Part shown: piece by piece, positions 1-64,000 of the stretch
Numbering within the stretch: position 1 is the stretch's first letter
Layout: every line of letters starts with the position of its first letter
Source of the DNA: Adineta vaga
Lineage: Eukaryota > Animalia > Rotifera
Reading direction: 5' to 3'
NCBI GenBank assembly: GCA_021613535.1
Contig: CP075492.1
Span: 11,284,001 to 11,348,000, forward strand
Length of the DNA: 64,000 nt
Notes under the pieces: generated by a model
What the model was told of the DNA's origin: nothing
The model's input: the letters and a program-made list of their open reading frames with translations, nothing else
The model's database searches: none
Translations under genes and position numbers: made by a program

Positions 1-635
1 AAGTCTTCTTCTTCCTCTTTCTTAACATATTTATTCAAAATTCTATTTTCTTTTTTCTTCTTTTACATTTTTCAAATGCATGAATAACTCTGGTGAACTT
101 CTATTACGTGTTAGAATATCGATGAAAGTATGCAAGAGTAATGTAAATATTCTTCTTCGTAAATCTCAAGATGACATCACCATTGATCTACATCGTTTAT
201 CCTCTTTCCGCAAAGACATTGTTGTTGTTTTTTTTTCTAAAATGGGATTCTATCACTATATAGATAAAAAAAACTATCGTCTAACATACGAAACTATCAT
301 GAGAAAAGAATGGCGCAGTAGACGAATATTTGATTTAGATAATTTTTATCAGTAAAATATTTCACGTCATGAACCGAGAGAAAATTCAATATTGACTGTA
401 TTATAATTACAATAAAGTACTAGATTTATTGTGTCATATATATGTACCCTTGATGATGAATAGTAGTATATCATAAATCGAATTTTATTAAAAAACTATA
501 CAATAGTTTGCAGACAAGTATATAAATAAAATAAATAACAAAAATATTTTCATAGTGAACTTCGCTTAGCAAAGATTATTAGACTAAATCCATCTCTTGA
601 CATTAATCATATCTGTATGGATCATTAATATCCAT

Positions 636-1886
636 TTAGCAACTAAAAATCTGTACTAATTTCATCATTTTCTCTCGAAGTTCACTAAAAGATATGCGAC
701 GAATAGGTTCATAGATCCAACATTGTTGAAGTACACAATAAAGATCAAAATCACAACAAATCGGTTGTGGATGAATTTGACGATCGATGGCAACATATCG
801 TGACACATCTTCCTCTTTAGCTATATCAGGATAAGGTACACAAGGTCTTTCAATCATTAATTGAATTAATAGAAGACCAAATGCCCAAACATCACTTTTC
901 GATGAAAAACATCCGTAGTCTTGATCTGACAAATGGATTGTTGAAGATCCCTGTCGTTTGATAACACATTCAGGCGCAAGAAAACGAGGTTGAAACTTCC
1001 ATCGACCTTCTTTTGTAAATAATGATGTCAGATGATTTTGTCCTTCAATTTTTTGTATTGCATGTCCAAAATCTGCAATACGTATGAATCCATAGGAATC
1101 GATGAGAACATTACTAGCTGTCAAATCCCGATGAACAATATGTTTCTTCTCAAGATACATCATTGCATTAGCTATTTGAAAACCAATATTAGCAATACGA
1201 CGCATTCGAGATCTGACTGTTCGACCAATGATTGGACAAAGTGAAATTAAAGAATTTCCACTATCTGCTAATACTAAATAATCGTAATCTTTGTTCGAAT
1301 AATGACCATAGAGAGTTGTAATAGAAAAAAAACAAAGTTCTTTTAATATAGTTAACTCATTAATAAAATGATCATTCTTTCTTTTGACACGTTTGATAAA
1401 AATATTAATATTTTCTTGTCGTGATTTTTTCCAAATTGCTCGCGATACACCGGCATTGTGTTTTCCACCAAAATGACCTTCAACAAAATCAACACCATAG
1501 AATTCTTTTGGATTTAAAATCCAACTTCGATCATCTTTTTGAAGAATTAATTCATTCGTTAATTTTGTTACTGTTTCTTTGCTCTTTTCTTGACATTTGT
1601 ATTGTTTCAATAGTTTACTATAATTTTTTGAATCAGTCGAATCTTTATAGGATAAACGATAATTCATTACGGAACATTTATATATTGTTTCATTAACACG
1701 TACTGATAAAACAATATATGAATCTTTTGATAAGTCTGCTGTTGATAATTTATTTACTTGTATCGATGAAATAATTTCATCATTAGAAGTTTGATGACGC
1801 AGAAGATATGTTCCATATGGTTGAGAGACTAATGCTTGTACCACATACGTCGGAGAAACGCTTTGGATTGTTGGTCTACTCGGCAT
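636..1886 (-). CDS. Intronless non-receptor tyrosine kinase-like protein with degenerate N-terminal SH2-like domain
   Basis: Catalytic loop HRDLTASN (tyrosine-kinase type), DFG, FLAPE, SDVWAFG, and CW..EP.RR.SF C-lobe. N-terminal GTYLLR...YIVLSV resembles SH2 strands. First ATG (MPSRPT) is at 1886; the ORF track start at 1934 is GTG. Confidence 0.8.
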   Translation of the reverse strand: MPSRPTIQSVSPTYVVQALVSQPYGTYLLRHQTSNDEIISSIQVNKLSTADLSKDSYIVLSVRVNETIYKCSVMNYRLSYKDSTDSKNYSKLLKQYKCQEKSKETVTKLTNELILQKDDRSWILNPKEFYGVDFVEGHFGGKHNAGVSRAIWKKSRQENINIFIKRVKRKNDHFINELTILKELCFFSITTLYGHYSNKDYDYLVLADSGNSLISLCPIIGRTVRSRMRRIANIGFQIANAMMYLEKKHIVHRDLTASNVLIDSYGFIRIADFGHAIQKIEGQNHLTSLFTKEGRWKFQPRFLAPECVIKRQGSSTIHLSDQDYGCFSSKSDVWAFGLLLIQLMIERPCVPYPDIAKEEDVSRYVAIDRQIHPQPICCDFDLYCVLQQCWIYEPIRRISFSELREKMMKLVQIFSC

Positions 1887-1954
1887 GTATATAGTAATAA
1901 TAATATCTAAAATAAAATGATTGTAAATAAACACCGATTTTTTATATAAGACAA

Positions 1955-2332
1955 AATTTTTCGCCGATAAAGTTTCCTCTGTTAGAAGAAAGATTTTGTC
2001 GTCGTCTTTCGCCGAAAATCAACAAGATTAAATATTGACGTAAAGAGAAAAAGAATGAAGAGAACCGTCTATTTTCATAAATTGATTATGCGGCGTCTTG
2101 TTACTTGATTTTGTTGCTATTGAGTAAGTTGAAGGTCAGTACATCTTATCTCAATACTTTCTCTTCGTACACCTTCACAATATGCATTTTTGCTTTAAAA
2201 AATAATATCACTACACGCCTATAAACTAGAATGTGGAGTGTCAATTTACACGAGAAAGAAAGTATAGCTTTCGGCGACTTTTTTTCTCTTTCCTGTACAA
2301 GGAAAAAGGACATTTATTTTCGGCGACAAATA
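1955..2332. repeat. Four TCGCCGA motifs arranged as an inverted pair of pairs (possible degenerate MITE or regulatory cluster)
   Basis: TCGCCGA at 1961 and 2009 on +; TCGGCGA (reverse complement) at 2271 and 2320; internal spacings are 48 and 49 bp. Confidence 0.4.
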
Positions 2333-2419
2333 AAAAACTACTTTGACAATATGAAATTATTTAATGAATAAAATATGCGCACGTCTAGCACATTATATGA
2401 AAAATTTCTCAGAATTTGT

Positions 2420-2932
2420 TCAAAATTTCAGTTCCATAACGTATGCATCGGTTCGATCTTCATAATAATTATCGAGATAGTCAATAACTGTAAAACCATG
2501 TTTTATATATAAACTATATGCACGCATATTCCATACATGTAGTTGTAATTCAACTTGTAAAGCACCATACTCACGAGCATGATCGATCATATGACGTAGA
2601 AGAAGACCACCGAGACCTCGACCACATTGAGTAGGATGAAGAGTTAAATTTCTTATGTGTGCAGTATCATCTGACGTGTGTTGTAAACCATATCCGATTA
2701 TTGAATGACCGATAGTCGTAGTCTCAAGTATCCAACAATTACATGCTGGATCATGAATAGCATCAAAAAAGATGTCTGCACGCCATGAGTAATCTTTCCA
2801 TGTATCTTGCTCAATTTTCACTACTGTTTCAATATCAAGCTCAGTCATAGGTCGAATACGATATTGATTTACATTATCCACATTGATAGTGGGTGATTGA
2901 TATTCCTTATCAAGCTCTGTATATGGTGGCAT
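2420..2932 (-). CDS. RimI-like GNAT N-acetyltransferase, copy 1 (intronless, bacterial-like)
   Basis: IRPMTELDI..V..IE start, acetyl-CoA motif QCGRGLG, N..A..LY.KHGF and YY....DAYVM C-terminus typical of RimI. Confidence 0.85.
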   Translation of the reverse strand: MPPYTELDKEYQSPTINVDNVNQYRIRPMTELDIETVVKIEQDTWKDYSWRADIFFDAIHDPACNCWILETTTIGHSIIGYGLQHTSDDTAHIRNLTLHPTQCGRGLGGLLLRHMIDHAREYGALQVELQLHVWNMRAYSLYIKHGFTVIDYLDNYYEDRTDAYVMELKF

Positions 2933-3198
2933 CTTGTTTTGTAAACTGTTCGTCTAACAAAATTATATATTCTCTATTTATCATGATCATATGTTGTAAG
3001 AATGAGTCATTGATGACGTTATAACTTACGCAACAAAATGGAAATTTCTATAAATCACGAATGATTTACCTATAACAATTTTATCAAAACTATGTGTGAT
3101 TGATATTTGACAAGAAACAAATAACTGTTCACCTAAATAAAACAATGAATGATTGTAGACAAAATCATGCATTACAAAATCATGCATTAGAATATTTT

Positions 3199-3842
3199 CA
3201 CTGCTAGCCAAAAATATAAGAATACGCACATTATTTTTGGTTTTGTTCTACTTTCTTCTTTCCTTCTTGGATTGATATATCTTTTAGCACATGCGTATGC
3301 AACTATAGTCTATGCAAACATCAATTCAGAATTTCTTCTGCATTATTTATTTTCATGAAAGAATATCTATATAAAAAAAACATTTTCCCATTCATTAAAA
3401 GTCCATCGGTAATGTTTACGAGCAAATTTTAATCGAGTACGACTATGATGAGGTTTTTAATATGGTTTTTGTTCAGTTGTAGAACTATTGTAATCGACCT
3501 TGAATAAGCGTTAACGAACTGTTCGAGCACTAATGCGTTTTCCATTTGATAAACTCTATTCAGACGCTAATTGTCAACGATCTTTTTCATTAACTTGATT
3601 GAATGACGGTCTTCTTGATAGGTAGTCAATTTATTTTTATTTTGAAAAGGTCGAAAAAAACATGTTTTTTATATGGATATTCTTTCATGAAACTAAATAA
3701 CTCCGGAGAAATTCTGAATTGATATTTGTATAGACTATAGTTGCATTCGTATGTACTAAAAGACATATCAATCCAAGGAGGAAAAAGAAAGTAGAAAAAA
3801 ACAAAAATAATTTTTTCTTTCTGATATCTTTTGCCAGCCCTG
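3199..3842 (-). mobile_element. Internally deleted Tc1/mariner-type element with ~185 bp imperfect terminal inverted repeats and a transposase remnant
   Basis: 3199-~3385 is the imperfect reverse complement of ~3655-3842. Termini read CACTGCTAGCCAAAAATAT / CAGGGCTGGCAAAAGATAT, like Tc1 ends, with TA at 3843-3844. The minus-strand interior translates with stops to ISARTVR*RL...KP...RLKFARKHYRWTFNEW, a Tc1/Tc3 transposase HTH-linker segment. Confidence 0.85.
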
Positions 3843-3993
3843 TATTTAAGAGCACACGAAAGCTATGTTTCGTAACATAATATAACTATTGATGATTTTA
3901 AACATTACTGATCTTTGTACTTGTGTTGACATTTTGACTAATAGGCAATAAAATCAATAAATTCAACAAAAAAAAATGATTCATAAATATTGT

Positions 3994-4506
3994 TTAGAAC
4001 AAAAGTAACATTTCATAAGCATCTGAAGAATGAGAATAAAAGTTCGGAAGATGTCGTACGATTTGAAAGCCATGATTAGTATATAATTTACATGCACGTT
4101 TATTTGTTGTATGCACTTCTAATCTAATATTTGGAGCATTACATTGGCGAGCATAAGCTATCATATGTTGTAAAAGTAATGTACCTAACCCTCGACCACA
4201 TCGATTCGGACGAAGAGTTAGATTCGCAATAAATGATTCATCTTTGCATACATATTGAAAACCATATCCATCTATTGAATCATGAGTTGTAATGTCTTCA
4301 AGTACCCAACATTTTGAGAATGGATTAGTAAGATAACGAAAAGTACAGTCACGCTGCCAACATTCAGCTCCCCAAATGATTTGTTCGATTTCCATCACTG
4401 CATCAAGATCACTCGTAGTCATGGATCGAATCCGATAATGATCTCGACTATTTGAATCTATTTCAGATACTTGTTTAGCATCGGTACTATCTGCTTCCGA
4501 CATCAT
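3994..4506 (-). CDS. RimI-like GNAT N-acetyltransferase, copy 2 (intronless, bacterial-like)
   Basis: IRSMTTSDLDAVMEIE, RCGRGLG, LEV.TTN.RA..LY..HGF, FY....DAYEM; clear paralog of 2420-2932. Confidence 0.85.
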   Translation of the reverse strand: MMSEADSTDAKQVSEIDSNSRDHYRIRSMTTSDLDAVMEIEQIIWGAECWQRDCTFRYLTNPFSKCWVLEDITTHDSIDGYGFQYVCKDESFIANLTLRPNRCGRGLGTLLLQHMIAYARQCNAPNIRLEVHTTNKRACKLYTNHGFQIVRHLPNFYSHSSDAYEMLLLF

Positions 4507-5098
4507 TCGATGCAATTATTGAAATATTGACTGAGTTATGTTGTTTTGTATGAAAAAAACATTACAAAGTAATGAATCAGCTTTATCGTTGTTTTTTCGT
4601 TTCTAAAATTCCAAACGTCACATGTTTTACGTTGCGTCATACTTATTGTTGTATTAAGACAAGTATGAAAATCTTGTTTTATTCCTCTCTAATCATTCAA
4701 ATTTCAATCTATTCTCTGTACATTATACGAAGAAAGTATGCGATCTGACTTTTGTATTATCTTCTGACAGTGTAAAAGACTGATACACAAAGAAACTCAA
4801 TCGAGAATGTACCTGACTTATCTTCATCTAGAAAAAGGTTATAATATCATTAGTATCAGAAAGTAATTTATTTTCTCATTAAAATTTGATCTTTTGTATG
4901 AGAATTTCACGACAGATCGAACGTCTATTTCATGTTGAAAAACGATCGGCATTCAGAACAAAATAATCTATCATTCGATTCAATTTTCATAACAAATTGA
5001 CGTGACATTTGTGAGAATGTTAACAACAACACAAAAGACTAACAAGATATTCGATCTAAAAAGATGTATTTTCATTTACATTTGATTTGATTCCAACA

Positions 5099-7542
5099 AT
5101 GTTAGATCGTTTACGTGCTCTTGTTCTACCATCAAATGTACCACAAGAACAACTTGAAGTAAGTTTAGCAGCTGATTTCGAATTTATTTGTATGTAACGA
5201 GGAAATTTTAAGAAGCAAGAAACAAGTAATGATGAAGAAAAAAGAGAAGAATGGGATAGACCGATTGAATTTATCCTCTCATTAGTTGGTTGTTCTGTTG
5301 GTAAGAATTGATTCTCATTTAGATTCACACTATGTTTATCAAAATATTTCAGGTCTGGGAAATGTCTGGAGATATCCTTATATTGGTAAGTTCATATTTA
5401 TATGTTTGCTTCATCGATATTGATTTGTTATAGCATTCAAAAATGGTGGTGGTAAGACTCAATCGAAAGTATTGTAATTATTTATCATTGATATTCAATT
5501 GATTTAGGTGCTTTTCTTATTCCCTATTTTTGTGTGTATTTTCTTGTTGGAACACCATTGTATTTTCTTGAGTTATCTCTCGGACAATTTACTAGTCGTG
5601 GTGCGACTGCTGCTTTTAAGATGTCACGAATGTTCAAAGGTAATATAATAAATGTCTATCGATAGTTGATAATCAATATATTCTATTACTATTCAGGAGT
5701 TGGTTGGGCAATGGCAATAAATTCCTTTTATGTTACAGTTTATTATAATATCATTATTGCATGGTGTTTATTTTACTTTTTCGCATCATTTCGACGAAAA
5801 CTTCAATGGAGTGATTGTGGAAATTGGTGGAATACGGAACGTTGTTCGAATGCAGGTTGTATTGAGCAGAATGAAAAATGGATACTATTCTTTTTTTTCT
5901 GAAAAAACTATCTAGATGCATCGAATAATTCAACAGCACGTTTTTTCTGTCTAATGACTAATCGATCAAGTAATTGTTCATTACCTGCACTTCCACCTGA
6001 AGAATATTTTGAGTATGATTTTCATTTTGAAAAAAAAAACCAAATATCAATTTTTAACTTAAATAAATATACTAGTAATTATGTTCTACGACGCAGTAAT
6101 TCATTAGAAGAAATGGGTACTCCTCATTGGTCTTTAGTATTATGCTTACTCTTAGCATGGATACTTGTTGCTGCTTGTATCATTCAAGGAATCAAATCAT
6201 CAGGCAAAGTATACACATGAAAATATTAGATTTCAATGCTATAGTAATGTATATATATGTTATTGATTTAGGTTGTATATTTTACATCACTATTTCCATA
6301 TGTAGTTATATTTGCGTTGATTATTCGTGGTGTAACTTTACCAGGTATGTGCAATTTTTTCGAAGGAAATTCTCTTAATGTGTTTGGAAATAGGAGCAGC
6401 AAATGGTATCAAGTTCTATTTGAAACCGAATTGGAGTAAAATTCGAGAATTTGAAGTAATTGTTAATTGTACTATGATTTGAATAATGATCTTTCTATAT
6501 TGAAGGTTTGGATTGCTGCTGCTTCTCAAGTAACTTTTTCTCTATCGGTTGCATTTGGATGTATTCTTGGTTATGCTAGTTTTAATAAATTTAAATCCAA
6601 TTATCTTAGGTAATATAATCATTACGTTATTGTTTTGAAAGCAAAATTATTTATGTACGTTTAGAGATTGTATGATTGTAACAGCATGTGATTGTTTTAC
6701 TTCAGTAAGTATTGTTGAAGAAAAAGTAATGAATTTTTATATGTTAAAATGAATAATAGGTATTTGCTGGATTTGCTGTTTTTTCAATTCTTGGTTTTAT
6801 GTCATTTAAAACTGGTCTACCAGTTGATCAAGTCGCAAAAGCAGGACCTGGTTTAGCTTTCATTGCTTATCCACAAGCATTATCAATCATGCCTGGTGGA
6901 CCATTCTGGGCAGTGATATTTTTTTTTATGTTACTGACGCTTGGTCTTGATTCTCAAGTTCGTGGTGATATTATCTGCAGGAAGAAAACGAATGATGATT
7001 TTTTTCATAAATTATTTAGTTTGCATTGTCGGATGTGACTATCTCGGGTATATTGGATACTTTTAGTAGTCTTCGACGCTATAAAACTTATGTTATTATC
7101 GGATATTGTATTGTCTGCTTCCTATTGGCTTTACCAATGTGTGCACCAGTAAATGAAACATAGTTGATAGAATTGTTTATTTAATGTTCATTTTCTATTT
7201 CTAGGGTGGAATTTATTTATTTGTATGTAGAAATCGTCTTTGAGAATGAATTTCAATTGATTCTTCTGTAGACATTAATGAATGAATATTCAGCTAATTT
7301 ATCAGTCATTGTATGTGCATTCTTTGAATTCATTATCATAGCCTATATTTATGGTTCGTTCAGTATTACAAGATTTTTTTGTTCTCAATGAATGATACGT
7401 TTCCATTTTTGTAGGTTTTAATAATTTTATGGAAGATATTCGAATGATGTTAGATCGACGACCATTTGAACCTTACTGGTTTATAACTTGGTGTATAACA
7501 GGTCCGATTATTACGTTAGTAAGTAAAATGAAGTGAAATGAA

Positions 7543-7583
<41 letters not shown>

Positions 7584-8082
7584 ATGTTTGAACTATCGAT
7601 TGTATTCTTTAGATCGTTTTCTTTACATCAATTATTCAATTTAAACCACCAACTGAAGGCACTTATGTCTATTTACCATATGCAAATGCAATCGGTTGGA
7701 TTATGGTTTGTTCGTCAGTTGTATTCATACCTGGTGTACTAATTTATGAATTAATAAAATCATGGAAAGCAACAAAAACTTATCAAAATCAAGTAAAAGA
7801 ATATGGACCTTTTTCTTCTGAAATGATGTTTTTATCTTTAAGATTTCAAATCATATGCCTCATTACTTAAGAATGTTGACATATGCAAATAAACCAGAAG
7901 ATAATTGGGGACCAGCAAGAAAAGCAGATCGATACGGACGATATGATGATGAAATAAATTCGAAAACTATAGAACCAGTTGAATATACAACAACAACAAG
8001 AATGGAAGATAAAACACGAATCTATAATGATAATCTTAATAATGCGTTTGATTTTCATACAGAAATCTGTTCACGTTTATGA
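5099..8082 (+). CDS. SLC6 sodium/chloride-dependent neurotransmitter or amino-acid transporter (multi-exon)
   Basis: Spliced [29 protein letters not shown]...[33 protein letters not shown] and C-terminal PEDNWGP. Confidence 0.92.
7543..7583. repeat. (ATG/GAT)n microsatellite in an SLC6 intron
   Basis: About 13 tandem GAT units seen directly. Confidence 0.9.
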
Positions 8083-8259
8083 AATCATTTATTTCGATAA
8101 TAAACAAGTTTTATTTGAAAATCGTTCACAGGCGACATCTTTATTGCATAATATTTTGTTGGTCTTTAAATTTTTTCCGATAAGAACCACTAGAAAAGTT
8201 GAATAAATGAACAACCTTAAAAGTTAAAAAAACCAATACCATAACTTTGTTTAATCGCA

Positions 8260-9026
8260 ATGTCGACATCGGAGAGCAAGAAAAAATCTTCGAAAAAAGA
8301 TGACAAGAAAACTGATGACGTTCCTGTAGAAGAGGTATAAAGTTTAAGATCTTATTGAACAAATTTATTATTCTTAGAAAGATTTCTCTTGCTTTTCTTT
8401 TCAATCTCAACCTTTTCAGTAAGATGTAGATTTCAATTTGAAAATTATTCCTCGTTCAGGTTCATACGGCTAACAATTGGGAAAATGCTGATCTTGGTGA
8501 CAGTCAACGAAAACAAAAGTTCCTTCGACTAATGGGAGCAAAAGTAATATAAATTATAATTCACTTGAAATGAAAAATGAAACTAGATGTTTTAGAAACG
8601 TAAAGATGAAAGTGAAATAGATCGACAGAATTCTAATGAAGGTCATCAGGATGAAGATGTTTCACCTGAAAAGAAACATTGTCGATCAAGTTCGTTAATA
8701 GATTATCTTTGTTTACCAATGCTTGTGTCGTTCTTTCAGAAGCGGAAACTGAAATAATTAATCGTGAATTAGAAAAACAATTCAATGAAAGTTTACAATC
8801 GAAAATTACTCATACAAATCATGGTGGTCTAGGTTTTCATGGTGAAAGTAGTGGAGCATCGAGTTCAAATGATTGGCAACATCAATTAACGAAAACAAAA
8901 TTTGTAGCAGCGAAAACAGACGAAGGAGCATCGATGGAACATGTTGCCATTGAAACCACGAAAAAAGACGACGAAGAAGAAAAACCAAGTGATAAACAAG
9001 AAAAAAAGAAGAAAAGAAAGTCATAA
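8260..9026 (+). CDS. Small acidic protein (SMAP/C11orf58-like), multi-exon
   Basis: Spliced ANNWENADLGDSQRKQKFLRLMGAK and INRELEKQF...GGLGF, the SMAP signature. Confidence 0.8.
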
Positions 9027-9669
9027 AATATAGAAATTCTGTTGTTAAGTTTTCTATTTTATGTAAATAAACACAAGAATATCATATTCAAAATTTCTCA
9101 CTTCTTATCTTATCGACTTCAAATGAAAACTGTTGAATGTTATGCGAGATGAATCTCATAAAATCGAAATCTATTCCATGCTTACATTTTCAAGGCACTT
9201 CAACTTCTCTATTTACATAAACAATTCGTTTAATATCCGCGTAGTTGTCTATATTTAGTTAAGCTATATATAAAAAACAGTGAAACATTTCATAGAACTA
9301 CTCTTCGACATTTGAACGTACATGATGATTCTTTAAATACTCACGTTTCACATTGTAAACATACTTTACTTTCTTTCACACATTGTCAAGTCGATTCTTT
9401 GACACTTTTTTATTCATTTACTATTAACGCATAGTACTTTTCGAAACAAACGACCTTAACAGTTTCAACCCATACATTATATTAATACATTCATTCGTTC
9501 AAGTATGTCAATATATTTATAGGCATATAAAGAATTTTTTCTTGTAGTTGATTCCGAAGAGAAGAAAAAGAATGAGTATGATGTTAACGTGAAGTTCTCC
9601 TTTTTTTCTTTTTTTCTTTTTCATTTCCGACATTTGATAAACCGTTGTGAACAGTCAGTCGCAATCAAG

Positions 9670-10379
9670 ATGCCGGTTGATATAGAAGAAAAACAAACTG
9701 AAGAAGTTTTACAGAATCAAAATTCATCTATAGTAACATCATCACAAAAAGATTCGTCATCAGGAAACAAACGACACAATAAGTCGTCGCATTTAACAAA
9801 AGAAGAAATAAGACATCAACGTTTTATTAAAGATTTAAAAAAAGACATGTTAATATTCATCATTGATTGCTTTTTCTGGTTCTTATTCTAAAATCATTCT
9901 TTTTCTTTTAGTCAAGTTTGTTTAAAACAATGTATACGTGAAAGTCGGTTTGATTCAAGTATAAATCAGTCTTCTTCAAAACGTCGTACACGAACAATCG
10001 ATCGAACAAATTCTCATCGAAGATTAAAAACAGATTCAATTGTCGTGTAAATTAATATCAACTACTTTGTAATTCTTCTTCATTGCTTATTTTTAGATCT
10101 ACGATGAAAAATCGGCAACGTTCAATGGAACATTTTAAACGTGGAGAACTTAAACGTCTTACTGCCGATGTTGAAAACATTCTCGTATGTAACAGAGGAA
10201 TTTTTCTCAACAAAATTTAAAATCACATTTTTATCATATATCGTTAGACAGGATCAGAAATGAAACACTTCTATACAAAATTTATTCAGCGACCAATACA
10301 TCAACAACAGCAAGCAAGTCCTCGAATACATATTAGTTTATTGGAAGAATCACTTTTACGAGCAAATGAACAAAAATAA
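9670..10379 (+). CDS. Hypothetical basic protein, about 4 exons
   Basis: MPVDIEEKQTEE... open exons separated by short GT-AG introns; no family recognised. Confidence 0.55.
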
Positions 10380-11233
10380 AGATATCCTTATTTGAATTTC
10401 TATTTATCATATTAAAAATATGTTCACATGCGTGAAAAAAAATATCGAATGAAGTTTATGGATTTTCCTTTCGTTTCGTTTTGTTGCAAAACATATTCAA
10501 TAGTCTTTAACCCTAGTACACATTTATGATTTTGATTGGTGTTGTTGAAGTGTGCCCAATAACCTTTGATCTTTCGTCATGTAAGAAAATATTTAAATTG
10601 ATGATATAGATGTATTTATTTCTATTGACGTTTAAAATAAACATATAGAGAAACAAAGAAATTTACCTAAGAAGATTTAACATTGTAATCATGATGAATT
10701 TATTCCGAGAAATGTTGTTAAACGAATTGAATCATTTGTAATAAATTCTCTTGCGTAGAAGACAGTTGATGAATAAATAATCATAGACACAAAGTTTAAG
10801 ACAATTAGAAGAAAAGAAAAAACAAAGAAGGACTATACTAATCTAATGTTTGATATTATCACGTCTAGTTGACGTACAAATAAAATTTCACAATATGTCA
10901 AAAACAAACGACAATGTGTATGTATATATATATGACAACAAAAACAACGAAATGCAGATGAATTTTGAGCAGTAAACATTCACAAACCGGTTGCTATTTT
11001 GATGTGAGCACCTGAATTGAAAAGAAGAAAAAAAACAGAGAGAAAAAGTCATGCACAGAATCGAAGAGAAAGATTGGACATTTGAATTAGAGAACAGACG
11101 AATAATTATTTTGATATACACAAAAAAATTAGTAGAAATAAGAAAGAAACAACACATATCTCGAAGATGAGATAGACAAAAAACAAACAATGAGATTATT
11201 ATAGAAAAGAGAAGAAATCAGTTGCAAATAATA

Positions 11234-13136
<1,903 letters not shown>

Positions 13137-14283
13137 TCTTTTAGAGTTGCATATCTGTCAATGTTAGAGTTACTCTAAGAAGAAGAAAAAGAGAAAAGAA
13201 GAAAATATGCCAGTCAAACGATCGACGTGAAGACAGCGTTAAAAAAACATATGGCCTATGAACATGAACGGACGGACGGACAAAAATGGACGACCGATCG
13301 TCGTCTGTACGTTCGTATGAACACACAGGAAGGAATGAGAAAAAGAGAAGAGATGAAAAAGAAAACATTGACATGACCATGGTCAGTTTTGATCCAATAG
13401 GTTATTAGTTTGACAAAAAAAAGGAACATAGAAGAAATAATTGGTTCACTTGTTTTCAATAGGTTGAAAACGAAAGGATTTTATATAGAAAAGATAAGAT
13501 GAGTTGATAGAAATGTTTTGTCAGATGAGTTTTAAAGAAATAAAAAATAGTTTTGAAGCAAAATGACAAATATCAAATGATATTATTGGTTGTTTAAGAA
13601 TTAATTGTTGTTGTGTATTGTACCGTGATTTGATACATGTTAGGTTGAATTTCTTTTCATGTATCGACATTTATCAATGTTTTGTAATGAAACTATTAAT
13701 GTCAAAACACACTTTCGTTTCGTGTAGCAAGCAACGAAACAAAAGATTGGTTGAATACTGTTGTATTGTACTGTTAGTTTGATCAAAATTGTGATTCTTC
13801 TCAAGCGAAAAGCTGATTTTTCTATCTTTATATCGATTCAATCTTGAATTTGAACAAAAGGAAAAAAATTTAGTTCATAAATCATTGGGTTGCTTTTATT
13901 ATACTGAAGAATTTTTTGTTGTTCTTATTGTCTTCGAAAGGTAAACAATGAAAATAGAACTTTAAGGTGTTATTTTATATTAATTCCCTCAAACGTTCTT
14001 TTTTCCTCAATGACGTTCAACTGATTTTACTAATGATCATTTATCAAGAATTTAATCTTTTTCTTTTAAGAAAGAATGAATATGTTAAAGACTACTATTT
14101 TCGCATTTCTATATAAATCGATGTTGCCATAACAAAACTTGCAGGCGATGACGTCTTCATCGACATCAGTAAAAATGTAGAGTAGAAAAAAGAAATTTTG
14201 TTTATTGTTGCTATAAAATGTACCGAATAATTCTTTTTACTTTCAGTTTTTCTTTTTCTTTACTTTTGTGAATTCTCTTCAAT

Positions 14284-14616
14284 ATGCCGGGCAGTATTGA
14301 CAGCGACGGAACGATTCGCAATTCTTCGGGACTTCAAATTGGTCAAATTGATAGAAATGGCACTGTCTTTGATGCATCATTTTCGAGTGTAGGTAAAATT
14401 GATGATGATGGAAATATTCAGAATTCTATGGGATCAACGGCTGGTAAAGTTGAAAGTGATGGAACAGTTCGTAATCGATCATTTACTACTATTGGAAAAG
14501 TCGATGATGATGGCACAGTTCGTGATGGTAGTTTCATGCGAATCGGTTATATACGAAATGTGCCAAAAACTTGGGCAGCTGTAGCATTCTTCTTTTTTGA
14601 CTTTGACATGTCATAA
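14284..14616 (+). CDS. Intronless 5-fold beta-flower-like repeat protein (bacterial-type)
   Basis: Five ~18-aa repeats G(K/Q)(I/V)D.DGT(V/I)R..S....IG followed by a hydrophobic C-terminal helix WAAVAFFFF. Family assignment is from recall, not from a search. Confidence 0.7.
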   Translation: MPGSIDSDGTIRNSSGLQIGQIDRNGTVFDASFSSVGKIDDDGNIQNSMGSTAGKVESDGTVRNRSFTTIGKVDDDGTVRDGSFMRIGYIRNVPKTWAAVAFFFFDFDMS

Positions 14617-14943
14617 TTTTACCATTAAAGTCTTGATCTTAGTTTTATTTTATTCAGCAAAAGAAAGAATATACACTCTTCTTTATCATATCATCTTTAA
14701 ATAAAGGTTAACTTGTTTCTACTACATTAAATATTCAGCTGCTTATTCTACAAGTAGAAAATTGCGTTTCTTTTCTGTGTCAATACATAGCTGACGTTAA
14801 TATGAGTCATAATATGAGTAACAAAAAAATCTTGTTTTTTGCTTTTCTTGTACAACGTGACCTTTATTTTCAAACAAAAGCACATTTTGCATTGGTGACG
14901 GAAGTAGGCGAACAGTTAAAGAAAATCGTTCGTGTTTGTGAAT

Positions 14944-16218
14944 ATGGTTTTGGCAAAAATGTCGTTCCTTACGAACTTCATTGCCAATCTCGGACTGACT
15001 AGAAGTAAAAAACAATTGACCCTAGTTGAACTGCTCGATGAAAATCAACCATATAAAGAATTTCACCGTATTCAAGATAATGAATTATCCAACTTAAACG
15101 ATGATGAAAAGATTTTGCCAAGAATTCAAGGTGCTTTGCTTGGTCTTGCCGTTGGTGATGCGCTCGGTGCATCAGTTGAATTTCGACCTCACTCGTATCT
15201 AAAACAACATCCTGTTACTGATATGCAAGGTGGTGGTACATGGGGTTTAAAAGCTGGACAATGGACGGATGATACATCGATGGCCCTTTGTTTAGCAGCT
15301 AGTCTTATTGTTAAAGGTGGTTTTGATGGTTATGATCAGTTAGTTCGATATAAATGGTGGTATCGAAAAGGTTATTTATCATCAACTGGAACTTGTTTCG
15401 ATATTGGTAATGCAACGCGTGATGCAATCATTAAGTTTGAGAATCTTCAACGTCAATGTGCGAAACAATTGGGTTTATCTTCCTTAGAGTCTTCTTTCGA
15501 TCGTCCCAATGAAGAAATACATTCTCAAATAAATTTTAATATCAATTGTGGTGATAAAGAAGCTGCGGGTAATGGAGCATTGATGCGCTTAGCACCAATT
15601 CCATTATTTTATCATTGTTCAAAAGTCGAAGCTATTCACAAGGCGGCTTGTAGTGCAACTCTTACTCATGGTGATAAGAAAGCAAGTGATGCTTGTCGAT
15701 TTTATGCTGCACTTATTTGGAATGCTATACATGGTGAATCAAAAGAAAAACTTCTAGATCCGAAAAATTATCGTAATGATTTCAAACCATCACTCCATCC
15801 CGATGTTATGAAAATTGTTGAAGGTTCCTATAAAGATAAGAAAGGCTATGATGATGGGATTCGTGGGAAAGGTTTTATTTTAGATGCGTTAGAAGCTGCT
15901 TTATGGGCTTTTGATAATGATGACAATTCTTTTGAAAAAGGTGCATTAGCAGCAGTAAATCTAGGTGATGATACTGATACAACAGCTGCTATTTATGGTC
16001 AACTTGCAGGAGCAGTGTATGGAATCGAAGGAATTCCAGAACGTTGGCGTAATCTATCGTTTGAACGCGAATTTATTATTACCCTAGCTAATGGTTTGTT
16101 CATAAGAGGAAAACACTTTAATCATCCAAAACGAAAATGTGCATCTATTGAAACTATAGAAGTAGATGTTCATCCACCTAAGAGCAAAAGAAATTTACCT
16201 GGTAAATCTGCCTTATAA
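14944..16218 (+). CDS. ADP-ribosylglycohydrolase (ARH/DraG family), intronless
   Basis: GLAVGDALG, GQWTDDT, CFDIG, GNGALMR, THG, and GDDTDTTAAIYGQLAGA motifs. Start is uncertain (ATG at 14944 or 14959). Confidence 0.92.
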   Translation: MVLAKMSFLTNFIANLGLTRSKKQLTLVELLDENQPYKEFHRIQDNELSNLNDDEKILPRIQGALLGLAVGDALGASVEFRPHSYLKQHPVTDMQGGGTWGLKAGQWTDDTSMALCLAASLIVKGGFDGYDQLVRYKWWYRKGYLSSTGTCFDIGNATRDAIIKFENLQRQCAKQLGLSSLESSFDRPNEEIHSQINFNINCGDKEAAGNGALMRLAPIPLFYHCSKVEAIHKAACSATLTHGDKKASDACRFYAALIWNAIHGESKEKLLDPKNYRNDFKPSLHPDVMKIVEGSYKDKKGYDDGIRGKGFILDALEAALWAFDNDDNSFEKGALAAVNLGDDTDTTAAIYGQLAGAVYGIEGIPERWRNLSFEREFIITLANGLFIRGKHFNHPKRKCASIETIEVDVHPPKSKRNLPGKSAL

Positions 16219-16337
16219 TCAAATTCTCGTTATTGTTTTTGTTTTTTTATTTATCTAATCTTGAAAAAGAACATCGTTTCATTCACTGACTGTAAAAATT
16301 TAATGCACGTAAAAAAGAAGAAAATAAAATAAAAATA

Positions 16338-17912
<1,575 letters not shown>

Positions 17913-18410
17913 GTCTAAGAGAAAGTCGAAGTTGTCTAAGTACTGAACTACTTGTGATACTATTCTATAAATAGAAAGTTATTTATACAAAAACCGTCCA
18001 TTTCAACATAAAACGTATATCACACTGATCTTTCTTTCAATCGTCTAATATCTTTTTGTTTAGTCTGCTATGTCAAAGGAATAATAGAAATGAATATATA
18101 ATAGATATCACAAATCATTCGTCTTTTGTTCTCTTATATATCAATTATCTATGGATATCAGTTGCTTTTCTCTCGTCTCTTTTTCTCTTCAAGCGCCATA
18201 AACTAAGATTTTATTCTGTATTTTGATTGGTAAGAATATTGTCTAATCCAAAAGATGTACACCTTTTTGGGAAGGAAAGAATGAGTACAACTTTATTTAG
18301 GGTAGACGTAAATGTCTATATATTTCATGTATGTTTGTCTTTACAATTTTTTTCAATGATTCAAAACGTTTATTTAGAGAAAATAATCTGAATCATTTGT
18401 TGTTTCAGAC

Positions 18411-19760
18411 ATGAGTTCCACTTATTCAAATGGTATCGATCGTATATCATCGACCAAAGAAGATGGACTTGCTCAGCTAAGTTCGTAGAATAAATAAATG
18501 ATTAAAACTAAAGGTTACTCTTGTTCTTTGACTTACTTTTTTTGTTCTATCTCAGGTCGATCAACAGAAAATGCAAGAAGAATTAAAAATGTTCAAGACA
18601 AATTTGTCAATAGTCAGGTTCGATATTATTCTATCATTATGACTGAAATCTGTTCTTTTTTCCTTCTGTGTATCAATTTGTAGAATTTACAAAAAGAAGG
18701 TCGAGCTTTAGTCGGTGAAGGTATTCTAATGAAAGTATGCCGGAAAAAGCCTAAACAAAGAGCCTTCTTTTTATTCAATGATATTCTTGTTTATGGACGC
18801 GTCGTTATCAGTGGACGTAAGGTAAAAGAACAAGGTTTTGTTTACGTAAAGGAAAGTTTCACTCTTTTTCAATCTAGTATTCTCAACAAAAAATCATTCC
18901 ACTCAATGAAATACAGATCAGTGCACCAATTGATTCACCTGGTATGATCGATGTAGATACATAACACTTGTCATTTATGATCTATCATATTAGAAAATCC
19001 ATATGCATGGTTGATTAGTAGTCCAAAGAAATCATTTGTTGTTCGAGCAAATTCAGATCGTGAACGACAAGAATGGTTGACACATCTTGAACGTTGTATT
19101 CGTTATGCTTCTGGTATGTCGAACTAAAACATTCAATTTTCTATTTTAATGAAATTGTTTACCAGGAAATAATGCCGGACACAATGCTGTCGCTGCACAT
19201 TGGGTGCCTGATGACAAAGCAGACACGTGTATGCATTGTCATACATCGAAATTTTCGGCTGTTAATCGTAGACACGTGAGTAAAGAAGTTTATTATTAGA
19301 ATTTTAAATGATAGATCATGATGAAACAAGGAGAAAAATCTTTGAGTGAATTCTATGCTCACATTATATATAAAAAACATTATTCGAATTCTATTCTGTA
19401 GCACTGTCGAAATTGTGGTTTTATTGTTTGTGATGGTTGCTCGAAAAAACGCTTTTTACTTTTACATTTGGATCCTAAACCAGTGCGTGTATGTGATTCA
19501 TGTTTTATAAAATTAAACAGCACAAATACAAATGGTAATAGTCTAATGATTTAACTTGTTTTCTAATTCGAACATTTCTATTTAAGATTCTCGTTCAAAT
19601 CAACGTGATCGAACTGCTGATAGCAGCGATAGTGATGGTGATGAAAACACTCAACAATATTCTCCTATTCCGGTATGTCTATCTTTATCTTCTCTATAAC
19701 ACTCACTATGGTCTCCTTCGTTTCTAGGCTACATTCTATCAAAATGTTGAAAATCTCTAA
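18411..19760 (+). CDS. PLEKHF2: PH and FYVE domain protein (Phafin/PLEKHF-like)
   Basis: [58 protein letters not shown] and acidic tail SSDSDGDE. Confidence 0.9.
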
Positions 19761-20174
19761 ACAATTTGACGTTCTTTTTTTTGTTCATCTTCACTATTCA
19801 TTACCATTGCAATATAATTCGTTGATCATATTAAGAAAAGCATTCCTGACGCAAACTTCTTTTTATACATATACATATATACATATACATTGATTGATTA
19901 GTCTATTATTCTTTTCATTTTTTTTTCTTTCTTTGTTTTAAATTTCCGAATGCAACATCTCTTTTTTGTCAATGAATAAAATTAACTAAAGAATGTATCC
20001 TTTGTGTAATCTTTCTCTTTTTACTAAAAAACGAATCTATATTGATCGACTAATTTGTCATTAATAAAATAGACAAACAATTGTATTTCTCACGATTTGA
20101 ATGCGCCAATTTCTATTCAGATAACAATTTTAAAACTCGTTCATTCACTTTTCATTTCCTATCTCATTTAAACT

Positions 20175-21482
20175 ATGGATTATTTTCAACAACCAAATGA
20201 ATTTTCTGATGTAAAAATTTCATTCAAAAATGAAAACAGTAAGTGAAAGGAGATGATTGATATGATTCGCATCTTTCGGTACTCTTAGATATGGTTTTAT
20301 ATGCAAATAAAGTCATTTTATCGGAAGCATCGCCAATAATAAAAGCATTTCTAGCGATTGAGCCGGATAATACCTTCGTTATTGATGAAGATGATGAACA
20401 GTGCATCATAACATCAAATGATGTGATTGAATTATTGAAATTTATCTATCCACAATTTACAATCAAAATAACAGATCAGAATAGTAGGATTTTCCATAAG
20501 AAAAATGTGATCTTTTCAATGTTTCGATTTGTTAGTTAATGGTTTGATTCATCTATCGGAAAAGTATCTTATCGAAACACTTCGAAATGAATGTAAAAAA
20601 TATGTTTATACATGGTTAAATGATATGGAATTGACAACTGTAGATGAAAAGAAAGAGTTTCTACCAAGACATGTACTTTATAAAGATGGAACACGCAAAC
20701 ATATTGCATCAGAAATCGGTAAAAATAGTCGCAAAAAAATCGTTATGAGAGTGAATTGTATTTTACATAAACGCGCGTTTAATTTAGTTCAATCAGATCT
20801 ATTTATAGGATTAGATATTCGTGTTAGTAAGTTGATACAGAACGAATTGAAAAAGTGAAATCCGATGCGTTCTTGTCCAGGTTTGTCTGATGACTGACAG
20901 TTTATTTCGTTTATTTATATCTTATGAAGAATAAGGAGACATAAATTATAAATTTCAGTACATTATTTAGATATAGTCTCACCTGGTTATTCTTATCTTT
21001 ATTGAGTTGATGATATATTGAGAAAAATATGCAAATATGACATTTGCAAGATTGCTAATAAAAATTGAGATAAGTTTTCACTTTTTCAAAAAAAAATCAT
21101 TGACAACAAAGAAAGAGTCCAAATGAATATTGTCCTATTCATTTTTCACATAATTGTAGAATCTATTTTTTTAACATATGCAGTAACATTCTATCATTTC
21201 AAGTGATCTTTTCTTTCAGGTACATTATGTATTTGGCTTCATGAATATTCATCACGTGATGAAACTCTTTCTTCTTCAATTCTTAATATTCTCAAACATG
21301 CATCAACTGATGATCTTGAACGAAATGAAATCTTCTCACAGATGACTGATCGTGAAAAAACGAATATCTATAAGATTATCAGCGAATATTTAGAACATCA
21401 AACAATTCATGAGAAAGATTCATCGGGAGTTATTCATCATAAACAATCTACTTCGCTAATGTTCGCATCGGGTGACAATTAA
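20175..21482 (+). CDS. BTB/POZ domain protein (multi-exon)
   Basis: FSDVKI...LYANKVILSEASP...ELLKFIYP...LSEKYLIETLRNEC. Confidence 0.75.
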
Positions 21483-21550
21483 AAATGTCGAAATGAACGC
21501 GTACAGACTTTTTTTTTGTTTTTAATTTATATTAAGAAAAAAAAACGTCG

Positions 21551-21567
21551 GGGTCATCGAGAGTTCA
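21551..21567 (+). promoter_or_regulatory. Consensus DR5 retinoic acid response element GGGTCA-tcgag-AGTTCA
   Basis: Exact match to RGKTCA-n5-RGKTCA, about 440 bp upstream of the RAR start codon. Function is not demonstrated. Confidence 0.6.
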
Positions 21568-22002
21568 ACTGAAAAAAACTAATGAAAGTTCTAGTAGCAT
21601 TACTACTAGAGGAAATTGAATTTTTTTTCCTGCTTTTGATGCTAGTCAAATATGGCAGTATGCCAACATCTTATCGCCGTCTGTTTAATTATTGGTCGAC
21701 GCGGGAAAAGTGACCGGCGGCGTCGAAGACAACAACAACATGGTCCGCCAATACAGACGTACGTCTCATTCGATGGTCATTGTACAGAAAGACAAAAACG
21801 AGAGAGAAAGAAGGAAAGAAAGAAAGAGAATTTTTCTTGCTCATTCTCTCCTCTAGAGAAACACTCACTCAGCACAGCTCAACATCTTCTCATACGTCTT
21901 TTTTTTTTCATTTCAAATAAAGTAAGTCCTTTGATATATAATTTACCAAGAAAAAGTTTATAAAATTTTTAGAATGGCAAAATTTTAACGAAATAAAAAT
22001 CC

Positions 22003-24610
22003 ATGGATAACAACGAACTTCTTCATGAAACATTTGATTATGATCATTTTTTTGGTGAAAATAACGATGATTATCATACAATGACATGTTTGGAAACAAC
22101 GAATGAAAATCTTCTCGATCTTAATAATAATAATGATACACAAATGAAAAATCGGACAACAGGTAGGTTTTCTTTTATCATCTTTGTCCATCTATCGTTC
22201 GTTGCTGTTTCTTCTCCGGATGAATCAAAGCCAGATGTGCTCTCTTTAATGATGATCATCATACGATTGATCTTCATCATGCATAAACGATAATCAATAA
22301 AGAAGATATCTTAGAAAAAACACTAGTTACCGATGATATCTTGTTGAATATAATGGAATAACAACGTGAGAGAATCATCATCAATCATCGACAAAACTTT
22401 CAGCCATATTTCTTTGTTGAAAATGAATACGGAAAATCTATCTGTCATTATAGATTAGTTTGATTGTGATTAGAGACTAGATGCGTTGTCTAAAAATTCA
22501 TACGAGAATTTTAGTTTACGATATGATTTATATCAATAAATGTATATTTTTCCTTTAGGCAATATTTTAATGGGTACAACTGTAAATGAATATTTCAGCT
22601 CCGGGGTTAATATAATCAATGGTCAAGTAATTAAAACTGAAAATGTAACACAATATTTCAATGGAAATACTAATCAATATAACAATAATCATTCACAACA
22701 AACAATCAATTTCGACAATAATGCTGTTTATAATACGACGAGTAAAATTCGATTTTGTAAAATGACGTTTTTTGTAATGAAAATATTGAATTTAGTCGTT
22801 CCAAATCAACCGATTTATAATATTCAACAAGTCAATGTACAAACGATTGAAAAGCCAATTGTTGCTGCATCACCACCTCCACCACCAAGAGTTTATAAAC
22901 CTTGTGTCGTTTGTGGAGATAAAAGTTCTGGATATCATTATGGTGTTTCAAGTTGTGAAGGTATTTTATTCATAATTATTTCATTGAAAGTAAATAACCA
23001 TTTTCCTTTGTTCTTTTTTTTAAGGTTGCAAAGTACGAATTTTGATTTCCTTCTGTATAATTCAAGTAAACATATTTATTCCTTTGTAGGGATTTTTTCG
23101 ACGAAGTGTACAGAAAAATATGGCTTATCAATGTCATAAAGATCAAAATTGTGAAATCAATAAAATGACACGAAATCGATGTCAATATTGTGTAAGAAAT
23201 GAACACATTTCTAGATAAATTACGTCTCTTTTTCTTTTTAGCGTTTTCAAAAATGTTTCGTTGTTGGAATGAGTAAAGAAGAATTAAGAATATTGAATCA
23301 TGCAAAGAAATTCTTAAATCCAAATGAAGTAAAAACAACGAATAATCGTCAAAAGAAACGGACTACGATTCAATCTGTTCCATCGAATGAATCGTTACCG
23401 GTGGTTGAAACGAAAGTAGCACCTGTTGATAATGAAAAATTGATTCATATTTGTGTTAATCTACATAAATCAACATTCAATTTCAAACCATCACAAGAAA
23501 TTGATGTAATTGAAAATAAATGTTTTCTAAAAAAAAACTAAACGATATAGTTGGTACATCTAGAATAATAAATGAAGCTTTCGTGTTATAATTTAGAGAC
23601 AAAATCAACTTTCTACTTACCAACAAATTACTCATGTTTGATTTGTTTTTCAGGAAAAACCCGATATTCGCTGGCAAAAAACTGATGAATTTAGTCAGAA
23701 GGGTATCATGCAATGTATTCAATTTTGTATGCAAATGCCTGGAAATGACGAATTATCCATACAAGAACGTGCACATTTGCTTAAATTAGGTGTTCATGGT
23801 GTTGCCTTACTTCGTTTAGCTTACCGTTATGAACCTGAAGATGATAAACTATATCTATCAAATAGTTTGACAGTTGATGAAAATATTCTTATGACACAAG
23901 GTTTTGGCTGTTATGGACATACGTTCTTTCAGTTTTGTCGAATATTTAGTCGATTAGAATTAACAATTGAAGAATTTGTTCTTCTTTGTTCCATCGTATT
24001 TTTCAGTCATGGTAATAAGCGATAATTTCATTGTATGTTATCATCAAAACTCTTGTGAATTCTTCTTGATTTAGATCGCATTGAAGGTCAAGAGACGAGA
24101 AATAAAGTTGAACAAATTCAAACACGTTATTGTGAAACCGAAAGATTATATATTGTAAAAAATCGTTCTAATGATCAAATGCATTTTTCTAAATTACTTC
24201 TATTACTTTCAAAATTAAGAGCTTTAGATGCTTTAAGTAAGTTGAATTTGAATTCATTCGATAATATCATAGTTTAAATCAACTAAATTGTATTCTTTTT
24301 CAATATTTTAGTTGCGGAACGTCTTCTTTGTTTACAAATGAATACGGATGGACAAGTACAAAAATGTATTTTTGAAGTACTTCATCGTGAAGCAACGAAT
24401 GTTGTTGTAGTAAGTTATTCACTTTTTATTTCTATTATATTATTCACATAATCATTTATCTATCATTTCAAGGATATGGAAATTGATTATCTCGATGCTA
24501 TTGATACAAAACCTGATTATAGTTGGCTTGATTATCCATCGAATACACAAAACTCAATTTCTGTACCATCACAAGCAATTTCAAATAAAAATAATAATAA
24601 TAATAATTAA
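22003..24610 (+). CDS. RAR: Retinoic acid receptor (NR1B) ortholog, multi-exon
   Basis: [79 protein letters not shown] is RAR-diagnostic. The LBD aligns through [21 protein letters not shown] and H12 CIFEVL. Confidence 0.88.
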
Positions 24611-25254
24611 TGTCAGATAGGTTGCCGGTGCTGTGCCATTGTGCTTGAATGCTGCTCAATATTTGGATGATATCTCTATTGCACATTTGTCAAATAGAAA
24701 AATCGATGTAAATATCTTATATCTTTTCAACGGTGACTTCCTGCTGATTGTCTTTTGTTTTTTTTATATATCTAATTATTGTCTTCAGTATTATATTGTT
24801 CATCATCAGGGATTGTTTTTTTCTTTCTTTCTTTCTGTTATTCTTATTATTCAATGTTGTCCGTCCAGTATTGGAATTTACTTTCTACGATGCATTTTTG
24901 TCACCTGATCTTCTGTTTTTTTAATATTGTTTTGTCGTATGCATACATATATATATATATGTATCTGTCATTTTCTTTTTGCAATATGTAAATGATAGCA
25001 AAAATTTAATTTGTTTTTCTGTTCTTCTTTTTGTGCAAACAAAATGTGTGAAGTTCTTTTATATATATGTATATTGTATATAAAGAACAAAGTTTAACTA
25101 TAAATAATCGGTTGCATTCAAGTCGTCATTGTATAAAATATCTTGTTTTAAGTGAAAGAAAGTTCGATATGATTGTTCCTTTCTTTTTTACATTCAATAA
25201 CATCAATATTTCAATAGCAATAAGTTTTTTTTTTCAGAAAAAAAGATTTATTTG

Positions 25255-28200
25255 TCAATATTGATGTCTAAGTTGCAGTGGTCGTTGTTTGCAAATACCG
25301 ATCGTCTTGTCTTGATGTAGATGGTTGCGTTTACTACTCATTGATGATGCACGTGAATGTGAACGTCCAGAAGCATTCACAGATGCGATTTGACCACCAT
25401 AGGGAAGTGAAAGTGGTGGTAACATCATCATTCCATTTTGAGTAGTTGAACTAGTTTAATAATTAAAAGAGATTAGATATTAATGAATAGTTTACTTACG
25501 ATCGTTTTAAACTGTGATTACGAGGTTTTCGTGGTTTTAATAGTTCATAACTAACTCCATAATCCATTCCATAGGCTTCCCAAGGTTCTACAACACGTAG
25601 TGCTGTTACACGTGTATAATAACCAGATGGAGCTTCCATTGGCTAGATAAGAAAATTCGTAAAAATTGATTTTATGGAAAGAATATTTACTCCATCAAGT
25701 GCTTTATCGACACCAGTTGTATCAAAATATGGACTCAAATCATTGTATACAAATGGTTCATATGCTCGGCTATAATATAGAAAAAGAAGATCTATTACTA
25801 AATTTAGGAAAATCTCGAAGAGCGAAACTGTTTTGGTCGTTGTAATTTTGAAGACTGATTTCGAATTTTTTCTTTCAAACGACGTAATTCACTTTGTACA
25901 TGATCTTCTCGTTGTTGATCAAGTGGATGAAGAGTTAATTTTTGTTCTTTCGTATTGAAACGAACATTAGAAAGAAAACTAAATCAAACATAAACATTCC
26001 AATAAAAAAAATCGATACTTTTTCTTCAATCTTTTACTTATAAACTTCATCGCCTTTAATGATTTGAATTCTTCTCATATGCCAACTATTCTTTTTATCA
26101 ATTCCAGTACATTCAATAGTAATTCGTTTAATCTTTCCTACATCTGTCGTTCGATATTTAAATTCATCAGATGCTTTAGACTGAAATGGAATAGCTCCAC
26201 TCTTTGTAGTTTCCAATGGAATTGTCAGAAGTCCATGTTCGCCACGAATTCGTATATTCACTGTTCCATTAAACGTTCTTTCACCGGTAGCAACTTTGAT
26301 TGTATAGACAGCATCTAGAAAAGAAGAAACATATGAGTTCATGAGTATTCATTCGAAATTTCCCATACTCTACCATTTCGTCTTCTATTATAAGGTCTAG
26401 CTGATTGAGCTCTCGTCATTTGAAAGAAAAGAAAAACGAAAGGTATTTTTTTCACTCTGCTGACTAGTCATTTTTTTCCTCTTTCTCTTGTTTTCTTTTT
26501 AGAAAGAAAGAAATAGGTGTCTGTATGTTTTGCGCTTGACAACAAAAAAATTTACATATATTTACTTTTTCTTTCATCATCTGATGTTGATGATGTTGAT
26601 GTTGATTTTGATGTTGGTTTTGATGCTGCTAGGAAAAAGAAATCGTATTAGACAAATTCGACTAAATAAGAGTAAATTTACATTCATCACATAATGTGTC
26701 ATTTGGTGATGGTGTGAATTCGACTTCCTTGTTGTCTTCGATTGTACGTTTAATATTGAAACTAAAATACAAAATGTTTTTAAGTCACATAGGAGTGATT
26801 TTATGACAATATTTTTCAAGGTTTTTTTAATGTGCTACGTTACCGAAGGGAATACTATACGAAAAACAACACTTTTGATTACATTTTCTCAGAATTTAAC
26901 TTCACTTCTGTCGAACAGGTTATACGAAACATTTGATAGTTCTTATAAAAGTGATTGCAAAAGGATATAGTAAGAATGTCAGTTGGATTGATAATAATTA
27001 ACTGATCTTATATAAACATATAAGAGAGACATTTTGATATGCTATATCAGATTTTTAATCCAAAGCTAATTAGATGATACTCTAAGGTATATATTTCATT
27101 ATCTTACGTTGTTGTGTCATTTCCATGTTGAATAACAATATGATCCACATGACAAACATTTGCGTGTTTACTGTTTGTCTTTTCGAGCGTTATTTTTGTG
27201 ATCTAGTGATAGAAGAAAAGATTGAAGAATAGTCTTTCAAAGAGAATATAACGAACTTGTCCAACATCCGTTCCTGTCAAATCAATTTCACCGTTCGTAT
27301 TCTTTGGAATTGGCATTCTTTTCGTTTGACCATTTACTCCAAATATAGCCATGTATAATTGAGCATCATCATCATCATCATCGTCATCACCATTGGATCG
27401 TTGTTGTAATGTACCATATCGTATCAAAACTTTATATGTTGTTTCTTTGAAGAAAATTTAAAAACAATTAGTTGAAAGTATGCATCATTGAACTTTACAA
27501 AAATACCTTGAACATTTACTTTGTCTGACATGGAGCTACTAGAGCGTGAAGTTTTTGAACTTAATATTTCGTCTGTAAAATAAAGGAACAAAAGAGTCTG
27601 AATACTGATTTCTTTATCTTTTATACCAGGCAACACGGGTGTTAGATCAATGTACGGCATGGATAAATCAAGTACTTTATCAGCATTAAATCTAGAATAA
27701 ATATTGAACTTTGTCATTATTGGTTGATAGAAGTTTGCACACACTTATAGAGTTCTGATCCGTTTTGAATTTGTACGGCATCTAAGTGCCACATTGGACG
27801 AAGACCTTTACCATCTTGTCCAATATTGATTTTATGAATCTATTAAACAAGAGATCTTCCTTATAGAATGAAAATTCAGATTTTAAACAGACCGTTCCAA
27901 CATCAGTGAATGTCATTTCAAATTCACTCGTTTGACCTTGTTTAAATAGAGAATCGGAAGTTTGATTTGTTTGAATCAATTGAAATTGTTTTGTACGACC
28001 TTTTTCACCGTAAATTGTCATAAATACACCAGAATCAGTATTTGAATCATCTTCCGAACTAGTTACAACAGTAATTTTATAAACAACTTGATCTAATCGA
28101 AAACATATACTGTACAAAGCTGAAAATCAAATGTATCGGTTTACCTTGTTCCGGTAATGCTTCTTCAGGAAAAAGATCAACAAAATTTTGTTCATTTTTA

Positions 28201-30517
28201 CTTAACATTCGGTCAGCTTTAAAACTAAATAAACTTTCTGTTTTGTTTCGAAAAACTTTTCTGGTATGATAACTTACATATATTCTTCATCTTTCTTTTG
28301 GATTTTAACTGATTTAAGAAGCCACTGTTGATCAGCATCTTTACCGTCATGTCCAATATTGATCTTTTCTATCTAATGAACACAAACACTTGAGAATCTA
28401 ATCATGGAATTTTCATAATTAAAAAACTTACTTTTCCAACATTAATTCCTTTTAATTCAAATTCTAATTGACTATTTTTATCAAATTTTGCCTGTGAATG
28501 ATCCATTGTTTTTGTTAAAGCGAAATTTTTCGTCAAATCATCTTTGCCATAGATACATAACATAACATTACTATCAATACCAGAATCGCCAGTGATGATA
28601 GTTATTTTGTAAACAATATCTGTTAAAGAATAAGCTTTCATCATATTATGAAGAATGAAATAGATGAGCAATGAACAACTATAGTCACCATCTTCTGCTT
28701 ATATATGATGATTTTTAAAAGATTAGTTAATCGGATTAGTAACAGTAGTAGAAAAATGAAAGAATGAGGCGAAAAAAATGTCTTACCGTCCTTATTTGCT
28801 TCTGGCTTGAGTGTTATCCAATTAAAATCGTTACCTAAACGACTTGATAACCAACATTGTCCTTGAAAACTAAAGAAAGAACAGTTTTCTTTTCTCTCGT
28901 AGAATTTTTCTAGTTACTGATAAACTGTTTTTTTATATTTAATATCAATTGAATCTAACAGCCAAGCAAATTTTTGTTCACTATCAAGAAATCCGATTGT
29001 AATACTTTCGATCTAATATAAAAGCAAAAACAAATGAAATTGTGGATAAATTTAATGAAATAATACACATATTTTCTTACATTGCCAATATCTTTATGTT
29101 TAATTTCGAATTGATCAACACTTCCCTTTTGAAAAGTCGATTGTTCATCTGATTTCCAATGATCTTTTAATAAAACTTTTTCAATATCTCCATTTGATCC
29201 ATGAACACTCATTTCAATATTTTCTACCGTTTCATCATGTCGAACATTTCCCGTGTGTACTGTTACCATATACACTGAAGCTAAATCAGGAAAAAAGAAG
29301 GCAATAATTATTATTCAATTCATATTCATTTATATTACGTGGGGGTGATGGTACACGACGATTCAATTCAACAGATAATTTCTTATCACCCTTCGTTGGA
29401 CTTAACCATCTATTTGCTATAAATCTAAATAAAAAATTTGCTCCTTTTCATATGAAATGAAAATAGACATTATTAGAACACAAACTCATGTTGTTGTGTA
29501 TCTGTTTGTATTTTCACACTTTGTAAATACCAATCATTAACTAAACCAAGACATTCATGTCCAATAATAATTTTTTCAATCTAAAGAAATTATTTAAATT
29601 CGTTTAGGTCATTTTCAATTGTCTTACTTGTCCAACATTATTACTATCCAAATTAAATTTTGCGAGAGAATCCTTTGTAAACGAAGCATTTTTTGATTCT
29701 AAGAAAATCTTCGGTGTTGTTGATGTCGTTCCAAAGATTTGAATAAACGCAGGTGAATCTAATGTAGCCGTTTGTTCACTACCTGTTAGAACTTCGATAT
29801 TATAATTTGCAGCTAAAATTCATGAGAAAGAAAGTTTTTAAATTTGAAAATCAATACGAAAGATTATCAACCTAATTGTTCGGAACCAAAAAGTTCTACG
29901 GATAATTTTCGATCAAGTTTTGTTTCATCTAACCATCGATTTGCATAGAATCTAAATATATTCTCAAAACAACAACTATCATAGACTAAAATCTGATGTA
30001 ATGTAAACTGACCGAATTCGAAAATCGTGAACGGATATATCAATATAATCGAGATACCATCCATTTGTTTTATCTTCATGTCGAATAATAATACGTTGTG
30101 GTTTACCAACATCGATAGCTTGAATTTCGAGGTTTCTCGTTGAATCTTGTGGAAAGAATTTTTCATTTGAAGATGTTTTTAAAAGTATTTCATCCGTCTG
30201 CTGATTATCACGGCCAAATATTTTCAAATAAACCGGTCCATTACTACCGGAATTTCTATAATTACCAGTTTTGACAGTTATGGAATATTTTATTTCTATA
30301 TAAAATAGAATAAAGTATAAACATTACATATTTAGAAATAACTCAACTAGAATCAGCAGGTTTCAGTACTGGATTTATTCGTCGAACGTTTTCATTAATT
30401 GATGAATCAGGTTGCTTTTCTAAAATTCAAAGATTCAATAACTAATATCAATTTTCTTAACATACCGATCTTTTGTGGATTTTGTACAGTTGTACTCTTT
30501 TTCGAGCAACACAGCAT
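25255..30517 (-). CDS. Multi-PLAT/LH2 domain protein (LOXHD1-like, about 7 PLAT repeats)
   Basis: Repeated Y.I.V.TG...V.I.IYG..G.T...F....F.....DVG...KI.IGH.....W.L..V.I......Y.F.A..WL units with a recurring intron pattern. Confidence 0.85.
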
Positions 30518-31490
30518 GATTAATTGAATTCTTTTATTTTTATTTTTCTTCTGTCTTGTTTGACGATTCAATGATTAGATTATAAAACTCACTCAACTAG
30601 TAGTTCTTTCTTTCTATTTCTCAACGTCGTATCACCTTTATGGATGACAACCACTTTGAATTACTTGAAAGAAATGTCTTTTCTCTTCTCTTTTTTTAGT
30701 GTGTTGGCTTGACAATATGTAATTCTGTTGTGTTTTGTGTAAAAGAAAGTCAAATGACTGATAACACAACATACCAGTTAGTTTTTCTCTTTCTTTTTCT
30801 TATTCTTGGAAATTGTTGACAACTTCCTCAACATCTTTTTTCAAAAAGATTTTTCAATTGACAATAAAGTCAAATCAAGATCATCTTCTGAAATGGAAAC
30901 ATTAACATGTTAAATAAAGTTTAGAATGCAGATGAACTATAGTTTTCATCGCTAAAAATAGCATTTTATTAATTGAGATTTTGAAATCAATCACAAACAA
31001 TTCCACAGGTGGTCTTCATAATCAAATCCATCATGAATCTTACTTCCGTCATATCCACACATGAGACAAGTGTTGTTAGGATTATATTTAGCAGAGGTAA
31101 ACTTAGCAACAGAATTCTTCTGATTATAGTATGAAAGAAATATTGTTCCTTATTGTTTTGACTTCCGAGTTATTCGAGAACCAACAGTACCTAGGTTCCA
31201 AATACTATAGAAAGTTAGATCTACCAATTTCTAACAGTCGGACAAAATTTGAAAACGACAGAATTCATTCAGTGAGTTTTCATTAATTTTATTTATATCA
31301 CGCATCTGTTTATATTCAAATAATTCTCACACGACCATGATGATAACAATTAAGCAAAAGACATCCTTTCTATAATATTACAAGTTGTGTTCTTGTCTAG
31401 ACTTAACTATCAGTCTTTTTCGTACAATCAATAAAAAATTTTTATTGAATTTATTGTAAAAAAACAAAACAAAAGAAAACATCCTATGAA

Positions 31491-33738
31491 TTACGATTGA
31501 ATCCTATATAGTATATCTGCGAAAGCTTTTAAAATTCTCTGTTCGAAATAAATCGATGATGACATATCCAGAAGTCGATATTCAAATAATTTCAAACAAT
31601 TATTTTCTTTAATTGTAGCAAATAATAATAAGAGCTGTGTACATGAATCAATCATCATATCAGCAGAATGATTCATTGGTATTGTTGTTGTCGTTGCTAC
31701 TGATGATGATGATGATGATGATGATGAAGCATTATAATAAGATGTTAATGTCGCAATAAGATGTTGTTGTTGATTATATTCGTAAAATTCCAAATAATTG
31801 AAGATTAATTCAATACAGTTGATTTGTGAAGAAAAAAATTCAACTAACAATCGATTTCGTTTACATAGTGAACAGATAATTAATAAACAATATTCACGAT
31901 TGATATCTTCTTGATTTGATGAATTCATCAAAGAAAGAAGTGTATGATTAAATGAGATTAATTCTTCATAGTTAAGATCAAGTAAAATAAAATCAACATT
32001 AACTTCATTTGTACATAATTTAGCAAAAATTTGCAATGATATTTCACGTGGAGAGATAGAAATTTGTTCGATTTTTTTAGTATTCATTTGTTCTTCCATA
32101 TCCATCGAAATAAATAAGTCATTTGTAAATGATAATGAACATGAAATCCAATGAATAATTGTATGAATTAATCGAGATCGTGTTATGAAATGACAATATC
32201 GAAGTTCAAGAAAGGATGAAAGATTTGCTAGAGTTACAAATGTATTATCTAGAAGATACATTAGATGTTGTTGTTGTTGATTACAATCATTTGAAGAAGT
32301 TAACGGATTGTTGTTAAATAAATCAGATTGTTGATGTGAATATATGTTAGAATCAAATATCTCATGCATAGTTTCATGATGACAATTTAGTATTCGTACA
32401 AGAATATCTACTAAACAGCGATCATTTGCTAAATATTCGTTTTCTTCAATAAATGATAGATTTCGTATTATCGTTGCTAAACATGCAGATCGTATCATAA
32501 TTGAATGGGACCGATCGATCGAAGGTGTATGATCTTGTTTAGTTATCAATTGTTTCAAGACATATCGATGTGTACCGTAAAATAGTGTTTCTAAACGTTG
32601 TTGATTAGCTTGTGGACCAATGACACTATCATTGATTCGTAGTTTGAATTGAAGAAACCAATTCATATAACAATCATTTGTTGTTGATGGTTGTAAAAAT
32701 GAATGCTCATATAATTCATAGAGACAAGCTAAATTGAAAGAATCCGTTTTCTGTTTGATCGAAAATAGAAAACAAGATTTACCAACGTATTGTTCGGTGA
32801 TAGCATTGAATAAACCGGGTAGTGATTTTAAATTAAAATAAGATGCTGTACGTGAATCACTTAGCCAAACAAGAAGTGTATCCAAATATTTATTACTATC
32901 AGCTAACCATCCAGCACGAAGAATGTACGCGAAATATTGAAAATCATTGATAGGCATTTGTTGTGGTAAACATCGAAATGAATATGAAGAATCTTGAGAA
33001 CGACAAGAATTATTATCGATCGATAATGGTAATGAATTTTTTGTTTCATCAGAATCATATAATGTTGGTAGGTGTTGTTTGTGAACCTAACGAAAATAAA
33101 ATTCATTGAACGAACTTTGACAAAATTTTCGACTAACCTTTACAATCTTACGTGTTGTTGATGTACTGTTATTTCCACGTTTTCTCTTCTTAACCTAAAC
33201 TTCTAATATAAGATCAAAAATACAGATTATATTTTTTACTAACTGTATGTGGCATTTCTGCCATTTCTATTACAGAACGTGGATCAAGGCCAGCTCGATC
33301 AAAACGACATTCATACGCTAATAAACCTAATCGAACATAATTACGTTTAACACTATACGCAGCCGAACCTTTATAAAACAAACAACGAACTCAATATAAT
33401 AGATTTCAATGTCACCTACCTGAATCACCAAAACCTAAGATATTTGATATTTCTTTCCAACCACGATTCGTAGTTATTTCTAAATAACCTTGTCTTTCTT
33501 GAACAAGATGATGTAATTTATATAAATCAAGTAATTGATTTGTAATTGTTGGATATGATTGACAACAAATATTTTCTTCTTCCCAAATACTTCTCAAACG
33601 TTGACAAAACATGAGTCGATCCTTAGAAAATCAATTTACATCTTTCAAATGAACAGAAGAAAAACAGAGCATTCTCACTGATTCAATACCGAATTTTAAC
33701 AATCGATCAAATATTTCCATAGTTAGTTGATTATGCAT
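31491..33738 (-). CDS. Compact ARID1/Osa-like protein (ARID plus BAF250_C-like ARM region)
   Basis: ARID: LLDLYKLHHLVQERQGY...RGWKEI...SAAYSVKRNY..LLAYECRFDRAGLDP. C-terminal ARID1-like segments: LRAGWLADS...LD, LPGL, IIRNLSF..EN, VTLANLS, KLC..EVNVDFIL. Confidence 0.8.
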
Positions 33739-34289
33739 TTTATCACGTTCGTCAATTCATCGATTCAACGTCTTTTTCTATTAACTTGTGATCAGATCTA
33801 ATTAATACTATTTGTTCGGAAAAAACGCGCTAAATTTAATTAAATCTATTCTCTTCTCAACACATCAAAAGTTTCGTGTTAGTAATATAGAACTGTAGTC
33901 AATGAATGTCGTGACTCGTATCTTTTCAAAATCCATGCTCTTCATTTCTTTATCATAGAACTTAAGTATTTGATTGTTATTAGTACATTAGTCGATGTAA
34001 ATTTGAAAATGATCAAACCAAGTCCTTCTTCAATATCATACCTCGAAATAAAATCATCAATTCTCATAGCAAACGAAGAATATTTGATGTGATTAAGAAA
34101 ATCATCGGAATAATTCATAAAAAACGCATCATAACTGTAAAGAAAGAAATTCATTTGATTTTGTCTATCTTCATCCATTATTTACAGAAAGTCAAGCCCA
34201 TTAAGTTTGAATCATCATTCTGAAATTTATCTCGTATTATAATAAATATCTCTTTTTTTTGCCATTTGTTCGGTTTTAATTGGTATACC

Positions 34290-35070
34290 ATGTGGAATAT
34301 TCTTTTACTTTGTATTCTAATACTTAATAGTTTATTTAAACGACGTTATCATCATCATCGAAATAATACGACTAAAATATCTTATTTATCAAATACATCA
34401 ACCGATTCATTCGAAAGATTTCCATTTGAAATTGTTCTTATTGATAGTTTATTAATTATCTATCAATTTCTCTTAACAAGTGAATATCATTCATCTTGGG
34501 GTCGAAGTTTAAATTACAACAATGCAAAGTATTCGACGGTATTTTTAGTATTTACAATATCTATCCAATTGAAATTCTCAAGTATCAGAATAAAGAAGAT
34601 CTCGATGATTATCTACAGGGTAAAGTCGAAAAACATTCTTTTTTGTTTTGTTTTATTGATAATAGCTTCTAAATATAGAGGGAAGTGCTGGAGTGTGTTC
34701 TATGACATTAGACAATACGAATAAACAATTATTAAATATAACTAATTATGTTTATAACCTCGTTAGAATATCTCTTCCATGTTTAATTATTTTCTTCCTA
34801 TCTATTTTAATGTTCTTTCGAATAGGGAACAAGAAAAGCCACAAAATCATTTGGAAATCTATTGCTTCTACAATTGATTTAATTCATTCATTAGTTCATT
34901 TACCATCACGATTAAGTGATCTTTTACTAATGCTATTATCACTCTATTCATCATTTTATTTGCATTTAATTCATTTCTTCCTCTATTCTATACATATAAA
35001 GGTTTAATTTGTCTCGTTTTATCACATAGATATCGTTTTCATGCAAAAAAAATCTGCTATATCTTTTAAT
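34290..35070 (+). pseudogene. Degenerate GPCR-like multi-pass membrane gene with apparent frameshift near 35000
   Basis: TM5-like LPCLIIFFLSIL and TM6-like HLPSRL; a TM7/helix-8-like YKGLICLVLSHRYR is in a different frame; lies upstream of an intact GPCR. Confidence 0.35.
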
Positions 35071-36254
35071 TAATTCAAAATACCGTCGTCAATATCAAGA
35101 TAATTCTCAAAAACAATTTCTTCCGACAACGACGAAACTTTCATCAGTACGAACACCTGTAAGTTAAACTGGATTTTCTCATAGATAGATTTATCATGTC
35201 ATGTTTTCTCTTTCTTTTCTATAATAAATGCTCGTCATCATCGTTTTCTTCTTCTTCTCTTTCTTCTTCCATGCACTCAACAACTAGCCTCGTATAATAA
35301 TCGAACTAAAGACTAATTGTCAGTCAAGTTTCTTTTCTCTTTACTATTTACTGTTCCAATCTTAACGTGAGAAGATAAAAGGAATCTTAAGATGTTAACT
35401 TATCTTTTTTTTTGCTGGAGCACGCTAAAATTCATTTCCGCTATCTTCCGTCATGAAACTTTTCCTCTCAACTAGCAAAGATTTATTTGTCTATTCTTTT
35501 TCTGTTTTTGTTTCATAGATTACTTTTTCAATAACAAGGAAGTTCTTAACTCCGCCTTCCAATAAAAAACAATTTATGTAATTATACTTTATCCGAACAA
35601 ATATATTGAATTCAACCATACTTTACTCATCAAAGAAAACAATTTTTACGCCCTTGTGCTTCTTCCATCACTTGTCATTCATTGTCAACATCAACGATTC
35701 AAACGAAGATCACTGAATAAATATTATTATTATTATTAATCATTTAAGTACAAAAAAAAACAAGAACTAATCTTAGTGAATGAGTTTCGTTATTTTGCAA
35801 TACGGTAACTACTATACTTTGAAACTCTGCACGTCTTTACTAAACGGTATTTCCAGACTAATGATTTCTTGTCACGAATAAATAAATTTCTTTTCTCTAG
35901 AAACAAAGAAGACTAATGTGACAACCAAATGATGGAAATTCAAACCAATCAAAACTAAATTATGCATGTTAAGAAAAGTAAAAGTTGACATTTATTGATG
36001 ATGTTACAGTTAAATATGAAAAAAAAACAAGTTTAGACTCAACTAAAACTTAACTTATTGTTCCACTGACGAGAATAATTCTATTTCTGGATACTCAATT
36101 ATTCTTTTTCTTTCCTATATACAAGTTAAATGAAGCACAACTTAATATTCTTATGAAAAAAAACTAAATCTTCTATTCTTATTTTTTAACACACCTTTAC
36201 AAAGAACATAGTGTTTCTCCTCATAGACATACTTCTATTTACACATACACATCT

Positions 36255-37385
36255 ATGATGAATGTGACAACCGATTCTATTCCGATACAATCATTCGTAC
36301 CAACTGATTATAATGCATTAGGAAATCGTATTGGTACAATAATTTATTCGATTATATACAGTTTAGGATTTATTGGTAATATTCTTGCTTTGATCACATT
36401 TTCTAATCATCGAATGCGACACATTTCCAGTAGTATTTTTCTTCTTATTCTTTCAATTAGTGATACAGTTGCACTTATGACATCTCTATGGTTCTTTCTA
36501 GCAGATGCTTTTGCTATTCAATTACAAAATTATTCCGCTCTTGCTTGTCGTTTTCGAACATTTTTTGCCTATGTTTTCATGGATTTATCTTCATGGTGTA
36601 TTGCCGGTTTAGCATTTGATCGTTTCTTACGGACGGAAATTCCTCTACGTGCAAAACGTATCTGCACGTCACGTAATGCATTAATTATGATACTCATCTT
36701 CTTTCTTTTTCTATGCGGTATTAATGGACATTATTTTTCCGCAGGTATCGGACAAGAACGAGGTGGAAACCGAACAACTGCACATTGTTTAGAGAATCGT
36801 GAAACTTATCCGAACTATTATTATTTTTATAAAATAATCTGGCCTAAAATTGATATGATCATTTTTTGTTTTCTTCCCGCATGTATTATGGTCTTTTGTA
36901 ATATTCGTATAATTTATATTCTTCGACGACAACGTCATCATTTTGAAAATTTTGGAACAGAAAATACATCAACAAAAATTACCAATATTCAACAAACATT
37001 AAGTGGAAGTATACCAATTAAGAAACCTCTCTCACATCGAAAATCGATTGAACGACAAATGTCATTAATGATGTTTGCATGTGTAGTCGTATTTCTTTGT
37101 ACAACTGTTCCAGTGACGATCTATCTAATTCTTCTTGAACAAGTTATTGTTAATTATCCGAACTTTGCCCAAGATAATGCGTACTATGTATTTATATTTC
37201 GTATGCTTCGTGCTATAATGTATAGTCATTTTGGTTGTAATTTTTATCTTTATTGTTTAACAAGTCGAATATTTCGTAGTGAATTTATACGAACAATTAC
37301 ATGTCGACGAATCGTTATCAATAGCAATCAAGATGCGACAACAAGTTATACTCTAAATAAGATTGTCGATGCTTCTAATGTATAA
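36255..37385 (+). CDS. Intronless class A (rhodopsin-like, peptide-receptor-like) GPCR
   Basis: GN (TM1), LSISD (TM2), C...DRF (TM3), LPACIM (TM5), C..P (TM6), NFYLY..TSRIFR (TM7/H8). Confidence 0.92.
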   Translation: MMNVTTDSIPIQSFVPTDYNALGNRIGTIIYSIIYSLGFIGNILALITFSNHRMRHISSSIFLLILSISDTVALMTSLWFFLADAFAIQLQNYSALACRFRTFFAYVFMDLSSWCIAGLAFDRFLRTEIPLRAKRICTSRNALIMILIFFLFLCGINGHYFSAGIGQERGGNRTTAHCLENRETYPNYYYFYKIIWPKIDMIIFCFLPACIMVFCNIRIIYILRRQRHHFENFGTENTSTKITNIQQTLSGSIPIKKPLSHRKSIERQMSLMMFACVVVFLCTTVPVTIYLILLEQVIVNYPNFAQDNAYYVFIFRMLRAIMYSHFGCNFYLYCLTSRIFRSEFIRTITCRRIVINSNQDATTSYTLNKIVDASNV

Positions 37386-38321
37386 AAAGTAACAACGAAC
37401 ATTTAAATTTATTATTTCATTCAGAATATTCATTCGTTTTATGTTGTTAACGATTGTTATAACTGTTTGAAATAAATGAATATTAATTTATTCGTAAGAT
37501 TTCTCTTGAGTATAGACATTCATCAATGAATTTTTAATAACAGAATATTCTCACTTATTTTCAATAAGAACTATATTTAATCAAAACTGTAAATAAAATA
37601 TCTTTGACAACTTATCTATTATATTTCACACATCGAGCAAGTTTATTTCTTTTTAAATTGAACGTACGAAAGAAAAGGAACATTACTACAGTGACAGGTC
37701 ATTGAATCGAGAAAATATAGAATTTCACAAGATTAATTCTTCGTTCAAGAGGAAATGAGTACATCAATATTCATGATTTATGATATCCTGAAAACTTTGT
37801 ACTTCATCGAATACAAGACAATGTTGTACGTAGATTGATGAAGTCGTTTATTGAAAAGAGAGAAAATAACAAAACAAAAAAATATAATCATTTTATTTCT
37901 TTTCTTTCCGACAGAATTTTTATTTATGAAATATTGATATTCTAGAAGAGAAAGGATATATATATATATTCTGAAAATAGAATCAAGGTAATGAAATGAC
38001 GCAGAAAGAGATATATAATGATCTGTTCTGAAGAAATATTTTTCCACATTTATTATCTTTGTTGACAGATAAAGTAGTCTCAATAGACTGATAAATAATC
38101 TATAGTTGCTAATGACATACGATTATTTTCCAAGAAAAACAGACGAATCTGGAGAAATCAATGAAAAAATATAAGATTAATACTTGTAAATTCATAATTG
38201 GTAGAGAAGAAAGTTACTTACAAATGAATAAACTTATTCTCGAAACGTTTTCATAAATATTTGAATAGACTTTGAATGTAACAAAAAAGAGAAGAATCTT
38301 TCCCGCGTATTGTTGTCATTA

Positions 38322-38795
38322 ATGTTAGACAAAAGAGATTATTTAATTCATTTTGCACGAATCTTCTTTGCATGTCTCTTGCTCATTGTATTTTCATTCT
38401 TCACACATATTTGGAATAAATATCAACCATTTCATCTTGCTGTTCAAATACAACGATGTCAATCGAATCTATCTGATAAAAAAATTCTTTCACTTAATGT
38501 TTGGAAATGGTTGAGTCATTTTCATATAATTGAAATCTTGCCAACAATTCCTTTCTTATCAACATCAATTTCATCGAAATGTCATTCTCATATTGAAGAA
38601 AACTATCCATTGAATATTCATCAGTATCTCCGATTGATTTATTCGATATTACTTATCTATCTTGTTTATCATCTGATTTGTTTATCTGCTGTTCATACTC
38701 GTATGAAACAACTTGAAGAAAAACAACGATACTATGGACGACTTTATCGACAAGATGAAAATGTTCGATGTTCAAAACGTTTATTGAAAACATAA
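38322..38795 (+). CDS. Hypothetical two-TM membrane protein
   Basis: Single ORF with two hydrophobic segments flanking a loop containing two Cys; convergent with SPCS2; no family recognised. Confidence 0.45.
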   Translation: MLDKRDYLIHFARIFFACLLLIVFSFFTHIWNKYQPFHLAVQIQRCQSNLSDKKILSLNVWKWLSHFHIIEILPTIPFLSTSISSKCHSHIEENYPLNIHQYLRLIYSILLIYLVYHLICLSAVHTRMKQLEEKQRYYGRLYRQDENVRCSKRLLKT

Positions 38796-38843
38796 AACAA
38801 AGAATAACATTGTTTTAGTCGATTGGTTTTTTCATCATTAGAT

Positions 38844-39757
38844 TTATTTTATTTTTCGTGTATTTAATCGCACTTGATCATAAATATGTCGTAAATCAGC
38901 AGTAAAACGATCATAACATAAAACACCATTTTCATCGAAATAATTACCCACAGATTTTGATAATGATTGAATAGAATTTATTGTTTGATTCGTTCCATCA
39001 TTATAATCCAAAGTTAAATGATAAATATCATCATATCTAATGTAAAGAAAAGTTCTTCATATTCGAAAGTTGTATCTATTTCATAATTTACTTTTTAAGT
39101 TTTGATGAAACCGTACATCGAGACACTGGATCAACACCTGCTTTATCCACTAAATTAATTTTGGTTATTCAACCGAAATCATCGAAAAGTACTTACCGAG
39201 TTTACCAGCATAGAATTTGCCACTTTCAATAAATTGCATGTAGAATGTCAAAATACCCATTAGAATAAAATAACTAAAGACAAAACAGTTCATTATGAAT
39301 GACACACTTGCTTAATCTTAGTAGAAAATCATTCCTGATCCTTCTGATAATTTCTACGCACTAAGTTTTGTTTCTTACGCTATAACGCATAGGATGAGTA
39401 TGGAACGTGATTTAGGAAATGGATTTAACCAATCATAAACCAAAGCAAATCCCGAAAATACACATGCAATAAATGATATGTAAAGACGACCATCCATTAA
39501 TTTGAAATCTTCGGTAAAATTCAATGTCTCTTTGAAATACTAGATAAATATAAAAATAGATCTATTTTTCAATTAAAATAAATCCTACCTTTTTGCATGC
39601 ATCATCTAGTGCGTTTTTCACTGCATTAGTTTCCCATTTATTAACCTTAATCGGTTTGTCAGATGTATTATTCAATGCCGTCTAGAAATAGTAAATCAGA
39701 TATTTTTCAGATGAAAAAGAAAAAGATCTGTTAGTTTCATCTCACATTATCGCCCAT
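38844..39757 (-). CDS. SPCS2: Signal peptidase complex subunit 2
   Basis: KVNKWETNAVKNALDDA, LMDGRL, PFPKSR, SSKLKKYDDIY, SKSVGNYFDENG. Confidence 0.92.
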
Positions 39758-39893
39758 TGCTATTAATCTAGAAATAATGGAAAAAAAAAGAGAGAGATCA
39801 TTCAATGATTTAATAAGAAAAATATCCTAATATGTTTATTATTCTACAGAAAAAAAATATCTTCTATCTGACATATGTTTATTGAATGTTCAT

Positions 39894-40976
<1,083 letters not shown>

Positions 40977-41379
40977 ATTTTTAATATCAGACAAAAAATA
41001 GAAATATATGAACTAGTACGAATGAGAATGAATTCTAGATTTGATAGTATACAGTTATAGTTAATCTTTCTTCTTGCTCTTGTGATTATCTATAATAATC
41101 TTGATTTCTTTGTATCTTTGTATGCTGTGTTTGATTTTGAATCGGTTTAGAGTATCAGACCAATCAAATATGTGCACATATTTTCAAGTACTAGAGGCCG
41201 TAAGTTTCTATTCCATAACCATATGATTCTCTTTCCATACATGACAAATACAGAGTCAGTTTCTTTGCAAACGTGTTGGTTAGAATATGCAATTACTTGT
41301 ACTTCATATATTTATTCGAGAAAGATTTATTTAATCAAAATCAAACTACGAGTAGTAATATTCCTCTTTCAATTGTTTA

Positions 41380-42720
41380 TCAAAATCTTGATTTTGTTGA
41401 ATTTTTAATATTACTAAAACGACGTGTTAAGACTGATGATGGTAGACATTGCTGTGTAGCAACATTAAATCGTACATTCCGTTTTTTGACGGTTTTTGCA
41501 AACTAAAAACACAGCAAGGAAATAATAATTTCTCGTTTCAAATATAATAAATAAACAAACATTATCAACAAGAAATTGATTCGCTTTCGTAATAACATTT
41601 CGATTTGCAGGATATAGATTAACACGAATATCCGTTAGAGGTGGCACGGGACGATTTTCTGTTTGAATAGCTCGATAGGAAACATATTTCGATAATAATT
41701 GTAAGTAATAAAATGAAAGACAAAATTTCTTGCCAATATCATAAATAAATGGAAAAAGTAATGTTGAAGTGCCAGCTTTAATTCCATTTTTGGTTGTTAA
41801 ATGTACCAATCTAACGAAAGTGTGAAAGTAAGAGAAAAAAAAGATGATAATTGAGAAGATTTTACTTCGTATTTATCATTAGTGTTTGTAATGCTAAATG
41901 AATATTTCGTGTGATTAGATAGACTTGTTCTTCATCAGCTTCAAGACGTCGAAGTTTACCGGATGGATAAATTGATGTTTGAGATAATGAATTAGCTTTG
42001 ATAATCATTGGTGTAGATTTTCTGTGTTTATTCGAAGGTTTTATTTGAAGATTTTCAGATGTACTATCTGACTGATATCCAGGTAATGGTTTATTATTAT
42101 TCTTAGATCGATGTCGTGAGAGATTAGAAAATCGATTGGAATCAAAAGATTCGGTTTGATTCTTTTGAGGTTTTAAATTCTTAGATTTTTTCGTATAACA
42201 TGACGGATTTGTTTCTCCATCCGTTTTGCCATCAAATGTTGCTGCCATTTCGAGATCATCAAGATGACATTGAAGTTTGCTAACACTTGATTCGAGCAAT
42301 GGAACTGTTTGAAATAACAAATGGGGATAATGTTGAATCGTATGAGCAATATATCGAACTTCATGTTTAAATCTATTCATGTAACAACATATTGATTTGC
42401 AACAATAAACTATTGAATATTCCTTACCGATACATGATTTTGCGTAATTCTTTATGCAATTCAATAACATCAGGTTCAACAGATAGATGATGTCGAGTTG
42501 CACACATATATGGCGCACGAATTTTAAAGATTTCATCATCTTCATTGAAATGATTACGTAGACGTAATCCATTGATAGCAGTTAAAAATCGATAAACATA
42601 GAGAACATTAATAACGAGACGAATAATTCGTGAAGAAAATTGAACAATATCAGTAAGAATATTTAAAGAAATACGAGGATTCTGTTTAGGTGCACAACTT
42701 TCGAAAGATTGATAAACCAT
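41380..42720 (-). CDS. Hypothetical protein, multi-exon, with C-terminal RVxF-like motif
   Basis: Open exons joined by short introns; ends KKRNVRFN...KSRF*. Start is uncertain. Confidence 0.55.
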
Positions 42721-42976
42721 AAAAAACGATTGTTTTTTCAGTAAATCAAAAAGATATTTTTGAAAAAATCAGTTTATTGAGCGCTTATTTTTTCAGAATA
42801 AGACTAACGAATATCGAACTTCATCTTATTGATTTTTATTTCTTCATGAATAAAAAATAAATAAAAGACATAACAATACAGAAAGAAAAAATGGTTTATC
42901 AATAATATATACTTCACTGTTTATAACATATTTGACTATTCTTTCAAAGCATAGTTTATGATTGATTATAGATACT

Positions 42977-44518
42977 TTACCAATCAATGTTCATCGTGTG
43001 TTTGCGATATACTCGAAGAACATATGCGTCTTGTGTAGAACTTCGACATGTTTGTAAACGACGAGGAGAATCTCTCTAAGATGAATAAAGAGATAAATAG
43101 AAAATGAATGATTTTGTTTCTGATAATATTGAACATACATGATTTTCTTCGATAGTATAAATTGGAGACGTTGGGGATGGTTTCGAATGATCAATTGTAC
43201 CATTATCTTTATTATTTTCTGTTTTTCGACGTTTCTTTCTCTACAGAACAAAAACTTATCCATAATTGACTTATTAAGAAGAAGAAAAAACAATAACGAA
43301 CTCTTGGACCATTTGTTTCCGTTTGTTTCGTTGCTGTTGATTCATTCAATTGAGTTTGATTGAGTTGGTTAAATTGAGATACGGTTTGATTCACTGTTTG
43401 TTTAATTCGACGTTGAACAACATAATCATACGTTGACAGATCATGATAACCTAGTTAGATAAGTTTTGTGACTTAGGAACAAAAAAAAACCCAAAGAGCT
43501 CAAGTCTTCTTGACTTACATAGATAGATATGAAATAAAAGTAGATATAAAGTTAAACCACATATAGCAATCGTAAGGAATGCAAGAATTGCTGTTATCAC
43601 TTGAAATGCAACCAATGACGATGGTATCATTAATATAGCATATCGATCTATACGAAAAAGATAATCAATTAATTTACAGTAGCAAGACAACTCTTGTTTA
43701 GTTGTGTCATTATAGTTTTCATTTGATACACTTTGAAAAGAGAGTGCATATGAACATCTCAATTAGAAAAGACACTGTCCTCCACTTGACAATTATTCCA
43801 TTGATGTTCGAACTTCAATTAAATTCAAGTACTCAGGAAGGAAATAATTGACTTATGCAATCTACGATGACTATTACCAATCGTTTTTTTACTATCATCC
43901 GATACTAATTGAACAAATCTTACCTAAATCATAGTACGGTTTTAATCGAAGTGATGATGATGAATCTTGAAATGATCCAATGAATTGAAGTAAACTATTG
44001 ATGAATATAATGAAAGTACCCAAAACAATCAAAGATAACATTAATAAAAAGAAACGATAGTTTTTTCCTCCAACACATGTATTCAACCATACACAATGAT
44101 GATCAAATGAATAAATACATTTATTGCATGACGAACAATGTTTTGCTCGTTCAGTAACATGTACAGCACATACATGGCAATAGAGTTGGGTGATGACATG
44201 TGAATGTTGATGACGATCAAAATCCGTTCTTGGCCCTTGACTTGTGCGAATAACTTCGTTATCAGCTGGATCGATATAAGATATAGTTATAAAAATAATC
44301 AAAAATGGAAGAATAACAAATGAAGACAGAACAATATTCAACCATTGCCATGGGTGAGCTCGAACGTTTACACATAATGTTAAATAATTCATTAAAACGA
44401 GAAATACTATAACTATTAAGGCAATAACTTGAACAAAATGAAGTGGAAAAGAAAATCCATTTCGACGACGTCGACCAATATTTGATGTATTTCTTGGATT
44501 TGAACTAATGATTGCCAT
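42977..44518 (-). CDS. DHHC palmitoyltransferase (ZDHHC1/11-like)
   Basis: [58 protein letters not shown]. Confidence 0.92.
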
Positions 44519-45158
44519 TTATTTAGAATAATAGCAACAATTTAATTGTAATCAAGGAAAAAACAATAAACGAAAAAGGTTTCTTTTGTATGTTTATTTA
44601 AAACAAATGATTGTATTTGAATGTAGATTTGATACCAATATGTACATGTTTTAATTTCATAGCAAATTATGCATCAGTTCCTCTTTCTCTTTTTCTATCG
44701 TTTCTAACGGGTCTTTTTAACACTTTTTTCTTTTTATTCTTCTCTCATGTTACCAGAGTTGTTGCAATAGTAACAGATGGAAATAACATCAGATGCCGCT
44801 CATATACAATAATTGTTGAATTGATTTCTTTCGAAATTATACATTATACGTAGTTAGTCTTTACATATTCAATTGCAGATGAAGACTTCTTAAATACAAA
44901 CTGTTTGTATATGAATAAGTCCCATTATTCAAAAGTTTCTCTATAGTTGCAATTGATGTCATCAGAACATCAAAACGAATTGACTGATCTTCGATTGAAA
45001 CTGAGAAGTATTTTTGATCATTCATATACAAAAAATCTAACTTTCTTGTCTCATTTAAACTTCATAACAAAAGGCAAAAACATATACTCATCGGATGAGT
45101 CATATGCATATGTATGTAAAATACTAGAAAAACACGACTAGAATGAGTTATTAATAAA

Positions 45159-46576
45159 TTAGATCTTGATACGTTCAGAATTTGTGTGTATAAAACCAAG
45201 ACGAAGATAAGTATCAATGCCAATACGCGATATTTGTCGAAGAGCTAAGGAACCATTGAAGAATTTTGCATAGAGACGGCAAACTGGAAGACCAAATCCA
45301 TAGCCATACATCTGTTTTGATCTAGAGAGAAAAAAACGATCTCATAATACAAAGATCAAGAATTCTGTAGTCTGAACATCTTCCTTTTCTATACTTTCCT
45401 ATTTTACTCTATTTAAGAGAAAACACTTACGATTGAGTCATACGTTCTTGAAAATCTGCTAAAATATCAATATGTTTATCTTCTTCTTTTTCGTTGACTA
45501 CATCACCTACAAAATGAAAACGAATAAACATCCACAATAAACATTTCTGTTCATCCTTTCTGACCACTAAACATATATGTAAACATTTGCTCATCACTAG
45601 CATCAATTCCACCACCTTGATCTTTCACTACAATTGTAAAATTTTCATCCACAGAATTCGACGCAATCACAACTTTACATAATGGTGTTTCACGATTTTC
45701 TTCAAAATATTGTTTTACATTTTGAACATTTCCCAATGAACTTTTCTTATGTTCAACTATTGCGCGCATAGAATTTTTCAATAATTCACGTAGAATATAT
45801 TCGACAATACTTGGAAAATAAGGTATCGGTTCTTGCATTGTATTTTCCACTTGAACATGTGGTACAACTGTATACGTTTCAAAACATAGTGAAGAAACAT
45901 CATCAATACATTGTTGAACAGCTTTCGCCGGTGAGAAATTCATACAAATGGCTCCACGCCAACCCGATCTAATTTGTTCTTGTTTTTCTTGTTGTTTATG
46001 CAATTCAATATAATGTTCAGCAAGTAAACGCATGGATAAACGGATATGAAGAACATTATCAAGAAAATCTTTCATTATTTTATAGGATTTAAAATGTTTT
46101 TGTGCTTCACTACAGCCTGTTGATAATAATCCAATGACATCATTATTTTGTACAACAAATCGATTGATTAATTCAAAGAATTTCTCTTCATCTTCAGATG
46201 TTCTAATTTCTGAAAATTGTGTAAAAGTTTCAAAATATTTCAAATAACGTTCATGTAAAGATAATAATGTTGGATTCGCACCGGGTAGAAATGGAATCGA
46301 TTGAAAATGAGATAAACAATGTGCAATACGAACTAATAATTGATCATGAAGTTCTCGTGCAGTTTGAACTAAATCAACTGGTGTTGAATGATGTAGTGAA
46401 CAAGCTTCAATCATACGATTCGGATAACAATATGCAATAGGTCGTTGAGAATATTCGATTAATTCATCATGAGATGAGAATTTTGCTAATTGTTTCACTA
46501 TACCGGAGAGTGCTGAAGTATGAGAAATTGAACTCGATCTTCGAACTGTTGTTGAGAGATAACGATAGATAGACAT
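45159..46576 (-). CDS. BCKDK: Branched-chain alpha-ketoacid dehydrogenase kinase-like (PDK/BCKDK family)
   Basis: LLVRIAH...PF..G.NPTLL, ELLKNSMRA, DQGGGI, MYGYGFGLP, GIDTYLRL; mitochondrial-type N-terminus. Confidence 0.8.
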
Positions 46577-47017
46577 GCTAAATGCATAAATGTGAAATCT
46601 ATTTGGATAAGGTAATTTTCATCTAGAACAAACATTTATTTATATTTTTGGCAAACAATTGATCGTTTTAGAATAATATGAATCAATCGATTTATTTATA
46701 ACGAAAATGCAACCATTACTATTTGCTATAGAAGAAAAATGATTCAGTGACAATCAATAAAAACAGAATATGTATGGAGAGACCGACCGAATCCTAAGGT
46801 TTTACAAGTAGATGTCACTCATGCATTGTCTATATCCATTCTTCAGTTATTCAAAATCAGATCATTTTTTATCTATAGAATTAAGAATATTTATTTATTC
46901 AATCTAATCGTAAGAGTATAACAAAAGACAAAGAAATATATATATATATATAGGTATATTGATATCGAAAGTAATTGTTATCCGTATGTAGAGAAGAAAA
47001 ATATATGATATTGATTT

Positions 47018-50410
<3,393 letters not shown>

Positions 50411-50481
50411 CTAGAAAAAAAAGTGAAATATTTGTTTTTGCAAATTCGTCTTAGTTATGAATAACAAAGAAATTATTTTAT

Positions 50482-51290
50482 TTAAATAATATTCGTTTCA
50501 AGTTTTCGTGTTATTGTAACAAGATGTTCATGCATAGAATTCGTTTGTTCATGAATAATATCAAGTTTTTCTTGTAAATTTATATTTGCATTTGCTAATG
50601 ATAAACGTGAGGAATCAATTAAATGTACAAGTTGTTTTAATATAGATATAAAATCTTCATGTAAACGATGATCTAAATAAATTGAATTATTCGAATTATT
50701 CTGATTCGATGGATTACTTAATGAACGTATTAACATATTTAATTTTAACATATCACTTGAAGAATCATTTAATGGTTTAATTATCTTTTGTTGAATAAAT
50801 ATAAAACGTTCAACAATAAATTGAATATTTTTCAACAAATTATTTATATTAAGCATACGTCGATCGGAACTTGTATCCATATGAATCAATAAACGAATAA
50901 TATCATCGAGATATTCATTAATTCGTTTACATAAATGCATAGTAGATTGAGAATTAGTATATGAACATGATTGTGTTAATGCACAAGGTATTAATGATGG
51001 AGTTGATTTACTTGTATCAGTTGTAAAAGGAATATTTAAGGATGTTGATGGACAATATGAAAGAAGAAGTTCACCATTCAGCATAGGATGATTCGTTTGA
51101 GATTCAAAACATGTGGTATTATTATTATTATTGTTCATATTATTTGTTGATAGATTCATTCCATGAATCATTGAAATATCTGGTACAATCGATGGATTAC
51201 AGGATGGAACAGATGGACCAGTTTTGGAATAGAGATCAAATGGACACATATCAAGAAAGAAATCCAAAGGAATTAAAGATGATTTCGACA
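50482..51290 (-). CDS. Hypothetical intronless protein with predicted helical C-terminal half
   Basis: About 270-codon ORF from ATG (MSKSSLIPL), long for this AT content; no family recognised. Confidence 0.6.
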
Positions 51291-51772
51291 TGACTGTTTG
51301 ACTGAATGAAGTGACGAGTAGGATAATACACAAGTCAAACTTGACTGACTGAAATGAAGAAGAGAGAATGAATAAGTCATGTTGAAAAAAGACCGCGAAA
51401 CAAAGGACATAGGCGAGATTCGTTCGTACAAGATTTGATGAGAGAAGTTCATGATTATATTCTCTACTAACTTTTATGTAGTTAAACTTTTAAATAATTT
51501 CATGAATGTGTGAAAATAATAAGAAAGAGGTCGCACTACTACTCGCTTATCCATTATGTGATTTCATTATCCGCACCAACAACACCATTCGAAGGAGTAA
51601 AACATTTAGAGTTCATTTAGAAAATAGATTTATCACTATTCGTCTTTTCCATATTTATTATGTTTAATAAAATGTTCATAATCAAAATCTCTTACGAATA
51701 AAAAAAACTAACTAAAGACACCCATACATCTTTACATCTTATATGAATGACAAAGAAAATAAAAACAGAAGT

Positions 51773-53685
51773 TTATTTCTTATTGCCAACTTCTTTCAAA
51801 TCAGCAATCATCGCTTCAGACAATTTGAACTTTTGCACTTTCCCCGTTGGTGTCATTATGAACTTATCAACAAAACGAATGTGCTTCGGAATCTTAAAGA
51901 ATGCTAATTTATCCATCAAAAATTTTGTGATATCTTCTACTTGACATTGTACTGCATCTGGTTTCAATTTGATCCATGCACACACCTCTTCACCATATCG
52001 TTCATCTGGAATAGAAAACACTTGTGCTTCAGCAACACTTGGATGTTCGATTATGGTATTTTCGATTTCAATTGGATAGATATTTACACCACCACGAATG
52101 ATCATTTCCTTACGTCGTGTAATATAATAAAGATAACCATCTTCGTCCATTTTAGCTTCGTCACCAGTTCGAAGCCAGCCTGAAGGTGTGAGTGCTTCCT
52201 TTGTTTTTTCTGGATCGTTATAGTATCCAGTCATGATAGGATAACCTCTTGCCCAAATTTCACCTTGCTGACCGATTGGCACAGCATTACCGTCTTCGTC
52301 AGCAACTTTGACTTCTAAACGTTGCATACAACGTCCCAATGATCCATGACGTCGTTTTGGATCGGCATCACCTGCCCACATGCCACTAGTAAGTAGAGCT
52401 GCATTTTCTGTCATTCCATATCCTTGAACAACACGTTCAATTGGAATTTCTTTTTCTAATTGTTGTAGGAAACTAGGATGCATTGGACTGGCACCAATGG
52501 CGGAAAATATTAATGAACTTAGATCGTATTTCTTTCGATCTGGATGTGTCAGCATATCACGAAAGATAATAGGTGCACCAATCAATGCAGTACATTTTTC
52601 TTCATGAATAGCCTGCATCGTCGAGGGTGTATCAGGTAGAATTGCTGGAAAAATAACTTTAGCTTTGGCAACAGCAACATTCAATACCCCAACTACTTCT
52701 GCGAAAATATGAAACATTGGAATAGGTACACATAGACGAGTGAAATATTGTCCAAGATGTTCCCATTGAGCATGAACCAAATTGAGCATACCAAAACTCG
52801 TCAATGTTGCCGCTTTTGGTTGACCCGTTGTCCCCGATGTGTAAAATATTGTTGCTGGTGAGTCAGGATTCACTGATGCTTGTCGTTCATTTAGTTTATC
52901 ATGTGATAGTTTTGCACCTCGTTCAACCAAATCCTGATATGAATGCGTGCCTGTATTCGATGATCTTTCACCAGTCAGTATCACATGCTTCAAGGTTGGT
53001 AATGCTTTTGATGATAGTTCACGAGTGGTCGAATGTTCATTCAGTTCGGGTACCAGTTTTTGAAACATCTGTAACGATGGAATGATCTTTAGCGATGGTG
53101 GTAAAATCAAACCTTTGCATCCCACTTTGTTGATACAATATTCTAGTTCACGACCAACATAAGCAGGATTGATATTGACCTATAATAATTAGAGTGAAGT
53201 AACTTATGACAAGAATACATGGATAACTTACTTTTATGAGACCTAATTTGGATGTTACATATGTCATTGCGACGTTCTCAGACGTGTTAGGTAACCACAC
53301 AGCGAAACGATCATTCTTTTGGAATCCAAGTTCTAGAAGTGATGCAGCGAGACTGTCGACTTCATGTTTGAATGACTTGAATGTATATCGTTTTTGTTCA
53401 CCTAGAATATCAAATGAAAAAGTAGAAGTATAGAATCATGCTGTGTTGTTGATAGGCGTTACTTTTGAAAACATAACATTCATGATCGGGATATTTTTGA
53501 GCTGTTTCATCGAAGCTCTGACTAATGGTTTTGTAGACGAATGGAAGTGATGAAGTGTGATGAAAATAACTAGAGGTTAATTTTGTTGATGGGTTTGATG
53601 ATGAAGAGTGTCGTATTTTAAATTGTAGAACAATCCATGATGGCTGCGGTTGAGTTAGAAAACGTTTTGTGTTACTGATAAACAT
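51773..53685 (-). CDS. ACSF2: Mitochondrial medium-chain acyl-CoA ligase, intact copy
   Basis: LTSSYFH, YTSGTTGQPK, GYGMTE, GWLRTGD, MIIRGGVNIYP.EIE, TPTGKVQKF; two introns. Confidence 0.9.
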
Positions 53686-54727
53686 ATTTATACCAAATGA
53701 GTATATGATTTGTAGAAGGTACGTGTTTTATAGATTCATTGCAAGACGAAAGCAAGAGTGACAAACCTTTTTTTCCGTTCTTTTTTATATCTATAATAGT
53801 TATGTGAAGTAATTTGTATATAGAAGAAAAAGAGAACGTTAGAAAAATATGGTAAATTATGGAATATTTGGAGAAAACAATTTTACCGAGACTGTATCGA
53901 ATTGGATACTTTCTATACGCTTTGGTGGTGGAAGTGACCGTCTTTATAATAAGTTTACAACTGTTATAGCTTATATCTTCTTAATAAAGGTAGAACTGAG
54001 TAGTAGAATTTTACTAGTTTGTAATATTTTTTGTGAGGTAAACGTGTGAACAAACATTGTGTGAAAATATTTGTTCTACATCGATAAGGATTGTGTCTGT
54101 ATACAAGAAAAATTGTTATTTTTTTATTATTCTTATTCAGAGTGCAAGTATTACCATGAAGACATCAAATTTCCTTCAGCTAGTTCAGCACTGAGCCATA
54201 TCACATATATAAAATTCAGACGATCGATATTGATTAAAACATGCGAAAAGTTATATGACGACAAAGTTTTGATATTATTGTCTCTTAGATTTGTTTATTA
54301 CCATGTGTAACAATGAGCCGCAATTATAGTCTTTTAAATAGTTATTCGTTGATTCTTCATATAACTCATCATGTTCCAGCGTACACACATATGCAACCTC
54401 CGTACCTTAAGAATGTCAACTACTGAATACAAGAAGAAGATAATTTAGTTTCCTCGAGGAAAATCATTATTATGATTAATTGAACATCTCAGTCACGTAT
54501 GTATTCAAAATACATACCGATCATATTGATCAAATAGAGTTAAAATAATTGAGCTATATGACTATCATTTGCCAAGCATTTATTCTAAACACTCCAATAA
54601 ATGTCAGATAATTGTCAAAAATTCTCTACGATTCCTACTAAAAGTTACATATTTATTTTGATTTTCAAACTTTTCGACAATTATTTTCTTCATGAAACCA
54701 TTACTACTTTAAATCGCTAAAATCAAA

Positions 54728-54747
54728 TATATATATATATATATATA
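54728..54747. repeat. (AT)n microsatellite
   Basis: About 10 AT units just downstream of the second ACSF2 copy. Confidence 0.8.
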
Positions 54748-54770
54748 GAAGAATAAAATTAACGCGAAGT

Positions 54771-56681
54771 TTAATTCTTATTGCCAACTTCTTTCAAATC
54801 AGCAATCATCGCTTCAGACAATTTGAACTTTTGCACTTTCCCCGTTGGTGTCATTATGAACTTATCAACAAAACGAATATGCTTCGGAATTTTGAAGAAT
54901 GCTAATTTATCCACCAAAAATTTTGTGATATCTTCTACTTGACATTGTGCTGCATCTGGTTTCAGTTTGATCCATGCACATACTTCTTCACCATATCGTT
55001 CATCTGGAATAGAAAAGACTTGTGCTTCAGCAACACTTGGATGCTCGATTATGGTATTTTCGATTTCAATTGGATAGATATTTACACCACCACGAATGAT
55101 CATTTCTTTTCGACGACCCACGTAATAGAGATAGCCATCTTCGTCCATTTTAGCTTCATCACCGGTTCGAAGCCACCCTGAAGGTGTCAGTGCTTCTTTT
55201 GTTTTCTCTGGATCGTTATAGTATCCAGTCATGATAGGATAACCTTTTGCCCAAATTTCACCTTGCTGACCGATTGGCACAGCATTACCGTCTTCGTCAG
55301 CAACTTTGACTTCTAAACGTTGCATACAACGTCCCAATGATCCATGACGTCGTTTTGGATCGGCATCACCTGCCCACATGCCACTAGTAAGAAGAGCTGC
55401 ATTTTCTGTCATTCCGTATCCTTGAGCAACACGTTCAATTGGAATTTCTTTTTCTAATTGACGCAAGAAATCTGTATGCATTGGACTTGCTCCTAAGGTA
55501 CCAAGAGTTAATGAACTTAGATCGTATTTCTTTCGATCTGGATGTGTCAGCATATCACGAAAGATAATAGGTGCACCAATCAATGCAGTGCATTTTTCTT
55601 CGTGGATTGCCCGCATCGTGGAGGGTGTGTAGGTAAAATTGCTGGAAAAATAACTTTAGCTTTGGCAACAGCAACATTCAATACCCCAACTACTTCTGCG
55701 AAAATATGAAACATTGGAATAGGTACACATAGACGAGTAAAGTATTGGCCTAAAAGTTCCCATTGAGCATGAACCAAATTGAGCATACCGTAGTTCGTCA
55801 ATGTTGCCGCTTTTGGTTGACCCGTTGTTCCTGATGTGTAAAATATTGCTAGCGGTGAGTCTGGATTCACTGATGCTTGTCGTTCATTTAGTTTATCATG
55901 CGATAGTTTTGCACCTCGTTCAACCAAATCCTGATATGAATGCGTGCCTGTATTCGATGATCTTTCACCAGTCAGTATCACATGCTTCAAGGTTGGTAAT
56001 CTTTTGATGAGAGTTCACGAGTTGTCGAATGTTCATTCAGTTCTGGTACCAGCTTTTGAAACATTTGTAACGATGGAATGATCTTTACGGATGGTGGTAA
56101 AATCAAACCTTTGCATCCCACTTTGTTGATACAATATTCTAGTTCACGACCAACATAAGCAGGATTGATATTAACCTATAATAATTAGAGTGAAGTAACT
56201 TATGACAAGAATACATGGATAACTTACTTTTATGAGACCTAGTTTTGATGTTGCATATGTCATTGCGATGTTCTCAGACGTGTTAGGTAACCACACAGCA
56301 AAACGATCGTTCTTCTGAAATCCAAGTTCTAGAAGTGATGCAGCGAGACTGTCGACTTCATGTTTGAATGACTTGAATGTGTATCGTTTTTGTTCACCTA
56401 GAATATCAAATGAAAAATTAGAAGCATTTAGTCCTGATATATTTTGGGGATGAATTACCTTTGAAAACATAACATTCATGATCGGGATATTTTTGAGCTG
56501 TTTCATCGAAGCTCTGACTAATGGTTTTGTAGACGAATGGAAGTGATGAAGTATGATGAAAATAACTAGAGGTTAATTTGGTTGATGGATTTGATGATGA
56601 AGAGTGTCGTATTTTAAATTGTAGAACAATCCATAATGGTTTTGGTTGAGTTAGAACGCGTTTTGTATTACAGATAAGCAT
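54771..56681 (-). pseudogene. ACSF2: Tandem ACSF2 duplicate carrying two 1-bp deletions (pseudogene or sequence error)
   Basis: Highly similar to 51773-53685. Single-base deletions relative to that copy at ~56000 (GGTAAT-CTTTTG vs GGTAATGCTTTTG) and ~55630 split the ORF. Confidence 0.75.
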
Positions 56682-57302
56682 TTTCGAAATGAATGAAGAT
56701 AAAATATTGACATAAGCATATAAAAACACGTTTTGAAATGAAGCACACTTTTCTTTTTCTCTTTTTGCTTTTGATATTTACTTAGACTATATGGGAGAGA
56801 ATGCAGAAAGAGAACAATTAACTCATGATAGATTTCAGACCTACGAAATATCATGTTCTCGACCGATAACATATCTATTCGATTTTGCTAGAAAGGTTTC
56901 CATCGTTATTTTTATAAGAAATGTGTTTTTGAAAATATAGTGTTCAGTAGATATGTATATATTATTCGGTATAAAAAGAGAATAGAAACCGATAGTTGAT
57001 ACATAATCAGAAGATAATTTATATCGGACTTTAGTGACATGCACGTGTTGAAGAAAAGGATGTACTTCTGGAAAAGTTTATTCAATTAAAATATGAAACT
57101 TATCAGTACAATGAACGATTTCAAAAATTAAAAGAAAATAGATTGAAAATAATAAACATTATTTATTGATTTTATCAAGAAGATGGAAGTTTTTTTTATC
57201 TCGAATGATCATTGTTTGCTGTTATCTACAAGTCGAAAATGATAAATTAAAGTGGTAATGTAATCTGTACATTTTACGTGGATGTTCTTGTACTATTCAC
57301 GA

Positions 57303-60300
57303 TCATGATGGTGGCCATTTGAATGAAGACTGATTTACTTTTTGACTCTGCTCTCTTCTCTAAAAACAATTACATATATCATTCTGCTCATTCACATATT
57401 GCTAATAAAATACCTCTTGTCGACTTTTATATGCTAAAGCAATTAACCGAAGTTCTTCTCGAAGTGCTTCATAACGATATGCAATTCGAATAAATGGTAC
57501 ATTTGTACGACAAATATCGTTTCCAGCTATTCCTTGTTCTTGATATTCTGGACCAAGCCAATACATTTTCACCTATATTCAATTACGGATACATTCAACA
57601 GAATAAAGATTTCGTTACTTACTTCATGAGAGAATCCACTCATTAAAACAGAATTTCGTGCTAACTCACACATATCAACAGATGATAATTTCCATACTTG
57701 AGCAGCAATAGAATATTCTTCCATTAAAGGTTCCTAAAAATCTTTTCTAGTTTTATATTTATTCCTTTTACTGATGGAAACAACGTTTTTCCTTCGAAAT
57801 AATATTTAACAAACCTTAGTGAAATGAAATTGCATTGGATCATCGGTTGATATTGATACACAAAGTCCTCGTTCAAAATATTCCAACATTGGATTACGAT
57901 TGTAATTGATAAACAATGAATTATTACTTAACGGTGACATAGCAATACCAATTTGACATAAATAGAACAAATACTGTAGAACAGGTGACTAAAAAAATGA
58001 ACACCATTGATTTCCTAACAATCATGATCACTATACAGACTTTTCGTAAGAGTAAACCGTGAGAAATGTTTTCTGCAACCATATATGATGTGACAAGATG
58101 TGTAACAGCACCTGCTTCACCGCAATGTGGTCGAAATTGATATGTATTTAAACCACGTGCTCTACAAAATAAACTGGCAAATGAAAAAAATAATTAAATC
58201 ATTTGAAAAAAGGGAAACCTTCGTAGGTGATTCAATGTAAGAATGTTTGCATACATATAGAACTAAAATATATGAATTATGTACAAAATAATCATGTGTT
58301 TTCGTTTTTCCTCTTACCAAATAATAAACATAAGGTGGATTATCTTTTAAATTCCACTCTTCTGGATATGGCATCTCTGCAGTAAGAATTGGTCGTTCAG
58401 GTTTTGTTTCATCATCAACGGAATCAAAGCCAGTTAAATGATGCATAAAACAAAATAATTCTGGATGTGATTGAGGATCAATTGTAGCATCGAATAATGG
58501 TTGAAATAAATTGGTGAGAAATTCTTGGAAGTTTTTTATTATACCATTTGCATGATAAACATCACTAAAGAACCAAATACATATATTTATTTTCGATATC
58601 AAAGAAAGAACATACTAAAGACGAGGAATTTGAACCATCCAACTGATATTCGCCGAATACATTGTATTTTTAACAGCCCATTTTGCTAGTTTATCCCATT
58701 CATCAATACTTTTGCCATAGATCGATAATCGAGGTTCTGCATGTTGATATTTACTATCTTCTAAATCCCAAATAACTTCCTAAGTAAAACAATATATGAT
58801 GTGATTCTTTTGTTTGATTTTCAAAAGAAATCTTACTTTTAATAAATCAGCAAAGAATACACCTTCAATATAATTATCTGTTTTAAGAAATATTTCTCTA
58901 AAAAACAAATAAATTGAAAAATACTCCAAACACAATTGTAAATTTTACCGTAGAGTACTTTGACCAAGAGGATTATATTTTGCATTAAAACGATCAAAAC
59001 GTTGAAATGTATTTCGATCCTAAAATAAGTATTCAATTTTGATTTCAACAAGATAACATCTATAAATCTTCTTACTGCATGTACACCAAGCATATCTACA
59101 CTTAAATCATATGCTGTAATATGTAATTCATCAAAAACTTCTTTCAATGTCATAATTCGTCCATCTTTTGTTTTATAAACATTCATATCACCTGATGTTT
59201 TCATTTTCTTCTTCATAAAACGTAATAAATGTTTTTGATTCATTGATGAAGCAGCATGAACATGTGTATCAACTTTTCGTACATTATAAAAATCTCGATG
59301 AGGTGTCGTCTTAATTGCTGCCCATTCTTTTACTTCATTAAGTAGACAATGTAATTCATATTTCGATTTCAAATATTGTAAACGACGATAACAAAACGAT
59401 TTCAATGGACCATCTGTAATCATAGCTGATAGAAGTGTATAATCATCAATAAATTGATCACGATCAATTGTTGGAGAATCAGTTGATATCCATTCTTTGT
59501 CGTCATTTAATATATACGTAGACGGTATACCTTTTTCGACTTTCACACGCATATTGACTGCTGGAAGTAATGGAAGATGGAAAGCATCTTCACGTTTTAT
59601 AACTGGTGGATGAAATGGATGAGGTTCTTCTACTAAATGAAGAGATAAAATACGTATATAATTATATAAATGTATGAGTAGAATAAATTAGTGACATATT
59701 CGATTGATGTGAACATTCATATACAAGAAGAAAACATATTAAATACCAGGATGGTCTTCGTTAGTTTTATCACACGTTATTTGTTGTGATATTGCATGTG
59801 GTGTTGCAGATGTATTAAGCTTTTGAGGTGGTTTATGATCACTATGAGAAGCAGAATGGCTTCTTAGCAAAAATTCTAAATAAAAAGAAGGTATCACTGC
59901 ACACGCACGCACGCACAAACAAATAAGTTAAAAGAATAAGTAGGTAAGAAGCAAGAATTGAAAACAAAACACCAAGCAAATATAAAGCATTAATACAAAC
60001 CAATATTTGGATGTATAATAGCACATGAAGGACGACGTGATTGCTCTTCATGTTCTAAGGTTTTTGTTAGAAACTGAGCAACTGTTGTTGGAAAGGATTG
60101 TAAACTGAAGAACATGTATCTTGAAGAAGAAAAATCATAAACAAAGAAATTCGATAAAGGTTCGTAAATTCATACTTTTCTCGAATAACTAATGCGCGAA
60201 GTAATGGACTAACAGATTCATCTAAATCTTCAATATGAGACATTTCATGAAAATCTCCGGAGATTTTAATTCGTTGAAATGTTTGAGCTAGACCTGTTCT

Positions 60301-60953
60301 TTCAGAACATATTCCACTTGATAGAAATGATTTTTGTTGATTATATTCCTGTGATTGATTTTGGACATGGTCTCGGTCGGGACTAATTATAGCTTCAAAT
60401 AAACTTCCTGAATCTGTTGGTAATCCATGGTTATATTCTTGATCAGTATGATCATCTTTCGATGCTCTATGAATAGAAATGAAAACAATTCTCAAATAGA
60501 TGAAATGAGTTCTAAAAACCGATTCTGAACAGCACGTTGAATTTCATCTTGTAATGAACTTGCTATTTCCAATGGCATGTCTGCTTCAAATGTTTCCAAT
60601 GACGATTCATCAGAAAAACGTAGATGACGACGTTTTTTAAGTTCATCAGAAACTTCATTTAACGATGGAATTATTTCCGGATGAAGAACAAATTTTGGAT
60701 AGACAGGTGTTTTGTTCACTAAAGTAATATATATATATATACATATTATCACAAGTAAAACGATATTTAATGTACTCATGACGAATCGTTTATCTAATAA
60801 TTGTTGTGTTGGATCACTAGCAGTAGAAAGTTGAGTTTGTAGAACATTTCGTGCATCAACAGTTGTCTGTCGATTCCATTGTTCATTGGATACAGGAGCT
60901 GGTCCTTGACCAGCAGTAATTTCTTCATTCGCATCATTCGAACTAGTACTCAT
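57303..60953 (-). CDS. AMPD: AMP deaminase (AMPD2-like), multi-exon
   Basis: [53 protein letters not shown]. Confidence 0.96.
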
Positions 60954-61745
60954 GTTTTTTGTAAAATTAATCAATCGTATGTCACTTGACTTCTGTAATA
61001 TGAAAAATAGAACGCGTTATAAAACTACATACAAAATATATCCAAGGACAAGTTGAGTAGGATGAATACGTAAAAGGAAAGAGAAAAAAAAATAACGCTA
61101 AGCTAAGAATAACAAAAGAAACTATATATATATATGAGTATGAAACCATACTTTAATACAAATGTTTTTATCTTATATACTAGCGAAAGGAATCTAAACT
61201 ATAAAATAAAAATAAAACATACACATAGAATTGGCTTGTTCTTATTTCTTTGAATCGGTACCGTTTCTCTTTTTCTTTCGTATAGTTTAAATGTAAACGG
61301 TGTAAAAGTGTGAGGTATGAGTCACAAAGACTTTTTTCTTGCTTACTTTCTTCCGACCGGCAATTGTTGCAATCAATTTCTGACGGAATAAATATATGCG
61401 AACATTAGTTAGACAAAAAATGCTTGTTTCAATTAAAAATATGTTTGTTGTTTATTTGCATCGTACAAGTTCATTCAGACAAAAAAAAGAATACCATTAT
61501 ATGAGAGAAAAAAAACCATCTATACGATCCTATTGTTCAAAAAGAAGAAATAAAAAATAGAAGTGTTTCTTCATGAAAGAAAAATAGGAGAAATAAAAAA
61601 CATGAAATCTAAACGACCTCTACTGACATTTACATGAATATTGATCATTTCTTTCTCATTCTGAACAACCCTGTTAAATAAGATGAAAACTGAAAGGAAA
61701 AAAATTGAGGAGAAAATTTGAAAAGTTCATAATCATTCTTCAGTA

Positions 61746-63969
61746 TTAAGCATGATGCCGCATGACTACAGATTGTTGCTGTTCGATGTTCTTTAAACTA
61801 AGACCAACATCTTTCCAGACTTGTGTTAATGCTTCAACTAATTGATCGATCATTTCACTGGTATGATATGGCGTTGCAGCAATACGTAAACGTTCAGTTC
61901 CACGTTCAACCGTTGGATAATTAATTGATTGAATATAAATTGAATATCGATCAAGTAAATGATTACATAAAAGTGTAGCTAATGCCGCATTTCCGACCTA
62001 GAAAGAAGAAAAAAAACAATCAAATTCATTGAGATATTTCAATTGAGAATCAGTAGTAGGTTATCATACATGAATTGGAATGATGTGACTTGGTGACATC
62101 ATTACTGGAAGACCAGCATCAATTAATTTCGATCGTAATTCACGAACATTTTCTTGTTGTTTAGATCGTAATAATCGACCTTCATCACTCATTGAAATCT
62201 ATAATAAATCGATATTTTTTCTTTGTTATCTATTATCATTCCGTTCATACTTCAATTGCAGCTAAAGAACTAGCTAAAACCGTAGGTGGCATGGATGTTG
62301 TAAAAATAAAACCTGAACCATAACTGCGAATAAAATCTGTCATTTTCTCATCACCAGCAATATAACCACCAATACTACCAAATGCTTTACCTAAGAAAGA
62401 AAACAAAAAAAATTTCTTTCTAAAATACAAGAAGATCTACATACCAAGTGTACCAGTGATGATATCCATTTTGTGTAGAAGATGATCACGTTCACCAATA
62501 CCCGCACCATTATGACCATATAAACCAACAGCATGGACTTCATCAATGAATGTAATTGACCCATATGCATGTGCAACATCAAGCATAGCTTCCAAATTAC
62601 AAATTGAACCTAATGGAATACAAACGAGTGTTTTCTTCTTTCTCTTTTTCTATACAAAATTTTCATTCATACCATCCATTGAATGAACTGTTTCAAATGC
62701 GACAATTTTCGGCAAATGTCGTGGAATTTTCTTTAATAATGCGTCCAAATGTTCGACATTATTGTGTCGAAAGATATGTTTTGGTACTTGACTATTTCGT
62801 ATACCTTGAATCATCGATGCATGATTTCCACTATCCGATAGAATATGACAGTTAGGTAAACTTTTTGCTAATGTAAACAATGTTGTATCATTAGCGACAT
62901 AACATGATGTAAATAACAAAGCGGATTCTTTTTGATGAAGACGAGCTATTTGTTGTTCAAGTTTTTCATGTAATGGACTGGTGCCTGATATATTACGTGT
63001 ACCACCGGAACCGGAACCATGTGCAGTAACTGCATCACTAATAGGAACAGGAATAAAATTATTACTTGGAAATAATTTTAATGGAAAAGTAGAACTATTT
63101 CCTTTCGATGCATGAAAAGGTTTTTCATTACATTTATCAAAGGGAAAAAAACAAAGATTTTCCTATTTTGTCTTTCACACGATAGAACTTTCAAGAAGGT
63201 ACTTACATGACGGATTGTTTCAATTTTGGATGTTGACCTAAACCTAAATAATCATTACTACACCAAACGGTTATTGTACGAGCATCGATATCATCATCTA
63301 AATTTTTCTTCTCTACAGCTTGCGGAAATTGACCACTTTTTCGTTGTACACGTTTGAAAATTCGATACGAGTTATCACGTTTTTTTGCTTCGATTTTTTC
63401 ATCAAAAAATGTATTGTATTCAAATGAATCTTTCGTATCAACAACCATGGGACGTGTTGTTGTTTTTCCTATAAAATATGTGAGAATAATTCGAACAAAA
63501 AAACGAAGAATTTACCTTGTGTACGATTCACTTCAATAATATCTTGATCCATAGTTAATCGACGAAGAGCAATGGGTGTTGTTTTCAAAAATGGACATAA
63601 AAGATCTGTACATTCAGTAGAAATAATAACTGCAAACAAAACAAATTATAAGAGAAATTTTGAAAGGAGAACACAAGTTTTATTCATACTTTCACCGTAT
63701 GGACCTGATGTCGTTGGTAATTTAATTTTTGATGTTCGTTTTTGTTCAGCAAATTTTTTATGAATAGTTTTGATTTCATCGAAACTAGGTGGTGGAGGTG
63801 ATGAAACATGCATTGATGTTACCTTATTCATCGTAATTGTCGACATTCGTCGTGCTAATTGACCAAAGATTGGACATGATTCCGCACCAGCACTGAGAAT
63901 ATACGGTGCTGATGTTCGAACCTGTTGTAACGTTAATTGAGCCAAATATGGACATTTTAAAACGGACAT
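61746..63969 (-). CDS. ALAS: 5-aminolevulinate synthase, mitochondrial
   Basis: [56 protein letters not shown]; N-terminal CP motifs. Confidence 0.97.
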
Positions 63970-64000
63970 TGCTTGATTCGTGTGACTGAGGAGAAAGAAA

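What the first reader, a model, noticed from the sequence alone, without database searches (positions are those of the whole stretch)
21551..24610. Perfect DR5 RARE directly upstream of an invertebrate RAR gene: candidate retinoic-acid autoregulatory loop
Seen: GGGTCA-tcgag-AGTTCA at 21551-21567, in the ~520 bp gap between the BTB gene stop and the RAR ATG (22003), upstream of a probable non-coding first exon (donor near 21922). Established: RAR/RXR heterodimers bind RGKTCA-n5-RGKTCA, and vertebrate RARbeta2 is auto-induced through a promoter DR5 (GGTTCA-n5-AGTTCA). My rough estimate, assuming 30% GC, is about 5e-4 chance matches per 500 bp on both strands. Inference: RAR autoregulation through a DR5 may exist in this protostome-like animal, where such a circuit is not established to my knowledge. 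Weaker half-sites occur at ~21711 (TGACCG) and ~21774 (TGGTCA).
Basis: partly seen in the sequence, partly recalled or inferred. Interest (0 to 1): 0.9.

Follow-up and report, generated by a model that had tools for sequence, protein, structure and literature searches.

The report
Rotifer receptor gene's conserved self-control switch
Every bdelloid rotifer lineage checked keeps a textbook binding site for the retinoic acid receptor just in front of that receptor's own gene, which suggests the receptor controls its own production as it does in vertebrates, although whether retinoic acid is the signal is untested.

Summary
The window is Adineta vaga. The gene is a spliced, RNA-supported RAR (545 aa, I4U23_014373). 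A perfect DR5 (21551-21567) lies 452 nt before the ATG.

The DR5 sits upstream of RAR in all 12 bdelloid lineages with promoter sequence: Adineta, Rotaria, Didymodactylos, metagenomic species and both ancient homeologs. Eleven of 12 half-site bases are invariant and the twelfth varies only within the consensus (G/A). The spacer letters drift but its length stays at five. Neutral retention is excluded (about 1e-36). Homeolog B lacks the BTB neighbour and keeps the element. It is absent at two non-bdelloid rotifer-type RAR loci.

Best reading (0.6): RAR/RXR binds its own promoter. Binding, sign and ligand are untested, and other nuclear receptors could use the site (0.3). The 'retinoic acid' part is uncertain: only about 11 of 25 pocket residues are kept, though K236, R278 and S289 are among them. 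I found no paper describing a conserved RARE at a protostome RAR gene. The scan noted the same motif on another piece of this genome (s1-494362), probably the homeolog.

The parts
21551..21567 (+). DR5 element RGGTCA-n5-AGTTCA, the conserved candidate RAR/RXR binding site
21611..21620 (+). conserved promoter block (GAAATTGAA core), factor unknown
   Evidence: alignment A1; coordinates
21653..21666 (+). NF-I-like palindrome TGGC-n5-GCC(AA), present 37-137 nt downstream of the DR5 start in all 12 lineages; a degenerate GGTCA half-site lies just 5' of it
   Evidence: NF-I identity is from my own knowledge of the consensus
21859..21921 (+). non-coding first exon; 21859 is the 5'-most base in RNA contigs, the true start is unknown and may lie further upstream
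   Evidence: joint 21921-21973 with 63 letters on the upstream side
21922..21972 (+). 5'-UTR intron, GT..AG, donor conserved in all 8 aligned promoters
21974..21988 (+). short upstream ORF (M-A-K-F-stop) directly after the acceptor; a 3-4 codon uORF at this place in 9 of 12 lineages
22003..24610 (+). RAR (NR1B) coding region, 10 exons: 22003-22162, 22559-22741, 22796-22960, 23025-23032, 23090-23191, 23242-23505, 23654-24011, 24075-24236, 24312-24409, 24473-24610; 545 aa
   Evidence: 100% identical to A. vaga I4U23_014373, P0119; introns seen in RNA contigs
23025..23032 (+). 8-nt microexon inside the P-box (G-C-K)
   Evidence: table 5c (three RNA runs), (kept in 9 of 11 bdelloid loci)
20175..21482 (+). 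upstream BTB-domain gene; neighbour in A-type copies and Didymodactylos only, not needed for the DR5

Best explanation
The DR5 is a binding site for an RXR/RAR heterodimer in the proximal promoter of the RAR gene itself, about 250-300 nt upstream of the 5'-most known RNA. It works next to an NF-I-like site and other conserved blocks, so the bdelloid RAR regulates its own transcription. SHOWN: gene identity, splicing and RNA support, the element's position, strong purifying selection on both half-sites and on the 5-bp spacing, independence from the upstream gene. INFERRED: that the occupant is RXR (5' half) plus RAR (3' AGTTCA half). OPEN: the sign and the ligand. The receptor may repress its own promoter when unliganded, as proposed for mollusc RARs, and be released or activated by a ligand of RXR or of its own altered pocket. 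A vertebrate-like all-trans-RA positive loop is one sub-case (about 0.2 overall).
For: Perfect DR5 on the same strand upstream of RAR in 12 of 12 bdelloid lineages with promoter sequence. It is the only perfect DR0-DR8 in 150 kb of 13 loci. Half-sites: 11 of 12 columns invariant, the R column G or A; spacer columns have 2-3 states; flanks full of indels. Neutral retention about 1e-36 on a tree of 8.2 substitutions per 4-fold site, and 6e-6 even at a tenth of that rate. It survives in Didymodactylos, where the flanks look unrelated to the other promoters, and in homeolog B without BTB. The DNA-binding domain is 55-57 of 66 identical to annelid, mollusc and vertebrate RARs with the same P-box. 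Annelid and mollusc RAR/RXR bind DR5 in vitro (PMC5821490; 10.1101/2025.03.09.642214). RARbeta autoregulation through a promoter DR5 is established (PMC10218549). A. vaga has an RXR-like gene (PMC3846280). The modelled LBD folds as an RAR with helix 12.
Against: No binding or expression experiment exists. Other receptors can use RAREs (HNF4, COUP-TFII). The T-box is changed in all bdelloids (KEELR for KEAVRND), so dimer geometry on DNA may differ. No perfect DR5 near two non-bdelloid rotifer-type RAR loci (L020 Brachionus calyciflorus, L029). Only about 11 of 25 RA-contact residues kept. I did not obtain or check the bdelloid RXR sequence, nor Aldh1a or Cyp26.
Confidence: 0.6

Rival explanations
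1. The DR5 is a real nuclear-receptor site, but the main occupant is another receptor (COUP-TF/Svp, HNF4, TR2/4, an NR4A/RXR pair, or a rotifer-specific receptor). RAR would then be a downstream target in a cross-regulatory cascade, not an autoregulated gene.
For: HNF4alpha acts through a DR5 in the RARbeta promoter and COUP-TFII binds RAREs (PMC10218549). Many receptors share the AGGTCA-reading P-box (own knowledge). Earlier notes list several expanded or unusual nuclear receptors in this genome (unchecked). Extra GGTCA-type half-sites are conserved nearby.
Against: Strict 5-bp spacing with a 3' AGTTCA half is the canonical RAR/RXR form (PMC5247814). The 5' flanks of the half-sites are not conserved as monomer sites would need. 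The element sits at the RAR gene, where vertebrates have the same arrangement.
Confidence: 0.3
2. The conserved bases serve the upstream gene (3'-end processing, or an RNA element in the BTB 3' UTR) or a non-receptor factor, and the match to a RARE is incidental.
For: In A-type copies the element starts only 69 nt after the BTB stop codon.
Against: B homeologs have no BTB sequence and keep the element. In Didymodactylos it is about 550 nt past BTB. RNA contigs of BTB end near 21513 and none covers the DR5 (contigs cannot prove absence). Changes stay inside the RGKTCA consensus.
Confidence: 0.05
3. Chance match kept by recent common ancestry.
For: A single perfect DR5 in a 64 kb window is not rare by itself (7 of 100 shuffles).
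Against: 4-fold sites are only 32-97% identical between these loci, mostly 40-70%; retention probability about 1e-36.
Confidence: 0.01

Closest known systems
Vertebrate RARbeta2 promoter DR5 (betaRARE), positive autoregulation by RA
   Same: Canonical DR5 in the proximal promoter of an RAR gene, same orientation as the gene; conserved among species (PMC10218549).
   Different: First half-site is GGGTCA or AGGTCA, not GGTTCA. About 250-300 nt from the known RNA 5' end rather than next to the start. One perfect DR5 rather than two DR5 plus a DR8. The receptor has a strongly altered pocket and T-box. No function tested. Sequence homology with the vertebrate element cannot be shown.
Deuterostome CYP26 DR5 RARE (amphioxus, hemichordate, vertebrates)
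   Same: Phylogenetically conserved canonical DR5 in a retinoid-pathway feedback gene.
   Different: Different gene. That study found no such RARE at annelid or limpet CYP26 and concluded direct RARE control of CYP26 is not ancestral to bilaterians (PMC5247814); the bdelloid element is in a spiralian.
Mollusc RAR/RXR (Nucella, Crassostrea): binds DR1/2/5, does not respond to RA, likely repressor
   Same: Spiralian RAR with conserved DBD and altered pocket. Oyster RAR mRNA rises after ATRA (PMC8060629).
   Different: No promoter RARE was analysed for oyster RAR (no occurrence of 'promoter' in that paper). The bdelloid pocket differs more (11 of 25 against 13-17 of 25 kept).
Platynereis and Priapulus RAR, low-affinity RA sensors
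   Same: Platynereis RAR is the best PDB match by sequence and by fold (6EU9). Priapulus RAR also differs at 14 of 25 pocket residues yet binds RA at micromolar levels (PMC6947571).
   Different: No autoregulatory element reported in the passages I read; the bdelloid substitutions are at other positions (L268H, G393I, A397L, F230 to T/A/G).
Monogonont rotifer (Brachionus) RAR
   Same: Same rotifer clade within RARs.
   Different: Only 3 of 25 pocket residues kept in B. koreanus (PMC6947571; 5 of 25 in B. calyciflorus by my list); normal T-box; no perfect DR5 in 16.5 kb around the gene.

Membership tests
RAR (NR1B) protein | C4 zinc-finger DBD with CEGCKG P-box, closest to RARs | tested here: met
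   Exon 5 best hits are RARs (59 bits against 42 for the next family); 55-57 of 66 identical to other RARs, 39-40 to TR and EcR
RAR (NR1B) protein | LBD closest to RARs, with helix 12 | tested here: met
   Top 20 PDB sequence hits are RARs; model pLDDT 89 with a C-terminal helix, best fold match 6EU9 (the alignment used held RAR sequences)
RAR (NR1B) protein | Groups with RARs in a tree against TR, EcR, E75, NR4A | tested here: met
   RAR plus rotifer group, SH-aLRT 92, quick tree, long rotifer branch
RAR (NR1B) protein | T-box KE(A/S)VRND after the DBD | tested here: not met
   KEELR in all bdelloids; a lineage-specific change, does not alter orthology
RA-activated RAR | RA-contact residues of the pocket conserved | tested here: inconclusive
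   About 11 of 25 kept, including K236, R278, S289; F230, L233, L268, G393, A397 changed. The list of 25 is from my memory; only 5 positions are confirmed by PMC6947571
RA-activated RAR | Binds RA and activates transcription | not testable with these tools
   needs ligand-binding and GAL4-LBD assays
DR5 RARE | RGKTCA-n5-RGKTCA consensus | tested here: met
DR5 RARE | Conserved half-sites and spacing with free spacer letters | tested here: met
DR5 RARE | Bound by RAR/RXR | not testable with these tools
   needs EMSA or ChIP; annelid and mollusc RAR/RXR bind DR5
RAR autoregulatory loop (RARbeta2 type) | [quoted passage not shown] | tested here: met
   292 nt upstream of the 5'-most RNA base, 253 nt in a B-type copy; independent of BTB
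RAR autoregulatory loop (RARbeta2 type) | RXR partner present | not tested
   RXR-like gene reported in A. vaga (PMC3846280); sequence not checked here
RAR autoregulatory loop (RARbeta2 type) | RAR mRNA induced by RA through the element | not testable with these tools
   no RA-treatment data at hand

The most novel reading that the evidence does not exclude
The bdelloid element is the surviving protostome counterpart of the RARbeta2 loop: RAR/RXR binds the DR5 and a retinoid (or a new ligand of the remodelled pocket) induces RAR. Direct RARE-based feedback on the receptor would then date to the bilaterian ancestor rather than to deuterostomes.
Probability: 0.15. Interest if true: 0.85.

Novelty: new member of a known kind. 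Interest (0 to 1): 0.64.

Why it matters
Protostome RARs are known, and their DNA binding has been shown mainly on synthetic consensus probes. I found no deeply conserved natural RARE at a protostome RAR gene in the library searched (most subscription journals are missing from it). A published survey concluded that conserved RAREs are lacking at lophotrochozoan CYP26 genes (PMC5247814). A natural DR5 kept through the bdelloid radiation and in both homeologs gives a concrete native target with which to ask what a divergent protostome RAR does on DNA, whether it represses or activates, and which ligand it or RXR reads. It also makes the age of RAR autoregulation testable, ancestral or convergent.

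Tried and rejected
Four first searches failed on off-by-one exon coordinates and were corrected. The single-sequence structure prediction was useless (pLDDT 39). The sigma-70 promoter scan is irrelevant to an animal gene. The 103-aa ORF 21652-21963 across the promoter (annotated as a 97-aa gene in A. ricciae) is rejected as coding: frame-breaking indels in alignment A1, variation concentrated in the NF-I-type spacer, no RNA contig over 21570-21736. TGACCG at 21711 is rejected as a conserved half-site. TCATTC at 21841 as the transcription start is not supported, because a B-type transcript begins about 60 nt upstream of that motif. BTB-RAR fusion proteins in databases (P0249, P0250) are read as annotation merges, since RNA shows a separate RAR 5' exon in A. 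vaga. Monomer sites (RORE, NBRE) are rejected because the 5' flanks vary. No papers on Cyp26 in rotifers or on RAR in bdelloids were found. The careful tree did not finish; the quick tree was used. The first exon query was out of frame and contributed no usable columns. No genome-wide DR5 scan of A. vaga was possible.

Full report
Observation. The motif GGGTCA-tcgag-AGTTCA is at 21551-21567 on the + strand. It is the only perfect DR5 in the window; shuffles give 0.08 on average. The chance of one in a 520-bp gap is about 5e-4, or 1.4e-3 if DR1, DR2 and DR5 are all allowed. Alone this is suggestive only, since a genome holds many such gaps.

The gene. Ten GT-AG exons from 22003 to 24610 give an open 545-aa frame. 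It is identical to Adineta vaga I4U23_014373 on CP075492.1, so the animal is a bdelloid rotifer. Contigs from three runs guessed to be RNA show the coding introns spliced out, an 8-nt microexon in the P-box, and a non-coding exon ending at 21921 joined to 21973. The DBD exon and the main LBD exon both hit RARs first in the PDB, the best LBD hit being Platynereis RAR. A quick ML tree puts the rotifer proteins, on a long branch, in the RAR group against TR, EcR, E75 and NR4A (SH-aLRT 92). An alignment-based model (pLDDT 89) matches RAR LBDs best and has a helix 12. RAR is already known from the monogonont Brachionus (PMC6947571), so the gene itself is not new.

How the searches were run. Database searches used single exons by reference or protein ids returned by tools; the joined model was not sent to any search tool. 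I did join the exons inside a script to check the reading frame, and compared that local file with proteins and loci already fetched. Pocket numbering was transferred through Anolis RARgamma.

Conservation of the element. I fetched RAR loci from A. vaga (both homeologs), A. ricciae, A. steineri (both), Rotaria sordida, R. sp. Silwood1, R. socialis, Didymodactylos carnosus and metagenomes. Every bdelloid locus with promoter sequence has a perfect DR5 on the gene's strand: 430-560 nt before the ATG in most, 249 nt in a compact metagenomic species, 3.7 kb in Didymodactylos. Across 12 lineages, 11 of 12 half-site columns are invariant. The first varies only between G and A, which the consensus allows. 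The five spacer columns each show 2-3 bases, and the spacing never changes although the flanks carry many indels. In 150 kb of 13 loci it is the only perfect direct repeat of any spacing from 0 to 8. Four-fold degenerate sites of the same genes give a tree 8.2 substitutions long (66 columns, fixed topology, so rough). Neutral retention of both half-sites in 11 lineages has probability about 1e-36, and 6e-6 even at one tenth of the rate. In Didymodactylos the flanks look unrelated by eye, yet the DR5 and a nearby NF-I-like palindrome persist.

Which gene it serves. In A-type copies the DR5 starts about 70 nt after the BTB stop. B-type homeologs have no BTB sequence and keep it. BTB RNA contigs end near 21513 and none covers the element. 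It is the upstream edge of a conserved module (GAAATTGAA block, NF-I-like site, ATGGTCAT block, first exon, donor) leading into RAR. It lies 292 nt before the 5'-most RNA base in A. vaga and 253 nt before the start of a spliced B-type contig. Contigs cannot fix the true start.

Limits of distribution. No perfect DR5 was found around the Brachionus calyciflorus RAR (16.5 kb) or around a second, unnamed non-bdelloid rotifer-type RAR (12 kb, 9 kb of it upstream). With two loci this shows only that the element is not universal in rotifers. I could not examine annelid, mollusc or priapulid RAR promoters, so ancestry against convergence is open.

Mechanism. Two AGGTCA-type half-sites at fixed spacing point to a nuclear-receptor dimer (inference). 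The DBD keeps the RAR P-box and 55-57 of 66 residues. Annelid and mollusc RAR/RXR bind DR5 in vitro (PMC5821490; bioRxiv 2025.03.09.642214). A. vaga has an RXR-like gene (PMC3846280). Vertebrate RARbeta is autoregulated through a promoter DR5 (PMC10218549). Autoregulation by RAR/RXR is therefore the most economical reading (0.6). The main rival is another receptor, since HNF4 and COUP-TFII can act through RAREs (0.3). The bdelloid T-box is altered. From my own knowledge, the RAR T-box matters for DR1/DR2 contacts more than for DR5, so this may narrow the receptor toward DR5, but it is untested.

Ligand. About 11 of 25 RA-contact positions are kept (list recalled from memory; five positions confirmed by PMC6947571). 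The carboxylate anchors K236, R278 and S289 are kept in Adineta and Rotaria (K236 is A in Didymodactylos). F230, L233, L268, G393 and A397 are changed, some to bulkier residues. The LBD is well conserved among bdelloids (73-95% identity), so it is functional in some way. Priapulid RAR binds RA with 14 differences, while mollusc RARs do not bind it with fewer, so counting cannot decide. A repressive loop released through RXR ligands, as proposed for molluscs (PMC7827873), is as plausible as RA induction. The title's 'retinoic-acid' loop is thus the least supported part.

Comparison and verdict. It works like the RARbeta2 autoregulatory RARE in anatomy; membership by function is not testable here. 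I found no report of a conserved RARE at a protostome RAR gene, nor any paper on bdelloid RAR. One survey found no conserved RAREs at lophotrochozoan CYP26 genes and placed that direct control at the base of deuterostomes (PMC5247814). Oyster RAR mRNA rises after ATRA, without promoter analysis (PMC8060629). The finding is a real, strongly constrained cis-element, a new member of a known kind in an unexpected lineage, and it offers a native target for a simple test. Interest 0.64.

Noticed in passing
window 21974-21988; same place in L002, L003, L004, L008, L009, L013, L016, L022: A 3-4 codon upstream ORF starts one base after the 5'-UTR intron acceptor in most copies (9 of 12 lineages have one at this place), with variable peptide and frame: possible translational damping of RAR.
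   Followed up: partly
window 23025-23032: 8-nt microexon inside the P-box, kept in 9 of 11 bdelloid loci; Didymodactylos, one metagenomic B copy and L029 have only the second intron; Brachionus has neither.
   Followed up: yes
window 23242-23300 (exon 6): All bdelloid RARs replace the otherwise conserved T-box KEAVRNDRNKK with KEELR..., while monogononts keep it.
   Followed up: partly
window 21653-21666; L031:4555-4570: NF-I-like palindrome conserved next to the DR5 in all 12 lineages, including Didymodactylos.
   Followed up: partly
P0249 (Rotaria socialis), P0250 (Didymodactylos, L031:3001-10404): Database models fuse the BTB gene with RAR across the promoter; probably annotation merges.
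   Followed up: partly
window 22963-23087: A DNA contig of run X1 skips both P-box introns; probably another nuclear-receptor gene without these introns laid on this place. Unexplained.
   Followed up: no
L018:3322-3338: A second, one-mismatch DR5 1.5 kb upstream of the perfect one in a metagenomic bdelloid; not seen in other loci.
   Followed up: no
window 15017-15032, - strand: A perfect DR4 inside the ORF 14932-16218 (ADP-ribosylglycohydrolase-like); likely chance.
   Followed up: no
window 2420-4515 and 51773-56729: A pair of intronless GNAT (RimI-like) acetyltransferase ORFs, and tandem near-identical acyl-CoA synthetase-like ORFs; named by eye only.
   Followed up: no
L001-L019, L031: Conserved gene order epimerase, PH-FYVE, (BTB), RAR, PLAT-repeat gene across bdelloids; BTB lost from homeolog B.
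   Followed up: partly
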